Notes: generated from the sequence alone by a model not told the origin. 64,000 bases of DNA from a bacterium (GCA_040390065.1 JAZJZE010000011.1:162367-226366); one strand, 5' to 3'; counted from the first letter of the stretch, positions 1 through 64,000 are shown. A program made the numbers and translations.

Positions 1-1
1 G

Positions 2-2299
2 GCGGGCACACAGCACAGCCTGGGCGCCGGCTACGGCATGGACCGGGTCCTCTCATTGCCGCCCATCCCGGAAGGTGCAACGCTGCAGCTCGAGGGACGT
101 GCCACCGATGCGTCCGGCCTGACAAGCCCATGGACGGGCATCGCGGTCCTCACCGACCGCACGGCGCCTGCGGTCGAGATTCCCGGGCCCTGCATCAGCA
201 ACGACGCGACGGTGCACTACTGGGCTGCAGACCACGCGCCCGAGGGCTCCGGGCTGCGGGCCTCCGGCCTTGGGCAGATCCGCCTGCGCGCCGAGCGCAT
301 CGATGACGCCTCCTGGAGCCGCAGCTTCAAGGCCGATCTTTCCGGCGACGCCGCCAACGGCACGTGGAAGATCCCCGATGCCAAGGGCGGCCTGTACAAG
401 ATTACGGCAGCCGCCTCCGACTTGGCTGGCCAGGCCGGCACGTTCGAGGGCGTCTTCATCGTCGATGCCGGCGCGCCCATCATCACCGTCGCTAACGGGC
501 TTGCGACACTCGAATCGATTGCTCCGACCGGGGGCTACCTTGGCGCAGCGGCGGCCGAACTCCTCGGCCCGGCGCCCGGCAAGGACCTGCCGCTGGCCGG
601 CACCATCGACGACCAATTCGGGTGCGGCATTGCGCACGTCAACGTCGACGTCCAAGTGGGTGATGGAGAGTGGCAGACCAAATGGTCCGCCGACTACGCC
701 GACCCGCAGCCGACGGTGACGCTGCCTGCCGACCTTGCCCTCCGCCTCGACGACCTCGAAGGCCAGCGCTTCGCCGTGCGCATCCAGGTGGACGACGCGG
801 GCAACAACCACGTGGAGTGGGCCACCAACGGCACCATCCTGCCCGACTACGGGTTCCCCGTCGTGACGCTCGCGCCGGCGCCCCCGATCTGCTCCGGCGG
901 CGCGGCCATCGCATTCGAATGGGGCGCAAGCGAAGCGGTCCTCGGCGACCTCGAGGTCAGCCAACTCCAGGACGCGACACTCCGCATCCTAAGTAGCGGC
1001 GCCGTCCTCGACACCATCGTCGCCGGATTCCTGCCAGGTGCCGCGGCGTGGAATGGCACCTTCACGTTCACGGCGCCGGGCGCCGGCGTGTACACCTTCG
1101 TCGTGACGGCGCACGACCGTGCCGGCAACGAGGCGACCCTCCTGGCTGGCCCGACCATCGTGGACACGATGCCGCCCGACCTGTCCGCGGGCGGCTGGTT
1201 CGGCCAGTCCCTCACGACCACCATCCTGTCTGCCAACGACGTGGCGCAGAACGCTGGCGGCGTCGACCTGATCGGCACGGCGCAGGAGGTCGGCGACTTC
1301 TCGTGCGGCTTGGCCAACACCGCAATCGAGGTCAGCGAGGACCACGGCGCGACGTGGCAGCCCATCGCGGCGAACACGCAGGCGGAGAGCCCGGCCACCG
1401 TCGCGGCGACGCTATCCTTGAGCGCCTACGACGGGCAACGCATCCAGGTACGACTCGCCGGCGAGGACTTGGCTGGAAACGCCGCGACGTGGCCCGCTGC
1501 GCCGCATGACATCCTCATCGACACGACGCCTCCGGCCTTCGTCGGGGCGCCTTCCCTGCCCTCCGCCACTCCCTCGAGCTTCACGGCGGGATGGTCGGCG
1601 ACGGACCCGCCGGGCGCCGGCGGCGAGGCTTCGGGGTTGGCCTGGCAGATGTGGGAACTCATCCCGGGGACGGACGCGACGCAGTCGGCGCAATCCTACG
1701 GCATGGGCGGCTCCGCCTTCATCGCGCTCGATGGCCTGCCGTTTGGCACCTACACCTTGCGCTTGACCCTGGGTGACCACGCGGGCAACACGTTCACGTG
1801 GCATGCGGCCTTCGCGTACTCGCCGTTTGCCCCGCCGCCTGCGCCGGACACGGGCGGCGGCGCGCCGACCGGCGGGTCAGGACCTGGCGGGTCTGGCGGT
1901 TCGGGCGGCGCTCCGGGAGGCGACGCACCAGGCGGCGGCACGTCAGGCGATGCGGTCGACGCCGGCGCCACTGCGACGGAGCACGTCGCGGCGACGAGCA
2001 ACGCCGCCACGGCCGCAGCCAACGCCACAGGCGCAGGGCCGAGCGTCCAGGAGAACGTCACCATCGCGCCGAGCGGCAACGTCACGGTGACGGTCGACGG
2101 GACGGCCACGGCTCCGGACGCGGCGCCGCTTGCCGAAGCGCCGCCCACGGCCACCGTCGGGACCTTGGCCAGCCTTATCGAGAGCCTGTTCGGCGGTGGT
2201 GGCCAGCCCGCCCCATCGGCGGGGCAGGTCGTGCAAAGTCTGTCGGACGCCGCCGCATCGGCGTGGGCCTGGCTTGTCGCGGCCTCGCATGGCGGGTAG
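2..2299 (+). CDS. Large surface/secreted protein with tandem Ig-like (Big) domains, 5'-truncated
   Basis: Frame open from window start; repeated D-x-AG-N/Q motifs and D-x-x-(A/P)P linkers; Gly/Pro/Thr-rich tail. Confidence 0.7.
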   Translation, partial: AGTQHSLGAGYGMDRVLSLPPIPEGATLQLEGRATDASGLTSPWTGIAVLTDRTAPAVEIPGPCISNDATVHYWAADHAPEGSGLRASGLGQIRLRAERIDDASWSRSFKADLSGDAANGTWKIPDAKGGLYKITAAASDLAGQAGTFEGVFIVDAGAPIITVANGLATLESIAPTGGYLGAAAAELLGPAPGKDLPLAGTIDDQFGCGIAHVNVDVQVGDGEWQTKWSADYADPQPTVTLPADLALRLDDLEGQRFAVRIQVDDAGNNHVEWATNGTILPDYGFPVVTLAPAPPICSGGAAIAFEWGASEAVLGDLEVSQLQDATLRILSSGAVLDTIVAGFLPGAAAWNGTFTFTAPGAGVYTFVVTAHDRAGNEATLLAGPTIVDTMPPDLSAGGWFGQSLTTTILSANDVAQNAGGVDLIGTAQEVGDFSCGLANTAIEVSEDHGATWQPIAANTQAESPATVAATLSLSAYDGQRIQVRLAGEDLAGNAATWPAAPHDILIDTTPPAFVGAPSLPSATPSSFTAGWSATDPPGAGGEASGLAWQMWELIPGTDATQSAQSYGMGGSAFIALDGLPFGTYTLRLTLGDHAGNTFTWHAAFAYSPFAPPPAPDTGGGAPTGGSGPGGSGGSGGAPGGDAPGGGTSGDAVDAGATATEHVAATSNAATAAANATGAGPSVQENVTIAPSGNVTVTVDGTATAPDAAPLAEAPPTATVGTLASLIESLFGGGGQPAPSAGQVVQSLSDAAASAWAWLVAASHGG

Positions 2300-2381
2300 G
2301 CGTTGCCCTCGGTTGCCCATCCAAGAGCCCACCGTTGCGGCCGAACGCCCTAAATAGCGGCAGATGCACCTTCCACTTGCA

Positions 2382-3503
2382 GTGAAGACCCTCATCCTGT
2401 GCGTCGACCGCGACGACGACTTGGGGACGAAGGCGGGAGCCGTCACACCCCTCGTCGGACGCCGCCGCAACCTGGAGGCCGCCGTGGCCTTGGGCTTGGC
2501 CGATCCTGAGGATTCCGACACGAACGCCCTGTTTGCTGCCATCCATCTCTACGACAAGGAATTGGCGGCGACGCAAGGCGGCGGCAACCCGGTCGAGGTC
2601 GCCTGCGTGGCCGGCCATCGCAGCCTTGGCCTGCAAGCCGACCGCAAGATCTCGGCGGAACTCGAGGAAGTCCTTGCGGCCGTGCGGCCCGACCAGGTCA
2701 TCCTCGTGTCCGACGGCGCCGAGGACGAGCAGATCCTGCCCCTCCTGCACAGCCGGGCCAAGGTCGTGCACGTGCACCGCAGCGTCGTCAAGCAGGCACC
2801 CCGCCTCGAGGGGTTCTACTACGTCATCACGCGGCTCTTGGACGACGAGAAGCAGGCCAAGCGTTTCGTCCTGCCCTTCGCCATCGTCCTTCTGATCTGG
2901 GGCATCGCCTACATCCTCGGCATCCAGGCGTACGCATGGGGCGCAACCCTCGCCATCCTCGGCTCGTGGCTCATCGTGCACGCCATGAAGTGGGAGACCA
3001 AGTTCGGCCGCTTCTTCCACGATCTTGCCGAGGCGGCAAAGGGCGGATGGCTGAGCCTGTTTGCCAACCTGTTCATGGTGTTCATCTTCGTCCTCGGCCT
3101 GCGCCAAGGCTACGTCGCCTCGGAGGAGCACCGCGCCCCCCTCGGATCCGTCGTGCACCACCCTATCCTCCTGAAGGGCGCCGTGTTCATGCAGGAGTTC
3201 TGGTGGTACCTCGTAAGCGGCGTGCTCGTCCAGACCGCCGGCGGACTCATGAACGCCATCCTGCGCACCGGTCGCGTAGGCATGGGCCGCGGCCTCGCCG
3301 CGTTCACCCTGATCGCAATGGGCTTCCTTGGGTCCGTGGCCTCGGACGTCGCCGTCGGCACCTTGCAGGGGTCGTCCATCATCAAGATCATGGATCCGAC
3401 GAGGTACATGGAACTCGTCACGGGGCTGCTTCTTGCCGCCGGCCTCATCATGGTGCACCGCTACGTGCGCAGCTTCCAACGGTCGCCGCAGCCCGCGCGG
3501 TGA
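2382..3503 (+). CDS. DUF373 family archaeal membrane protein
   Basis: N-terminal LILCVDRDDDLG, DPEDSDTN and VSDGAEDE motifs, multiple TMs; GTG start ~30 nt after TATA-like TAAATA at 2351. Confidence 0.85.
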   Translation: MKTLILCVDRDDDLGTKAGAVTPLVGRRRNLEAAVALGLADPEDSDTNALFAAIHLYDKELAATQGGGNPVEVACVAGHRSLGLQADRKISAELEEVLAAVRPDQVILVSDGAEDEQILPLLHSRAKVVHVHRSVVKQAPRLEGFYYVITRLLDDEKQAKRFVLPFAIVLLIWGIAYILGIQAYAWGATLAILGSWLIVHAMKWETKFGRFFHDLAEAAKGGWLSLFANLFMVFIFVLGLRQGYVASEEHRAPLGSVVHHPILLKGAVFMQEFWWYLVSGVLVQTAGGLMNAILRTGRVGMGRGLAAFTLIAMGFLGSVASDVAVGTLQGSSIIKIMDPTRYMELVTGLLLAAGLIMVHRYVRSFQRSPQPAR

Positions 3504-3506
3504 GGC

Positions 3507-4196
3507 ATGCAGTGGGCTGATTGGGCGCCGTCGGACGCCGCCATCCGGGCCGAGTTCGGCTACAGTCTCGACGCCGACCAGGCCGCCGCCAGGGCATTGC
3601 ACGCCATCGTCCCGGCGACCAGCCGCTTTCGCGAACTCGGCGTCGAGGTCCGCAACCGCCGCAACGTCGCCGTGATCGGCGCCGGCCCCAGCCTCGCCCG
3701 CACGACGCCCTCCATCCTCGAAGGAAAAGTCGTCGTCGCCGCGGACGGCGCCGTGACCTGGCTGCGCGAAGTCCGCGTCACACCGCACGTCGTGGTCACC
3801 GACCTGGACGGCAACCCCGACGACCTCGTCTGGGCCGCGCAGCAAGGCGCCCACATGGTCGTGCATGCGCACGGCGACAACCGCGACGCCATACGTGGAC
3901 TTGCATCGCGTCTGTTGCCGCAACTCTATGGCACGTACCAGGGGCCGCCCATGCAGTTGGAGCCAATGCGCAACGTCGGCGGCTTCACGGATGGCGACCG
4001 CGCCGTCGTGCTGTGCGAAGACCTTGGAGCCCGCCAGGCGACCCTCGTCGGCTTCGACTTCGGCGCGGAGCCCAGCGCCTATTCGTACAAGTGGGACCCC
4101 AAGACGAAGCCGGCCAAACTCGCGTGGGCCGAACGCATCGTGGGACAGGTCGCGGCGCGCGGCAAGATGCGCGTCGAGCTGTACCGGCCGGCCTAG
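3507..4196 (+). CDS. mptE: 6-hydroxymethylpterin diphosphokinase, MptE-like (DUF115)
   Basis: GAGPSL, AADGA, VTDLDG, HAHGDN, GGFTDGDRA, KLAWA motifs. Confidence 0.85.
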   Translation: MQWADWAPSDAAIRAEFGYSLDADQAAARALHAIVPATSRFRELGVEVRNRRNVAVIGAGPSLARTTPSILEGKVVVAADGAVTWLREVRVTPHVVVTDLDGNPDDLVWAAQQGAHMVVHAHGDNRDAIRGLASRLLPQLYGTYQGPPMQLEPMRNVGGFTDGDRAVVLCEDLGARQATLVGFDFGAEPSAYSYKWDPKTKPAKLAWAERIVGQVAARGKMRVELYRPA

Positions 4197-4360
4197 ATCG
4201 AGGCGGCGCTTGGGCGGGCTTCGACTCCTGCTGTATGCGACCTGTCGGCCAAGAAACAGGGACGGCACCGATGACGCCGACGTCGTCCGGAAGTCCAGGA
4301 AACCGCTGAAATCGGGGAAAAATTGGTCTTCCGGTTTTCGAGGGTTCCCCGGTCTTCCAG

Positions 4361-4477
4361 GCAACGGCGGCCTGGGAGAACCCGAGACGAAAGGATAACA
4401 GGAAACGCGTTCCCCTTCTCTCCACTTGATTCTTGTTCTCTCAGGCCTCCCACACCCAGCCACGCGGCCACCTCGTG
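4361..4477 (+). repeat. Dispersed hairpin repeat, copy 1
   Basis: Similar to reverse complement of 16165-16280; ggcggcctgggagaac...gttctctcaggcctcc inverted ends; core TTCCCCTTCTCTCCA. Confidence 0.85.
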
Positions 4478-4527
4478 CGCCCCGCCGCCGTCGGAGGATG
4501 ACGTGGCCGCGCCTTGGCCTGGCCCGC

Positions 4528-4845
4528 CTACTTGTCGCTGCCGACCCACTCGAAGTATTCCTCGTTGACGCGCACGTTCCACGCCTCGATGATGGGGATG
4601 TCGTACGGGTGGTTCTCGCCCATGATGCGACGCGCCTCGTCCTCGCCGCCCGGCGTCGTTCGCGCCTCGACGATCCACTCCGATTCATCGCGGCGTTCGC
4701 CCTTCCAGCGATAGAACGAGCGCGCCTCTTGGAGGTGCACGCATGCCGCGCCGCCGTCCATGAGTCGGCTTGCAAGGGCGGCCGCTTCATGTTGCGACCC
4801 GATGGTCGTGCGGACGAGGACGAGCTTTGGTGTGCGCCAACGCAT
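4528..4845 (-). CDS. cutA: Divalent cation tolerance protein CutA
   Basis: AACV, SFYRWKG, HPYDIP and EYFEWV motifs. Confidence 0.9.
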   Translation of the reverse strand: MRWRTPKLVLVRTTIGSQHEAAALASRLMDGGAACVHLQEARSFYRWKGERRDESEWIVEARTTPGGEDEARRIMGENHPYDIPIIEAWNVRVNEEYFEWVGSDK

Positions 4846-4907
4846 GGGCCGGGCAAGGCGGTCCCTAAGAAGAAGCCTTATGCGAAACGCAGCGCTCGAA
4901 ACAACGC

Positions 4908-6344
4908 TTGGAGACGGGACTCGCGATCTTCCTCGGCCTGGTGGCCGCCTACGTCGTCTTCGTCTTCTGGCTGGTGCAGACGAAGCGGCTCGAGAAGTGG
5001 AACCTGAGCCTGATGCTCGGCATCGTGCTCATGATCCGCACGCAGAAGGGCAAGGGCACCATCGACTTCATCGCCCGGCCGAAGCGCTTCTGGAACGCCA
5101 TCGGCGACGCCGGCATCGTCCTCACCCTCACGGGCATGCTGGTCATCACGCTGTTCTTCCTTTGGTCCGTCTGGTTCGTGCTGCAGCCCAACTCGGGCGT
5201 GCCGGCCCTTGGACCGACCGAGATCTTCGTCATCCCCGGCGTGACCCCGTTCGTTCCCCTGGTCTACGGACTTCTGGGCCTCATCGTGACGCTCGTCGTG
5301 CACGAAGGCGGCCACGGCGTGCTCGCCCGCGCCAACGGCATGAAACTCAAGTCCATCGGGCTCCTCATGGCCATCGTCCCCATCGGTGCTTTCGTCGAGC
5401 CGGACGACCTCGACATGAAGGTGGCAAGTCGCCGACAGCGGCTGCGCGTCTTCGGCGCCGGCCCCGGTGTCAACTTCGGCTTCGCCGCCATCACGCTCAC
5501 GGCTTTTGCCCTCATGATGGGGGGCCTCGCACCGACGCCGGGAGGCCATGTCGCCCTGACCGTCGAGGGCGGTCCCGCGCAGACGGCCGGCATCCATGCC
5601 GCCGACTCCATCCTCGACGTCCGCCATGACACGGACGCCTCGTGGACGCACATCCCGGATTGGCCGGCAATGGTGACGTTCCTCAACGCCAGCCAGCCGG
5701 GGCAACACGTCGACGTCTTCCTGGCGGACAACACGACGCACCAAGTGGTCCTCGGCAGCGTCTTCTCCAGCCTGTCGGCGGACGGGGCGGAGGCGGTCAC
5801 GCGCGGAACACCGGAGGGCATGGCGTATTGCCGTGAACGCCTCAAGCCTGCGCCCGCTGACGGTGGCGAATGCGCGGAGCGTCTGCAGAAGATGGCCTAC
5901 ATCGGCATCCACGCCCTCCTGCCCATCGACACGAGCTATCTTGCAAACCCGCTCGGCAACGGCGGCAGCAACCTGCTGTACATGTTCTCCCTGCCGCTCG
6001 CAGAGGTCCGCGGCAGCGCCCCGGTGCTGGGCGTCTACATGCCGGCCTTCCACCAGACCCCGTTTGCCGCGGAAGTCTTCTGGCCCATGGCCAACGTGCT
6101 GTTCTGGATCTTCTGGATCAATCTCGCCGTCGGCATCACCAACATCCTGCCCATGATGCCCCTCGATGGCGGCCACATCTTCCGCGACGCGATCGGCGGC
6201 CTGTTCCAGAAAGTCAAGCCCAACATGCCGACGGAGCGGCGCGAGGCCCTCGTCACGCGCACGGCCACGACGATGAGCCTCCTCATCCTCGGCGCCTTCC
6301 TGCTCGAGATCTTCGGGCCCCACCTCATGAACGCCTTGCGTTAG
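4908..6344 (+). CDS. Site-2 protease (M50) with PDZ-like domain
   Basis: HEGGH zinc motif, GAFVEPD, AGPGVN, NILPMMPLDGG. Confidence 0.9.
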   Translation: METGLAIFLGLVAAYVVFVFWLVQTKRLEKWNLSLMLGIVLMIRTQKGKGTIDFIARPKRFWNAIGDAGIVLTLTGMLVITLFFLWSVWFVLQPNSGVPALGPTEIFVIPGVTPFVPLVYGLLGLIVTLVVHEGGHGVLARANGMKLKSIGLLMAIVPIGAFVEPDDLDMKVASRRQRLRVFGAGPGVNFGFAAITLTAFALMMGGLAPTPGGHVALTVEGGPAQTAGIHAADSILDVRHDTDASWTHIPDWPAMVTFLNASQPGQHVDVFLADNTTHQVVLGSVFSSLSADGAEAVTRGTPEGMAYCRERLKPAPADGGECAERLQKMAYIGIHALLPIDTSYLANPLGNGGSNLLYMFSLPLAEVRGSAPVLGVYMPAFHQTPFAAEVFWPMANVLFWIFWINLAVGITNILPMMPLDGGHIFRDAIGGLFQKVKPNMPTERREALVTRTATTMSLLILGAFLLEIFGPHLMNALR

Positions 6345-6433
6345 CGGCGGCGGACTGGACGCCCCAGGAGGCAGCCCTGGGCCACGAACGAAGCCCTCTT
6401 ATGAAGGCAAACCTGACGCGGACTTCGTAGGCC

Positions 6434-7846
6434 ATGGCCGTCACGCTGGAGCGCGTCAAGATCCCGGAACTCCACCCCGAGGTCCGGGTCAAGTCCTACG
6501 ACGAGGCCGTCCTCGGCTACACGCGCAAGCTCGCCATCGCCGAGGCCATGCGCTGCATCGACTGCAAGACGAAGCCCTGCACGTACGCCTGCCCCGCGCT
6601 CACCAAGGCGCCGGAGTACATCCAAGCCATCGCGGCCGGCGATTTTGACAAGTCGCTGGCCATCGCGCTCGAGACGTACCCGGTGCCTGGCACGCTCGGC
6701 CGCACATGTTTCCATCCCTGCGAGGATTCCTGTGTCGTGGGCTTCAAGGGCGAACCCGTCGCCATCTGCAGCCTCAAACGCGCCGCCTTCGACTACGGCC
6801 AGTGGCCCGAGATCGTGCGCCCAGCACCGACGGGGAAGAAGGTCGCCGTCATCGGCTCCGGCCCCGCCGGCTTGCAGGTCGCCTACGATTTGGCGCGCAA
6901 GGGCCACGCCGTCACCGTGTACGAGGCGCTCTCCAAACTCGGCGGCATGCTCACGGTCGGCATCCCCGAATACCGCCTGCCGCGCGACGTCGTCGACCAC
7001 GAAGTCGCCAAGATGGAGGAATGGGGCGTCACGTTCCGCACGAATTGGCGCCTCGGCGAAGGCGGCAACACGATGGATGCGCTTCTGGCCGCCAACGACC
7101 TCGTCTTCCTCGGCGTCGGCTGCCACAGCCCGAAAGCCATCCGCGTCCCCGGCGAAGACCTGAAGGGTGTCACGCACGCCGTCGACTGGCTGCGCCGCCT
7201 GGAGCTCGGCGACCACTACAACCTCGATGGTCAGCGCATCGTCATCATCGGCGGCGGATCGACGGCCATGGATGTCGCCCGCAACTCGCTGCGCCTCGGA
7301 GCCCGCAGCGTCCACATCGTCTACCGCCGCGGCCGCCGCGAGATGACGGCGAGCCCCGAGGAGGTCGTGCAGGCGCGTGACGAGAACATCAAGTTCCTCA
7401 TGCTCGCCAACCCGATCCAGATCATGCCGTACGCGGATGGCGCGAAGGCCGGCTTCGTCAAGGCCGTCGAATGCGTCCAGATGGACTTGGGCCCCCCCGA
7501 CGCCTCTGGCCGGCGTGCTCCGGAACCCATCGAAGGCTCCGAATTCCTGCTCGCCGCGGACCAAGTGGTCCTCGCCGTCGGCCAGAACCCGAGCCCCGTC
7601 GCGGACGCGCTCAAGGGCAAGGTCCAGCTCTCGAAGTGGGGCGACATCGTCGTCGACACCGACTGCCGCACGAGCCACAACAAGGTCTTCGCGGCCGGCG
7701 ACATCGCGCTCGGCCCCTCGAGCATCATCGAGGCCATCGCGCAGGCGCGCAAGGCGGCCCTGGCCATGCACACCGACCTCGCCAAGGCTGGGCCGGTGGC
7801 CACGAACGTCGTAGCCGCTGCCGCCGCAGCACTGCTCAAGCGGTGA
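6434..7846 (+). CDS. GltD/SudA-like NAD(P)H-dependent Fe-S flavoprotein
   Basis: RCIDCxxxPCxxxCP, GRTCxHPCE, GSGPAG, GIPEYRLP, GGGSTAMD, FAAGD. Confidence 0.9.
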   Translation: MAVTLERVKIPELHPEVRVKSYDEAVLGYTRKLAIAEAMRCIDCKTKPCTYACPALTKAPEYIQAIAAGDFDKSLAIALETYPVPGTLGRTCFHPCEDSCVVGFKGEPVAICSLKRAAFDYGQWPEIVRPAPTGKKVAVIGSGPAGLQVAYDLARKGHAVTVYEALSKLGGMLTVGIPEYRLPRDVVDHEVAKMEEWGVTFRTNWRLGEGGNTMDALLAANDLVFLGVGCHSPKAIRVPGEDLKGVTHAVDWLRRLELGDHYNLDGQRIVIIGGGSTAMDVARNSLRLGARSVHIVYRRGRREMTASPEEVVQARDENIKFLMLANPIQIMPYADGAKAGFVKAVECVQMDLGPPDASGRRAPEPIEGSEFLLAADQVVLAVGQNPSPVADALKGKVQLSKWGDIVVDTDCRTSHNKVFAAGDIALGPSSIIEAIAQARKAALAMHTDLAKAGPVATNVVAAAAAALLKR

Positions 7847-7850
7847 CCCC

Positions 7851-8255
7851 ATGGTCCGCATGACGGGCGTCACCGACGAGCCTCCCATGCGCCGCATGTG
7901 CGTTGCCCGCGGCACGCTGCTCGGCGCGCCGCACACCTTGGCATCCGATGTCTTGGCCTCCGCGCGGACGGCGGCGGTCTTCGCCGTCAAGGACTCCGGC
8001 CGCCTCCTGCCCGCGGCACCGCCCTTCTCGCTCACCGAGACCTTCTGCGACCTCGACTGGGACGGCAAGGTCCACGGCTGGACGGCGACGGTCACCGTGG
8101 TCGGCTACGCCCGGTCGAGTCTCGACACCGCGGCTCTGGCCGGGGTCGGGGCAGCCCTTCTGCAACTGTGGGAATCGACCAAGGCCGGCGATGCAGCCGC
8201 GTCGCTCACGATGCGCGCGACGGACTTCCACGTCGTGCAGAACGTCGACGGGTAG
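7851..8255 (+). CDS. Degenerate MoaC-fold protein
   Basis: MoaC-like length and pattern (DVLASARTAA...LLPAAPP...AALAGVGAALLQLWESTK) with catalytic motifs altered. Confidence 0.6.
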   Translation: MVRMTGVTDEPPMRRMCVARGTLLGAPHTLASDVLASARTAAVFAVKDSGRLLPAAPPFSLTETFCDLDWDGKVHGWTATVTVVGYARSSLDTAALAGVGAALLQLWESTKAGDAAASLTMRATDFHVVQNVDG

Positions 8256-8258
8256 TTC

Positions 8259-9440
8259 CTACACGCGCCAGCCGTGCGCGCGCGCCACGAACAGCGCCAT
8301 GCCGACCGCACCAGCCGCCAAGACGATGGCCGGCTCGGGCAACTTGCGCCAGCGCAACAGGAGAGCCAAGCCGACGACGGCAATCGCGATTGTCGGCCAG
8401 TCCACGATGGCACCACGGCCGAGGATGACGACCGCTCCCGCGATGGCTCCCGTCGCTGCCGCCGTGGCGCCGTCGACGAAGGCCCGCAACTGCGGGTGAT
8501 GTTGGTGCCTGCGGAACCATGGCGCCGGCAGGACGGTGAACAGCCAAACGGGAAGGAACATGCCAAGGGCAGCGACCAGAGCGCCTGCCGGCCCGGCGAC
8601 GAGATAGCCGATGAAGGCGACGGTGATGACGACGGGGCCAGGTGTGATGATGGCGACGGCCACGGCGTCGAGGAAGGTGCGCTCGTCCAGCCAGTGGTGC
8701 TCGACCACGACTCCTGCGTGCAGGAACGGCACGATGGCCAGGCCTGAACCGAAGACGAATGCGCCGGCCTTGGCGAAGAAGAGAAACAGCGTCGCAAGGG
8801 TGCCCGGATCTGGCACAGTGAAGGCCCACGCCAGGAGAGGGAAGGGCAGCAATGCGGCCGCCTCGCCCCCCCGTCTGGACATCCAGGCCGGAGGCGCCCG
8901 AAGGACGAGGACGAGCAGGCCCGCGGCGACGAAGAGGACGGCAAGCTCGGCTTGGAAATAGACCGTGGCCGCAAAGAGGGCAAGTGCGATGCCCCACAAG
9001 AGCGGGTCCCGGCGGTTCGTCTTCGTGGCCAATCGGTACGCGCCAATGGCGATGATGGCGATGACCGCGGCCGCGATGCCGTAGAAGGCCGCCTGCATCC
9101 ACCACAGGCCACCGTAATGCACGTAGGCCACGGCAAGGGCGACGACCATCAGGAACGACGGCAAGACGAAAGCGAGCCCTGCGAGGGTGGCGCCTGCGAC
9201 GCCGTAGCGGAAGAAGCCGATGGCCATCGCCGTCTGGGCGGCAAGCGGGCCCGGCATCACTTGCGCCAGCGCCAGGGCGAGCTTGTACTCGGCCTCGGCG
9301 ATCCAGCGGCGCGTCTCGACGAGGTCGCGGTGCATGTGCCCGACCAGCGCCACCGGTCCACCGAAGCCCGTCGTGCCGAGGCGCAGAAAGTAACGGGTCA
9401 GGCTGGGCAGGGGCGGCGCGGCTGGTGGTTCGTCCGTCAT
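8259..9440 (-). CDS. chrA: Chromate efflux transporter (CHR family)
   Basis: GFGGP, AQVMPGP, FGSG, ITPGP; two homologous halves. Confidence 0.9.
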   Translation of the reverse strand: MTDEPPAAPPLPSLTRYFLRLGTTGFGGPVALVGHMHRDLVETRRWIAEAEYKLALALAQVMPGPLAAQTAMAIGFFRYGVAGATLAGLAFVLPSFLMVVALAVAYVHYGGLWWMQAAFYGIAAAVIAIIAIGAYRLATKTNRRDPLLWGIALALFAATVYFQAELAVLFVAAGLLVLVLRAPPAWMSRRGGEAAALLPFPLLAWAFTVPDPGTLATLFLFFAKAGAFVFGSGLAIVPFLHAGVVVEHHWLDERTFLDAVAVAIITPGPVVITVAFIGYLVAGPAGALVAALGMFLPVWLFTVLPAPWFRRHQHHPQLRAFVDGATAAATGAIAGAVVILGRGAIVDWPTIAIAVVGLALLLRWRKLPEPAIVLAAGAVGMALFVARAHGWRV

Positions 9441-9652
9441 CGCCGCAGGTACCAGACCCAATCCTCACCCATGGCGACGTAGAGGGCATAGACACCGACG
9501 CCAGCTGCAGCGGAGATGGCAAGCGCCCACCACACTGCGCGCAGGTCGGGCTTGGCTCCGATGGGGGTGCGACCGAGGCGCCGGAGAAGCGTCGCAAGGG
9601 TGCCGAAGACGCCCGCCATCACGACGGCACCCCAGGGCAGCCAATCCGTCAT
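9437..9652 (-). CDS. Small two-TM hypothetical protein
   Basis: Two hydrophobic segments; ATGA overlap with chrA start. Confidence 0.55.
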   Translation of the reverse strand: MTDWLPWGAVVMAGVFGTLATLLRRLGRTPIGAKPDLRAVWWALAISAAAGVGVYALYVAMGEDWVWYLRR

Positions 9653-9683
9653 GGGCGCGCATGCTCGTGGGCGTATTTGTCTA

Positions 9684-9952
9684 GAGGTCATTGCATAGCT
9701 TCCAGGGTGCCTGCGTCGTTTTCCGGCCTTCGCGATCCTGGCGGGGGCGGTCGCCGGCGGGCCGGAAGTCCGCCAAGACCGCCGGCGCCAGGAGTGTGTG
9801 GCCGGAAAACGACCCGCAAGGGCGCGCCGCTTTGCGGCGGATTGCGTCGTCGCCTGGACCTCGTCGTGGCGCTGCCACGAAGTCGGCCCAACCTCCTAGC
9901 ACTCCTTGCAAACCGGCGCGCGCAGGCCTCCTGGAGGTTATGCAATGACCTC
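9684..9952. mobile_element. 269-bp MITE with 32-bp imperfect TIRs and TA duplication
   Basis: GAGGTCATTGCATAGCTTCCAGGGTGCCTGCG vs reverse-complemented right end GAGGTCATTGCATAACCTCCAGGAGGCCTGCG; TA at 9682-9683 and 9953-9954. Confidence 0.85.
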
Positions 9953-10866
9953 TAAGCCTTCTTGGCGCCGCTTTCGTCGATGGCCCGCATGACGGTGACA
10001 GTCTCCTTCTTGAGTTCCGCCTTGAGCGTGTCGTACGTCGGCACGTCCATCTCGTTGGCTTGACGCGCGAGTTCGAGTTCCTTGAGGGCGGCCATGAGTG
10101 CCCGCTTGCGGCCTTCGAGCACGGTGACGGGTTCGGCCTGCGCGGCCTCGACGTGGGCGGCGGTCGTCGCCACCTGCTTGCGGGACTTGCGCTGCACGGC
10201 GCCGCGCTTGACCAGGAAGGCCCAGACGACCGCGCCTACGATGACGCCGGCAGCTGCATAGAGCCACGGATTCGTTCCGGATGCGCCGCTGGCAGCAACG
10301 GGTGAGCCCGGTGCGTTGAGGACGAAGGACGTCGCATGCGGGATGCCCTCGAACGCGTGGATCGTGTATTCGGGGTGGTCGGCGCCGGGCAGGACCTGCG
10401 TCTCCGCCTGGGCGCCTGCAACCATCTGGCCTTGCCGGAGGTAGATGGTGGCGCTAGCCGTATCGCTGCCGGGGGTCTGGAGTCGGACGACCACGGGGTC
10501 CGCCGGGCCCGCCGAAATCCCCGTCGTGATGGCGATGACGTAGGAGCCGGCGGGCACGCTGGAGGGGGAGGTGACCTGGCCCGCCTGCCACGTGACGTTG
10601 CCGCACGTGCACGCCGCGTTCTCGAAGGCGAACCCCGGACTCACCGCGAACAGCTGCGCGACGGACCCGCCGGCGGGAACCGTGATGCGGCGGTACTCCA
10701 CGGCGTGCCACTGCCCGGCGCTCTCTGTCGCGGGACTGAGCGGCACGTCGCCGTACGCCACGCGCAGGTGCGAGGTTCCGCTGAACCCGAACTCCGTCAT
10801 CTGGGCTGCCCCGGCCGGGGCGACAAGGATGGCAACGATGGCCAGCGCGGCCCACGTCATCTTCAT
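9952..10866 (-). CDS. Exported membrane protein with CcmI/CycH-like C-terminal helical region
   Basis: Signal peptide, TM near C-terminus, RKRALMAALKELE...YDTLKAEL; last gene of the ccm operon. Confidence 0.55.
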   Translation of the reverse strand: MKMTWAALAIVAILVAPAGAAQMTEFGFSGTSHLRVAYGDVPLSPATESAGQWHAVEYRRITVPAGGSVAQLFAVSPGFAFENAACTCGNVTWQAGQVTSPSSVPAGSYVIAITTGISAGPADPVVVRLQTPGSDTASATIYLRQGQMVAGAQAETQVLPGADHPEYTIHAFEGIPHATSFVLNAPGSPVAASGASGTNPWLYAAAGVIVGAVVWAFLVKRGAVQRKSRKQVATTAAHVEAAQAEPVTVLEGRKRALMAALKELELARQANEMDVPTYDTLKAELKKETVTVMRAIDESGAKKA

Positions 10867-10906
10867 GTTCGGTCGCGACGCGCAGGCCCTACAAAACGGC
10901 CGCGCC

Positions 10907-11587
10907 TTAGGCGGTCACGTTGTACTTCGCCTGCGCCTCGGGGGGCAGGAACTTGCTGCTGCACCCCGCGGTGTAGTCCTGCACGACCCAGATGAGCGCG
11001 CCGTCGGGTACCGGCGTTCCATCCGGCAAGCTGGCCATCAAGTGGCCCTTGAACTGGCTTGGCTTGGGCTGCAGCGGGTGCTCCGTCGCCTTGCCGTAGA
11101 TGGCCCAAATGCGGGCGGGGTGGCCCTGCTCGGCGGAGAAGCCGTCAATCGGGAAGGCCTGACCGGCCAGTCCAGAGACCCACGTCGCCGCGACGACCGG
11201 CACAACGGGCTGCAAGTCCGTCGGGTGGCGGCGCGTCTCGTTGCGAAACGACCAGTGCAGCGCCCCGTCGGCGCCGGCGGAGGCGGTGAGCGTGTGCAAA
11301 CTGAAGACCAGTTGGCCGTCGAGGAACCACGTCGTGGTCGTGCGCGTCTCGTTGCGCCATTCCGGGTTCTCCTGCAGAACGACGCCTTGCGCCACCGTGA
11401 CTGGGACTTGCTCCGGCTGCGGTACGCCGACGAGCGTGAAGCTGCCCCGCATGTGGCCTGCCGGGTTGCCGACGACCTCGTCGACTTGCCGCACGTCGGC
11501 CGGCGCCTGCGTCGAGGCGAACCAGACCGTCCCCGCGCCGAGAGCTAGGATGGCGGCGCCGATCATGAGGCGGCTGGAGTGGTTCAT
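10907..11587 (-). CDS. ccmE: Cys-type heme chaperone, CcmE-like
   Basis: N-terminal TM anchor, C-terminal AGCSSKF (CxxxY-type variant), position after ccmABCD. Confidence 0.7.
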   Translation of the reverse strand: MNHSSRLMIGAAILALGAGTVWFASTQAPADVRQVDEVVGNPAGHMRGSFTLVGVPQPEQVPVTVAQGVVLQENPEWRNETRTTTTWFLDGQLVFSLHTLTASAGADGALHWSFRNETRRHPTDLQPVVPVVAATWVSGLAGQAFPIDGFSAEQGHPARIWAIYGKATEHPLQPKPSQFKGHLMASLPDGTPVPDGALIWVVQDYTAGCSSKFLPPEAQAKYNVTA

Positions 11588-11760
11588 GCCTTGCGCCCGG
11601 GGTCTGCGCCGCCCGTCTTGGCGTTTGCGGCATCGGCTTCGAGGGTGCGCAGACGTTCCTCGATGCGGTGGCCCCTCCGTTCCAAGTGCCAAAGGTACGC
11701 CGCAATGGCGAGGGCGATGGCGCCGAAGGCGGCGAAGAACGTGGTTGCGTCACTGGGCAT
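11584..11760 (-). CDS. ccmD: CcmD-like small membrane protein
   Basis: 58 aa, single TM (AAFGAIALAIAAYLW) then charged helix; overlaps ccmC and ccmE. Confidence 0.65.
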   Translation of the reverse strand: MPSDATTFFAAFGAIALAIAAYLWHLERRGHRIEERLRTLEADAANAKTGGADPGRKA

Positions 11761-12544
11761 GGGGGGTCTCCAAGGTCTCCTCGAGTTCGTCGACGCGGTC
11801 CTCGAGGCGCGCGAGCCGAAGCCGTGCAAGGAACAGGTGCACGAACAGGAGTGTGAAGGCGATGAAGCTGAGCAGCAGCAGGCCCGATTCGTACGGCGAA
11901 ATCGTCGCGGCGTGCAACCCCTTCGCCGCAGGGCCGCCGATGACGGGGTGCAAGTCGGTCGGCAGGGCCTGGCCCACGAGGTAGCTGGCCGGGACGCCGA
12001 GGAAGCCGAGGATGCCGAACACGGCGGCGAGCCGGGCGCGGCGCTGTGGGCCGTCCACGAGCCGGCGCAGCAAGAGGTAGGCGGCGAAGGTGAGCCACAA
12101 CACGACGACGACCAATACCTTAGGGTCCGAGTAGACGGTGGCGAGGCCGCTTCGGCCTTCCTTGTACCATTCCTGGATGCCCCAGAGCGTGCCGGTCGCG
12201 AGGGCGATCGTGTTCATGAGGAAGCCCGCCTCGGCGGCGGCGCGGGCCGTCGTGTCGTCGCGCAGGCGGCGCTCGTTCAGATACGCAATGGACAAGCCGA
12301 AAGTGACCAGGTAGCCGACGAAGGACGCCCAGGCGCTGGCCGGGTGGTAGAACAGCAGGAGGCGGGTCATCGGCGCCGTCACGTCCGTCGCGCCAGTCCA
12401 GTCCGGTGCCGGCCCCCACGGTGTCGGCAGCCACGTGGCGTACGCCAAGGCGAGAAAGGCGATGGCGCTCGCCCAGATGGTCGCCCGGCGCGTTGCATCC
12501 ACGGCCGCCTGCTTCACAGGGGCCCTCCAGGCGAGGCGCGGCAA
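11750..12544 (-). CDS. ccmC: Cytochrome c biogenesis protein CcmC
   Basis: YHPASAW, AAAEAG, TGTLWG...DPK, LHP; start uncertain. Confidence 0.85.
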   Translation of the reverse strand: MPRLAWRAPVKQAAVDATRRATIWASAIAFLALAYATWLPTPWGPAPDWTGATDVTAPMTRLLLFYHPASAWASFVGYLVTFGLSIAYLNERRLRDDTTARAAAEAGFLMNTIALATGTLWGIQEWYKEGRSGLATVYSDPKVLVVVVLWLTFAAYLLLRRLVDGPQRRARLAAVFGILGFLGVPASYLVGQALPTDLHPVIGGPAAKGLHAATISPYESGLLLLSFIAFTLLFVHLFLARLRLARLEDRVDELEETLETPHAQ

Positions 12545-12585
12545 AGCCGTTGTGGCGGCGTGGCGAAAACGTACCGTGCAGCCAT

Positions 12586-13242
12586 CTAGTCGCCTTCCAG
12601 GACGATGGGCCAGAGGAACCAGGCAAAGCCGATGGCGAGCACGTCATAGCCGGCCATGAGAAGGACGGAATTGGACCAGAGGGACCATGGATCGCCGCGC
12701 AGGGCGGCGGTCGTCGCGGCCAAGCCGGATTGCAAGAGCGGCACGCTCACCGGCACGACAAGGATGGGCAGCAGGATGTCGCGGGCCCGGGCTTGCGCGG
12801 CGAGTCCGGCGGCGAGGGTGGCGACGACTGCGAGCCCGACGCACGCCAGTCCCAGAATCATCGATACGGCTGCGATGGCCGGTAGGGCGAACAGGAAAGT
12901 TCCAACCGCCAGCGCGAACCCGGCGAGCACGGCCAGAACTGCGAGGTGCAAGATCGTGCGTGACCACCCGTGCGAGGACAACGCCGCCGGGGAGGCGCGC
13001 AGGAGGTCAAGCGTGCCACGGTCGGCCTCGGCGGCAAAGCCGCGGCCCGCGACGGCAGCGGCACCGTACAGGATGGGGATCCACAGGACCGCGGCGGCGG
13101 TGCGCGGCTGGTCGGACAGGTCCGGAAAGGATAGCACGTCGAGGACGAAGAACAGCAGCACGAGGACGAGCCCGGCCTGCAACGTCTCTTTGCTGCGCAA
13201 CTCGCGGCGTGCGTCCTTCCACAGCAGGGCAGCCAGGCTCAA
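12586..13242 (-). CDS. ccmB: Heme exporter permease CcmB
   Basis: WKDARRELRS, EADRGTLDLL, ARDILLPILVVP; TTG start overlapping ccmA stop. Confidence 0.85.
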   Translation of the reverse strand: MSLAALLWKDARRELRSKETLQAGLVLVLLFFVLDVLSFPDLSDQPRTAAAVLWIPILYGAAAVAGRGFAAEADRGTLDLLRASPAALSSHGWSRTILHLAVLAVLAGFALAVGTFLFALPAIAAVSMILGLACVGLAVVATLAAGLAAQARARDILLPILVVPVSVPLLQSGLAATTAALRGDPWSLWSNSVLLMAGYDVLAIGFAWFLWPIVLEGD

Positions 13243-13865
13243 CGCAGCCGTCCTCCTTCGAGCCGCAGCGCCCTGTCCGCAAGCCGCTGGGCGTCGCTCT
13301 CGTCGTGGACGACCAGGAGGACCGCGCCGCCCCGCCCCGCCAGTCGCGCCTCGGCCCAGCGGCGACCGGCGTCGTCGAGTCCGGCGAAGGGCTCGTCCAG
13401 GAGCGTGACCTCGCATGCCGGCAGCAGGGCCATGGCGATTGCGAGGCGCTGCCGTTGTCCACGGCTGAGGAGGCCCGTGGGCTTGTGGGCGGATGGCGCG
13501 AGTCCCGCATCCACGGTCGCGGCCTCGATGGCGTCGCCAGGGAGGCCAAGGCCGTGCAGGCGCGCCCACCACGACAGGTGCTCGTGCGGCGTCAGTTCGG
13601 CATAGGCCGGCGCGTCCTGGAGGAGGATGGCCGTCTTGCGGCGGGCCGCTTCCGGTTCCTTGCGGGCGTCGACGCCGCCGACTTCAATGGAGCCCACGTC
13701 AGGACGGGCGATGGTGGCGCAGACGCGCAGCAGCGTTGACTTTCCCGAGCCGTTTGCGCCAAGGATGGCGACCGTCTCCCCGGCGGCCACGTCGAGGTCG
13801 AGGTCGCGCAGGATGGTGTGCCTGCCGTATGCCTTGCGGATGCCGGCAAGCCGCAGGGCTGGCAC
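13239..13865 (-). CDS. ccmA: ABC ATPase CcmA
   Basis: GANGSGKST, LSRGQRQR, LLDEPF; adjacent to ccmB. Confidence 0.85.
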   Translation of the reverse strand: MPALRLAGIRKAYGRHTILRDLDLDVAAGETVAILGANGSGKSTLLRVCATIARPDVGSIEVGGVDARKEPEAARRKTAILLQDAPAYAELTPHEHLSWWARLHGLGLPGDAIEAATVDAGLAPSAHKPTGLLSRGQRQRLAIAMALLPACEVTLLDEPFAGLDDAGRRWAEARLAGRGGAVLLVVHDESDAQRLADRALRLEGGRLR

Positions 13866-13869
13866 GAGG

Positions 13870-14625
13870 TCACGCCTCGAACTGCCGGCGGATCAGGGCG
13901 TTCTCGGCAGTCTGGAGTCGCTTGTGAACCGCCGCTTTGGAGACGCCGAAGGCCGTCGCGAGGTCCTCCAACGTGACGGCCCGGGGGTCGCTGTAGTAAC
14001 CCATGGCGATGGCCATCTTCAGCACCTCGATCTGGCGGGGCGTCAGCAGCCGTCCCTTCTGGCGCAGGCGCAGTTCCGGTTGGTACTCGCCGACGTGCAG
14101 GAGCTTGAAGTCGTCCGCCGGCACGACGCGGCGCATGTGCACGGTGAATTCGTTGAAGGCCGCCAGGCCCGCGGGATTGGGTGAGAGGACGCTGATGACG
14201 ATGTAGCCGCCTTCGACGATGACGGGGTGGAAGATGGTCTCGGGGCCGAGCATGCGCAGGGTCAGCTGGATCGGGTCGTGCCTCTGGTAGTACGTGAGCA
14301 CGGTCGTGCTGATCTCGACGGAGGCGTAGTCGGGTGACTCGGAAAGGAGGTCGAACGAACCGTATTTCTTGGCGAACTGGCCGGTGAGGAAGCGCGTGCG
14401 CGTCTGCTTGTCCGCCAGGATGGTCACGATGGCGCGTTCGACGGGCGCCTGGGCGCCGGGGCGCAGGAGGTTGAGGACGATGCGTGCCTCGGGGTGTTCC
14501 GCCGTGAATTGGCACAGCAGGTTGTCGTCGCTGCGGATCTTGAAGACGTACTCCTGCAGCGGCACATAGGGCGCGACGAGGAGGCGGGCTAAAAAGGTGG
14601 ACCTGCCGAGGCTTGCCGTTGCCAT
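13870..14625 (-). CDS. Bat/HTH_10 family transcriptional regulator
   Basis: C-terminal LTPRQIEVLKMAIAMGYY-DPR-VTLEDLA...VHKRLQTAE. Confidence 0.85.
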   Translation of the reverse strand: MATASLGRSTFLARLLVAPYVPLQEYVFKIRSDDNLLCQFTAEHPEARIVLNLLRPGAQAPVERAIVTILADKQTRTRFLTGQFAKKYGSFDLLSESPDYASVEISTTVLTYYQRHDPIQLTLRMLGPETIFHPVIVEGGYIVISVLSPNPAGLAAFNEFTVHMRRVVPADDFKLLHVGEYQPELRLRQKGRLLTPRQIEVLKMAIAMGYYSDPRAVTLEDLATAFGVSKAAVHKRLQTAENALIRRQFEA

Positions 14626-14729
14626 GTCAACCCATCGGCGTCCCTTCGGGCTGCCGGCCGGGTGCCGCGGTTGACTGCTCCACGCCGCCGACCCGCACAC
14701 GTTTAGTAGCCGGCCGAGTCGCGCCGCTT

Positions 14730-15686
14730 GTGAAGGGAGCCGTTCTTCTCGTGGTCCTGCTGGCGGCATCGGTGCTGGCGGGTTGCTCGACGCCCAAGTC
14801 CGATGCGGACTGTTCGCCCGGCACGACGCCGTGCGCGACGGATGGGTGTCCGACGCCGCCGTGTGGCGCCGAGCGGCCCGGCGACATGGTCGTCTCGGGG
14901 CTCGTGCAGTCCGATGCCCTGGTACCGCTCGGGGGAGCCAACGTCACGATCCCCGAACTCGGCCTGAAGCTGGCCACCGACGGCAATGGCCGCTTCACCT
15001 TCCCCGGCGTGCAGCCAAGCATCTACACGGTTGCCGCCGAGCACGCGGGCTTCGCGCGCACGAGCATGGTGGCGCGCCCCGAGGTCACGTCCCTCATCTT
15101 CATCCTGCCGCGCGCCGCGCCGACGCAGCCGTACAACGTCACGCTGCCGCCATTCCACGGCTTCCTCGAGTGCGCCTCCGAGGAGCTCATCATCTCGGGC
15201 CCCTGCGACATCGTCGTGCAGGAGTACGGGCACACGACCGTGTTCCAGAACCAGTCGGCCTTCCAGTTCCGGACCGACTTGGCGTGGAAGACGATTGTCG
15301 TCGACCTGGTGTTCGACAAGACCAACAACCCAGGCATCGCCGGCATGCGCGAGGTCCTGCGTCTGCAGAACTCGACGGCGACCTTGGGCACGTACGAGCA
15401 GTACGGCCGCTTCCACGGCGCGCAATCCTTCTCCACACGCATCGAGGCCGGCCAAACCTACGAGGGAGGCATCGCTCCGGTGCCGCACAACGTCACGGAC
15501 TTCCGTGTCGACTTCTACGCCGAGGGCAACGGCTATCACAAGGTCTGCTACCCGATCGACCTGCCGGGACACCCCGCAGACTGCCTGCTCGGTGTCGGCG
15601 GCGCCGTCGACTTGCGCTTCGACGCCTACGTCACCATCTTCTACGTCGACCCCGCGCCAGCTGGTTTCACGCTTCTCGGGAAGTGA
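14730..15686 (+). CDS. Lipoprotein with carboxypeptidase-regulatory-like domain
   Basis: Lipobox LAGC; GANVTI...TDGNGRFTF...YTV. Confidence 0.75.
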   Translation: MKGAVLLVVLLAASVLAGCSTPKSDADCSPGTTPCATDGCPTPPCGAERPGDMVVSGLVQSDALVPLGGANVTIPELGLKLATDGNGRFTFPGVQPSIYTVAAEHAGFARTSMVARPEVTSLIFILPRAAPTQPYNVTLPPFHGFLECASEELIISGPCDIVVQEYGHTTVFQNQSAFQFRTDLAWKTIVVDLVFDKTNNPGIAGMREVLRLQNSTATLGTYEQYGRFHGAQSFSTRIEAGQTYEGGIAPVPHNVTDFRVDFYAEGNGYHKVCYPIDLPGHPADCLLGVGGAVDLRFDAYVTIFYVDPAPAGFTLLGK

Positions 15687-15689
15687 AGC

Positions 15690-16106
15690 GTGACGAACGT
15701 CCCGGCCTTCTCCATCTTCAGTGCCACCAGCGAACTCGCCGTCACTGCCGCGGTGCTGTACGTCCTGTGGCGCGCCTACTACCGCAACGACCTGCGCGTG
15801 GCGCTCCTAGCCACGACGCTCGCCTTCGAGCTGGCGGTCAACATCGCCTACATGAGTTACCGGCTCGCCGTGCCCAGCCAATCGACGGCTCCCGACTGGC
15901 TGAAGGCGTTCCAAGGCGCCCACGGCGTCTTGTCGCTCGTCATGTTCATCGGCCTCATCATCCTTGCCGGCATGGCGTACTCCCTCAACAAGGACAAACG
16001 CAACTTCTTCCGCGAATCGCCCGGACTGACGCTGACGTTCACCGTGCTGTGGATGGTCTCGGTCGTCTCGGGCGAGACCATCTTCGTCGTCACGTACTTG
16101 GTCTAG
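15690..16106 (+). CDS. Four-TM membrane protein, DUF420-like
   Basis: Four TMs with conserved-looking HG and LWxxSxxSG. Confidence 0.55.
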   Translation: MTNVPAFSIFSATSELAVTAAVLYVLWRAYYRNDLRVALLATTLAFELAVNIAYMSYRLAVPSQSTAPDWLKAFQGAHGVLSLVMFIGLIILAGMAYSLNKDKRNFFRESPGLTLTFTVLWMVSVVSGETIFVVTYLV

Positions 16107-16164
16107 TGGAATCGACGCTCGACGGGCACCTGTGGCGACGTCAGCCTGCGATCTCGGCGAGTCA

Positions 16165-16280
16165 CACGAGGTGGCTGCCCGGCTGGGTGTGGGAGGCCTG
16201 AGAGAACGGGAATCGAATGGAGAGAAGGGGAATGAGTTCGTGTTCTCCGGTCGTCTCCGGTTCTCCCAGGCCGCCGTTGC
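16165..16280 (-). repeat. Dispersed hairpin repeat, copy 2
   Basis: Reverse complement aligns with 4361-4477. Confidence 0.85.
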
Positions 16281-16474
16281 ATGAAGAACAACGAAGTCGC
16301 CGAATCCTGGAAAGGCCGCTTTCCGTTTTTCCCGTGGCTTCCTGGTCTTTCAGGCCCCCCGGCGGCCCCTTCGCGTTCTTCGATTCCTCATGCAGGTGGC
16401 CGCCGTCGGAGGATGGGGAATCGGGCGCAGGCCTCTGACAGCAGGTTGCCTGGCCGGCAAGCCCCATCGGGGTC

Positions 16475-17821
16475 TCAGTGCACGCCGCCGACTGGGTGGT
16501 GCACGCCCGTCCCTTTTGCGACCTTGCCCACGACCTTGACGTCGTACTTCACGAGGCCCTTGAGGTGCGCGATTGCCTTTTTGGCCGCCGAGGCGGGCAC
16601 GATGACGACGAACCCCATGCCCATGTTGAAGGTCTTGTACATCTCGGCGTCGGAGACCTTGCCGAGTTGCTGGATGCGGCGGAAGATGGGCTGCACCGGC
16701 AACGGCTCCGTGACGTCATAGCGCACGTCCTGCTTGATGCGGCGGATCTTGCGCAGCCCCGAGCCCGTGATGTGGGAGAGGCCGTGCACCGGAATGCCGC
16801 TGCGCAGAAGGGAGAGGACTTCGCGGACGTAGATGCGCGTGGGTTCCAGGAGGACGTCGCCGATGCGCTTGCCCGCGTACGCCTTGTCCTCGGGCCAAGG
16901 CCAGGCGTCCGTGTACTTGTGGCCGCCCGATTCGAAGGCGCGACGCCCCAGAGAATAGCCGTTCGAGTGGATGCCCGTCGAAGCAAGACCGATCATGACG
17001 TCGCCGACCTCGATTCGGGACCCGTCGATGATGGCCGACTTCTTGACGTGCGCAAGGCACGTGCCGGCGAGGTCGAAGCCCTTCACGATGCCGGGCAGGC
17101 TCGCGGTCTCGCCGCCGATGAGGCTGCAGTTGCTCTGCCGCGCCCCTTCGTTGAGTCCGACGCCGATCTGTCGCGTCAGTTCGGGGTCCGGGTCCTGCAC
17201 GGCGAGGTAGTCGACGAAGGCCAAGGGTTCCGCTCCGACGCACAACGCGTCGTTGACGTTCATGGCCATGCAGTCGATGCCGACCGTGTCCCACTTGCGC
17301 ATGGCGTTGGCGATCTCGACCTTGCTGCCGACGCCGTCCGTGCACAGCACGAGCGCGTCCTCGGCGCCGAAGTCCACGAGGCCGGCGAAGTGACCGATCT
17401 TTCCCATCGGGGCGCCAAAGCCGACGCGCTGGAAATTCACCATGCCGGCCAACGCTTCGATCGCCTTGTCCTCGCGCTGGATGTCGACGCCGGAGGCGGC
17501 ATACGTCATGCCGGCGGCCGGCTGCGGCGCGACGGGGCGTTCGGCCGGCCGACCGGTCGCGGCGTCGAGCGGCAACGTGCCGGTGCCCTTGTCCATCTGG
17601 ACCACGAAGCCAGGAAGTTCCGCCTTGAGCTCACCGGGCCGATGGACGACGGGCCGGCGCACCTTGACCAGCGGCGGCGCGGGGCTGGCGCGGCGCGGCT
17701 TGGGTTTGGCCGAGCGGCGAGCCTTCGCTTTCGCGGCCCGGGGTTTGGCGGCCGGCCGCTTGGCCTTGGTCGGCTTGCGGGCGGCTTTCCTGCGGGCCTT
17801 GCCGGGCACGTCTTGCGCCAC
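16475..17821 (-). CDS. purM: Phosphoribosylformylglycinamidine cyclo-ligase (AIR synthetase) with basic N-terminal extension
   Basis: YAASGVD, TDGVGSK, GGETA, GIHSNGYSL, HITG, TFNMGMG; core start would be 17509. Confidence 0.95.
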   Translation of the reverse strand: MAQDVPGKARRKAARKPTKAKRPAAKPRAAKAKARRSAKPKPRRASPAPPLVKVRRPVVHRPGELKAELPGFVVQMDKGTGTLPLDAATGRPAERPVAPQPAAGMTYAASGVDIQREDKAIEALAGMVNFQRVGFGAPMGKIGHFAGLVDFGAEDALVLCTDGVGSKVEIANAMRKWDTVGIDCMAMNVNDALCVGAEPLAFVDYLAVQDPDPELTRQIGVGLNEGARQSNCSLIGGETASLPGIVKGFDLAGTCLAHVKKSAIIDGSRIEVGDVMIGLASTGIHSNGYSLGRRAFESGGHKYTDAWPWPEDKAYAGKRIGDVLLEPTRIYVREVLSLLRSGIPVHGLSHITGSGLRKIRRIKQDVRYDVTEPLPVQPIFRRIQQLGKVSDAEMYKTFNMGMGFVVIVPASAAKKAIAHLKGLVKYDVKVVGKVAKGTGVHHPVGGVH

Positions 17822-17859
17822 CGGGACTGGCTACAAAGGGTCCGCGGTCGCGTGCGGGG

Positions 17860-18363
17860 CTACGTCCACTTGGCTTCTTCGGCGTCGCGCGCATCGTCCA
17901 GAGCGCGGCGGCGGCTACGGCTCTCCCAGATGGTGATGGTCACGAGGAGCATGATCTCCAGGGCGCTGATGACCGCGCTGGCCCCGACGATGGTCCAGAA
18001 GCGCGCCCCCTGGAAGGGATTGCAGGCGTAGTCGTTGCCCAAGGCGTCGGTGCACGTCGTCGCCACGTTCTGGCGGTCGTACGCCAACAGGCCGTTCGTG
18101 ACGGCGAAGATGGCGAGCCCGAAGAGGGCCACGATGCGGCTGTCCGGGTGGTCCTTGGCCATGAGGACGAAGGCGACCAGGAAGAAGACGCCCGCCGCCA
18201 GAGTCGCGCCGGGCCAGAAGGCGTCGCGGTGGAATTCCGCCGTCGGGGGGCCGTTCGGGCCTGGATAGATGAACAAGAGGGCCGCCCACGCGACGGTCGC
18301 GACGGCAAGGCAAAGCTGGGCGACGGCCCACGCGCCTGTGGGTTTGCCGGCGCCGTCTGCCAT
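17860..18363 (-). CDS. Four-TM hypothetical membrane protein
   Basis: Hydrophobic helices; fills the gap between co-oriented genes. Confidence 0.65.
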   Translation of the reverse strand: MADGAGKPTGAWAVAQLCLAVATVAWAALLFIYPGPNGPPTAEFHRDAFWPGATLAAGVFFLVAFVLMAKDHPDSRIVALFGLAIFAVTNGLLAYDRQNVATTCTDALGNDYACNPFQGARFWTIVGASAVISALEIMLLVTITIWESRSRRRALDDARDAEEAKWT

Positions 18364-18387
18364 GAGCGGTCCAAAACCGGGGCGGGT

Positions 18388-20274
18388 TTAGGTTTGCCGA
18401 TTGGTTTTGTGGCCATCGCTGGGCAAGCCGTGGCCGGCTTCGGGGTAGAGGCGCTCGACGAGGAGCTTGAACTTGTCCTGGATGATGCGGCGCTTGAGCT
18501 TGAGGCTGGGGGTGAGTTCGCCGGACTCGACGGACCACTCGACGGGAACGATCCAGAACTTCTTCACCTGCTCGTAGCGGCTCAGCGTCGCATTGACCGC
18601 CTCCACCTCGGCCTCGACAAGACTGACGACGCGGGGGTCGGCGGCAAGGCGTTCGCGGTCCTTGGCCGCGATGCCGGCAGCCAAGGCGAAGGTCTCCAAG
18701 GCCTGCCAGTTGGGCACGACGAGGGCCGCGATGTAGTTGCGCTGCTCGCCCAGGATGCATGCCTGGGCGATGTGCGGTTGCAACTGCAGGGCGTTCTCGA
18801 TGGCCTGCGGGGCCACTTTCTTGCCGTTGGACATGACGATGATCTCTTTCTTGCGGTCCGTGATGAACAGGTATCCGTCGGCGTCGACGTAGCCGATGTC
18901 GCCAGTGTGGAACCAGCCGTCGGCGTCGAAGACCGCCTTCGTCGCCTCCTCGTTGCGCCAGTAGCCTTGCATCACGTTGGGGCCGCGGAAGCAGATCTCA
19001 CCCTCGGCGGGGCGGTCCGTCTCGTGCGGCCGCGTCGGCTCCCAGGCGCGTGTGTCGATGCGGATCTCGACGTGCGGGATGGTGCGGCCGACAGAGCCAA
19101 GGCGGATGCCACCCGGCCGGTTGACGTTCGTGACGGGGCTCGTCTCCGTGAGGCCGTAGCCTTGCAGGATCTGGATTCCCGCCGCCCAGAAGAACGACTC
19201 GATGTCACGGGACAGGGCCGCCCCGCCGGAGACGAAGTAGCGCAGACGCCCGCCCAGTCGGGCGCGAAGCTTCGCGAAGACCAGTTTGTCGGCGATGCGC
19301 AGCCTGCGCCCGAGGCCGCCAGGGACGGGCTTGTCCTCGATGCGGTACGGGATGGCTTTGCGGCCGGTCGCGATGGCCCAGGCGAAGATGCGGCGCTTGA
19401 GCCAGGATTCCTTGCCGATCGTGTCGCGGATGCGGGCGTGCATCTTCTCGTACAGGCGGGGGACCGACGTCATGATGGTCGGCCGGGCGTGCTGCATGTC
19501 GTCCATGAGCGTGTCGACGCTGCGCGCGAAGCAGACCTTGGCGCCAGCCGCGTAGGCGGCGAAGTGGCCCGCGGCGCGTTCATAGACGTGCGACAGGGGC
19601 AGGAACGACAGGAACGTGTCGCTCGGACCGAACTTAACGCAGCCCATGATCTCGTGGGCGTTCGAGGCGAAGTTGCCATGGGTGAGCACGACGCCCTTCG
19701 GCTCGCCGGTCGTGCCCGACGTGTACACGATGCTTGCCAAGTCGTCCGCGTCGATGCCGGCGACGGCCTCGTCCAGCGCCTCCCGATGCGTTTCGGCCCA
19801 GGAACGCCCCGCTGCAAGGAACTGCGACATGCCCTGGGCGCTTGGGTCGGAGCCGGAGAGGAGGACGACGCGCTCGAGGTCGCGTAGCCCCACGCGGACG
19901 GTGGACAGACGCGCGAGCAGTGCCGCGTCCTGGACGAAGAGCAGGCGGGTCTGCGAATCCTTGAGGATGTAGCCGCCCTTGTCGCCTGTGAGGGTGTCGT
20001 AGATCGGGACCGTGACGAAGCCCGCGGATTGGCATGCCATGTCGGCGGCAGCCCATTGCGGCGAGCTCTTGCTCCAGATGGCCACGCGGTCGCCCTTGCG
20101 CAGGCCCGCGGCGGCCAGCGCATTGGCCAGGTCGCGCACCGCGCGCCCGAACTCGAGGTAGCTGCGGCTCTGCCAGGCCGTGCCGTCGAACCATTCTTGC
20201 GCAGGGCGGTCGCCGTGGTCGCGCACCGCGTTCCAGAACAGTTCGGCGATGGTCGCAGCCGGCGCCACGCCCAT
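18388..20274 (-). CDS. Long-chain fatty acid-CoA ligase
   Basis: YTSGTTGEPKG, QGYGLTE, GWFHTGD, DRKK. Confidence 0.92.
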   Translation of the reverse strand: MGVAPAATIAELFWNAVRDHGDRPAQEWFDGTAWQSRSYLEFGRAVRDLANALAAAGLRKGDRVAIWSKSSPQWAAADMACQSAGFVTVPIYDTLTGDKGGYILKDSQTRLLFVQDAALLARLSTVRVGLRDLERVVLLSGSDPSAQGMSQFLAAGRSWAETHREALDEAVAGIDADDLASIVYTSGTTGEPKGVVLTHGNFASNAHEIMGCVKFGPSDTFLSFLPLSHVYERAAGHFAAYAAGAKVCFARSVDTLMDDMQHARPTIMTSVPRLYEKMHARIRDTIGKESWLKRRIFAWAIATGRKAIPYRIEDKPVPGGLGRRLRIADKLVFAKLRARLGGRLRYFVSGGAALSRDIESFFWAAGIQILQGYGLTETSPVTNVNRPGGIRLGSVGRTIPHVEIRIDTRAWEPTRPHETDRPAEGEICFRGPNVMQGYWRNEEATKAVFDADGWFHTGDIGYVDADGYLFITDRKKEIIVMSNGKKVAPQAIENALQLQPHIAQACILGEQRNYIAALVVPNWQALETFALAAGIAAKDRERLAADPRVVSLVEAEVEAVNATLSRYEQVKKFWIVPVEWSVESGELTPSLKLKRRIIQDKFKLLVERLYPEAGHGLPSDGHKTNRQT

Positions 20275-20345
20275 GGTCAAGCAGGCGTTGCCTATGAAGC
20301 CGTCGAGAAAGGTAGGGCTTCAAGCGGCACCACGGTGGGGGCGTC

Positions 20346-20981
20346 ATGGAATGGGACCCTGCACGGCGGGACGCGAAGGCGAACTACCGGTTCCTTGTCA
20401 CGGCGGTGGCGCCCCGCCCCATTGCGTGGGTCACCACGGTCGATGGCGCTGGCGTCGTCAATGCTGCGCCTTTTTCCTGGTTCAACACCATCTGCCCGGA
20501 CCCGCCCATGGTGATGCTCGCCGTCGGCCACCGGCCCGACGGCTCCCCGAAGGACACGGTGCGCAACATCCGCCACACTGGGGAGTTCGTCGTGAACGTC
20601 GTGACGCGGGACTTGGCCGAGCCGATGGTCGCCTCGTCGGCGGACTACGCCCCCGGCCAATCCGAGGTCGAGGCGTTGCACCTGGCGACGGCGCCGAGCC
20701 GGGTCGTGCGGCCTCCGCGCCTTGCCGCATCGCCGGTGCACCTGGAGTGCCGCCTGGAGCGCATCCTGCCAATCGGCCGGAACGACAACCACATGCTGGT
20801 GCTCGGCGCGGTGGTCCACATCGCGTGCGACGACGCGGTCCTCGACGCCCGCGGCAACGTCGACCCGGCGAAGGTCACGCTGGTGGGGCGCTGGGGTGGC
20901 GCAAACTACGTCGCAACCGAGCACGCCTTCCAGGTTCCCTGGCCGCAGGATCCCGGCGACGCGATGCGCAAGCCGCGCTAG
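20346..20981 (+). CDS. Flavin reductase family protein
   Basis: PRPIAWVTT, NAAPFS, KDTVRNI, EFVVN, LECRL. Confidence 0.9.
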   Translation: MEWDPARRDAKANYRFLVTAVAPRPIAWVTTVDGAGVVNAAPFSWFNTICPDPPMVMLAVGHRPDGSPKDTVRNIRHTGEFVVNVVTRDLAEPMVASSADYAPGQSEVEALHLATAPSRVVRPPRLAASPVHLECRLERILPIGRNDNHMLVLGAVVHIACDDAVLDARGNVDPAKVTLVGRWGGANYVATEHAFQVPWPQDPGDAMRKPR

Positions 20982-21328
20982 CGCGACGCCCGGACGAGCC
21001 GGCGGACGGCTTCCGAGTCGTGGTCGATACGCACTTCACTGACGCGGCCGTCGTGGGCCTCAAGGCGCAGCACGGCTGTCGGTGTCGGCCCTTCGCCGTC
21101 GTATTCGACGAGGACGGGTTCGCCGTCGACCAACTGCACGCGGCTTACCATGTTGTCGCCGAACTCCTTCTGCAAGGCGAGGCGTACCCCCTCGGGGCCT
21201 TCCCCTACGAGGCAGCCGTCCAGGATGGCACGCGACTGCGGCCCATAGTGCCCCAGCAACTGCTCGAGTTCATGGCCGTTGCAGCAGCCGGCGTGGACGC
21301 GCAGGAGCGCTTCTTTGTGGAAGGCCAT
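20978..21328 (-). CDS. Small SnoaL/NTF2-like protein
   Basis: VDGEPVL...AVLRL...DGRVSEV resembles the C-terminal SnoaL domain of ECF41 sigma factors. Confidence 0.45.
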   Translation of the reverse strand: MAFHKEALLRVHAGCCNGHELEQLLGHYGPQSRAILDGCLVGEGPEGVRLALQKEFGDNMVSRVQLVDGEPVLVEYDGEGPTPTAVLRLEAHDGRVSEVRIDHDSEAVRRLVRASR

Positions 21329-21517
21329 GGAGCACCTGAGTCGTTATGGCGCGTCCAGCATGATAAGGCCGAGGCGACCACCTGAACCCGTTCGTGTGCC
21401 AACCATGGCGGAGCGGGCGGGGCAACGGGCGACCAAGGATGCACCCCGGCGTCGTCGTCGTTCCGCCCGTCGCACCGCCAGGTTTGATAAGCGCCTGATC
21501 TTGGGTTTGCGCTGCCG

Positions 21518-24241
21518 ATGGAGAGTCCGACGCATTCGCGCATCGAGGCGGCGCTGGGCCGAGGCGTGGCGGGCGTCTGCACGTGGTCCGTCCGGAACCG
21601 CGGCTTCGTCCTCATTTTGGCCCTGCTCGTCACGGGCGGCCTTGGCTTCGGCCTGTCCAAGATCTACGTGCGCAGCGCCGACTACGACCTGATGCCGGAT
21701 GGCCACCCGTCCGAGATTGCCAACCGGCACGCGCTGGCAGAGGTGCCCGGCTTCCGCAGCGTCGAGACCATCTGGATGGAGGCGCGCGACCCGGATGGCA
21801 ACATCACCTCGCCGCAAGCCATCCGCGCGGCACAGGAGCTAGAGGACTACGTCCAGCAGCGCGTCCCCGAAATCTCGTACACGTATTCGCTGGCCTACCT
21901 CGTCAAGCTCGTCAACTACACACTCTCCGGCGTCCCCAACCCCCTGTGCAACATCCAGGTCCCAAGCGGCTTGCCGGCCGTCCCGCCACTTCCCCCGGCG
22001 CCCCTCCCGCCAGAGGCCTGCACCCCGAAGAAGCCGGACGAGGCCGCGTTCCGGTTGCCCGCCAACGACATGGACATCCAGCGCAACTACGACATCATTG
22101 CGCAGGCCAACTTCGGCGCCGTGCAGGGCGTCGTCGACGAGCGTTTCCACGGCACGCTTGTCATCTTCATGTACAATTTCACGATCACCCAGCAAGGCCC
22201 GGCCGCGGTGCTGCCCGCGAGCGAGCGTTTTCTGCACGTCGTCGAGGAGTTCAAGGCGAACGATTGCCAGAAGATGGCCATCCGGGAAGCGGACGGCGCG
22301 CCGCTGGTCAACTGCCCGCACATCTACGTCCTGGGCGAGGCCATCAACGCGCACATGACGGAGCTTGCCAACCAGGACTTCCTGTTCTGGGGCCCCATCG
22401 TCTTTGCCGCGACGCTCGTCGTCCTGCTCCTTGCATTCTGGTTCGACTGGGTCGCAACGGGTGTGGCGGCGCTCGCCTTCACCATCGGCCTGGTCTGGAC
22501 GTACGGCTTCATGGGCTACATGGCGATGCCCTTGACGTTCTTCGGACTGCTCATCGTACCCATCACACTCGGGGTGGGCAAGGAATATGCCATCTACGTC
22601 ACGAACCAGTACCTCGAGTACTCGGCCGAGGGCAAGGATCCCCAGGCCGCCTTCGGGCTCGTCGGCCGCCGCGCCGGTGCCGCGCTGCTTGTGGCATCCA
22701 TCACGTCGATCGTGGGTGTCGCCACCATGTCGCTTGCCCAGTTCTTCATCATGCGCGACCTTGCCATCCTGACGTGCTTCGCGTTTGCGGCCCTGTTTGT
22801 CATCTCCATCACCGTGATTCCAGCCCTGCACTCGCTGCGCAGCCGGCGGCACACCCCGCGCCCATTTCGGCCCGTTCGCTCGTTGTCATCGCTGGCCATC
22901 TGGCTGCGTCGGCACCGTGTCCTCGTCACCCTGGCCACCGTGGCGGTCACCTTCGGCGCCGCCGTGGAGGCCACCCACATCGAGGAATACTTCGGCATCT
23001 CGGGCGGCTTCCAGAAAGGCGACTACCTCGAGGAGTCGTACCGGTACTACAACGACGTGCTTGGTGGGTCGGGCACGGAACTCGTGGTCATCGAGACGAC
23101 GGACAAGGGGGTGGCCGATCCGTCCACCATCGACTACCTGAAAGCGCTCGACGCATCGTTCAAGGCCGACACCAAGACCATTCCCAAGGCGTCGAACGTC
23201 AATTCCCTCATCATCGCGCTGAACACGTATTACGCCCTTCGCGACGGCCTGCTGAACCCGAAGGCACTCGACGACCAGACATGCAAGGCCCCGTTCCCGG
23301 CCGAGCAGTGCCAGTCGCCGATCCCGCGCGACCGCGACACCGTCTATCGGGACATCAACGCCGCCTTCGATTCGCATGTGTGGGCGAGTCTCATGGCGCT
23401 GTTTACCGGCCGCACGGGCAACGTCGTCGTGACGCACGTCTTCTACCACATCGGCTCCGAGACGTACGACGGCCTGAAGCGCGACTGGGATTCCCTCAAC
23501 GCGGACATGGCCCCGTCCAAGGTGCCCCGGCCGGCGACGGTGACGAACGTCAACCTCGTCGGCACGCAGGACACGTTCTACCTGTACGTCACATACGGCC
23601 AACCCTGGCTGGAGTACGTCGGCTACATGGCCTCGTTCCTCACGCTGGCCGTCGCCATCCTCGTGGTCGGCCGAGGCCGCGATTTCGCTGCGCTGCTGCC
23701 AGGCGGGGTCTCCTTCTTCGCCTGGTTCACGGGGGTCTGGAGCCACGACCAGTCACTGTTGTTGCTGGCCGGCGCCGCAGGGGTCGTGACGGTGCTGTTC
23801 ATGTGGGCCTTGCGTTCGCGCGACGTCGCCGCCATCATGATCCCGATGATGCTCGCCTCCGTGTGGTGGGCTGGCCTCTTGCCGCTGTTTGGCATCAAGG
23901 CCAGCCTGACCCTGATGCTGCCCACGGTGTTCCTGATCAGCGTGGGCTCCGACTACGCCATCCAGTACGTGTGGAACTACCGCCAGATCGGCGACATGGC
24001 CAAGGTCTACGGCTCCACGGGCAAAGCCAACCTCTTCGTCGTCGCCGCGACGGTCCTGGCCTTCCTCCTGTTCGTGCCGATGAAACTCGTGCTGTCCAGC
24101 CAGGGCGCCCTGGCCGCAGCCCTGGCCATCCTCGTCATCTTCGTCGTCACCACCCTGCTGGTGCCCCTGTTCTATCCCGAAGGCGCCCCTCTCGGGCCAC
24201 CGGTCAAGTGGTACCGGGCCCGACCCGGTCGCCGGCGATGA
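21518..24241 (+). CDS. MMPL/RND family transporter
   Basis: Two repeats of large extracellular loop plus TM bundle; GVGKEYAI and SVGSDYAI motifs. Confidence 0.85.
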   Translation: MESPTHSRIEAALGRGVAGVCTWSVRNRGFVLILALLVTGGLGFGLSKIYVRSADYDLMPDGHPSEIANRHALAEVPGFRSVETIWMEARDPDGNITSPQAIRAAQELEDYVQQRVPEISYTYSLAYLVKLVNYTLSGVPNPLCNIQVPSGLPAVPPLPPAPLPPEACTPKKPDEAAFRLPANDMDIQRNYDIIAQANFGAVQGVVDERFHGTLVIFMYNFTITQQGPAAVLPASERFLHVVEEFKANDCQKMAIREADGAPLVNCPHIYVLGEAINAHMTELANQDFLFWGPIVFAATLVVLLLAFWFDWVATGVAALAFTIGLVWTYGFMGYMAMPLTFFGLLIVPITLGVGKEYAIYVTNQYLEYSAEGKDPQAAFGLVGRRAGAALLVASITSIVGVATMSLAQFFIMRDLAILTCFAFAALFVISITVIPALHSLRSRRHTPRPFRPVRSLSSLAIWLRRHRVLVTLATVAVTFGAAVEATHIEEYFGISGGFQKGDYLEESYRYYNDVLGGSGTELVVIETTDKGVADPSTIDYLKALDASFKADTKTIPKASNVNSLIIALNTYYALRDGLLNPKALDDQTCKAPFPAEQCQSPIPRDRDTVYRDINAAFDSHVWASLMALFTGRTGNVVVTHVFYHIGSETYDGLKRDWDSLNADMAPSKVPRPATVTNVNLVGTQDTFYLYVTYGQPWLEYVGYMASFLTLAVAILVVGRGRDFAALLPGGVSFFAWFTGVWSHDQSLLLLAGAAGVVTVLFMWALRSRDVAAIMIPMMLASVWWAGLLPLFGIKASLTLMLPTVFLISVGSDYAIQYVWNYRQIGDMAKVYGSTGKANLFVVAATVLAFLLFVPMKLVLSSQGALAAALAILVIFVVTTLLVPLFYPEGAPLGPPVKWYRARPGRRR

Positions 24242-24423
24242 TGGGCCGGGCCGCGGTCCTTATGAAATGCTGCCGGATAACGGCTTAAATGGCGAGCCGC
24301 CAACCGTCTCCTCTTGTGCTGCGCCTTGCCGGCGTGCAATCTTGGGATTCCCCAGGCGGGACCGCTGCGGTCAGCGCGGGCCCGGTAGAAATGTTCAAAG
24401 GCACGGGGTCCGGTCGCCCGCCG

Positions 24424-26556
24424 ATGCGGACACGTCCCGACCGGGCCAACCGAAGTCGCCGCAGGGTGAACCGGTTCAGAGGCGACCCGGACGGCGTCTC
24501 CGACGTCGTGGGATCCATCCTGCTGGTGGCCATCACGGTCATCATGGCGGGATTGTTGGCCCTCCTCATCTTCGCCTTCAAGGGGCCGGCCCCGACGTTG
24601 CAGAGCGACCTGGCCGTCTCCGTCGACCCGGGGGCTGGCGGCTGGGGGACCGGCGACGAAGCCGTGCGCATCCAGCACCGTGGCGGCGACGCGTTGGACG
24701 CGGCGGCAGCGACGGTCGGCATCACGATTGGCAGCACGGTCTACTCGTTCCAGGGCACGTCGCAGCTCGGCTCGGCGTGGGGCGACGGCAAGCTGACCAT
24801 CGGTGAGACCTGGCAACACACCTTCACCATCGATTCTGGCGCGTCGCTCAGCGTCAATGTTGTGACGTCCTCGGCCGGAACGACCCGGCTCCTGTCGGGC
24901 AACACCCTCGTTGCTTCGGCCATCAGCACGACGCAGCCCTGCCTGACGGACACCGTGGCCCCGACCGTCGCGCAATGGCTGCAGAGCCCGGCCACCCTGA
25001 CGGCGTTCACGACCGGCCCCGTCACCATCACGGTCCAACTCACCGACGACTGTTGGGGCGTGAACCCAAGCGGTGTGCCCGACCTGTTCTGGCGCATCAC
25101 GCCGACGACGGCGTACACCGACGAGGGCGCCATGACGGCGACTGGCCTCAATCGCTGGACCTCCACCATCCCGGCCCAGACGTGGAGTTCCCTCGTGGGC
25201 AAGACCGTGCAGTACCACGTCGGCCCCTTGGCGGACCTCGGTGGCAACACGGCAAACAGCCCCGACCAGGCGAGCCTGGTGCTCACGAACTGCGCCACGG
25301 ACAACATCGCACCGACCGTGCAGACACTGACGCAGAACCCCGCCGACGTCCGGACGACGACGACCGGAGCCGTCACCATCACGTTGGTGGCCACCGACGA
25401 CTGCGCGGGCGTCAGCCAGACCACAAACCCTCACCTGCTGTACCGCTTCAACTCCGGCGGCAACCAGGCCTACACGGACGGTGGCGCCATGACGCTCACA
25501 GCGACAAGCACCTGGCAAGGCACGATCCCTAGCCAGTCCTGGGCCTTGTTTGTCGGCTCCACCATTGAATACTACGTGAGCGGCTTCCTCGATGCCAACG
25601 GCAACTCCGGCAGCTCCACCGTGCAACAGGACCCCGTCGACGCGGTCTACACGTACAACTACGTCAACTCCAACACGCCCACGACGGGCACGGTGTCGGC
25701 CTTCGCCAACGCGCAATCCGCAAGCGACGCCGGCTTGGAGGCGACCCTGCAGGAGGCTGGAACGTCGGGATCCCCTGTGACCGTGACGTTCAACGCGAAT
25801 GGGGTGGCGCTCGGCACCGGCTGGTCAAGCGCGACGAATGCGTTTGCCTCCGACAACGCCTACGCCACGTACGCCACGGCAGCGCCCACCACCCTGAATG
25901 ACCTCAAGCTCGAATTGCAGGACCCGTCGGTCACGACGGGCACGATCACCGGCGTCGTGTTGCACGCCGAGGTCTCCATCCAAGGGTACAGCAACGACGC
26001 GTTCACCATCTACGCGTGCTTCACGGGCACCGTCACCTGCGATGCCCTCTCGACGCAGGGCGGGCAGTCCAGCTCGGACGTGACGATGAACTACGACATC
26101 TCCAGCCTGCGCCCCGGCGGCGGCTCGTGGTCGTGGACCGACATCTCCAACTTGCAGGGCGTCGTCAACCTGGTGCAAAGCGGCTCCAAGGACGGCACAT
26201 GGCGCGTCGACCGCGTCTGGGTCGACGTCACCTCCGTCACGACGACGTACACGACGTCCATCCAGTTCGGCTGGACCGGTGTCGCGGCCGGGACGACGCA
26301 CACGTTGGACATCAAGCACCGCGTCACCGGCGACACCTTCAACGTGCAAGTCTGCCAGGATGCCCTCGTGACGTGTGTGACCTGGACGACGCGCGGCAGC
26401 ACGCTCTCGTCGGGCTCCTCGACCACCTACACGTACGCCCTCACGACGCTGGAGTACAACGCCGGCGCGCCCCGCATCCGGTTCACCGACGTCAGCCCCA
26501 CCGGCACGACGCAAGGCAACCTCTTCATCGACTACGCGAGGGTGGACACACTATGA
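24424..26556 (+). CDS. Large type IV pilin-like adhesin (class III signal peptide)
   Basis: DG/VSDVVGSILLVAITV, IQHRGGDAL pilin motif, then Thr-rich Ig-like repeats; start uncertain. Confidence 0.85.
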   Translation: MRTRPDRANRSRRRVNRFRGDPDGVSDVVGSILLVAITVIMAGLLALLIFAFKGPAPTLQSDLAVSVDPGAGGWGTGDEAVRIQHRGGDALDAAAATVGITIGSTVYSFQGTSQLGSAWGDGKLTIGETWQHTFTIDSGASLSVNVVTSSAGTTRLLSGNTLVASAISTTQPCLTDTVAPTVAQWLQSPATLTAFTTGPVTITVQLTDDCWGVNPSGVPDLFWRITPTTAYTDEGAMTATGLNRWTSTIPAQTWSSLVGKTVQYHVGPLADLGGNTANSPDQASLVLTNCATDNIAPTVQTLTQNPADVRTTTTGAVTITLVATDDCAGVSQTTNPHLLYRFNSGGNQAYTDGGAMTLTATSTWQGTIPSQSWALFVGSTIEYYVSGFLDANGNSGSSTVQQDPVDAVYTYNYVNSNTPTTGTVSAFANAQSASDAGLEATLQEAGTSGSPVTVTFNANGVALGTGWSSATNAFASDNAYATYATAAPTTLNDLKLELQDPSVTTGTITGVVLHAEVSIQGYSNDAFTIYACFTGTVTCDALSTQGGQSSSDVTMNYDISSLRPGGGSWSWTDISNLQGVVNLVQSGSKDGTWRVDRVWVDVTSVTTTYTTSIQFGWTGVAAGTTHTLDIKHRVTGDTFNVQVCQDALVTCVTWTTRGSTLSSGSSTTYTYALTTLEYNAGAPRIRFTDVSPTGTTQGNLFIDYARVDTL

Positions 26557-27992
26557 CGCGCAAGGCCAACGACGATTCCGGGGTCTCGACGGTGCTGGGG
26601 GCCATCCTCATGTTCGGGCTCCTCATCATCACGTTGGTCACGATCCAGGCGAAGTTCGTGCCTGTCTGGGACCACGACCGCGAGGCCGACCACATGCAGA
26701 TCGTGCAAGGCCAACTGTCGGTCCTGAAGTCCGACGTCGACCGCCAGGCCGACAACCGCACTGGCCTGCCCATCACCGACCCCGTGACTCTGGCGGCCCC
26801 GACGGGTTTCCGCTTCTTCACACAGCCAAGCCCGGGGGGTTCCCTCGCGTTTTCCCCCGCCGGCACCGGCGGCGGTTTCACGGTCTCGTCGCCGCAGATC
26901 CACGTGCTGTCCCAGAACGGCCGGCAGATCTTCGCCGGGTCCGAGACGTGGACGCAGCTCATCACCGGGGGCTCCGTCAGCAGCGTGCTGGACATCCAGA
27001 ACCTGCGCGTCCGGGTGCTGAACGTGGATGCCACGCCCACGACGTACGACGGGAAGTCGGCCACACTCACGCTGACGGATGCATCGAGCCAGATCACGGG
27101 CGCCGTCAAGGTCACGTGGCTCAAGGGCTCCTCCGGCTTCACGCTGCAGTACCGCACCTACATCGGCGACCCAAGCCAGTCTGGCAACCAGCCCGTCTCC
27201 GTCGCCCAGGATTCCTTCGACCAGCAGGCCCTGCCGCCGTCGACTTGTCCAAATCGCACCCCGCCGCCGCCGGAGACGCCGTGCATCTACGTCGACCTGC
27301 TGCGTTCCGACCTCCAGTTCGACCAGGTCATCGCGCTCACCGGGACGCCGTTTACGGTCGCCATCTCCAACGACGGCCTCCTGGCCGACTACGCGATGGC
27401 GTACACCGTGCAGCCGGCCGGCGGCGGTTCCACCCAGGTCGGCGGCGGCGGCCGCGTCATCCCCAACTATTCCCAGAATCTCGCCAGCGGGTCTTTGACC
27501 TACGTGCAGCAGAACAACCGCTTCCCGGGCCAGACGTACATCCTCGAGCACGGGGGGCTCGTGCTGGTGCAATCCGACGGAAGCGCCATGGTGGTTCCGC
27601 CCGAGTTTTCCGCCTCCGTCGTGGCCGGCCAGACGAACATTCGCTGGGTGGTCCCGGCGCTCACCGGTTCGGCCAGCGGCATCGGCGGCGTCGGCCAGGC
27701 CAGCGTGACGCTCCAGCCCACGGGGGCGCGAGTCGACATGGTCGCGACGGCTCCCAGCCTGACGTTCGTCGTCACGAGCCTGAATCCGACAGTCTGGACG
27801 TCGTATTGGTCCACGACGCTGCAGCAGGCGGGTCTTGCGCCCCCCCAGTTTACGACGTCCTCGACGGCGACCACGGCGACGCTCAACGTGTATGGCGTCC
27901 AGAGCGCCCCGGGTTCCACCCTGGATGACATCGTCTTCACCTTCAAGGGCGGCACCAGCGCCGTCAACGCCCGCGCCGCGGGGGGCGGATGA
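26553..27992 (+). CDS. Second pilin-like protein (class III signal peptide)
   Basis: MTRKANDDSG/VSTVLGAILMFGLL, EADH, YILEHGG; ATGA-coupled to previous gene. Confidence 0.8.
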   Translation: MTRKANDDSGVSTVLGAILMFGLLIITLVTIQAKFVPVWDHDREADHMQIVQGQLSVLKSDVDRQADNRTGLPITDPVTLAAPTGFRFFTQPSPGGSLAFSPAGTGGGFTVSSPQIHVLSQNGRQIFAGSETWTQLITGGSVSSVLDIQNLRVRVLNVDATPTTYDGKSATLTLTDASSQITGAVKVTWLKGSSGFTLQYRTYIGDPSQSGNQPVSVAQDSFDQQALPPSTCPNRTPPPPETPCIYVDLLRSDLQFDQVIALTGTPFTVAISNDGLLADYAMAYTVQPAGGGSTQVGGGGRVIPNYSQNLASGSLTYVQQNNRFPGQTYILEHGGLVLVQSDGSAMVVPPEFSASVVAGQTNIRWVVPALTGSASGIGGVGQASVTLQPTGARVDMVATAPSLTFVVTSLNPTVWTSYWSTTLQQAGLAPPQFTTSSTATTATLNVYGVQSAPGSTLDDIVFTFKGGTSAVNARAAGGG

Positions 27993-28038
27993 CCGTGGCA
28001 AGCACCCTTCTTCCCTCGCACCCCCGCCACTCCAAAGG

Positions 28039-29991
28039 ATGACCACGATGCCCAAGAACGACCCTGACCCAGAGCGCAACCAGACCTTCTTCCGGGCGCT
28101 CAGCCGGCGTCTTCGTGCCCAATCGTCGCAGGCGCGCCAACGCCGCAAGCCCGCCGATGCGTCAGCGTCCGGGAAAGAGGCCGCACGCCTCGACCAGCCC
28201 GGCCCGTCGCCGGATCCGCGCGCGGACGCGCCGGCTGCGCCATTGCGCGCCGCGACGACGCCCGCGGGCGCCGAACTCGGCCAGGGGGCCGCGGGGGTGC
28301 GGGGCGCGGCCGCGCCGGCTGCAGCCGGTCCGGGCAAGGACCGCTCCGCCCCGCGCCAGGCCCGCCAAGTCCGCAGCGAAGCGCCCACCGTCCCGGTTGG
28401 CCGCTTCGATCCACGCCGCGAGCCGGCGGCCGGGCCGCCCGTGGTCGTCATGCCCCCCGTCCCTGCCGGCCACCGGGAAGTGGAATCCACGCCCGTCATC
28501 CCCGAGCGCGCCTGGGTGCGCATCCTCCTGGACGAGAACACGCGGACGTACGTGTACGAAGTCATCGAACCCACGCTCAGCCCCGACGAGCAGGAGATCC
28601 TCGAATTCCTGCGCGACACCCTGACGCGCACGCTCGACGGCCGCAAGGTCACCGTGGGAACGCCATCCGACTGGGCGCAGGTACTGACGGAGGCGACGCG
28701 GCGCGCCATCAAGGAATACGCCATCCGGATCGACCCGGTGGGCGCCCTGCGCGTCGAATACTACCTGGTTCGCGATTTCCTCGGCTACGGCCGCATCGAC
28801 GTCATGATGCGCGACGGCATGCTCGAGGACATCTCGTGCGATGGCCCGAACATCCCGATCTACCTGTTCCACCGCAAGTACGAGTCGCTGCGCACGAACG
28901 TCGTGTTCAACGACGAATTGGAGCTGGACGGGTTCGTGATCCGCTTGGCCCAGCGCTGCGGCAAACACATCAGTGTTGCAGACCCGCTCTTGGACGCGAC
29001 GCTTCCCGACGGTTCACGTCTGCAGACGACCTTGAGCCGTGAGGTGACGACGCGCGGCAGTTCCTTCACGGTGCGCAAGTTCCGCGCCGACCCGATGACG
29101 CCGCCGGACCTGGTGCGTTTCGGCACGATGTCGGCCGAGATGGCTGCCTACTTCTGGTTCGTGATGGAGATGGGCGCCTCGTTCATGATTGCGGGCGGCA
29201 CGGCCTCCGGCAAGACGACGAGCCTCAACGCCATCAGCCAGTTCATCCCGCCGGAGAAGAAGATCGTCTCCATCGAGGACACCCGCGAAATCAACCTGAG
29301 CCACGAGAACTGGATCGCGGGCATCACCCGCAGCGGCTTCGGCGGCGAGATCGTCGGCGGCAAGCTCGCCGGCACCATCGACATGTACAAGCTCCTCGAA
29401 GCCGCCCTGCGGCAGCGCCCGGAGTACTTGCTGGTCGGCGAAGTGCGCGGGCCAGAGGCGCTCACGTTGTTCCAAGCAATGGCGACGGGCCACGCGGTCT
29501 ACTCCACGATGCACGCGGACTCCGTGGCCAGCGCCGTCTACCGGTTGGAGGGCGCTCCCATCAACGTGCCCCGCATGATGCTGCAGACGCTCGACATCAT
29601 CGCCATCCAAGCCCAGGTCCGCATCAAGGACCGCATGACGCGACGCATCCGCGAAGTCACCGAGGTCGTCGGCTTCGACCCTGAGACGAAGGAGCTTCTG
29701 ACGAACAAGGTGTTCGAGTGGGACGTGCGCGAAGACAAGCACCGTTTCCTCGGCAAGTCCTACGTCCTCGAGCAAGTGCGCGAAGCCCGCAACCTGCCAG
29801 AGGAGAAGCTGCAGGAGGAGTTCCGCCGCCGCATCGAGGTGCTCGAGTGGATGATGCGCGAGAACATCCGGCACTATGCCGACGTTGCACGGGCCGTGAG
29901 CGCATACTACCGCGACCCCGAGCACTTCCTCGAGGCCATCCGCAAGGGCAAGGGAGCCCTGCAGGTGGCCGGAGGCGGCCATGGTGCGTAG
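28039..29991 (+). CDS. Type II/IV secretion (pilus assembly) ATPase
   Basis: EDISCDG, GGTASGKTT, IEDTRE, ALRQRPE, GEVRG, TGH-STMHA. Confidence 0.93.
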   Translation: MTTMPKNDPDPERNQTFFRALSRRLRAQSSQARQRRKPADASASGKEAARLDQPGPSPDPRADAPAAPLRAATTPAGAELGQGAAGVRGAAAPAAAGPGKDRSAPRQARQVRSEAPTVPVGRFDPRREPAAGPPVVVMPPVPAGHREVESTPVIPERAWVRILLDENTRTYVYEVIEPTLSPDEQEILEFLRDTLTRTLDGRKVTVGTPSDWAQVLTEATRRAIKEYAIRIDPVGALRVEYYLVRDFLGYGRIDVMMRDGMLEDISCDGPNIPIYLFHRKYESLRTNVVFNDELELDGFVIRLAQRCGKHISVADPLLDATLPDGSRLQTTLSREVTTRGSSFTVRKFRADPMTPPDLVRFGTMSAEMAAYFWFVMEMGASFMIAGGTASGKTTSLNAISQFIPPEKKIVSIEDTREINLSHENWIAGITRSGFGGEIVGGKLAGTIDMYKLLEAALRQRPEYLLVGEVRGPEALTLFQAMATGHAVYSTMHADSVASAVYRLEGAPINVPRMMLQTLDIIAIQAQVRIKDRMTRRIREVTEVVGFDPETKELLTNKVFEWDVREDKHRFLGKSYVLEQVREARNLPEEKLQEEFRRRIEVLEWMMRENIRHYADVARAVSAYYRDPEHFLEAIRKGKGALQVAGGGHGA

Positions 29992-30862
29992 CTTCGAACG
30001 CGTCGCCTACAAGATCTTCGGCCGCCAGGCCCGCGCCGGCACGAAGCGCAATGCCCATCTCGGCACCGCGCTGCAGAAGGCGCACATCCCGGTGCGGCCG
30101 GACGTGTACCTGAGCTCCGCGTACCTGATAGCGGCCCTGGCGGGCATCCTCGCTGCCCTCCCCGTGGTCTTCATCCTGCTTCTGGGCGCAGGTGGCCGCC
30201 TCGCCGTGTCCCCGACGATGATGCTCTTCCTGGTCCCGGCGCCGATCATCATCACGGGCATCGTCTACTTGGTGGCCCTTGTGCTTCCAGACATGCGCGC
30301 CCTCTCACGCGTGCGCAACATCAACGCCAAACTCCCGTACGCCTTGAACTACCTCTCCACCATGGCGGCCGCCGGCGCCACGCCGGAGTCGTTGTTTGCG
30401 ACGCTGGCCGTGCAGCCCATCTACGGCGACGTCTCGGAGGAGGCGGCCTGGATCGTCCGCGACCTACGCGTCCTCGGCCTCGACGTCATCACGGCCCTGC
30501 AGCGCGGCATCGACCGCTCGCCCAGCCCCAAGTTCCAGGACCTCCTGCAAGGGACGGTCACCGCGTTGACGTCGGGCGGCGACCTCAAGACGTACTTTGC
30601 CAACAAGGCCGACCAGTACATCGTGGAGAACCGCCAGGACCAGCGCCGCTTCCTCGACGGCCTAGGGGTGCTTGCCGAGTCCTTCGTGACGGTCGTCGTC
30701 GCAGCGCCGCTCTTCCTCATCGTCATCCTCTCCGTCATGAGCAGCTTCGGCGGCTCGCCCGAGCAGACGCTCTTCCTGGGGTACTCGCTCGTGTTCTTCC
30801 TGATCCCCATCTCGCAACTGGCATTCGCCTGGACGATCAAGGTCATGACTCCGGAGGCCTAG
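29981..30862 (+). CDS. Pilus assembly membrane protein (T2SS F / PilC-TadC)
   Basis: LPYALNY, YGDVSEE, G-D--TAL, SGGDLKTYF. Confidence 0.88.
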   Translation: MVRSFERVAYKIFGRQARAGTKRNAHLGTALQKAHIPVRPDVYLSSAYLIAALAGILAALPVVFILLLGAGGRLAVSPTMMLFLVPAPIIITGIVYLVALVLPDMRALSRVRNINAKLPYALNYLSTMAAAGATPESLFATLAVQPIYGDVSEEAAWIVRDLRVLGLDVITALQRGIDRSPSPKFQDLLQGTVTALTSGGDLKTYFANKADQYIVENRQDQRRFLDGLGVLAESFVTVVVAAPLFLIVILSVMSSFGGSPEQTLFLGYSLVFFLIPISQLAFAWTIKVMTPEA

Positions 30863-30863
30863 G

Positions 30864-32720
30864 ATGGGCCGGGATCCGCTGGCAAAGGCCAGTCGCGCGG
30901 ACGTGCGCGCAGGCTGGCTCACCGCCCTCCTGTTCGCCTCCGCTGTCATCACCGTGGCAAGCGCCGGGCTGGCACTCGGTGTTCCCTCGGGCTACTACGA
31001 CCGCTACGCCGGCGCGCTCCTGGGCCTCGGGCTCGTCATGGCTGCCGCCGGCGCCGTCGCCGCCACGCCCCGACCGACGTCCGGGCTGCTGACGGTCGGG
31101 CAGATTCGCGCCCTGGAAGAGACCACGACCGGCGTCAAGGTCTTCGCTCTCCTGGTCCGCCTCATCGGCCTCGTCGCCGTCGCCATCCTCATCCTGTCCC
31201 TTCTGACCCGGGCGGGCTACCTGCACTCGTTCCTCGACGGCGTGCCGCTGCGGCGCGGTGTCTTCCTGCTCGTCATCGTGCTGGCGGGTTCACTCGCGTA
31301 TGTCCAGACGCGCACACTGCGCCGGCCTGTCGATCACGTGCCCAACATGGCAGCGCGCACCGTGCAGACCCTGGCGCTGGCCCTCATGGTTGCACTCACC
31401 GCCGTCGGCGTCTGGCTCGCCGTCCGCGTGGAGGCCGCCGACGTCGTGGCCTTCGGCATCACGGGCTCGGACTTCCCCTACTTCATCCTGGCCGCCGAAG
31501 TCGCGTGCGCCATCTCACTTGCGGCATCACGGGCCCTGCCGAGCATCGCCTCCCTCGTGGGCTCCGACCAACGCGCCGGCGCCCACGGCCGCACCGGGAA
31601 AGGCACACTCGTCTTCCTGCCCGTCGTGCTGGCGTTCTTCCTCGTCTTCCTCGTCGTCCTGCTGATCGTCATCTTTGGCGTGGGTTTCGCCGGGGCGATG
31701 CGTGAAGTCGCCGACAGCCCCTACCTCCTGCTTGCGCTCCTCTTCCTGGTCGGCGCCTTCGGAGTGAGTCTCATGGCCGCGTTCCGGCTGTCGCGCGCCG
31801 AGGCCAAGGCGGCACCCCTGTACAAGAAGCTGGTCGACGCCAAGAAACGCCGCGAGCGCATCCTCATTGCAGCGTCCATCATCGGCGCCGTTGCCCTCTT
31901 CATCCCGGCCTTCCTGCTGTTCAAGGGCAGCGCGTTCCTCGGGTTCGCCACCGACGCATGGATCCATTTCCTGTGCCTTGGCCTGCTCGTGCTTCTGGGG
32001 CCCTACGGCTTCTACACGGCCGCCGAGAGCCGGCGCGTCCGCCTGCTCGAAGAGCGCTTCCCGGACTTCCTTCGCGACGTCGCATCCAGCCACAAAGGCG
32101 GCCTGACGCTCGCGCAGTCGGTCGCCGTCGCAGCCCGCGGCGAATATGGGCCGCTCAGCCCCGAAGTGCAACGCATGGCCGACCAGCTCTCCTGGAACGT
32201 GCCGTTCAACGAGGCCCTCGAGCGCTTCAGCGGCCGCGTCCAGACGCCGCTCGTGCAACGCGCCGTGAGCCTCATCCTCGAAGCCAACCGGTCTGGCGGC
32301 GCGACGACGGACGTCCTGCTTGCCGCGGCCCGCGACGCCCGCGAGATCAAGTTCCTCGAGCAGGACCGTCGCATCAACATGAGCCTGTACACGGTCGTCA
32401 TCTACGTGACGTTCTTCGTGTTCCTCGGCGTCACGGCCGTCCTGTACGCGCAGTTCGTGCCCCAACTCGTGCAATCCAGCAACGCCGCGGCAAAACTGGC
32501 GCAGTCGAGCTCGGGGGGCTCCATCACGGGGATCACGAGCGGCACCCTGGACCTGAAGGACTTCCAGTTGTTCTACTTCATGGCCGCCATCATGCAGGGT
32601 CTCGGCGACGGCATCGTGGCGGGCATGATGGGCTCGGGCAAGCCCGGCCTCGGCCTCAGGCACTCCTTCATCATGGTCGCCCTGAGCTACGTCACCTTCG
32701 TCTTCGTCATCCGCGCGTAA
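30864..32720 (+). CDS. Second T2SS F / PilC protein with long multi-TM N-terminal extension
   Basis: FPDFLRD, GEYGPL, SGG--DVL in C-terminal half. Confidence 0.85.
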   Translation: MGRDPLAKASRADVRAGWLTALLFASAVITVASAGLALGVPSGYYDRYAGALLGLGLVMAAAGAVAATPRPTSGLLTVGQIRALEETTTGVKVFALLVRLIGLVAVAILILSLLTRAGYLHSFLDGVPLRRGVFLLVIVLAGSLAYVQTRTLRRPVDHVPNMAARTVQTLALALMVALTAVGVWLAVRVEAADVVAFGITGSDFPYFILAAEVACAISLAASRALPSIASLVGSDQRAGAHGRTGKGTLVFLPVVLAFFLVFLVVLLIVIFGVGFAGAMREVADSPYLLLALLFLVGAFGVSLMAAFRLSRAEAKAAPLYKKLVDAKKRRERILIAASIIGAVALFIPAFLLFKGSAFLGFATDAWIHFLCLGLLVLLGPYGFYTAAESRRVRLLEERFPDFLRDVASSHKGGLTLAQSVAVAARGEYGPLSPEVQRMADQLSWNVPFNEALERFSGRVQTPLVQRAVSLILEANRSGGATTDVLLAAARDAREIKFLEQDRRINMSLYTVVIYVTFFVFLGVTAVLYAQFVPQLVQSSNAAAKLAQSSSGGSITGITSGTLDLKDFQLFYFMAAIMQGLGDGIVAGMMGSGKPGLGLRHSFIMVALSYVTFVFVIRA

Positions 32721-32739
32721 GGTGCGACCATGCAAACGC

Positions 32740-32747
32740 CTTAAGAA
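32740..32747 (+). promoter_or_regulatory. Putative TATA box for the tRNA-Glu locus
   Basis: cttaagaa in a GC-rich context, ~25-30 nt before the 57-bp array. Confidence 0.4.
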
Positions 32748-32769
32748 CGGCCCCAAAGTCGCCGCTTCC

Positions 32770-32940
32770 GTGCCCAAGGCCCTCGTGGGTCTCGGGCCCT
32801 CCGTCTGGCCTCGCGGCTGGACATCGGTGCCCAAGGCCCTCGTGGGTCTCGGGCCCTCCGTCTGGCCTCGCGGCTGGACATCGGTGCCCAAGGCCCTCAC
32901 GGGTCTCGGGCCCTCCGTCTGGCCTAACGGCCAGACATCG
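32770..32940. repeat. 3 x 57-bp tandem repeat abutting tRNA-Glu 5' end
   Basis: Units 32770-32826, 32827-32883 (identical) and 32884-32940 (variant). Confidence 0.95.
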
Positions 32941-33013
32941 GGTCCTGTAGTGTAGCGGCCAATCATGGTGCCCTCTCACGGCACCGACCCGGGTTCAAAT
33001 CCCGGCGGGACCA
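32941..33013 (+). tRNA. tRNA-Glu(CTC)
   Basis: Acceptor GGTCCTG/CGGGACC, anticodon arm GTGCC-CTCTCAC-GGCAC, T arm CCGGG-TTCAAAT-CCCGG. Confidence 0.95.
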
Positions 33014-33127
33014 TTGCAGTGGCGCGAAGCGACCTGCCGATGGCCCGACGGGTTTGAGGCGCCGGCCCATGGCCGCGCCGGACCGGGCGGCCCGCAAGGG
33101 CAGCGCGGGCAAATCCCGGCGGGACCA
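33014..33127 (+). repeat. tRNA-Glu 3'-anchored module (antisense plus direct copy of tRNA 3' end)
   Basis: caaatcccggcgggacca at 32996-33013 repeated at 33110-33127; antisense-like tggcccgacgggtttga at 33041-33057. Confidence 0.85.
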
Positions 33128-33143
33128 CTCGGAAACAAGAAGC

Positions 33144-33431
33144 GAGCGAAGCGATGCTTCGTTTTCGAGTGGCCGAGCGCCGAAGGCGCGAGGTATGCCC
33201 GCGGTTGCGCCTAAGCGCGACCGTGGGCTCCAACAAGTCGCCCGCAGGCGACTTGGGGACTTGGCTGAAGAGCGAAGCGATGCTTCGTTTTCGAGTGGCC
33301 GAGGCGCGCCGCAGGCGTCGCCGAGGAATGCCCGCGGCCGTCGTCAGACGGCCGTGGGCTCCAACAAGTCGCCCGCAGGCGACTTGGGGAGTTGGCTGGC
33401 GAGCGAAGCGATGCTTCGTTTTCGAGTGGCC
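33144..33431. repeat. Structured tandem array, period 126/131 bp
   Basis: 31-mer gagcgaagcgatgcttcgttttcgagtggcc at 33144, 33270 and 33401, with homologous hairpin-rich intervals. Confidence 0.92.
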
Positions 33432-33850
33432 TAGCGCGTCTGGACCGTTTGCCTCGTGAGGCGTTCCAGGATGGGCGCCGCGGTCTCGGGGTCGTCGACG
33501 CGCAGGTAGATCTGCCCGCTGCCACCGGCTGCGCTGCCGAAGCAGGAGACGATGTTGACGTTCGCCTTGCCGAGGGCCTCGCCGATGCGGGCCAGTTCTC
33601 CTGGCTGGTTTGGCACGTGCAGTTCGAAGCACTCGACGGTCTCCGGCTCGTACCCGGCGTCGGACAAGACTCGGACTGCCTTCTCGGGGCTGGACGTGCG
33701 CAGACGGATGCCGCTTGCTTCCGTGGCGAACGCTTCGATGTTGATGCCCTGGTCGTAGAGTACGCGGGCGGCGGCGCCGAGGGTGCCGGGCTCGTCGGGG
33801 GCGTTGGTCGATCCGCTGGGCAGGGTGACGAATTTGGTTGTGGTTGTCAT
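33431..33850 (-). CDS. Tandem ACT domain protein
   Basis: DEPGTL...GINIEAF and NQPGELARI...NVNI. Confidence 0.88.
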   Translation of the reverse strand: MTTTTKFVTLPSGSTNAPDEPGTLGAAARVLYDQGINIEAFATEASGIRLRTSSPEKAVRVLSDAGYEPETVECFELHVPNQPGELARIGEALGKANVNIVSCFGSAAGGSGQIYLRVDDPETAAPILERLTRQTVQTR

Positions 33851-33984
33851 GGTGTGTCCTCCCGGACACGAGGCGAAGAGGGTGACGTTGGAACGTGTTG
33901 CGCTGGCGGCAATGCCAGAGCCCGCGCCTGGGGGTTGACCGGTTCAGGAAACGCACGCCGGCGCGTTGTGTCCCGGCCTGGGCA

Positions 33985-36900
33985 TCACTTTGCGGCGACC
34001 CGGCGAGCACGTGCCGGGCGGCTGGCGGCTGGCGCGCCTTCCGCCATCTTGGCCTTCTGCGACAGGATGGGCTTGAGGAATTCGCCGGTGTAGCTCGCGG
34101 CGACTTGGGTGATCTCCTCGGGCGTGCCCTCGGCGATGACCTGGCCGCCGGCGTCGCCGCCTTCGGGGCCGAGGTCGATGACCCAGTCGGCGCACTTCAC
34201 GACGTCGAGGTTGTGCTCGATGACCACGACCGTGTTGCCCTGCTCGACGAGGCGCTGCAGAACGCCAAGCAGGTGTTTCGTGTCGTGCACGTGCAGGCCC
34301 GTCGTGGGCTCGTCGAGGATGTAGAGCGTGCGCCCGGTGCCGCGGCGAGAGAGTTCGGTGGCAAGCTTGACGCGTTGCGCCTCTCCGCCGGACAACTGTG
34401 TGGCGGGCTGTCCCAGGCGGATGTAGCCGAGGCCAACGTCGTTGATGGTGGCGAGCTTGTTGCGGATCTGCGGGATGTTCTCGAAGAAGCCGAGCGCCTC
34501 CTCGACGGAGAGGTCGAGGACTTCGCGGATGTTCTTGCCCTTGTACTTGACTTGCAGCGTCTCCTTGTTGTAGCGCGCCCCCTTGCACACTTCGCAGGGC
34601 ACGTAGACGTCGGGGAGGAAGTGCATCTCGATCTTGACGACGCCGTCCCCTTCGCACGACTCGCAGCGGCCGCCCTTGACGTTGAAGCTGAAGCGGCCGG
34701 TCTTGTAGCCGCGTGCCTTGGCGTCGCCAGTCATGGCGAACAGGTCGCGAATCGGTGTCCACACGCCCGTGTAGGTGGCGGGGTTGCTGCGCGGTGTGCG
34801 GCCGATGGGGGACTGGTCGATGTCGATGACCTTGTCGACGTTGGCGAGTCCATCGATGCGGACGTGCTTGCCGGGCCGCTCGCCGCCCATGAGACCGAGT
34901 TGGCGCAGCGCAGCCTTGTAGAGCGTCTCGTTGATGAGCGTCGACTTGCCCGAGCCCGACACTCCCGTCACTGCGACGAAGAGGCCGAGCGGGATGTCGA
35001 CGTTGACTTTCTTGAGATTGTTCTCCTCGGCGCCGACGATGCGGATGCTATGCATGCCGCGTTCCCTGCGGGATGGCGGGATGGGGACCTGCAGCTTGCC
35101 CGCAAGGTACTGGCCGGTCAGCGACTTGGGGTTGCGAGCGACGTCGGCTGGCGTCCCCGAGGCGAGGAGGTAGCCGCCGTGCTCGCCTGCGCCGGGCCCG
35201 AGGTCGATGAGCCAATCCGCCGCGCGCATCGTGTCCTCGTCATGCTCGACGACGAGGACGGTGTTGTCGAGGTCGCGAAGGCGGCGCAGCGTGGCAAGGA
35301 GGCGGTGGTTGTCGCGCTGGTGCAGGCCGATGGAGGGCTCGTCGAGGACGTACAGGACGCCTTGCAGGCCGGAGCCGATCTGCGACGCGAGGCGAATGCG
35401 TTGCGACTCGCCACCGGACAACGTGCCCGACGCGCGGTCGAGGTCGAGGTAGTTGAGGCCAACATCGTCGAGGAAGCGCAGGCGTTCCACGATTTCCTTC
35501 AGGATCTCCTTGGCGACCTTGTTTTCGCGTTCGCCGAGATGCGTGGGCAGATCGCGGAACCAGGCAAGCCCATGGTTGACCGCGAGGCGCGTGGATTCGA
35601 TGATGTTCTTGCCGTTCACCTTCACGGCGAGGACTTCGGGCTTGAGCCTCCAGCCACGGCAGGCGCCACACGGTCGCTCGGACATGAATTCCGCGATGCG
35701 CTCCTTGGCGCGCTCCGACTCGGATTCCCGCAGCAGCCGCTGCATGCGCACCGACAGGCCTTCCCACTTCGATTCGCCCCCCCAACGAGTGGCGATTCCT
35801 TCGGGGCTGCCGAACAGGACGACTTCCTTGTGCGCCTCGGGCAAGGATTTCCACGGCACGTCGATGGAGACCCCCAGTTCTTCGCAGACGTGGGCGAGCC
35901 AGCGGCCCATCCATGACCGCATGATGAAGACGTCCGAGTGGAAGGCGCCCTGCCGGATGGACTTCGACTTGTCCTTGATGATCTTGTCCTCGTCGGGCTG
36001 CATCGAGAACCCGAGGCCGGAACATGTCGCGCAGGCGCCGTGCGGAGCGTTGAAACTGAAGATGCGTGGCGTCAGTTCGGCGAGGACGGAGCCGTGGTCG
36101 GGGCAGCCGAAGGCTTCCGAGTAGAGTTGCTCGCTCGGCTTTTGGCTTGGGTCGCGTGACGCACCCGTGCCTTCCGTCCAGACGGTCGCGAGGCCTTCCG
36201 CGGCTTTCATGGCGGTCTCGATGGCGTCGGAGAGGCGGCCTTCGAAGGCGGCGGCCTCGTCGCCCTTCTTCACCACGAGGCGGTCGACGACGACGTCGAT
36301 GGAGTGCTTGTACGTCTTCTCCAGCTTCCACGCGTCGCCGATCTCGCCGAACTTACCGTCGACGCGGACCCGGCTGAAGCCTTGCGCCTGCAGGTCCTTG
36401 AGGAGGCGCTGGAATTCGCCCTTGCGGTCGCGCACGACGGGGGCGAGGACCTGGACCTTCGTGCCGTCGGCAAGGCGCTTGGTCTCCTCGACGATTTGGT
36501 CCACCGACATCTTGCCGATGCCGCGGCCGCACTTCGGGCAATGCGGGACGCCGATGTGGGCCCACAGCAGGCGCAGGTAGTCGTAGATCTCCGTTGTCGT
36601 GCCCACGGTGGAGCGCGGGTTCTTCGAGGTGGTCTTCTGGTCGATCGAGATGGCGGGGGACAGGCCTTCGATGTGGTCGACCTCGGGCTTCTTCATCTGG
36701 CCCAGGAACTGGCGAGCGTAGGCGGAGAGGGATTCGACGTAGCGCCGCTGGCCTTCGGCGTAGATGGTGTCGAAGGCGAGACTGGACTTGCCGCTGCCGG
36801 ACAGGCCGGTCACGACGACGAGTTTGTTGCGCGGGATCTCGACGTCGATGCCCTTGAGGTTATGCTCGCGTGCACCCCTCACAATGATAGAGCCGGTCAT
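33985..36900 (-). CDS. uvrA: Excinuclease ABC subunit A
   Basis: [31 protein letters not shown], two ABC domains, zinc fingers. Confidence 0.98.
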
Positions 36901-36998
36901 TGACTTGTTTCACTCGACTCCAAGGAGGCGTTTAGGGGTTTGGGAGGGGGTGAGTGAAGACGAGGCCGCCCCGGCGGCCGGGGCGTGCCGGCGGGCGC

Positions 36999-37628
36999 TC
37001 AGACTTTCCCCAGGATATGCCCCATCTTGCCCTTCTTCGTCTCGAGGTAGCCTCGGTTGACGTCGTTGGGCGCAATCTCGAGGGGGATGCGTTCGGCGCA
37101 GTCGAAGCCGAGTTCGCGCATGGCCTCGACTTTGTGGGGATTGTTGGTGAGGAGGCGGATTTTCTTGACGCCGAGGTCGTCGAGGATGTCCTTTGCCGCC
37201 TCGTAGGTGCGGGCGTCCACCGGGTGGCCGAGCTGAAGATTGGCCTCCACAGTGTCGAGGCCCTGTTCCTGCAATTCGTAGGCGAGGATCTTGTTGGTGA
37301 GGCCGATGTCGCGGCCTTCCTGGCGCAGGTACAGCACCAGGCCTCGCCCCGCGCGTTCGATGATGCGAAGAGATTCCTGCAGTTGCGCGCCGCAGTCGCA
37401 GCGCTGCGACCCGAAGATGTCGCCGGTCAGGCATTCGCTGTGGATGCGCACCAGGACAGGAGTGTTGCCGCCGACGTTTCCCTTCACGATGGCCGCATGC
37501 TCCTTTCCGGTGAGGACCTCGCGGTAGACGTGGATGCGGAAGGCGCCGTACTTGGTGGGCAGGTCGGCGCCGGCTGCGTGCACCGCGGCCTGGCGAACCT
37601 TGGGGGCCTTCACGACTTTCGCGCTCAT
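36999..37628 (-). CDS. ribA: GTP cyclohydrolase II
   Basis: [26 protein letters not shown]. Confidence 0.95.
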
Positions 37629-37736
37629 CGTGGGCAATCGATGTCCCTGGCCGTTAAACCCATTGGGGTCGGCGCAAGAACCAGCGGCCCGTCGCGCGCC
37701 GCAACGCTGTTTTACTGCCCAAACGTGGGCCTCGCG

Positions 37737-38930
37737 ATGGCAAAGCCCGACGGGTGGCTCAAGCGCAAGGTGCCGGGACTGCACCACTTCCTCACGCGCC
37801 GTGACAAGCCGTTCCCGTTCCTGCGCGAAGTGCTGTTCGGCATCCTCGCCATCGTCCTCCTCGTAGCTCTCCTGTACGGCCTCACTGGCCAGTCCATCGC
37901 AGGCGGCTACCCGGTGGTCGTCGTCACGTCGGGCAGCATGATGCATTGCACCAACCCCGTCGAGCGCCACGACCTCGGAAATCTTTGCGACCCAGAGACG
38001 TACGGCCGCGTCGGCACCATCGACCCGGGCGACCTCGTCTTCGTGCGGCACGTCTCGGACCCAAACGACGTGTCCACCAAGGCCGCGGGCGGCGCTTGGC
38101 ATTACGGCGGCTCTGGCGACGTGATCGTCTACCGGCCCAACGGCGACACGAGGCCGACACCAATCATTCACCGCGCGCTGTTCTGGCTCCAAGTGAATTC
38201 CGGCGGCTCCGTCATCGCGCGAGAATCCCCGACCGGCCAGCCCATCACGGACTTGCAGGCGGAACTGCTGGCCGGCTGCTCGAGCTCCAGCCTTCGTCAC
38301 GACGGCGGGCCCGACGCCTCGGGCTTCATCACCCGCGGCGACAACAACGGCGCCGCCGACCAATGCCCCACCGGCGGCCTCGGCACACAGCCCGTGCGGC
38401 TAACGTACATCCTCGGCAAGGCGCGCGGCGAACTGCCCTGGATCGGCCTCGTGAAACTCTGGGTCGACGACTTTACCACGGGGACGGCAAACTTCGCCAA
38501 CGCGGGCGGGGACTCCAAGACGATGCTGCTTGCCACCGTCGTCGTCCTGGTCGGAACACCCTGGGGATTGGACCTCTACGTCCGGCGCCAGGCCAAGATG
38601 CGCGAAACGGCACACGGTGCTGCCCAGGCCGGCCGCGACCCGAAACGCAAGGCAGGCGAAACCAAGGACCGCCGCGCCGCCATGGCCCTGAGTGCATTCC
38701 TGCCGGGAGGCGGGCAGGCCTACGTTGGAGCCAAGATGGACACCGGCCTCATGGTCGCCATCCAGCTGGCGGGTTGGCTTCTCGCATGGTTCATGCTGGG
38801 GACGCTGCGGGTGCCGCTATGGATTGGAGTGTTGCCCGTCGTCGGAGCCTCCCTCCTGTCGGCGGCAAACGCCAAGGCTCTCTGCGACGACTTCAACGCG
38901 CGGCCGGAAGGCACCGGCGGCAGCGGTTGA
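37737..38930 (+). CDS. Signal peptidase I (S26, Sec11-type) with C-terminal membrane extension
   Basis: VVTSGSM, GDVIVY, IIHR, TRGDNN, LPWIG. Confidence 0.88.
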   Translation: MAKPDGWLKRKVPGLHHFLTRRDKPFPFLREVLFGILAIVLLVALLYGLTGQSIAGGYPVVVVTSGSMMHCTNPVERHDLGNLCDPETYGRVGTIDPGDLVFVRHVSDPNDVSTKAAGGAWHYGGSGDVIVYRPNGDTRPTPIIHRALFWLQVNSGGSVIARESPTGQPITDLQAELLAGCSSSSLRHDGGPDASGFITRGDNNGAADQCPTGGLGTQPVRLTYILGKARGELPWIGLVKLWVDDFTTGTANFANAGGDSKTMLLATVVVLVGTPWGLDLYVRRQAKMRETAHGAAQAGRDPKRKAGETKDRRAAMALSAFLPGGGQAYVGAKMDTGLMVAIQLAGWLLAWFMLGTLRVPLWIGVLPVVGASLLSAANAKALCDDFNARPEGTGGSG

Positions 38931-38974
38931 CGCGGCCTTGCAGTAACGTGTAGCGCGCAGGTGGCCGGTGGCCA

Positions 38975-39058
38975 GGCGGCCTCGGAGAACAGGAGCGGAA
39001 CAGAGAACGGAAACCCATTCCCCTTCTCTCCATGGCATTCCTGTTCTCCCAGGCCGCC
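38975..39058 (+). repeat. Dispersed hairpin repeat, copy 3
   Basis: ggcggcctcggagaac...TTCCCCTTCTCTCCA...gttctcccaggccgcc. Confidence 0.8.
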
Positions 39059-39083
39059 CTCTGTCGTGGCGTGAAAGCGCGTC

Positions 39084-39257
39084 TCGGCCTCGCCTGCGGG
39101 CATCGGCCCGCCACGGCGACCGCTTCGCAAGGTCGCCTGGACGCGCCTGCGGGCATCGGCCCGTCTGGTCTCGGGCTTCGCGGGAATCTGCGGGTCGGCC
39201 TCGCCTGCCGGCATCGGCCCGTCTGGTCTAGAGCCTTCGGCTAACTAGACCAGACGG
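39084..39257. repeat. Short repeat cluster mirroring the cdc6 3' end
   Basis: cgcctgc(g/c)ggcatcggcccg at 39091, 39144, 39202; ccgtctggtctag (39219-39231) is the inverse of 39245-39257. Confidence 0.8.
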
Positions 39258-40540
39258 TGCTGCTTGCGCGGCTTGAAGTTGACGACACCGCGGATCAGTT
39301 CGTCCTCCTCGAGGACGCGCTTCGTGGAGTCGATTGGGCAGGACATCTGGATCTCACGGGTGCGGCCGTAGCGGCCTTTGCTGATGACGCGGGCCGTGAA
39401 GATGCCCAGCATGTCGAGTTCGCTGATGAGGTCCGTGATGCGCCGCTGCGTCAGGATGTCCGAGCCCGTGCTCTTGCACAGTTCCTTGTAGACGTCGAAG
39501 ACTTCGCCGGTCGTGAGGGTGTGGATGCCCTGGTCCTTGTTCAGTTCCTCGCCGAGGATGGTCGCGAGAAGGACGAGTTTGCTCTGCGTCGGCAGTGTGC
39601 GCACGACTTCGCTGATGCGGTCCAACTCGATCTTGTTCTGCGCCATGCGCACGTGCGAGTCGATGACTTTCTGCGTGCGGTCGCGTTCGGCAAGTTCGGC
39701 GGCAACGCGCAAGAGGTCGAGAGCGCGGCGGGCGTCGCCGTGTTCACGGGCGGCAAGTGCCGCGCAGAGGGGGATGACGCCCTCGCCGAGGACGCCTTCC
39801 TTCAGTGCCATGGTGGCGCGCTGTCCGAGGATGTCCTCGAGCTGCTTGGCGTCGTACGGCGCGAAGATGAGCGACTCTTCGCCAAGGCTCGACTTGACGC
39901 GTGGGTCGAGGAACTCGGTGAACTTGAGGTCGTTCGAGATGCCGATCACGGATACCTTGTTGTGTTGCAAGTCGCCGTTGATGCGGGTGAGGTTGTACAG
40001 GACCTCGTCGCCCTTCAGCTTGTCCACTTCGTCGAGGACGATGATCGTGACTTCGCCGCCGTTGCGGGTGGCGTCCCGGGTCCACTGTGACTCGTCGGTC
40101 TTGACCCAGCCGTCGACGTAGCGCCGCAGGGCCTCGTAGACTTCGTCCGTCGGCCATCCGGTGAAGGGGATGCGCTGGCTCCAGTTCTCGGCGGGGACGA
40201 ACTGGTTGGCAATCGTCTGCAGCACGCGGTACTGCGTGTCGACGATCTCACAGTTGATGTAGATGAGGTTGACGCGCTTGCCGAGCTCGACGCCCTTCAG
40301 GCTCAACTCCTTGCCGACGTACTTGACGCAGGCGGTCTTGCCCGTGCCCGTCTTGCCGTAGATGAAGACGTTGGACGGCGTATCGCCGCGCAGGGCGGGG
40401 ACGAGCAAGCTGCCCAGCGATCGGATCTCTGCGTCGCGGTGCGGCAGGTCGTCCGGAGTGTAGGAAGCCCGCATGACTTCCTTGTTCGTGAAAATCGGTT
40501 CGACTTGCAGCAACTGCCCGAAGAGATCATTGACGGCCAA
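39245..40540 (-). CDS. cdc6: Orc1/Cdc6 replication initiator
   Basis: LPHR, YGKTGTGKT, LDEVD, LDPRVKSSL, GDARRALDLL, SKGRYGRT; TTG start with GGAGGA upstream. Confidence 0.96.
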   Translation of the reverse strand: MAVNDLFGQLLQVEPIFTNKEVMRASYTPDDLPHRDAEIRSLGSLLVPALRGDTPSNVFIYGKTGTGKTACVKYVGKELSLKGVELGKRVNLIYINCEIVDTQYRVLQTIANQFVPAENWSQRIPFTGWPTDEVYEALRRYVDGWVKTDESQWTRDATRNGGEVTIIVLDEVDKLKGDEVLYNLTRINGDLQHNKVSVIGISNDLKFTEFLDPRVKSSLGEESLIFAPYDAKQLEDILGQRATMALKEGVLGEGVIPLCAALAAREHGDARRALDLLRVAAELAERDRTQKVIDSHVRMAQNKIELDRISEVVRTLPTQSKLVLLATILGEELNKDQGIHTLTTGEVFDVYKELCKSTGSDILTQRRITDLISELDMLGIFTARVISKGRYGRTREIQMSCPIDSTKRVLEEDELIRGVVNFKPRKQHRLV

Positions 40541-40589
40541 AGGTAATCCTCCCAACCACCGCGACGAAGCAGGCCTCGCAAGCCACCTC

Positions 40590-40900
40590 CCAGCGGCTCC
40601 ACGCGTCCTACACGTTCTGCTCCAAGCGGGGTTTTGCCGAAGCCGGGCATGGGAAATATAGCCTTCCCCCGCCCACCTGGCTTCTTCCGTAGACCCCATG
40701 GCTTCGCGTGGAACGCAGGGACGGTGTCGCGGCGAGCGCGGACGGTTCCGGTAAACGGTTTTCGGGTGGCGCGACCGCGATGTTTGCCTGAAGCGACGCG
40801 GTGGCTGCGCGTGGAGTAGGTGAAGCGTTGCGTCGCGTTCTCACGAGAATCATGTCATTCCTGGACCTTTGAGGGAAACCGGAGGGCTTCGCGTCGAGAC
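40590..40900. other. Possible replication origin / ORB-like motifs upstream of cdc6
   Basis: Degenerate TT(C/T)-N4-G(A/G)AAC-G-rich motifs at 40701-40720 and 40867-40886. Confidence 0.3.
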
Positions 40901-42871
40901 CTAGGCCGCAATCCCCTCGCGAACGCGCACCGCCATACCATGTTGGAAGTCCGCCATCTCCTCCGCGTTCAGCAGCACTTGGCCGACGGCGATGAGGTGG
41001 TCCGCTTCGTCGACGACGAGGCATTCGTCGCCCGGCCGCAGCACGGCGTCGCACGACTTGACGAATTGGCAGAAGACCGACTTGCCCGCGCGGTTGAACG
41101 GCACCGAGTCGGCGGCGACGACGAGGCGGTTTGCGGGGGCGGGCAGGGCGCGCTGCAGGATTTCCGCGCCGGCCAGCTTCAGCGTCCAGAAACCGTCGTG
41201 CGCGCGCAGGCTCAGGATGTGCTTGCCGTCCAGGTGCACGGTACGGATCTTCTCGGTACTGCGCGACTTCTCGATGCGCAAATCGCCCGCCGTCAACGCA
41301 GCGCCAGCCCCCGCGCCGAATTGCCAGTCCGCGGTACGGATGACGCGCAGCTTGTCGAAGTCCACGCCGCCGTCCGGTCCGGGCGGGCCGGGGATGGCCG
41401 GGACGAAGGCGTGCGCCTCGAGGAAAAGGTCCTTGGTCTCCCCGACCCAGCCCATGTGGCCGCGGTCGATGCCGTCGAGGCGCGGCAGCACCGATTGCGC
41501 AAACGGGTACGCCTCGTCGAGGCCAAGCGGCACCGGGCCGAGGGCGCAGAGGACGGCGTGGTCCATGGCGGCGTCGAGCTGGCCGAGTTTGTTGCCGTAC
41601 GGCTTGTTGTCCGGTTCCTTGTGCATGCCCAACTCGATGCGGTCCTCTCCCACCTTCGCCCAGTCCGAGTCGGTCTCGATGGCCGTCGGCGTGCCTTGCG
41701 GCACCAGGCGCGATTGCAGGCGTTCGCGGATGCGGCGGAAGATGGGGCGGCCATGCGTCAGCGAACCCGTGTACCGCAACGCCCGGGTCGCGGAGACTGG
41801 TTCCCGCTCTTCCAGCCATTTCTGGTACGTCGGGTCCGCGAGTTTCTTGGTCGCAGCCGCCAGCATCGGGTGGCAGGCGGCGCGTTGTTCCACGAGTTCC
41901 CAAAGCGACCCCTCCCGCAGCGCGACGCGGATGCGGCGAAGGTCGCTGAAGCTCACGTGCAGGTTGTGCTCGGCCAAGGCGCGTTCACGTTCTGCCGGGG
42001 GGAGGGCCTTGAGGCCCGCCGCGCCGTGCTTGGAGCAGGGGGGACAGACGCACGGCAGTTCGGCCATCTCCTCGAGCCGGGCCGTGCCCCATTCGAACAT
42101 CATGCGGCCGTCCTTGGCGTACTTGGCGTAGGAGCTGGAGTCGAAGAGGTCGCAGCCGAGGGCGACGGCCAGCGGGAAGACGAGCGGGTGCCCGGCGCCG
42201 AAGAGATGCACGGGGCGGTCCTTGCGCAACCCCGCTTGGCTCCACAGGATCATCTCGACCAGGTCGGGGTAGCGCTGCTGCTCCATGACCGGGACGACTC
42301 CGCCGATGGTGTGGTAATCGACGTCGAGGGTGCGGTACGCCTCGGCGCAGGCCTTGCGCAGGTCGAGGTGGATGCCGCCTTGCACCGTGGCGTTCAGCAG
42401 CGACGTCCCCTTGTGCGGCACGCTGGCGGCGGTCCGTTCGATGGTGGTGCGCACCGCCGCCTCGGCTTCCGTGCGCGACATGTCCGGCGTCACGAAGAGG
42501 TCGAGGCACGTCGCGACGTCGACGCCGATGTCGCGCTGGAACTTCACGATGTCCTCGGCGCCGACCTCGACGTCACCGTACACGTACATCTGGAACGTGC
42601 CGGAATCCGTCATGAGGGCGCCGTCCCAGTCGATGACCTTGTGGGCCCCGCCGGCGAGGGCGGCATCGCGCAGCGCCTGGTGCTTGTGGATGACGTACGA
42701 ATTCGTGATGACAATCTCGGCGCCGAAGAGGGTGCGCATGTCGCGCGGCGCGATGAGCCGGATGTTCGGGTTCACGACCGGCATCAGCGCCGGTGTGGCC
42801 ACCTTGCCGTGCGCCGTCGTGAAACGGCCGAGCCGGCCCGCGGCGGCCCGGTCCAAGATCTCAAACGACAC
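40901..42871 (-). CDS. tgtA: Archaeosine tRNA-guanine(15) transglycosylase with PUA domain
   Basis: TPALMPV, ITNSY, MTDSGTFQ, HLFGAGHP, CDLFDS, CxCxxC, C-terminal PUA. Confidence 0.95.
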   Translation of the reverse strand: MSFEILDRAAAGRLGRFTTAHGKVATPALMPVVNPNIRLIAPRDMRTLFGAEIVITNSYVIHKHQALRDAALAGGAHKVIDWDGALMTDSGTFQMYVYGDVEVGAEDIVKFQRDIGVDVATCLDLFVTPDMSRTEAEAAVRTTIERTAASVPHKGTSLLNATVQGGIHLDLRKACAEAYRTLDVDYHTIGGVVPVMEQQRYPDLVEMILWSQAGLRKDRPVHLFGAGHPLVFPLAVALGCDLFDSSSYAKYAKDGRMMFEWGTARLEEMAELPCVCPPCSKHGAAGLKALPPAERERALAEHNLHVSFSDLRRIRVALREGSLWELVEQRAACHPMLAAATKKLADPTYQKWLEEREPVSATRALRYTGSLTHGRPIFRRIRERLQSRLVPQGTPTAIETDSDWAKVGEDRIELGMHKEPDNKPYGNKLGQLDAAMDHAVLCALGPVPLGLDEAYPFAQSVLPRLDGIDRGHMGWVGETKDLFLEAHAFVPAIPGPPGPDGGVDFDKLRVIRTADWQFGAGAGAALTAGDLRIEKSRSTEKIRTVHLDGKHILSLRAHDGFWTLKLAGAEILQRALPAPANRLVVAADSVPFNRAGKSVFCQFVKSCDAVLRPGDECLVVDEADHLIAVGQVLLNAEEMADFQHGMAVRVREGIAA

Positions 42872-43093
42872 GCTCGTCGCGACGAAGGCATGCCGTTTGA
42901 GCCAACCGGTGGCCGGCGCCCTCAGGGCTGGCTGCTCGAGGTTGGGGATTACTCGGCCCCCATCCGTCCTGCCGCGACCGAAACGCCTTCTGCTGCGCGG
43001 GGCCGCCGTGGCTTGGATACATCGGGACCGCGGCCAAAACCCAATAACGGCGCGGCGATGCCGAGTCGGTCCGACGCCGGACCTGTGACCCGC

Positions 43094-43501
43094 ATGAACC
43101 GCAAACTCTTGGCCATCGCATCGCTCGCCTTCCTGGGCGCCTTCTTCATCCCCTCCGCCGAGGCGTCGACGAACCCGCCCGGCCTGACGTGCTACAACTA
43201 CCAGTGGGACTCCGACCACGATGGCAACTACGAGAACTGGCACAGCTGCGGTACGCCGCCGTGCGGCTGCAACTGCCCGGTCGTCGGCTTGGTGCTCGAG
43301 ATCACGGCCGACGGCCAGGACCGCGATGTCGCCGTGTGGGCGTCTTGCCAGAGCGGCTACGGCACGGGCTCCGAGCCATCCAACAACCCCGAATCGGTCG
43401 GCGTGCTCGTGACCCCCGTGTTCTACCCGGCGGGATTGGGCCCGACCGTCGACAGGGTCAACCAGATCCTGAACAGCCTGTACACGTGCCTCCCCTGCTA
43501 G
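43094..43501 (+). CDS. Small secreted Cys-rich protein
   Basis: Signal peptide ending AEA; 8 Cys; typical codon usage. Confidence 0.7.
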   Translation: MNRKLLAIASLAFLGAFFIPSAEASTNPPGLTCYNYQWDSDHDGNYENWHSCGTPPCGCNCPVVGLVLEITADGQDRDVAVWASCQSGYGTGSEPSNNPESVGVLVTPVFYPAGLGPTVDRVNQILNSLYTCLPC

Positions 43502-43578
43502 GTCGTAGAATGCGCCTTCCCCTCTCTTCCCTCAACCATACCATTTTCTAAGCGCGGCCAGTGAAGCGCAACAGGGCC

Positions 43579-44673
43579 ATGGGACCCAAGCTTGCGATGC
43601 ACTTGCCGCCGCCCCCGACGCCCTCTTCGGCCGGCGTGCAGCGTTCGTGGACCAAGGGGCAGCTGGAGGAAGAGGCAAGCCGTCTTGCCAGCCGGATCAA
43701 CCAGCCGCTGCGCTGGGGCCTGGAGATGTGTCGCATGATTGCGCCCATCACGCTCGAGATCAATGCCTTGAAGCGTGAGCGCAATGCCATCATCCTGGCG
43801 CACTCCTACCAGACGCCCGACATCGTCTACGGCGTCGCAGACGAGGTCGGTGACTCGTACGGCCTGTCCAAGAAGGCGATGCAGGCGCCACAGGGCACCA
43901 TCGTGTTCTCGTCGGTGCGCTTCATGGCGGAGACGGCCAAGATTCTCAACCCAGGCAAGACGGTTCTCATCCCCGAACCCACGGCGGGCTGTTCGCTGGC
44001 CGACGGCGTCACGGTCGCCGACGTCAAGCGGCTGCGGGCCGCGCATCCGGGCGTGCCCGTCATGTGCTACGTCAACACGAGTGCGGCCGTCAAGGCCGCT
44101 TGCGATGTCACCTGTACGAGCGCCAACTACTTGCCTATCGCAAGGAAACTGCCGGGCAACGAGCTCATCTTCCTGCCCGACCGCTTCATGGGGGCGCACC
44201 TGCAGAAGGAACTCGCCGGCCAGAAGACCGTGTACGTCCACGACGGCGAATGCGAAGTGCACGTCCAGTTCGACGCCGCCTCCGCCCGGGCCTGGCGCAA
44301 GCAGGCCGCCGACGAGGGCCGCCGCCTCGTCATCCTGGCGCATCCCGAGTGCGACCCGAAAGTCCTCGTCGAAGCCGACTTCGTGGGCTCGACGGAGAAG
44401 ATGATGGACTACGCCCGCAAACTCGAGGCCGAGGGCAAAGTCGACGTCATGCCCATCACGGAATGCGGGACCGCGGATCGCCTGCGCGCCGAACTGCCCC
44501 GCATGAACATCTACGGCTCATGCGTGCAGTGTCCGCACATGAAGAAGACAAGCTTGGCATCCATCCTGCAGGTGCTGCAGGCGCCGCGGCCGGACCAAGT
44601 CGTGCAGATCGCGGCGCCCGACCTGGCGGGGGCCCGTGCATCGCTGGACAAGATGTTCGAGCTCGGCGGATAG
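43579..44673 (+). CDS. nadA: Quinolinate synthase
   Basis: ILAHSYQ, GDS, FMAETAK, AGCSLA, YVNTSA, CTSAN, HPEC, CPHMK; start uncertain. Confidence 0.95.
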   Translation: MGPKLAMHLPPPPTPSSAGVQRSWTKGQLEEEASRLASRINQPLRWGLEMCRMIAPITLEINALKRERNAIILAHSYQTPDIVYGVADEVGDSYGLSKKAMQAPQGTIVFSSVRFMAETAKILNPGKTVLIPEPTAGCSLADGVTVADVKRLRAAHPGVPVMCYVNTSAAVKAACDVTCTSANYLPIARKLPGNELIFLPDRFMGAHLQKELAGQKTVYVHDGECEVHVQFDAASARAWRKQAADEGRRLVILAHPECDPKVLVEADFVGSTEKMMDYARKLEAEGKVDVMPITECGTADRLRAELPRMNIYGSCVQCPHMKKTSLASILQVLQAPRPDQVVQIAAPDLAGARASLDKMFELGG

Positions 44674-44682
44674 GAGCCGGCG

Positions 44683-45681
44683 CTACCGGGTGCGGCGGTT
44701 GGCCGCGAGGGCCGCGCCGACCAGGCTGAGGATGTAGAGCGGCAGCATGGGCACCGGCGACGTCTTGCCCGGATCGGTTGTGCCGCTTGCGTCGGTGCAG
44801 GTCGCTCCAGGGTCGGCGTTCGTGAACGTCCACTCGTTGTCCTTGCGGCCGCGCATCTCGCCGGCGCCGTACTCCGTGTTCAGGAGCCAGTGGCTCACCG
44901 TCTGGAAAGACGCCTTGCCTTCCGTCCAGCCGCTTGGCGCCTTGTACGTGATGTTGAAGACCATGCGGTCGACGCCGCCCTTGGCCGGCGGGTCGTAGAC
45001 CTCCGGTGTTAGGCCGGACAGGCTGCCCGGCGTCTCCGTCTTCTTCTCGAACATGATCATGCCGCGAGCGTTGGCGCGGTTTTCGAACGTCGCCGTGAAG
45101 TGGGCCTCGCAGTTGTGGACGGCAAGGGGGAACGCAACACTCGTCGTGACGGTGTAATCCGGGTGGAACTGGACCTGCATGTATCCCGGCTGCGGCAGCG
45201 TCGCGGGGTCGGAGGTGTGCTTGGTTCCGCCAGGATTCGCGGTGCTGGCCGCGGTGAAGTTGAGGTACTGCTTGCGGATGCCGGGCGCGCTTGCGGCCAG
45301 ATGTATCGGGAAGTCGCGGTTCATCCCCACGGTGCCGAGGAGATTGGGGTCGGTGGCGGGCGTGCAGGGCTGGTACGAGGCCGTGGGAGTGAAGTCGAAG
45401 ACGACGGACGAGGCCGTGAGCCACGTCGGCGGGTTGAGGAGGCTGGCCGTGAACTTCGGGTTGTCTGCGTGCTGGGCGAGGACCCGGCAACTCAAGCTGA
45501 GGTTCAGGGTCACGGCGAACGTGCTGTTGTACGCGATGAGCTTGTAGTTGTCCTCGGTGATGGTCGGCGCCGGGGCGCCCACGGTCAGGTGGATCTTGTC
45601 GTCCAACGGGTCGGCGCGTGCCGCAGGGATGGCGGGCAGGGCAAGCATGGCCACGGCTGCGACGAGAAGCCAGGTCTTCAC
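44683..45681 (-). CDS. Secreted surface protein with C-terminal sorting-like anchor
   Basis: Signal peptide; ends KTSPVP-TM-RRTR. Confidence 0.75.
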   Translation of the reverse strand: MKTWLLVAAVAMLALPAIPAARADPLDDKIHLTVGAPAPTITEDNYKLIAYNSTFAVTLNLSLSCRVLAQHADNPKFTASLLNPPTWLTASSVVFDFTPTASYQPCTPATDPNLLGTVGMNRDFPIHLAASAPGIRKQYLNFTAASTANPGGTKHTSDPATLPQPGYMQVQFHPDYTVTTSVAFPLAVHNCEAHFTATFENRANARGMIMFEKKTETPGSLSGLTPEVYDPPAKGGVDRMVFNITYKAPSGWTEGKASFQTVSHWLLNTEYGAGEMRGRKDNEWTFTNADPGATCTDASGTTDPGKTSPVPMLPLYILSLVGAALAANRRTR

Positions 45682-45763
45682 AGTGAACGACCGGGCTGCC
45701 GCATATTTGGAACTTATGGCGCCTTGCCGGAACCCTGCAATTCCGGTATGGGCAAGACAGGGG

Positions 45764-46531
45764 CTAGGCGCCAATCTCGATTGGGGATAGAATCCGCCGC
45801 AAGAGGGCAATGGCGGACAGCGAAGCAAGGTAGCTCGTCGCCGGGTTCGTGGGGCTTGGCAAATTTTCGACTTCAATCCTCGCGCGCCCGAAGCTTCCCT
45901 CGATGATGACCTTGTGCGAGTTGCGCGTCGCGAGAGGGTCCACGGCCACCTGCACGTGCGTCTGGTCGAAGCCGAGACCCGCGAGACTCAGCGTCGCCGC
46001 CACATTGACGTTCTTGGGGAAACGCTGGACGGCTTCGCGCGCCGGGCCGGAGAACAGGAGCGTCCAGCGGTCGAGTTTGCGGTCGAGCCCCGCTGGCGGT
46101 TTCGTCGTCACCAAAGTAACCGATTTGAGGTCGGCCGCGGCCGCAGCCTTGACGCCGTCGACGCCCATCACGGCGCCGCTCGGGATGTAGATCTTGCCGC
46201 CGTGCTTGCGGGCAAGGCCAATGAGTTCGTCACGAAGAGCATCGTCGGCGAGCGCGCCGATGGTCATGAGCATCGCCTTCTTCCCGGCGGCAAGCGCATC
46301 GCGCACCGTCGTCTGCACGACGCCTTTGTTCGCGCACTCGACGACGAGGTCCGCATGGCGCACAAGGTCTGCTGCACTTGCCGCCACCTTGACGCGCGGC
46401 AGATTCGTAAGCGGCGTCGTGGCGTCGGGGTCGATGTCGAAGAGCCACAACTCCGAGACCTCGGGCATGGCGCTTGCCGCCCGCGCGACCTCGGAACCGA
46501 TGGCGCCGCAACCGACGATGCCGATCTTCAT
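45764..46531 (-). CDS. nadX: L-aspartate dehydrogenase
   Basis: GCGAIG, VVECA, PSGA, TKPP, FPKNVNVAA, NPATS. Confidence 0.93.
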   Translation of the reverse strand: MKIGIVGCGAIGSEVARAASAMPEVSELWLFDIDPDATTPLTNLPRVKVAASAADLVRHADLVVECANKGVVQTTVRDALAAGKKAMLMTIGALADDALRDELIGLARKHGGKIYIPSGAVMGVDGVKAAAAADLKSVTLVTTKPPAGLDRKLDRWTLLFSGPAREAVQRFPKNVNVAATLSLAGLGFDQTHVQVAVDPLATRNSHKVIIEGSFGRARIEVENLPSPTNPATSYLASLSAIALLRRILSPIEIGA

Positions 46532-46574
46532 GGCCGCGGCGAGCCCGGGCCTGCTTCAAAGGGTTGTGGCGACG

Positions 46575-47519
46575 CTACGACTTGCCTTTCGGCCCGTTCG
46601 ACTTGGACTTACGAAGCCGACGGCGCACCACGACGACGGCGACGGCGATGAGCAGAATGATGCCAAGCGGCACGAGCGGCGCCCAGCCTGACCAGCTGAA
46701 GCCGCGCACGCGGGACAACAGGTTGACGGTCATGCGGTTTCCCGTTTGGCCGGGGTCAAGCGTCGATTGCGGCTGCAACTGGATGGCCTGCGATGCCTCG
46801 CGGTTGTTCCAGAACGGCTGTTCCGGCATATGGACGACGATGTCGAGCGCGCGGGTCGCGTTGGCTTCGCCTCTTGCCCCCAGCCGTACGATTGGCAACG
46901 GGTCGACGGCCCAATGCGCATCTGCGCTTGGCAGGGTGAAGACCACGTCGCTTGGCGCGTTGCCGAGGTTCTGCAGGACCAATGCATACCGAATCTCCCC
47001 CCCGGGCTTGGCCTCGCCGATCGTCACTGGAGCATTGAAGCCGACGAGGCCTCTGTACGCCACATGAACCACGGCCGTGGCGTTGGCGGTTTGTGGTGGC
47101 GGCGCGGCTGGCGAGGGCGGGGCGTTCGAATCGACGAGGGCGTCGAGGCGCAGTGCAAGCGGGGCCTCGCCGGCCGCGTCCACGGTGGCTTGCACATTGA
47201 ACACGGCAGCAAGGGTGAGCTCCATGGTCGGCGTCTGGCATTTGGAGGCATCAAACGCGAGGCTGCGCGGCGCGAGCACGATGATGATTCCTGGCGCGGA
47301 TTCGATGCGCGGATGGATGGTCAAGGAAGGCGCCAGGCCCCCGGCGCCCATCTGCATCGCCGTCTGGCAGTCGAGGGTGAAGTGCGCCGTCAGGTTGCCG
47401 GGCGCGCCGTCAGGCTGCAACGGCTGCGCAAGCGGCTCCAGTGTCATCGTGAACGTGGCGTCGCTTCCTTGCGCAACGGCCATGAAGACCAACACCACGC
47501 CGAGAGCCGCCCACCGCAT
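46575..47519 (-). CDS. Surface protein with Ig-like domains and C-terminal TM
   Basis: Signal peptide, FTLDCQTA motif, QNLGN, TM plus basic tail. Confidence 0.75.
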   Translation of the reverse strand: MRWAALGVVLVFMAVAQGSDATFTMTLEPLAQPLQPDGAPGNLTAHFTLDCQTAMQMGAGGLAPSLTIHPRIESAPGIIIVLAPRSLAFDASKCQTPTMELTLAAVFNVQATVDAAGEAPLALRLDALVDSNAPPSPAAPPPQTANATAVVHVAYRGLVGFNAPVTIGEAKPGGEIRYALVLQNLGNAPSDVVFTLPSADAHWAVDPLPIVRLGARGEANATRALDIVVHMPEQPFWNNREASQAIQLQPQSTLDPGQTGNRMTVNLLSRVRGFSWSGWAPLVPLGIILLIAVAVVVVRRRLRKSKSNGPKGKS

Positions 47520-47560
47520 GATTGTCGATGTCGGCATCGTCCGATAAGCCGTTTGGTGGA

Positions 47561-48457
47561 CTACTTTCGGCGCCGACTGACGGCTGCGAGGCCCAGCAGC
47601 AGCACGCCGATGAGTGGCGCGATGGCTTCGGGCGATTTCTTCGCCGGCATGGCGTTGTGGAATTTCAGGTCCAACGTCGCCGGCGTGCCGAGTAATGCGC
47701 CGGTGAAGGTCTGGACCTGCGGCGTGATGACAATGTGGGCCGTCACGTCCTGCCAGCCCGCGGGCGGCGCGTGGAAGCGGAACTTGCCCGTGACGTTGGC
47801 CGGCTGCGGGTCGCCGACGGCGCCGAGGTACAGGCTGGGCATGTCGATGCTGGCCTGCGTCGTGCTGTTGAAGACGAGGTTGAGGGCGATGTTGCCTCGG
47901 TTGCGGAAGGTGGCGTTGAAGTCGAACGGGTCCGTGCCCACGTCGTACATCGTCTTCTCCGACTCGACGGACAAGAGCAAGATGGCCGTGACCTGGAGCT
48001 TCACGGTCCGGTTGTCGCTCTGAGCCGCGACGACGACGTTGCCGGAGACTGCAGCCTGGGGGACGGAGCCGTGGACGTACGTCGAGAGGTCCACGAGGGC
48101 TGGCGCGTGCGCGTTGGGGCTGATGGTGTAGGTTCCGGCCACGGAGATGGGCGGCGGGCTTGCGGACGGCGTCGTGCACGGCATCACGTCGAGCTCCAGC
48201 GCAGTGGGACCGGACACCACGAGGGTGGAAGTGGTGCCCTTCGCCACGGCAGTGACGGGAATCTTGGTCACGCCGTTCGATGCCGCGGACCATTGCAGCG
48301 CGGTCTGGCAGTCGAGCGCAAAGGTGGCCGTGAACGTGGTCGACGCGCCTGGGGCGACGGGGGAAGGGGGGGCCGTCAGCGTGACGGTGAAGACTGCTTG
48401 GGCGGGGGCGGCCGCGACGAGGAGGGCACCAAGCAGCAGGCACGCGAGACTTCGCAT
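47561..48457 (-). CDS. Paralogous surface protein with sorting-like anchor
   Basis: FALDCQTA shared with neighbour; ends KKSPEA-TM-RRRK. Confidence 0.78.
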   Translation of the reverse strand: MRSLACLLLGALLVAAAPAQAVFTVTLTAPPSPVAPGASTTFTATFALDCQTALQWSAASNGVTKIPVTAVAKGTTSTLVVSGPTALELDVMPCTTPSASPPPISVAGTYTISPNAHAPALVDLSTYVHGSVPQAAVSGNVVVAAQSDNRTVKLQVTAILLLSVESEKTMYDVGTDPFDFNATFRNRGNIALNLVFNSTTQASIDMPSLYLGAVGDPQPANVTGKFRFHAPPAGWQDVTAHIVITPQVQTFTGALLGTPATLDLKFHNAMPAKKSPEAIAPLIGVLLLGLAAVSRRRK

Positions 48458-48496
48458 GGGGGCGCCATGGCGGGCTGCCGTCTAAAACCGCGCGGG

Positions 48497-49402
48497 ATGC
48501 CCGCCAAGGGGAAAAAGGGGCGAGCCGTGGCGCGACGCGTGCACGGCGCTCCGGCAGTCGACTGGATCGGGGCCTACCTGTTGGAGGACCTCGGGCCGGG
48601 CGACATCACGACGGACGCGCTCTTCGAACCGGCGGCGACGGGGTCGGCTCGAATCGTGGCGCGGGCGCGGACGGTGGTTGCGGGAGGCCAGCACGCGGCC
48701 GAGGTCTTCCGGCGGCTGGGCGCCACGGCCGAGCAAGTCGTGCAGGACGGCAAGTGGGCCGATGCCGGCGCGACCGTCCTGCGGGTGACTGGTCCGACGC
48801 GTGCCATCCTGTCTGGAGAACGGCTGGCCCTCAATGTCGTCGGCCGCATGTCCGGCATTGCGACGCTCACTCGCGAGTGCGTGGAGGTTCTGGCGAAGGC
48901 GTGCGCGACGACCATGGTGGCCGGTACGCGCAAGACGACGCCGGGGTTCCGTGCCTTCGAGAAGGAGGCCATCGCCACGGGTGGCGGCGAACGCCACCGC
49001 ATGGGGCTCTGGGACGAAGCCATGCTGAAGGACAACCACCTGGAGGCGTGGGCCGGCCGGGGGCTTGCCAAGGCCGCCGCAGCGGACGTTGGCCGGGCCG
49101 TCGCCAGGGTCGTGGCCGCAAACCCGCTGCGCGTCGTGTGCTGTGAGGTCGAGTCGTTGGCCCATGCGCAGGCCGCCGCCGACGCCGGGGCCGCCTGGCT
49201 GCTCATCGACAACCAACCGCCGGCCACCGGCGAAGCCTGGGCCCGCGAGGTGCGTTTGCGGCATCCGGCCGTGCGCGTCGAAGCCTCGGGGGGAATCACG
49301 CCGGCAACCGTGGGCGCCTTCGGGTGGGCGGACCGGGTCAGTCTCGGGTGGCTGACGCAGAAGGCGCAAGCAGCTGACATGTCAATGGAGTGGGGTGCAT
49401 GA
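48497..49402 (+). CDS. nadC: Nicotinate-nucleotide pyrophosphorylase (QPRTase)
   Basis: ED---GDITT, ERLALN, TRKTTPG, HRMGL, KDNH, EASGGI. Confidence 0.95.
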   Translation: MPAKGKKGRAVARRVHGAPAVDWIGAYLLEDLGPGDITTDALFEPAATGSARIVARARTVVAGGQHAAEVFRRLGATAEQVVQDGKWADAGATVLRVTGPTRAILSGERLALNVVGRMSGIATLTRECVEVLAKACATTMVAGTRKTTPGFRAFEKEAIATGGGERHRMGLWDEAMLKDNHLEAWAGRGLAKAAAADVGRAVARVVAANPLRVVCCEVESLAHAQAAADAGAAWLLIDNQPPATGEAWAREVRLRHPAVRVEASGGITPATVGAFGWADRVSLGWLTQKAQAADMSMEWGA

Positions 49403-50133
49403 CGTCGGCGTCCAACATCCCGGACGACCATCCGCGCGCCGCCAGTCTGAGGGTGCGGGAGGCCATGAAAGAAGCCGCCGCCGCAGGCCTGGTCCACCCC
49501 ACGGGCCTCATCGCCCACGGTCGCGGCGAAGCCTTCGATTATCTCTTGGGGGAACGGACACCGCCCGAAGCCCTTGCAGCCATCCATGAATCTGCATTCA
49601 TTCTTCGGTTGGCCGCCCGGCCCGTCCTGTCGCTGAATGGCAACGTGGTCGCCCTTGCAGCGCGACGTTGCATCGCCGTGGCGGCTGCGCTGCCGTCCCT
49701 CCGGCTGGAGGTCAACCTGTTCCACCGCACGCCCGAACGCGTCGCCGGCCTCGTCGCGGCCATGGAGAGGGCGGGCGCCGCCTCCGGGTCGGTGCTCGGC
49801 ACCAAGCCGGACTTCCGGATTCCGGGCCTGTCCTCCGACCGGGCGCAGTGCTGCCGCGACGGCATCGGACTCGCCGACGTCGTCCTCGTTCCTCTGGAGG
49901 ACGGCGACCGGTGCCAGGCGCTCAAGGCCATGGGGAAGACCGTCATCGCCATCGACCTCAACCCGCTGTCGCGCACCGCACGGGCCGCCGACGTGACCAT
50001 CGTGGACGAAGTGACGCGGGCCCTCCCCCTCCTGGAGTCCGCTTTGCGGGTGGCCCCGGCGCGGCGCGGATCCTTCGACAACGCGGCAAACCTGCGCGCC
50101 GTGCAAGCGCGCATGGCGGCCCATCTCCAGTGA
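49399..50133 (+). CDS. Archaeal phosphopantothenate synthetase
   Basis: HPR--SL, GLIAHGRGEAFDYLLGE, NGN, EVNLF, VPLEDGDR, IDLNPLSRT. Confidence 0.93.
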   Translation: MTSASNIPDDHPRAASLRVREAMKEAAAAGLVHPTGLIAHGRGEAFDYLLGERTPPEALAAIHESAFILRLAARPVLSLNGNVVALAARRCIAVAAALPSLRLEVNLFHRTPERVAGLVAAMERAGAASGSVLGTKPDFRIPGLSSDRAQCCRDGIGLADVVLVPLEDGDRCQALKAMGKTVIAIDLNPLSRTARAADVTIVDEVTRALPLLESALRVAPARRGSFDNAANLRAVQARMAAHLQ

Positions 50134-50182
50134 GGCGCGCATCGCAAGGGTTTTGCCCGCCCCGGCCCCCGTCAGGGTCGGC

Positions 50183-52471
50183 ATGCGCCACGCCCCAGCC
50201 CGGCTCCCATCGATCCTCCTGGTCCTCTTCCTGGCGGGCCTCCTCCTGCCGCCAGCCGAAGGCACTCCTGGAGCGAATCCGCGTGCACCGCTGGCCACTG
50301 TGGGCGCCGTCATGCACGTGGCCGTCGCCGAGACCGGCACGATGCTCGCGGTGACAGACGACCCGGGGACGCGCCTGCCGACGCCGGGAAACGCCGGCGC
50401 CGACGTCCCGACCTGGTACCTCTGGGACCGCGCCGGCACCATCGTTCATTCCGGCTCAGGCGACCTCACGTCCTGTGCCAACCGCCTCGGCGACCTGTGC
50501 CAGAGCCCAAGTGCCGCCGGCGCGCTGTCGGCGGACGGCTTGTGGTTCGCGGTCGGCAGCAACGTCGCAATGTCGCCGACGGACGCGACGCGCGGGCTCC
50601 TGCAAGCCGGACACGTCGGCGCGAGCTCGACGGTCACCCACGTCTTCTCCAATCCCATCGCGCAGATCGCCATGGACCGCAACGGCAAGACCATCGCCGT
50701 CCTCGAACGGATCCCGGCCATCCCCAATTCGGGCCAGCCCGACAAGGCCCAGGTCAACCTGCTGTCCTTCGACGGCTCGGTCTTCGCCGACATCTTCACG
50801 CCCTACCAGATCGTGGCTCCGGCGCAGGGCTTGGCGCTCGCCCGTGACGGGCAGAAGCTCGCCGTCGCTGCCGACAACCTCTACATCTTCTCGCGCACGG
50901 CTGGTGCCCCTGGCATCGTCTCGGCTGTGACCGGTCCCGTGCAGTCCGTGGCCGTCGCCCCCGGCGGGGCGCACTCCATCCTCGCCGGGTACGCCTCTGG
51001 CAAGCTTGCGATCCTCGACGACGGCTCGGCGTTGCAGGTCCTCAAGACGCTGGACCTTGGGACGTCGCCCGTCACCGCCGTGACGACGGACGGAGTGCGC
51101 GGCCTTGCGGGCGACTCGACGGGCAAGTTGTTCGTCCTCTCGGTCAGCACGGCGACACCGCAAGTCGTCGTCGACTCGAGCCGCACTGGCGCGCCCGATG
51201 CCATTCGCCAGCTGTTCCTGTCGCGCAGCGGCGGCATCGGTTTCCTGCGCTCCGCAACGGAGGTCCACCTCATGCTCGCCAACGGGACGGAGCTGTGGAG
51301 CCACAAGCCCGCCACGGCCCCAGTGGGCGGCGGCCTCGACGACACCGGTGACGTCGCGGCGACGGGCGTCGGCGCAGGAGTGGTCGCCTTCGACGCGAGC
51401 CATGCCATCGCCGCGGATCCGGTCGCGACCATCCAGGTGCCGCCGCGGGTCGCCCGGGACATCGACGTCACGTACCGCAACGCCGGAAACCGGCCAGAGC
51501 AGGCGGATGTGGGTGCGTCTTTCCCCGCCAACTGGTTCATGACGGTCACGCCGACCTCGATGGCACTCGCCGTCGGCCAAACCGCCGTCCTGCACGTTCA
51601 CTTCGTCGTCGGCGACAGCCAACCCCCCGGCCTGACGGAACTCAAACTCGAGCATACGTTGGCAAGCGGCGGCAGCGGCACGACCGTCATCCCCGTCGAA
51701 GTCGTGCCCAAGGACGCGGTCGCCATGAGCCCCGACGGCCCCGCCACGCTGGCCTTGAAGCGCGGCGAGACGGCGCATTTCGGCGTCAAGATCGAGAACC
51801 GCGGCAACACCGACGCCCACGTCGACGTAGTGGGCGCCGTGACGCCGGCGGGTTGGACGATGGACGCAAGCCCACGCCACTTCGACCTCAACCCAGGGAA
51901 AAACGGCACGTTCTCAGTGTCCCTCACCGCGTCCGCGACTGCGGCGGACGGCGAGACCGGCGTCGTACGCCTGACGTTGGCTGGCCGCCCGGGCTCGGAA
52001 CTCGACTTGTCCGGCGTCGTGGGCGCCCGTTTTGCACCCGACCTCAGGGGCTTGGCCCGCGTCGACGCAGCCGCCGGCTCGCAGATCACCGTCAACTTGA
52101 CCCTCGTGAACGCAGGAAACGTGGCGGACCGGTTCACCGTCCAACCCGTTGGCGTCCTCCCTGATGGCTGGGGCCTGCGCCTGGATGCGTCGCCCCTCCT
52201 GACGCCCCTTTTGGAACCTGGCGAAGCGGCGCCGCTTGCCGTCCACATCACCGTCCCAGCCGGGTCGTCTGGGCAGCGGGCGCAACTGCGGGTGCACGCC
52301 GACAGCCTGGGGGACGCAACCAAGTCGGACGAGCAATCCATCCTGGTCATGGTCGCAAGAGGGCAGGACGCCACGACGCAGGGTTCCCCGCTTCCCCTGG
52401 AGGTGCCGATCATGGCGCTTGCGGCCATGGCCCTCCTGTTGCGGCGCCGCCAAGGCCGGCCGCGCCCCTGA
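50183..52471 (+). CDS. Surface protein: beta-propeller plus three Ig-like (NEW3-type) domains
   Basis: Signal peptide, WD40-like repeats, N-x-GN motifs; ends GSPLP-TM-RRR. Confidence 0.8.
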   Translation: MRHAPARLPSILLVLFLAGLLLPPAEGTPGANPRAPLATVGAVMHVAVAETGTMLAVTDDPGTRLPTPGNAGADVPTWYLWDRAGTIVHSGSGDLTSCANRLGDLCQSPSAAGALSADGLWFAVGSNVAMSPTDATRGLLQAGHVGASSTVTHVFSNPIAQIAMDRNGKTIAVLERIPAIPNSGQPDKAQVNLLSFDGSVFADIFTPYQIVAPAQGLALARDGQKLAVAADNLYIFSRTAGAPGIVSAVTGPVQSVAVAPGGAHSILAGYASGKLAILDDGSALQVLKTLDLGTSPVTAVTTDGVRGLAGDSTGKLFVLSVSTATPQVVVDSSRTGAPDAIRQLFLSRSGGIGFLRSATEVHLMLANGTELWSHKPATAPVGGGLDDTGDVAATGVGAGVVAFDASHAIAADPVATIQVPPRVARDIDVTYRNAGNRPEQADVGASFPANWFMTVTPTSMALAVGQTAVLHVHFVVGDSQPPGLTELKLEHTLASGGSGTTVIPVEVVPKDAVAMSPDGPATLALKRGETAHFGVKIENRGNTDAHVDVVGAVTPAGWTMDASPRHFDLNPGKNGTFSVSLTASATAADGETGVVRLTLAGRPGSELDLSGVVGARFAPDLRGLARVDAAAGSQITVNLTLVNAGNVADRFTVQPVGVLPDGWGLRLDASPLLTPLLEPGEAAPLAVHITVPAGSSGQRAQLRVHADSLGDATKSDEQSILVMVARGQDATTQGSPLPLEVPIMALAAMALLLRRRQGRPRP

Positions 52472-52519
52472 CGTTCCATTTGGAAGTTGCGTTTCGTTCG
52501 CAATAGGAGGCGTCCAAGC

Positions 52520-52535
52520 GAAAGCCCTATATTGT
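52520..52535 (+). promoter_or_regulatory. BRE/TATA-like promoter of the giant surface gene
   Basis: gaaagccctatattg in an AT-richer intergenic segment. Confidence 0.45.
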
Positions 52536-52602
52536 GACAAAACAACCGTCGCCCCGCAACGGGGTGGCGTAGGCTTCCCCGGTCCGGCAATCGGTGACCG
52601 CA

Positions 52603-55600
52603 ATGTCCGAATCAACGCCCCGCAACGTGAACCTCGCAAAGGCCGCCGCCCTCGCGCTCGTTCTGATCATGATGGCCCCCGCCTTCGTCGGAAGCGCGGA
52701 CGCCGTCCTGCACTACACGAGTCCCGCGCAGGATGCCCAGATCCCGGCCGCCTGGGGAACCGGAGCGCCGTTTGGCACCTGGCAGAAGGTCGTGAACGAA
52801 CCAGCGACGTTCTACATGCACGGCAATACCGGCTGCGGCGACAACGGCGTCCCGGCCCTCACGACCACCTGCAGCGTCAACTCTGTTGGTCTTCCGGGCA
52901 CGCCTCCGGTCCAAGCTGACTGGTGGATGGACACCCGCCTGCCCTTCCAGCAGCCGCCCGCGAACCCGCCGACTCCGCCGCAAGAGGTCCTCGTCTCCGA
53001 CCCGAACGGTCTCGGCGGCCCGACTGGCAACTCGCTGGACTTCGACAACCACAACTGCTTCGTCAACAACCTGCAAGTCCTCGACGAGACCACCATCACC
53101 AAGCTCGAAGTCCTCCTGTGGGCCCAAGGCAACCGCAACCTGCAGGACCAGATCCAGGTCTCGATGGACGTCCTCAACTCCGACTGCACGGTCAAGACGC
53201 CCAACGCCGCTCTCTTCACTCTCCAGACCTCGGCCCTCAACAACGGCCAGAGCAGCAGCTACGCCAGCTACACGGCGACCTGGACGGCGCCCTTCGTCAC
53301 CCCGGGGCAGCCCTACGGTGTCACGATGCTCAAGGACGAGCGCCTGCGCTTCTCCTTCGCGCTCGTCTCCTCCACCCTCGACTCCACTGCCACCTTCGCC
53401 TTCGATGGCCAAGGCTTCGAGAGCCACGTCACCCTCTACAGCGACTCGGCACGCGTCAACGAGTGGACCACGGACCGCTTCGGCGACCCGACGAACCACT
53501 TCGCGCACACAGACATCCAGCACCCCGCCGACGTCAACGACCGCACCGTCCACTGGCGCGCCACTGAGTTCGACACCTGGGGCCACACGGACAACGTCCC
53601 GAACGTCCCGGTCACCGCGACCACGCCTGGATCCAAGTGCAACAGCAACGGCGCGGGCAGCGGCAGCACGCCGGACCCCCGCGAATTCCCCCTCAGTGAC
53701 TGCGCCAAGGACAACATCGACGAGCAGGCCATGCGCATCCGCGTCAAGGACGTCACCCCGGGCCACCCGGGCTTCGACTCGTACGTCCCCCTCGACCTGC
53801 GCCTCGGCCTCAGCGTCTGGGACTCCAGCGTCGGCGAGGACACGTCCTACGTCGGCTGCTGCGACGCCGCCTTCATCAACCCCATGAAGAACAAGGCCCC
53901 TGACGCAGCGCACCCGGCGTACCTTGGACGCACCAGCAACGCCGACCGCCTGCTCGGCCTGTCCAACTACGAATTCGACCTCGTCTACTCCAAGGATTTC
54001 CTCGACGGCGTCTACGAGATCCAGTTCCAGGAAGCCAACAAGAACTGGTACAAGAGCATCCAGTTCACGGTCGGCAACACCGGCTTCGTCTTCGCCTTCG
54101 AGAAGGACGAGCATGACCTCAACGCCGACCTCACGATCGCGGACCACCGCGTCGCCTTGAACGAGCCGACGAAGTACAGCCTCACCGTCAAGAACACCGG
54201 CTCCGTCTCGGACACGTACGGCCTCGCCGTCCCCGTCCCCGGCGCCGGCTGGACCGGCACCGTCACGCCCAACACCGTGAGCCTGCCCCCCAACGGCGAG
54301 GCCAAGGTCGACATGCTCGTCGTCCCGCCCTCCACGGCGCACGCCGGCGACATCAAGGTCGTCTCCGTCGCCGCCACGAGCACGGTCACCAACACCGTCA
54401 AGACGCTCTACACGCGCACGACGTACACGGCCGACACGACGCCGCAGGCGCCGTCGCTGACGTCCCCGCAGACCGAAGTCAACACGCGGCCGAAACTGTC
54501 CACCGTCTTCCCCATCGTGGTCCACAACGGCCACCAGGGCGACAACGGTTGGGTGCAAGGCCCGGTGCGTGACAACTACGTCATCTCGGGCACCTTGGAC
54601 CCGGGCGACATCGCCTGCCCGACCAGCGGCTTCGTCATCCAGATAGACCCCACGTTCCTGCCCGTCTACGCGGCCAGCCGCGAGGCCGTCTCCGTACGCG
54701 TCCAGGTGCCCGCCGAGGCCCCGCCAGGATGCTCGTGGACGATGAACTTCCAAGCCTGCCGCAACCTCAGCACCTCCACGGACGCGCTCTGCAGCGCGCT
54801 CCTGAAGATCCCGCTGCACATCTACGCCATCGACGACGTGCGCCTCACGGTCCTGAAGCCGCAGATTGACATGCGTGACACGGAGCTGGACCGCTACCAC
54901 AACCAGTGCGTCAACGGTCCGCCGCCGTCGTGCGCCTACACCGTCGACGTCCAAGACAACTACTTCGACGAGGGGGCCCTCTTCCGCTTCCTCGTCGAGA
55001 ACAAGGGCGACCGCCCGGACAGCATCGAACTGTCGGGCTCCTGGGCGTCCTTCGCCCTGTCGCCCGCCGACGGCGGCCAGCACGCTGGCGCCCAAGACTG
55101 CACCGACGAAGGCGTCAACGGCGCCGATGGTGTTCCGGACGGCTGGCGGTACCGCCTGCTTCCCGGCAGCGCCGCAGTCCCGCCCTTCGGCCAGCCAGTC
55201 GACCCGGGAATGACGTACCCGCAGCCGCTGAACGCCGGCCCAGCAGTCGCGGCCCGCTTCACGCCTGAGCCCTCCAACCCGTACGACGGCCAGCCGCAGA
55301 ACGTCGCCGTCATGCCGGCCACCGCGCCGCAGTACGGCGCCGGCCACGACTCGACCTTCTCCGGCGAGGCTCGCTTCGGTCGCCTCACCCTGCCCGCGCA
55401 CACGAGCCAATACGTCTTCCTCGACATGTTCTGGGACCAGGACACGGCGAGTTGCGTTGGCGAGCAGACGGTGAACGTGCCCCTCTTTGCTGGCTCACCT
55501 CTCGGAAACTCCCACACGCAGAACTGGCGCAGTGCCGTCCCGAGCCGCTATGCGACGTTCCGCATGTCGTACCGGTCCGGCAACGACGATTCCATCCGCG

Positions 55601-58600
55601 GCAACCTCGAAGTGACGGCGCACCTGACGACGTCGCCGACACTGCAGATTGGCAACACCGGCGACGATGCCACGGGCATGGTCCACAAGGTCCTCATGGA
55701 GCTCGGCCCCGGCCAACCGGCGGAGGGCTATGCGGACATCAACGCCCTTGCCACGGCCGACCAGGTCGCGACGTACAACGTCATGGCCACGAACATCGGC
55801 AACGAGTACGACGACCTCCTGATAAGCGTCGACAGCGGCCTGAACGGTTGGAAGCACACCATCGTGCTGCCCGGCTCGGCCATCCAGGGCACCGGCATCA
55901 TCCCCTCGGGAATGGTTCTGGGTTCCCTGGTGGAGCCGACGCCCAACCCGAGTTCTGGCCCCGGCGCCCCGCACGCGACCACGCTGCCGCGCAACTGTGT
56001 CATCACCGACACGGCGCAGCAGCAGATGACGTGCCACCGCATGGGCATCTACGACACCGTGTACTTCCAGGTGAAGGCCAAGCCGCCGACGGGCGCCCGC
56101 ATCGGCTCCTACGACGACATGGGCATCACGGTCTCGAGCTCGCGCTCGACGCACATCCCGGGCACTGCCCCAGGCTCGGTCTACGACAAGATCAACGTGC
56201 GCTCCTTCGTGCAAGGCATCTTCGGCTTCGCGCTCCTGCACCCGAACGACAACCTGCTCGGCTACCGCGGCCAGACGATCGCGTTCCCGTTCACCATCAA
56301 GAACGTCGGGACCACGAATGACGTCTACAACGTCGCCGTCGCCGCCGCAGATGCAGCGTACTACGGCATCTGGAACCCGAAGACCTCCTCCGACACCCTC
56401 GTCGCGGTGCCGGCCGGCTACGAGTACCACGGCTTCGTGAGCGTCACGGTGCCGACGAACCCGACGGATTCGCCCATCTCGGACCCTGCCTTCATCCAGC
56501 CAGCGCCGGTCATCCGGCCGCTGCGTCTTGAGATCCAGAGCATCCAGGGCTTCGGCCAGGCGGACACCATCGACTTCTTCCCGACCGTGACGGAAACGCC
56601 GGCACTCAAGATCTCGGCGGAAGCCACCACGATTGCACGCTTGACGGAAGGCCGCATCCGCATCACGGCGGACGCGCCCGACGCCAAGACGGTGCTGTTC
56701 AACGGCTACTACAACACGGCTCCCAACCTCGCCACCGGCGTGGGTGGCCAGCCCGACTTGCCCACCGGTTTCATGTTCGTGTGCCTGCCGCACACGCACC
56801 CCGACTGGGACGTCAACCGCAAGTGCTACGACCCGTACCCGGTGCCGACGAACGTCCTCACCCCGGATGACACGGCCAACACGGACGGCCTGCACACGCT
56901 GCCCCACATGGTGCAGCCGCAGGTCAACCTCGGGGGCCAGGCCATCCAGCAACTGGAGCTCTTCGTGCCGGACAAGCAACTCGGCATCAGCCGTGTGGCG
57001 CACCGCGTCGCGGGCACCACGGACACGGGCGACATCACCTACACGGACGCTATCGTCAACATGGGCTCCGTCTACGGCGTGAAACTCACAGCCGTGCCTT
57101 GCGAGAACGACGTCGGCTCGGACGCCGCCAACAAGACTCTGCCCCCGGGTACGCCCGGCGGCAGCGCCAACACTGGCGGCACCGTGCTGTTCTGCATCGA
57201 GGTCTCCAACCAGGGCCTGTCGCCGCAGAGCGTCCTCTTGTCCAACTCGGAGCTTCCGACGGGCTGGGAGATTTTCTACGACCAGGCCTCCGTGACCGTG
57301 CAGCCTCCGGGCTACGCACTGGCGCGCGGCGTCTCCGACTGCCCGCTCGTCGGCCAGCAATCGTGCATCCCCCTCGACGCCCAGACGAGCTACATCGTGC
57401 ACGTCGGCCTCGTCGCCCCCGCCGGCGCCGAGTCGGGCGCCTTCGCACCCGTGCTCATCTTCGGCACGGTCCAGGAGGACACGACACAGGTCGCGCAGCA
57501 GCGCATCACGGCCGTCGTCGGCACCTACGACATGAAGGTCACCTCCGCTCTTGCCACCGAATGGGTGGCGCCGCAGGAGTTCGCCCGCTTCCCCCTCTCT
57601 GTGGAGAACAAGGGCAACCTGCCGGACGTCGTGCAGATCCAGGCCGTCCTGCCAAGCTCGGTCTCGGACACCTTCCCGACCTCCTGGCGCAACTGCGACA
57701 ATGCAGACCCGTCGCTGTCCAACCTGCCGATCGCACCGGCGGGCTCGACGCCGAGCTGCTACGTCATCTTGCAGCCCAAGGAGAAGCGCACCGACATCGG
57801 CCTCGACATCCTGACGCCAAGCCAGGTCGCCCCCACGGGCGCCGGGCCCGGCTACACGGCCACCATCTCGGCCCACTCGATCTTCAACCCGGCCGCGACG
57901 GACGTCACGGCGACGACCGTGAAGATCCTGGACTACTTCATGGCGGACATCGACGGCGACCGGCTTGCCGAGTACGCAATCGATTCGTGCACGGTGTCGC
58001 AGCAGGACGGCTGCCGCCCCAACTCCAGCGACGGCTTCGAGACGTTCCGTGAGAACCTGCAGACCGCCGGCGTCATCTCGCAGGACCTGCGCGGCCGCCC
58101 CGAACTGCAGAGCTTCCTCAGCCCCGACGGCTTTGCGCAGTGGACCGACCCGTCCCCGCCGCACGACCTGCTGTACTACGTCGACATCAACAACGACAAG
58201 AAAGTCGACCACCTCATCGACACCGACGGCGATGGCCTGCCGGACGTCTACTGGGTGCCAGGCGTGCGCTTCGGCAAGCTGGACTTCACGCGTGACGTCA
58301 CGGCCGACTCGCTGCCCGACTACTTCGTCGACCTCGAAGGCGACAACCGCTGGGACATGGTCTACGACCTGGCCCTCGGGCGTTCCTTCCCGTTGATCCA
58401 GGGCTTCATCGATGGCGACGGATACCCGGACTACGTGGTGGACGTCAACCGCAACGGCCTCATCGACCTCAACGAGACGGTGCTGCTTGGCGCCCCGAAC
58501 GGGCAGATCAGGCAGATCGAGTACTCGGCTGACGTCAACGACGACGGCCTGCCGGACAAGGCGATCGACACCAACGGCGACGGCGAACCCGACTTCTTCA

Positions 58601-58872
58601 TCCCGGGAACCCGCGACGGCACCGTGCCGGCGGCCATCCCGATCATCCTGAAGGATGTCACGGGTGACGGCGTCCTCGACTGGACATACGACTCGACAGG
58701 CCACAACGGCCGGGCGGACAGCTACTACGACCCCATCTGCAAGTGTGCCCATCCCATCGACACGCGCGGCGAGTTCCTGCGTGACCTTGCCACGTACTGG
58801 CCGGTGTGGGTGCTCTTCTTCGTGGGCATCGTGCTCTTCGTCGTGCTGGTCGTCGTGACGCGCAAGAGGTGA
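52603..58872 (+). CDS. Giant (~2090 aa) surface protein with Ig-like repeats and Dx[DN]xDG Ca-binding repeats
   Basis: Signal peptide; repeated (V/I)xNxG...D motifs; ~10 DxDxDG-like loops; C-terminal TM plus RKR. Confidence 0.88.
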   Translation: MSESTPRNVNLAKAAALALVLIMMAPAFVGSADAVLHYTSPAQDAQIPAAWGTGAPFGTWQKVVNEPATFYMHGNTGCGDNGVPALTTTCSVNSVGLPGTPPVQADWWMDTRLPFQQPPANPPTPPQEVLVSDPNGLGGPTGNSLDFDNHNCFVNNLQVLDETTITKLEVLLWAQGNRNLQDQIQVSMDVLNSDCTVKTPNAALFTLQTSALNNGQSSSYASYTATWTAPFVTPGQPYGVTMLKDERLRFSFALVSSTLDSTATFAFDGQGFESHVTLYSDSARVNEWTTDRFGDPTNHFAHTDIQHPADVNDRTVHWRATEFDTWGHTDNVPNVPVTATTPGSKCNSNGAGSGSTPDPREFPLSDCAKDNIDEQAMRIRVKDVTPGHPGFDSYVPLDLRLGLSVWDSSVGEDTSYVGCCDAAFINPMKNKAPDAAHPAYLGRTSNADRLLGLSNYEFDLVYSKDFLDGVYEIQFQEANKNWYKSIQFTVGNTGFVFAFEKDEHDLNADLTIADHRVALNEPTKYSLTVKNTGSVSDTYGLAVPVPGAGWTGTVTPNTVSLPPNGEAKVDMLVVPPSTAHAGDIKVVSVAATSTVTNTVKTLYTRTTYTADTTPQAPSLTSPQTEVNTRPKLSTVFPIVVHNGHQGDNGWVQGPVRDNYVISGTLDPGDIACPTSGFVIQIDPTFLPVYAASREAVSVRVQVPAEAPPGCSWTMNFQACRNLSTSTDALCSALLKIPLHIYAIDDVRLTVLKPQIDMRDTELDRYHNQCVNGPPPSCAYTVDVQDNYFDEGALFRFLVENKGDRPDSIELSGSWASFALSPADGGQHAGAQDCTDEGVNGADGVPDGWRYRLLPGSAAVPPFGQPVDPGMTYPQPLNAGPAVAARFTPEPSNPYDGQPQNVAVMPATAPQYGAGHDSTFSGEARFGRLTLPAHTSQYVFLDMFWDQDTASCVGEQTVNVPLFAGSPLGNSHTQNWRSAVPSRYATFRMSYRSGNDDSIRGNLEVTAHLTTSPTLQIGNTGDDATGMVHKVLMELGPGQPAEGYADINALATADQVATYNVMATNIGNEYDDLLISVDSGLNGWKHTIVLPGSAIQGTGIIPSGMVLGSLVEPTPNPSSGPGAPHATTLPRNCVITDTAQQQMTCHRMGIYDTVYFQVKAKPPTGARIGSYDDMGITVSSSRSTHIPGTAPGSVYDKINVRSFVQGIFGFALLHPNDNLLGYRGQTIAFPFTIKNVGTTNDVYNVAVAAADAAYYGIWNPKTSSDTLVAVPAGYEYHGFVSVTVPTNPTDSPISDPAFIQPAPVIRPLRLEIQSIQGFGQADTIDFFPTVTETPALKISAEATTIARLTEGRIRITADAPDAKTVLFNGYYNTAPNLATGVGGQPDLPTGFMFVCLPHTHPDWDVNRKCYDPYPVPTNVLTPDDTANTDGLHTLPHMVQPQVNLGGQAIQQLELFVPDKQLGISRVAHRVAGTTDTGDITYTDAIVNMGSVYGVKLTAVPCENDVGSDAANKTLPPGTPGGSANTGGTVLFCIEVSNQGLSPQSVLLSNSELPTGWEIFYDQASVTVQPPGYALARGVSDCPLVGQQSCIPLDAQTSYIVHVGLVAPAGAESGAFAPVLIFGTVQEDTTQVAQQRITAVVGTYDMKVTSALATEWVAPQEFARFPLSVENKGNLPDVVQIQAVLPSSVSDTFPTSWRNCDNADPSLSNLPIAPAGSTPSCYVILQPKEKRTDIGLDILTPSQVAPTGAGPGYTATISAHSIFNPAATDVTATTVKILDYFMADIDGDRLAEYAIDSCTVSQQDGCRPNSSDGFETFRENLQTAGVISQDLRGRPELQSFLSPDGFAQWTDPSPPHDLLYYVDINNDKKVDHLIDTDGDGLPDVYWVPGVRFGKLDFTRDVTADSLPDYFVDLEGDNRWDMVYDLALGRSFPLIQGFIDGDGYPDYVVDVNRNGLIDLNETVLLGAPNGQIRQIEYSADVNDDGLPDKAIDTNGDGEPDFFIPGTRDGTVPAAIPIILKDVTGDGVLDWTYDSTGHNGRADSYYDPICKCAHPIDTRGEFLRDLATYWPVWVLFFVGIVLFVVLVVVTRKR

Positions 58873-58877
58873 GCCGC

Positions 58878-61800
58878 ATGAACGCGCGCACCTGGCTGCT
58901 CTTTGCCCTGCTCGTCCTCGCGCCCCTGGCGGTCCTGACGCCGTCGCCCGCCTCGGCGGGCGCGCCCGACAGGCCGCCGGTCGTCAACGCCGGCGACGAC
59001 CAGACCGTGGACGAATCGGATTCGTTCTGCAGCGCCAACGGTGCCACGAACGCGCCGCCCTGCAGCGTCGTCACGATCGATGCGCGCGAAGGCGTGTACA
59101 CGTACGACCCGGACGGTCAGACGATCAAGTACACGTTCCGCTCGTCGCCCATCCCGAACGACCCGAAGAACTCGTGCGACGCCGACCCTGCTGGCGGACC
59201 TCCGGGCGGCGGCGTGCCATGCTTCCCCATCGGGGACGGCACGACCGTCATCGACCCGACGAACCAGCCGTTCTTCCGCGCCGGCCAAGGCACCATCCAG
59301 TCGTTCAACTGCCAGCGGCCGCCGGGCTCGCCGGCCGGTACGTCGCCGGACGTCAAGATCGTCGCGGGCGACCCTGGCGTCTTCACGTTCGTCGTGCCGT
59401 CGCTTCCGGAGGGCCAGTACACGGACTGCAAGTACAGCATCGACATGCTCGTTTGGGACTCGCAGCCGCACCCGACCCAGCCGACACCGCCCCTCGGCCA
59501 ATACGTGGCCGGCGTGGACGACTACACGCTCGCGATGGACACCATCGTCATCACCGTGCGCCACATCGCCTCGACGCCCCAGGACACCTTCTCTGGCGTC
59601 CTGCCGCTCTTGTGCACGAAGCCGTACGCGGACCCGAACAAGAAGTGCATCCCGACGTCCTTCACGGACATCGTGACGGACCACGGCCAGTACCTTGAAT
59701 TCGTGTACGGCGGCATCGGCCAGCCCGTCCGCGACGACCGCGAGACGCGCGCCGCGCAGGTGCTCCTCAACATGTCGGGCACGCACAAGATCCTTGTGCC
59801 TCTTACCGTCAAGATCATCACGCAGCCGTTCAAGGACACGCCGCACCAGGACGAATTGGCGCTGTGGATCGGCGAGATCCCCGTCGACCAACCGTCCCTT
59901 ATCGTCGGCGTCTACAACATCGATACGCTCCTGTACGACGGGCTCGGGGGAGTCAGCATCCACCAGGGCAACGACGATACGCGTGGCCAACTCGAGGTCG
60001 CCTCATCGGAAGGCCCCAACGACGTGCCGAACTACCCGTGCCCGCCGGACATCCCTGTCCTGCAAGGCGCCGTGCCGGCCAGTTCCAGCGCCGGCCAGGG
60101 CAACGGGCCGTGCATCGTGCTGTCGACGAGCGCCCCGGCGACGTTCACGCCGAACCGGTGCTTCGAGGGTTTCACCACGGTGGCCCCAATGGTTCTGGGC
60201 CATGGCGAGACGCTGCGCCCCCAAGTCATCTGGGGCTTCCCCCTCATCCCGCTTGACCCGCCGCTCCTGCCCATCTACGACCACGGCCTGCTGGCATGGA
60301 AGCTCACCTACCAGTCCTGCATCCGCGGCGGCAACTTCACTGGGCTCGGCCCCGAAGTGGAACTCAAGAATCCGTACTTCATGAACCTCGACACGCTCTT
60401 CTCGGGCAACCAGGAAGTGGCCCTGCGCGCCTACGACCGCATCGGCAGCGTCGTCAAGACCGTCGTCGTCCCCCTCACGACGGACATCGGCCGCCCGAAG
60501 TTCGTCGCCGAAGTCCCGGCCATCACGTACCAGGGCATCCCCTTCCAGATGACGGTGTACGTTCAGGACCAGATCAGCACCCGTGTCACGCTGCACATCA
60601 ACAAGTTCTACAACATCACGCTGGAGAACCACCACCTCAATCCTGACCGCAGCCTCGATGCCGCCCTGATCGCAGGCCTGCCCGCGTACGATGCGACCGG
60701 CACCGAGACGACACTGCCGCGCACGCAGGAGATGATCTGGTACGACGTGGACGGCAAGCACGACTTGTCGGCGCCTTGCGACTACCTGTACGACCAGAAC
60801 GGCGACGGACTCCTCGACCACTTCTACCGGGTCGCGGACCACCGCGTGCGCCAACTGCTGGCCAACGGCGATTCCGGCAACAGCGTCAACGATTACATCG
60901 TCGACGCCAACGACAACGGCCTCATCGACTTCGGCGAGACAAAGATCCTCGGCGACCCCAGCCCGGTGCTCAAGGTGAAGAACGCGGGAAAGTGCATCGA
61001 CGCCTTCGCCGACCGACCTTACCTGCAGTACTTCCTGAACGATGACGTCACGCAGGTCTTCGTGTTCAACCTGACCCGCTACGCCCTCGACCGCACGGCG
61101 TACCAGTTCACCATCCAGGACCTGGTCTTCAACCGCTTCGCCGACGGCTCGTACAACGTGACGTACCCCGGCGGATACTACGAGAGCTTCCTCACGGGCA
61201 GCTTCGAGACGCGGCACGCCGCCGTGGACGCCAAGATCACGTCCATCCAGACGACCGCAGGGCCTTACCTCGCCGGCGACGCGGTCGAAGTCGAGGTCAC
61301 GGCGACGCAAGTCTCTAACCTCGACCCGTCGCCGGTCGTGCCACTGCACCTCGTCCTGTCGGATCCGGGCTCCAGCGAATGCCGCAATCCGGCGTCCGAC
61401 GACCTGCGGCAATGCCTGCGCATCTGTCCGTCGGACAACGACGTCGGCTGTGCCGGCGTCCCGACGGCCAACGGCGTGCCGTACAGCAACACCTTCCTGC
61501 GCCCGCTGCCGGGACTCACGGCGGCCAACATCGACCCGTACGGCTACCGCCTGACGCCAGGCTTCGCGCCGCCCGACGTGGCCGCAGTCGCCCTGTCGCC
61601 CTACCCGCCCGGCACACACAGCGTCCAGGCGGAAGTCTACATGAACGAGTTCATCGACGACACCAACCCGCAGAACAACAACGACACGACGACCTTCGAG
61701 GTCTTCCTCGGCGAAGTCGTGATCGGCGCGCTGCCTGCGGGCTCGTCGCCGCAGGGCAAGGTGTTCTACATCCGCACGAACTCGAACCGCCTGCCCTCGC

Positions 61801-62177
61801 TTGGCGACGGCGCCGTCGAACTCAACGCCACCGGTGGCGGCGTCCTCGCGACGCACCCCCTGAAGCTGAACCAGACCGGCACGCCGCGCTACGAATTCAA
61901 GTACATGGATGCCAACGGCGACGAGAAGACCGCCTACTGGGAGCCGCAGACGCGCTACTCGCGCACCTTCGGCAAGGACTGCAGCAAGCTGACGGACGCG
62001 GAGAAAGTCATCGACGTCACGGCCACGCCGCCGCGCGACCCGCAGTGCCGGCCCATCACGGTCATCACCCCGTCCAGCGCGCCCCCGGCGGTCGGCAAGA
62101 AGAGCCCGGGCCCCGAACTCCTTCTGGTCGTTCTCGGCATCGCCCTCATCGCCATCCTGCGCCGTCGCAAGGCCTGA
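58878..62177 (+). CDS. Large surface protein with sorting-like anchor
   Basis: Signal peptide, PVVNAGDDQTV (PKD-like), DTNPQNN (CARDB-like); ends KKSPGP-TM-RRRKA. Confidence 0.85.
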   Translation: MNARTWLLFALLVLAPLAVLTPSPASAGAPDRPPVVNAGDDQTVDESDSFCSANGATNAPPCSVVTIDAREGVYTYDPDGQTIKYTFRSSPIPNDPKNSCDADPAGGPPGGGVPCFPIGDGTTVIDPTNQPFFRAGQGTIQSFNCQRPPGSPAGTSPDVKIVAGDPGVFTFVVPSLPEGQYTDCKYSIDMLVWDSQPHPTQPTPPLGQYVAGVDDYTLAMDTIVITVRHIASTPQDTFSGVLPLLCTKPYADPNKKCIPTSFTDIVTDHGQYLEFVYGGIGQPVRDDRETRAAQVLLNMSGTHKILVPLTVKIITQPFKDTPHQDELALWIGEIPVDQPSLIVGVYNIDTLLYDGLGGVSIHQGNDDTRGQLEVASSEGPNDVPNYPCPPDIPVLQGAVPASSSAGQGNGPCIVLSTSAPATFTPNRCFEGFTTVAPMVLGHGETLRPQVIWGFPLIPLDPPLLPIYDHGLLAWKLTYQSCIRGGNFTGLGPEVELKNPYFMNLDTLFSGNQEVALRAYDRIGSVVKTVVVPLTTDIGRPKFVAEVPAITYQGIPFQMTVYVQDQISTRVTLHINKFYNITLENHHLNPDRSLDAALIAGLPAYDATGTETTLPRTQEMIWYDVDGKHDLSAPCDYLYDQNGDGLLDHFYRVADHRVRQLLANGDSGNSVNDYIVDANDNGLIDFGETKILGDPSPVLKVKNAGKCIDAFADRPYLQYFLNDDVTQVFVFNLTRYALDRTAYQFTIQDLVFNRFADGSYNVTYPGGYYESFLTGSFETRHAAVDAKITSIQTTAGPYLAGDAVEVEVTATQVSNLDPSPVVPLHLVLSDPGSSECRNPASDDLRQCLRICPSDNDVGCAGVPTANGVPYSNTFLRPLPGLTAANIDPYGYRLTPGFAPPDVAAVALSPYPPGTHSVQAEVYMNEFIDDTNPQNNNDTTTFEVFLGEVVIGALPAGSSPQGKVFYIRTNSNRLPSLGDGAVELNATGGGVLATHPLKLNQTGTPRYEFKYMDANGDEKTAYWEPQTRYSRTFGKDCSKLTDAEKVIDVTATPPRDPQCRPITVITPSSAPPAVGKKSPGPELLLVVLGIALIAILRRRKA

Positions 62178-62221
62178 CCGATACCGGACCGGTTATCCGC
62201 AAAGCCCCTGTCGCGCCCCTT

Positions 62222-63478
62222 GTGACGTGGCACGGGCGCTTCCTGGGCGCCGCAGAGGACATCGGCCGGCTCGGCTTCGTGCTCGAGGCCAGCGGCAGCA
62301 AATTCCTCTTCGACTACGGTATGGAACCGGACAAGCCGCCGCTCTATCCGCTCCCGGCCCCGGCCATCGACCGCGTCTTCCTGACGCATGCACACCTCGA
62401 CCACTCGGGGATGATCCCGTGGCTCGCGGCGCGCTACGACGCCAGTGTCATGTGCACGCCGCCCACGGCGGAGGTGGCAACCCTGCTGCACCGCGACTCC
62501 CTCAAGATCGCCCGCCTGGAAGGTTTCCCGGAACCGTTTGCCGACGCCGACATCGAGGCGACCCGCGGTCTGTACGAGCACCAGGACTTCCACCACCCCA
62601 AGGTCCTGGGCGCCCACACGCTCCGGCTGCACTCCGCCGGGCACATCCCGGGAGCGAGCCAGATGGAACTGAAGGGCCCGAACGGCACGCTCGTCTTCAC
62701 CGGCGACCTGTACACGCGGCCGCAGCGCCTCGTCATGGCCGCGACGCAGACGAAGGCCAACGTCCTGTTCATGGAATCCACGTACGCCGGCCGCGAACAC
62801 CCGGAACGCGACGACGTGGAACGCGAACTCGTCGACTACGCCCACCAAGTCCGTGACCGCGGCGGCATCCTTCTCGTCGCAGCCTTCGCCGTCGGACGCG
62901 CCCAGGAACTGGCCATGGTCTTCGAAGGCAAGGGCTTCAACGTCTGGCTCGACGGCATGGGCCGCGCCGTCGCCAAGATCTATGCGCAACACCCGGACTA
63001 CCTGGAAAACCCCGGCGCGTTCCAACGCTCCATGGCCGGCGTCAAGGACATCCGCAACCACCGCGGCCGCAGCGTCGCGTTGCAGGAAGCCGACGTCATC
63101 ATCTCCACGGGCGGCATGCTCGACGGCGGGCCCATCCTGTTCTACCTCGACGCCGTACGCAACGACCCCAAGTCAGGCCTCGCCATCACGGGCTACCAAG
63201 CGCACGGCACCAACGGCCGCATGCTCCTCGAGAAAGGCGAACTGGACTTCGACAACCGGGCACCCGGCACCAAAGTCCACAAGCTCAACTGCGAAGTGCG
63301 CCAATTCGACTTCAGCGCCCACGCCGGCCACAAGGACCTCGTGCAGTTCGCCAAGAACACAGGGGCCAAGGACATCGTGCTCTTCCACGGCGACAAACGC
63401 GAGGAACTCGTCGGCGACTTGTCCGACTTCGCCACCGTCCACCTGCCTATGCGGGACCAGGAATTCACGATCAAGTGA
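62222..63478 (+). CDS. Metallo-beta-lactamase beta-CASP ribonuclease
   Basis: THAHLDHSG, AGHIPG, TGD, MESTY, FAVGRAQE, GYQ, FSAHAG, HG. Confidence 0.92.
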   Translation: MTWHGRFLGAAEDIGRLGFVLEASGSKFLFDYGMEPDKPPLYPLPAPAIDRVFLTHAHLDHSGMIPWLAARYDASVMCTPPTAEVATLLHRDSLKIARLEGFPEPFADADIEATRGLYEHQDFHHPKVLGAHTLRLHSAGHIPGASQMELKGPNGTLVFTGDLYTRPQRLVMAATQTKANVLFMESTYAGREHPERDDVERELVDYAHQVRDRGGILLVAAFAVGRAQELAMVFEGKGFNVWLDGMGRAVAKIYAQHPDYLENPGAFQRSMAGVKDIRNHRGRSVALQEADVIISTGGMLDGGPILFYLDAVRNDPKSGLAITGYQAHGTNGRMLLEKGELDFDNRAPGTKVHKLNCEVRQFDFSAHAGHKDLVQFAKNTGAKDIVLFHGDKREELVGDLSDFATVHLPMRDQEFTIK

Positions 63479-63672
63479 GAAGGGAATACGCGCCCTCGCA
63501 TTCCAGATTCCGCGCCACGGGTCCGGAGGACGGGCGTCGGGCCTGGGCGGTCGCCGATCGGGGTGACGTTGTCACGCCAAGACGACGCCCGTAAGCGCGG
63601 CTCGACGCAGCGCTTCGCGGCTGCGGGCCGCCGCTCTTCCGTCGGGCGCGGATGTGCCGCGCCCGACATCAG

Positions 63673-63927
63673 AGCCGCCTGGGCGATTTGAACACCTGCG
63701 CCGTGGCCCTTGCGGGCCCCGGCTCCGCTTCGCTGGGTGTCCAAATCGCCAGCGGGCATCGCGTGCGCGCTCGGGGCGACGCACCTCGATAAGCCGCCTG
63801 GGCGATTTGACCACCCACCGTGCGGCCGGAGCAAGTCCGGCCGCACAGTCCGCCTCGCCTACGGCTCGGCTGGGTGCTCAAATGCCAAGGACGGCGGCTC
63901 GGGGCGCCTGCGGCGCGTCCCATTGCA
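63673..63927 (-). repeat. Two tRNA-Thr 3'-anchored modules (136 and 119 bp)
   Basis: agccgcctgggcgatttga at 63673, 63792 and 63928; inverted degenerate copies at 63735-63757 and 63872-63899. Confidence 0.9.
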
Positions 63928-64000
63928 AGCCGCCTGGGCGATTTGAACACCCGACCTGCTGATTACGAATCAGCTGCTCTACCAACTGAGCTAAGGCGGC
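63928..64000 (-). tRNA. tRNA-Thr(CGT)
   Basis: Acceptor GCCGCCT/AGGCGGC, anticodon arm GCTGA-TTCGTAA-TCAGC, T arm GGGTG-TTCAAAT-CGCCC. Confidence 0.95.

Follow-up and report, generated by a model that had tools for sequence, protein, structure and literature searches.

The tyrosine-integrase elements that reside in tRNA genes, and likewise the CIMEs that have been described in bacteria, are flanked by direct repeats of the tRNA sequence that begin in the T-loop and comprise everything 3' of it. The copy borne by an integrase element restores the gene, the resident end is displaced, and further elements accrete in tandem. Fragments of tRNA that remain after integration are well known; Williams reportedly treated such integration-derived fragments in 2002. 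The Islander database (PMC4383910) is a further resource on this subject. A second group of relevance consists of REP, BIME and REPIN sequences, which are small, GC-rich, mosaic hairpin repeats at gene ends with strand-specific folding, and of IS200/IS605 elements, in which an internal sequence pairs with the target. In integron attC sites and in attP(+) of the CTX phage, two imperfect inverted copies of a site, tens of nucleotides apart, fold on one strand into a stem and so rebuild the site of recombination.

The repeats at tyrT of Escherichia coli date from 1978. In the tyrT-tyrV-rttR locus of strain K-12, RtT units of 178 nt (Rfam RF00391; rttR, tpr) stand in tandem behind the tRNA, and each ends in the tRNA-Tyr 3' end (its last ~19 nt). 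Each unit was found to hold a perfect arm of 10 bp that is complementary to this terminal copy and closes a multi-hairpin fold; the arm scored 20, compared with a mean of ~12 and a maximum of 19–23 in 200 shuffles. A mobilome-sequencing preprint describes a raised coverage of tyrT-rttR in exonuclease-treated DNA under stress and calls the mode of action unknown (10.1101/2024.07.17.603846); this hints, though weakly, at an extrachromosomal existence of such units. The full-text literature (supplementary files and subscription journals excluded) yielded no description of elements of the kind reported here, and a paper on mis-annotated tRNA fragments (PMC9897764) does not appear to cover them.

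The window, a stretch of 64,000 nucleotides (G000:C11:162367-226366) from a genome of 2.68 Mb (G000; 50 contigs, 66.8% GC), contains a tRNA-Glu(CTC) gene at 32941–33013 on the plus strand (ARAGORN; Rfam tRNA, 58 bits), which does not encode CCA and is the target at this locus. An initial annotation had placed hairpins and a sense and an antisense copy of the tRNA end directly behind this gene, and all of these features were recovered, the antisense arm at 33041–33056. The functional 3' end of the tRNA, from C56 in the T-loop to the discriminator (32996–33013, the proximal copy of block T), is repeated with 18/18 identity at 33110–33127 (the distal copy). Between the two copies, and on the same strand, lies first a left part X (33014–33040), composed of the trailer TTGCAGTGG (33014–33022) and a small hairpin with a GAA loop, CGCGAAGCG (33023–33031), as judged from sequence and fold. 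It is followed by the antisense arm T' (33041–33056), an imperfect complement of block T which in the minimum free energy (MFE) fold forms the 5' strand of a helix P1 with 33110–33127 as its 3' strand. The same fold gives two inner hairpins, P2 (33058–33079) and P3 (33083–33108); the latter has the tip GGCCC-GCAA-GGGC and adjoins the distal copy. The whole module (33014–33127) measures 114 nt and is ORF-free. An Rfam search of 32600–33600 at E≤1 returned only the tRNA above the cut-off, and sub-threshold matches to permuted tmRNA, group II D1D4 and Acido-Lenti-1 were dismissed as weak.

At the edge of the window a tRNA-Thr(CGT) gene (63928–64000, minus strand; ARAGORN) forms a second target. 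It is followed on the minus strand by module 1 (63792–63927, 136 nt), in which X, the antisense arm, P2 and P3 precede 19 nt copied from the 3' end of the tRNA, and in tandem by module 2 (63673–63791, 119 nt), which closes with a copy of 24 nt. The same order of features had been claimed here, and we find it in two modules, both of which end in an exact copy of the tRNA-Thr 3' end. The interior of the distal Thr module resembles that of the Glu module significantly (0/300 shuffles reach the score) and has the same P3 block, also present in an Arg-TCG module; for the proximal one the resemblance was not significant (129/300 shuffles reach the score). The scaffold is shared between the loci but mosaic.

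To establish the extent of the repeat, the last 18 nt of each of the 52 tRNA genes called by ARAGORN were sought within 700 nt downstream, with at least 15/18 matches. A copy of the gene's own 3' end was found for 18 calls and none for the other 34; one case is a mere tandem pair of tRNA-Tyr genes, leaving 17 of 52 tRNA genes with such a copy, so that the feature extends well beyond tRNA-Glu and tRNA-Thr. The copies are exact in 13 of the 18 cases, match at 17/18 positions in four and at 16/18 in one. Chance alone would give an exact 18-mer in a stretch of 700 nt about 1e-8 times per gene, and the 3'-end repeat behind tRNAs is far above this level. In nearly all cases the copy sets in within the T-loop, at C56 or T55, and extends as far as the discriminator; CCA does not follow. 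Two modules stand in tandem at five tRNA genes. Mirrored modules were found on the 5' side of five tRNAs, where they duplicate the leader plus 18–43 nt of the 5' part of the tRNA. The tetranucleotide TGCA directly behind the tRNA is also present at tRNAs that have no module and is therefore no specific mark of the modules.

Among described systems, E. coli RtT is the nearest analogue, and the comparison with tyrT made in the initial annotation was apt: judged from the sequences, RtT units and modules have the same layout, including an internal arm complementary to the terminal copy, with no detectable homology. The Rfam RtT model gave no match at E≤1 in 32600–33600 and none at the gathering score at the Thr and Lys loci, with four matches of 133–138 bits in the E. 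coli K-12 locus as a positive control; conversely, a covariance model of the modules (R1, see below) found no match in the E. coli tyrT locus. The two also differ in that RtT occupies one E. coli locus, compared with 17 tRNA loci plus protein genes here, that the E. coli copy includes CCA, and that in E. coli the opposite strand folds slightly better. Unlike tyrosine-integrase elements and CIMEs, the modules are gene-free, 96–162 nt long and built on one folded scaffold across many targets, with an arm complementary to the att block and strand-specific folding. REP/REPIN-RAYT and IS200/IS605 elements lack the target duplication of 18–45 nt, and the guides of IS200/IS605 are 4–5 nt long.

Twenty of 23 modules were folded; one with Ns and two longer than 170 nt were dropped. 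These 20 modules have lengths of 96–162 nt, and most folds follow a common plan of X, T', P2, P3 and distal T, in which pairing of T' with T closes a three-way junction. X often has a hairpin with a GAAG or GCAG loop, and the hairpin blocks are mosaic among modules. An alignment (A1) of 18 cores from G000 and its relative G004 was made with MAFFT, unfitted to any structure. Conserved words surround the junction: GGGTTYG in the arm, followed by CCGAYG-P2-CGAGGWAWC and then by P3. In the RNAalifold structure of A1, 90.7% of the cells are paired, compared with 75.6% in column shuffles (0/500 reach the value) and 27–55% when the partners are slid by 1–3 columns. Changes on both sides were seen in 14 of the 22 pairs; P3, which has 13 pairs, contributes 11 of the 14. 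The covariance model R1 was built from A1. The Glu module (33040–33128) scores 39.7 bits against R1, of which it is itself a training sequence. Its P2 falls in the P2 stretch of A1 that varies in length, between the closing pairs (columns 20–21 with 56–57), and is without the CC...GG closing motif.

Directly downstream of the Glu module, a repeat search revealed ~2.3 tandem units (126–131 nt each) of a related repeat at 33142–33437 on the plus strand. These have a P2-P3 core at 33170–33232 and 33296–33363, with partial R1 matches of 38.6 and 35.3 bits, and are without tRNA-matched arms. In G004, a unit of this repeat stands directly after tRNA-Glu.

Several known motifs were considered for the junction and rejected. 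The type I strand topology of a hammerhead ribozyme fits, but the core reads CCGAYG and not the consensus CUGANGA, and no ribozyme family matched at E≤1. The base of P2 has tandem G.A pairs as in a K-turn, yet no 3-nt bulge on inspection; inspection of the folds likewise showed no BHB splicing motif in P1. A primer-binding site of the retroviral type was discarded since the arm has no complement of CCA. A regular expression for the junction motif was uninformative (226 matches, compared with 167 in the reversed genome).

How closely the arm is matched to its target was assessed by ranking each module's own tRNA end among the 49–50 tRNA ends of G000 with a pairing-aware local alignment; a preceding RNAduplex comparison with mixed targets was confounded by GC content and length. 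Over 20 modules, the own end ranked first in five, within the top 3 in ten and within the top 10 in 16, whereas the remaining four gave a lower rank; for the arm of the Glu module it ranked 6 of 50. The target part, claimed to be tRNA-specific, is only moderately so in the antisense arm. The part of the arm that faces the acceptor strand was not significantly target-matched (median relative rank 0.38, Wilcoxon p = 0.34); the arm therefore pairs mainly with the 3' half of the T-loop, the 3' strand of the T-stem and a few bases beyond. The long arms (Arg-CCT and both Thr modules) are antisense to the whole T-arm including the loop, which identifies them as true inverted copies and not as sense copies of the 5' strands of the tRNA.

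In G000, R1 found 23 places at E≤1, 11 of which are its own training sequences. In the remaining set of 12, two protein genes of contig C9 are each followed by a canonical copy. One (C9:218200-218283) follows a gene that we call acyl-CoA-dehydrogenase-like, a name taken from its C-terminal peptide only, and repeats the last ~33 nt of that gene. The other (C9:35344-35428) lies inside a coding tail: the stop codon comes from the start of the element (TGAGCG.AGCGA) and the distal copy carries the reading frame on for 14 more codons, which indicates an insertion within the tail. The end of the acyl-CoA-dehydrogenase-like gene is conserved in nine congeners, G000 included, and was filled in four and empty in five (G007, G010, G003, G002 and G004, all of which stop with TAG); G005, G008 and G009, where the pattern did not find the end, and G012, with a divergent tail, were left out of this count. 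The filled sites hold one copy in G000, two in tandem in G006, one in G011 and a reduced copy without P2 in G001, and in the three canonical ones the proximal copy ends in the TGA of the element.

Between the two copies of this gene end in G000, apart from TGA versus TAG, there are four differences, each of them synonymous and at a third codon position. They are ~85% identical, on a par with the 82–88% between species in the gene body, and the distal copy equals the G001 allele over 33 nt. The copies in G011 show synonymous changes and Ser versus Thr, both residues being seen in relatives with an empty site. Divergence confined to synonymous positions is unexpected for a non-coding copy that was duplicated locally, and the two copies therefore look like different alleles, both of which evolved as coding sequence; it would follow that the gene end is part of the element's own cargo and that the element has passed from one lineage to another, with exchange inside T. 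At this protein gene, the sequences support the reading that the element brought its own gene end, as integrative elements do. At tRNA-Glu the proximal and distal copies are identical, so that the origin of each copy is indistinguishable there. The T copy that matches the arm best is the proximal one in G000 and G011 and a distal one in G006, where the middle copy is chimeric, its left part like the distal copy and its right part like the proximal one. The crossover point would therefore not be fixed, or would have been blurred by later conversion.

We propose that 33014–33127 belongs to a family of miniature integrative elements, ~100–160 nt long and devoid of genes, and judge the chances of this reading to be about even. 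Each copy would be tied to one target T, the last 18–45 nt of a tRNA or protein gene, and the integrated order would be gene body, T, X, T', P2, P3, T. The proximal T would be brought by the element and complete the gene, X opening with a TGA stop codon at protein genes; the distal T, at tRNA-Glu the copy at 33110–33127, would be the displaced resident end. Such a layout would be of the Campbell type, with exchange in the left part of T (for tRNAs, T-loop and T-stem). T' is complementary to this left part and on one strand would close the three-way junction of P1, CCGAYG-P2-CGAGGWAWC and P3. The fold may rebuild a recombination site in single-stranded DNA, as in attC and CTX attP, for a recombinase that would act in trans. 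Tandem copies could arise by re-integration or by unequal exchange between copies of T.

The modules resemble attC and CTX attP(+) in having imperfect inverted copies that fold on one strand, as seen in the P1 fold, the RNAalifold structure and the strand bias (see below); recognition of shape would allow a variable sequence and integration without a gene in the site itself. They differ from these in that the targets are gene ends with unrelated sequences and not attI or dif, and no IntI-type enzyme was identified. A double-stranded circle of ~110 bp is an unlikely substrate, hence the assumption of a single-stranded form. Of the three readings that the initial annotation had offered, namely minimal tRNA-targeting mobile units, decoys of att sites and a switch of 3' processing, the first fits best, given presence and absence among congeners with identical tRNAs, tandem stacking, a repeat block of the same kind as that of an integrase-bearing element in G000 and allelic gene ends at a protein gene. 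It needs correction in three respects: besides tRNA 3' ends the elements occupy the ends of protein genes and, in mirror image, the 5' ends of tRNAs; the scaffold, although shared, is mosaic; and the matching of arm and target is partial.

A search of other genomes showed that the presence of the modules varies among close relatives. Nine of ten congeners examined have no downstream copy at tRNA-Glu(CTC), five having an identical tRNA; among relatives in which the site is occupied, G011 has a module with a different interior, G013 has one, and G020, from another family, has three in tandem. At tRNA-Thr(CGT), G007 has a single orthologous module, 83% identical over tRNA and first module, with compensatory changes in P3 and with an adjoining gene that is only 78% identical to that of G000; no module was found in five other congeners whose tRNA-Thr locus was fetched. 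In a survey of five genomes, limited to the 30 best-scoring tRNA loci of each, downstream copies occurred at 6/28 loci in G007, 5/31 in G004, 1/31 in G020, 3/34 in G017 (two of which are whole-gene tandems) and 0/31 in G025, a class-level relative with 39% GC. G000 and G004 have modules at Gln-TTG, Gly-TCC, Arg-CCG and Gly-GCC in common, and compensatory changes between orthologous modules were seen for G000/G004 as well as for G000/G007. At E≤0.001, R1 matched in 13 of 38 genomes of the order, all of one family (f1), with 18 matches in G000, 14 in G004, 10 in G037 and 6 each in G006 and G007; six congeners have none. The kinship of the genomes inflates all of these counts. Overall, variation in presence and absence, which the initial annotation had suggested looking for at strain level, is seen between congeners, including those with identical tRNAs.

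The 3' modules fold in a strand-specific manner. The tRNA-sense strand was more stable than its complement in 19 of 20, by a mean of 7.2 kcal/mol, and the folds contain 61 G.U pairs and three A.C 1x1 mismatches. In A1 the corresponding numbers are 38 and 7, or 24 and 7 without one conserved G.U column; the excess has a p-value of 0.003, which is indicative only since the sequences are related. These properties also speak for a different explanation, namely a structured RNA that is co-transcribed in tRNA operons by read-through from the gene. This would be the archaeal equivalent of E. coli RtT/RttR, in which P1 mimics the helix of acceptor and T-arm and which has a role in 3' processing, termination, stability or as an sRNA. 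It is further favoured by the lack of a T-run between tRNA and module, by compensatory changes that keep the structure between species, and by RtT itself, which has the same layout of a 10-bp arm and a terminal copy of the tRNA-Tyr 3' end. In the 5'-side modules, however, it is the antisense strand relative to the tRNA that gives the more stable fold (5/5 cases), by 7–13 kcal/mol, and the same GAAG-loop hairpins are seen on that strand. At either end of the gene the elements are thus directed outwards. Such an arrangement speaks against a co-transcribed RNA and disfavours the switch of 3' processing as well. For the 5' modules, a transcript from the displaced promoter would be the strand that folds poorly; read-through RNA fits the 3' modules but not the 5' modules, and a single-stranded DNA form is favoured. 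The RNA explanation also has to contend with the scaffold behind protein genes, one coding tail of which it truncates, with its absence from tRNA-Glu in nine of ten congeners and with the lack of any Rfam match, RtT included, and it leaves the allelic difference between the two gene-end copies unexplained. We consider it unlikely.

Further evidence on the miniature-element proposal comes from larger insertions at tRNA ends. A search for far copies of tRNA ends in G000 revealed an insert of 12.5 kb downstream of tRNA-Lys(CTT). It opens with genes for a tyrosine recombinase (Phage_integrase, 84 bits) and a serine recombinase (Resolvase, 137 bits) and closes with an 18-nt copy of the tRNA end that starts in the T-loop; a canonical mini module with a further copy (one mismatch) follows directly. 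An ORF of 309 aa next to this tRNA-Lys gene (G000:C4:105856-106785) encodes a tyrosine recombinase. An end copy of tRNA-Val(GAC) lies 92 kb downstream of the gene, ~1.7 kb past a tyrosine-recombinase match. A module at tRNA-Glu(TTC) is followed by a 3.6-kb insert without a recombinase, and in G004 a 2.5-kb insert, which encodes only DUF6896- and DUF6188-like proteins and no recombinase, stands between a tRNA and a mini module.

The repeat block, from T-loop to 3' end, is of the same kind in the mini modules and in the integrase-bearing element at tRNA-Lys. One might therefore regard the modules as scars of integrase-bearing elements (once full-size viruses, plasmids or islands), similar to CIMEs, of which only the att-flanking ends remain and in which the hairpins are unrelated GC-rich filler. 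The end copy of tRNA-Val beside an integrase gene, the mini modules on the far side of larger insertions (at tRNA-Lys in G000, at one tRNA in G004), and the familiarity of tRNA fragments after integration all agree with this. It is nevertheless quite unlikely: the 20 folded modules are of uniform size (96–162 nt), one scaffold with conserved junction motifs and covariation recurs at many targets in several genomes, and independent decay would not leave a matched antisense arm. Moreover, three larger elements at tRNA ends were examined, and none had the scaffold at its own ends. The modules are therefore a class of their own and not simple deletion derivatives of those elements; nor, unlike CIMEs, do they have ends derived from a known parent, and the notion that they match remnants of known integrative elements finds no support in these three cases.

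Alternatively, the modules might have no dedicated mobility, being REP/BIME-like hairpin repeats that build up behind genes; replication slippage and template switching at the hairpins would have produced the direct and inverted copies of the gene end on the spot, and homologous recombination would have spread them between strains. Short-range direct repeats of at least 15 nt are indeed numerous (108 loci in G000), the hairpin blocks are mosaic, unequal exchange would fit the tandem units as well as the chimeric middle copy of G006, and a dedicated enzyme was not found in the searches described below. Slippage would not be expected, however, to start the repeat at almost one and the same T-loop position, as is seen in most tRNA modules, or to produce the same ordered scaffold at unrelated targets, and the synonymous-only divergence at the protein gene implies that one allele was imported from elsewhere, as opposed to duplicated locally. 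We regard this explanation as distinctly improbable. The idea of a decoy or shield kept by the host, in which the arm-held sense copy diverts or blocks invading integrases, has no support of its own and is very improbable, as the circumstantial points in its favour (tRNA ends are integration sites in G000, and modules persist between species) are set against a 12.5-kb element that integrated at tRNA-Lys despite the module there, the lack of modules in many close relatives, and element-supplied stop codons and allelic gene ends that it leaves unexplained.

A mobile family of this kind would need a recombinase in trans, and enzymes were sought in 38 genomes of the order; as these are 65–94% complete, a missing match does not prove absence. 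No Y1 HUH transposase (Pfam Y1_Tnp) was found in any of the 38, the positive controls matching in 6/14 named genomes. Cas1 (Cas_Cas1), the integrase of casposons and mini-casposons, was also found in 0/38. The IS110 DEDD transposase (DEDD_Tnp_IS110) occurs in 5/38 genomes, none of them G000, G004, G006 or G007, which have 6–18 scaffold copies each. Of the four families searched order-wide, only tyrosine recombinases occur in the module-rich genomes. They are present in 30/38 genomes (6 in G000, 8 in G004); their numbers follow those of the scaffold only loosely, with no clear correlation (G037 has 1 versus 10 scaffold copies, G011 has 6 versus 0). Among the families searched, no enzyme was found to be linked to the modules, which counts against the mobile reading. 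One serine recombinase gene was also encountered.

On a more speculative level, and with a low probability, there may be a class of integrating elements that are protein-less and programmed by nucleic acid, of which the modules and E. coli RtT would be the first known. A strand of ~100 nt would fold, its guide arm would pair with the element's own copy of the target beside the three-way junction, and a putative trans-acting enzyme would exchange this shape-defined site with any gene end that matches the arm. Base pairing, in place of recognition of DNA by a protein, would then decide on the target, and retargeting would proceed via a joint change of the arm and the spare copy. Should the reading hold, integration into gene ends would need no encoded product, and ~100 nt with a spare gene end and a fold would suffice to persist, stack and move between species. 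It would account for the incomplete tRNA copies with which archaeal tRNA loci are littered and which complicate the annotation of tRNAs, for the altered C-terminal tails of some proteins and possibly for the origin of the E. coli tyrT repeats. The conserved junction motifs offer a concrete bait for an enzyme search, and a choice of target by base pairing would be of interest as a programmable insertion tool.

Finally, DNA contigs from one study were compared with the window over positions 28500–38000 and showed no joints and no variants in this interval; neither an excised form nor an empty-site read was seen, which counts against the mobile reading. One contig of a second sample carries an identical tRNA-Glu, after which the sequence is different.

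Each of the 178-nt RtT repeat units behind the tRNA-Tyr genes of E. coli K-12 (tyrT-tyrV-rttR locus, 1286709–1287236) was found to contain a 10-bp arm that is perfectly complementary to the copy of the tRNA-Tyr 3' end with which the unit terminates. To our knowledge, this arm has not been pointed out in the RtT literature.

The module of tRNA-Glu(CTC) (window 32941–33013, + strand), a folded, gene-less insertion ending in a copy of the tRNA 3' end, lies among other repeats. Beyond it, at window 33142–33437, is a tandem repeat of about 2.3 units of 126–131 nt, in which the core of the tRNA modules (the inner hairpins P2 and P3) is also present and the tRNA-matched arms are absent; in the congener G004 (locus L005) one unit of this type directly follows tRNA-Glu. 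On the 5' side, three tandem units of 57 nt (window 32767–32937; identities of 100, 98 and 88%) have their right edge at the exact 5' end of tRNA-Glu. Each unit contains two hairpins as well as a copy of the leader found immediately 5' of the tRNA, and the units may represent stacked 5'-side leader duplications. When the first 8 nt past the tRNA genes were compared genome-wide, TGCA was found immediately 3' of about nine genes, and modules are present at only three of these. The TGCA may represent a trailer or processing signal specific to the lineage.

The Cas1 gene was found in none of the 38 genomes of the order (65–94% complete), and CRISPR adaptation modules thus seem to be rare or absent in this lineage.

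Larger elements were also observed at tRNA genes. A 12.5-kb integrated element at tRNA-Lys(CTT) (contig C4 of the source genome, 105117–117855; locus L210) carries tyrosine and serine recombinase genes side by side, together with SnoaL-like, peptidase S9-like and nucleotidyltransferase genes, and an older, degenerate T-arm copy is located about 100 nt inside its right end. On contig C11 but outside the window (33996–126109), the 3' end of tRNA-Val(GAC) recurs as a 20-nt copy at a distance of 92 kb downstream, with a tyrosine-recombinase match about 1.7 kb before the copy; gene and copy may delimit a very large island or else reflect two unrelated events. Two more short-range direct repeats, of 16 nt (212 nt apart; window 2242–2469) and 20 nt (53–58 nt apart; window 39091–39229), are present in non-coding-looking DNA.
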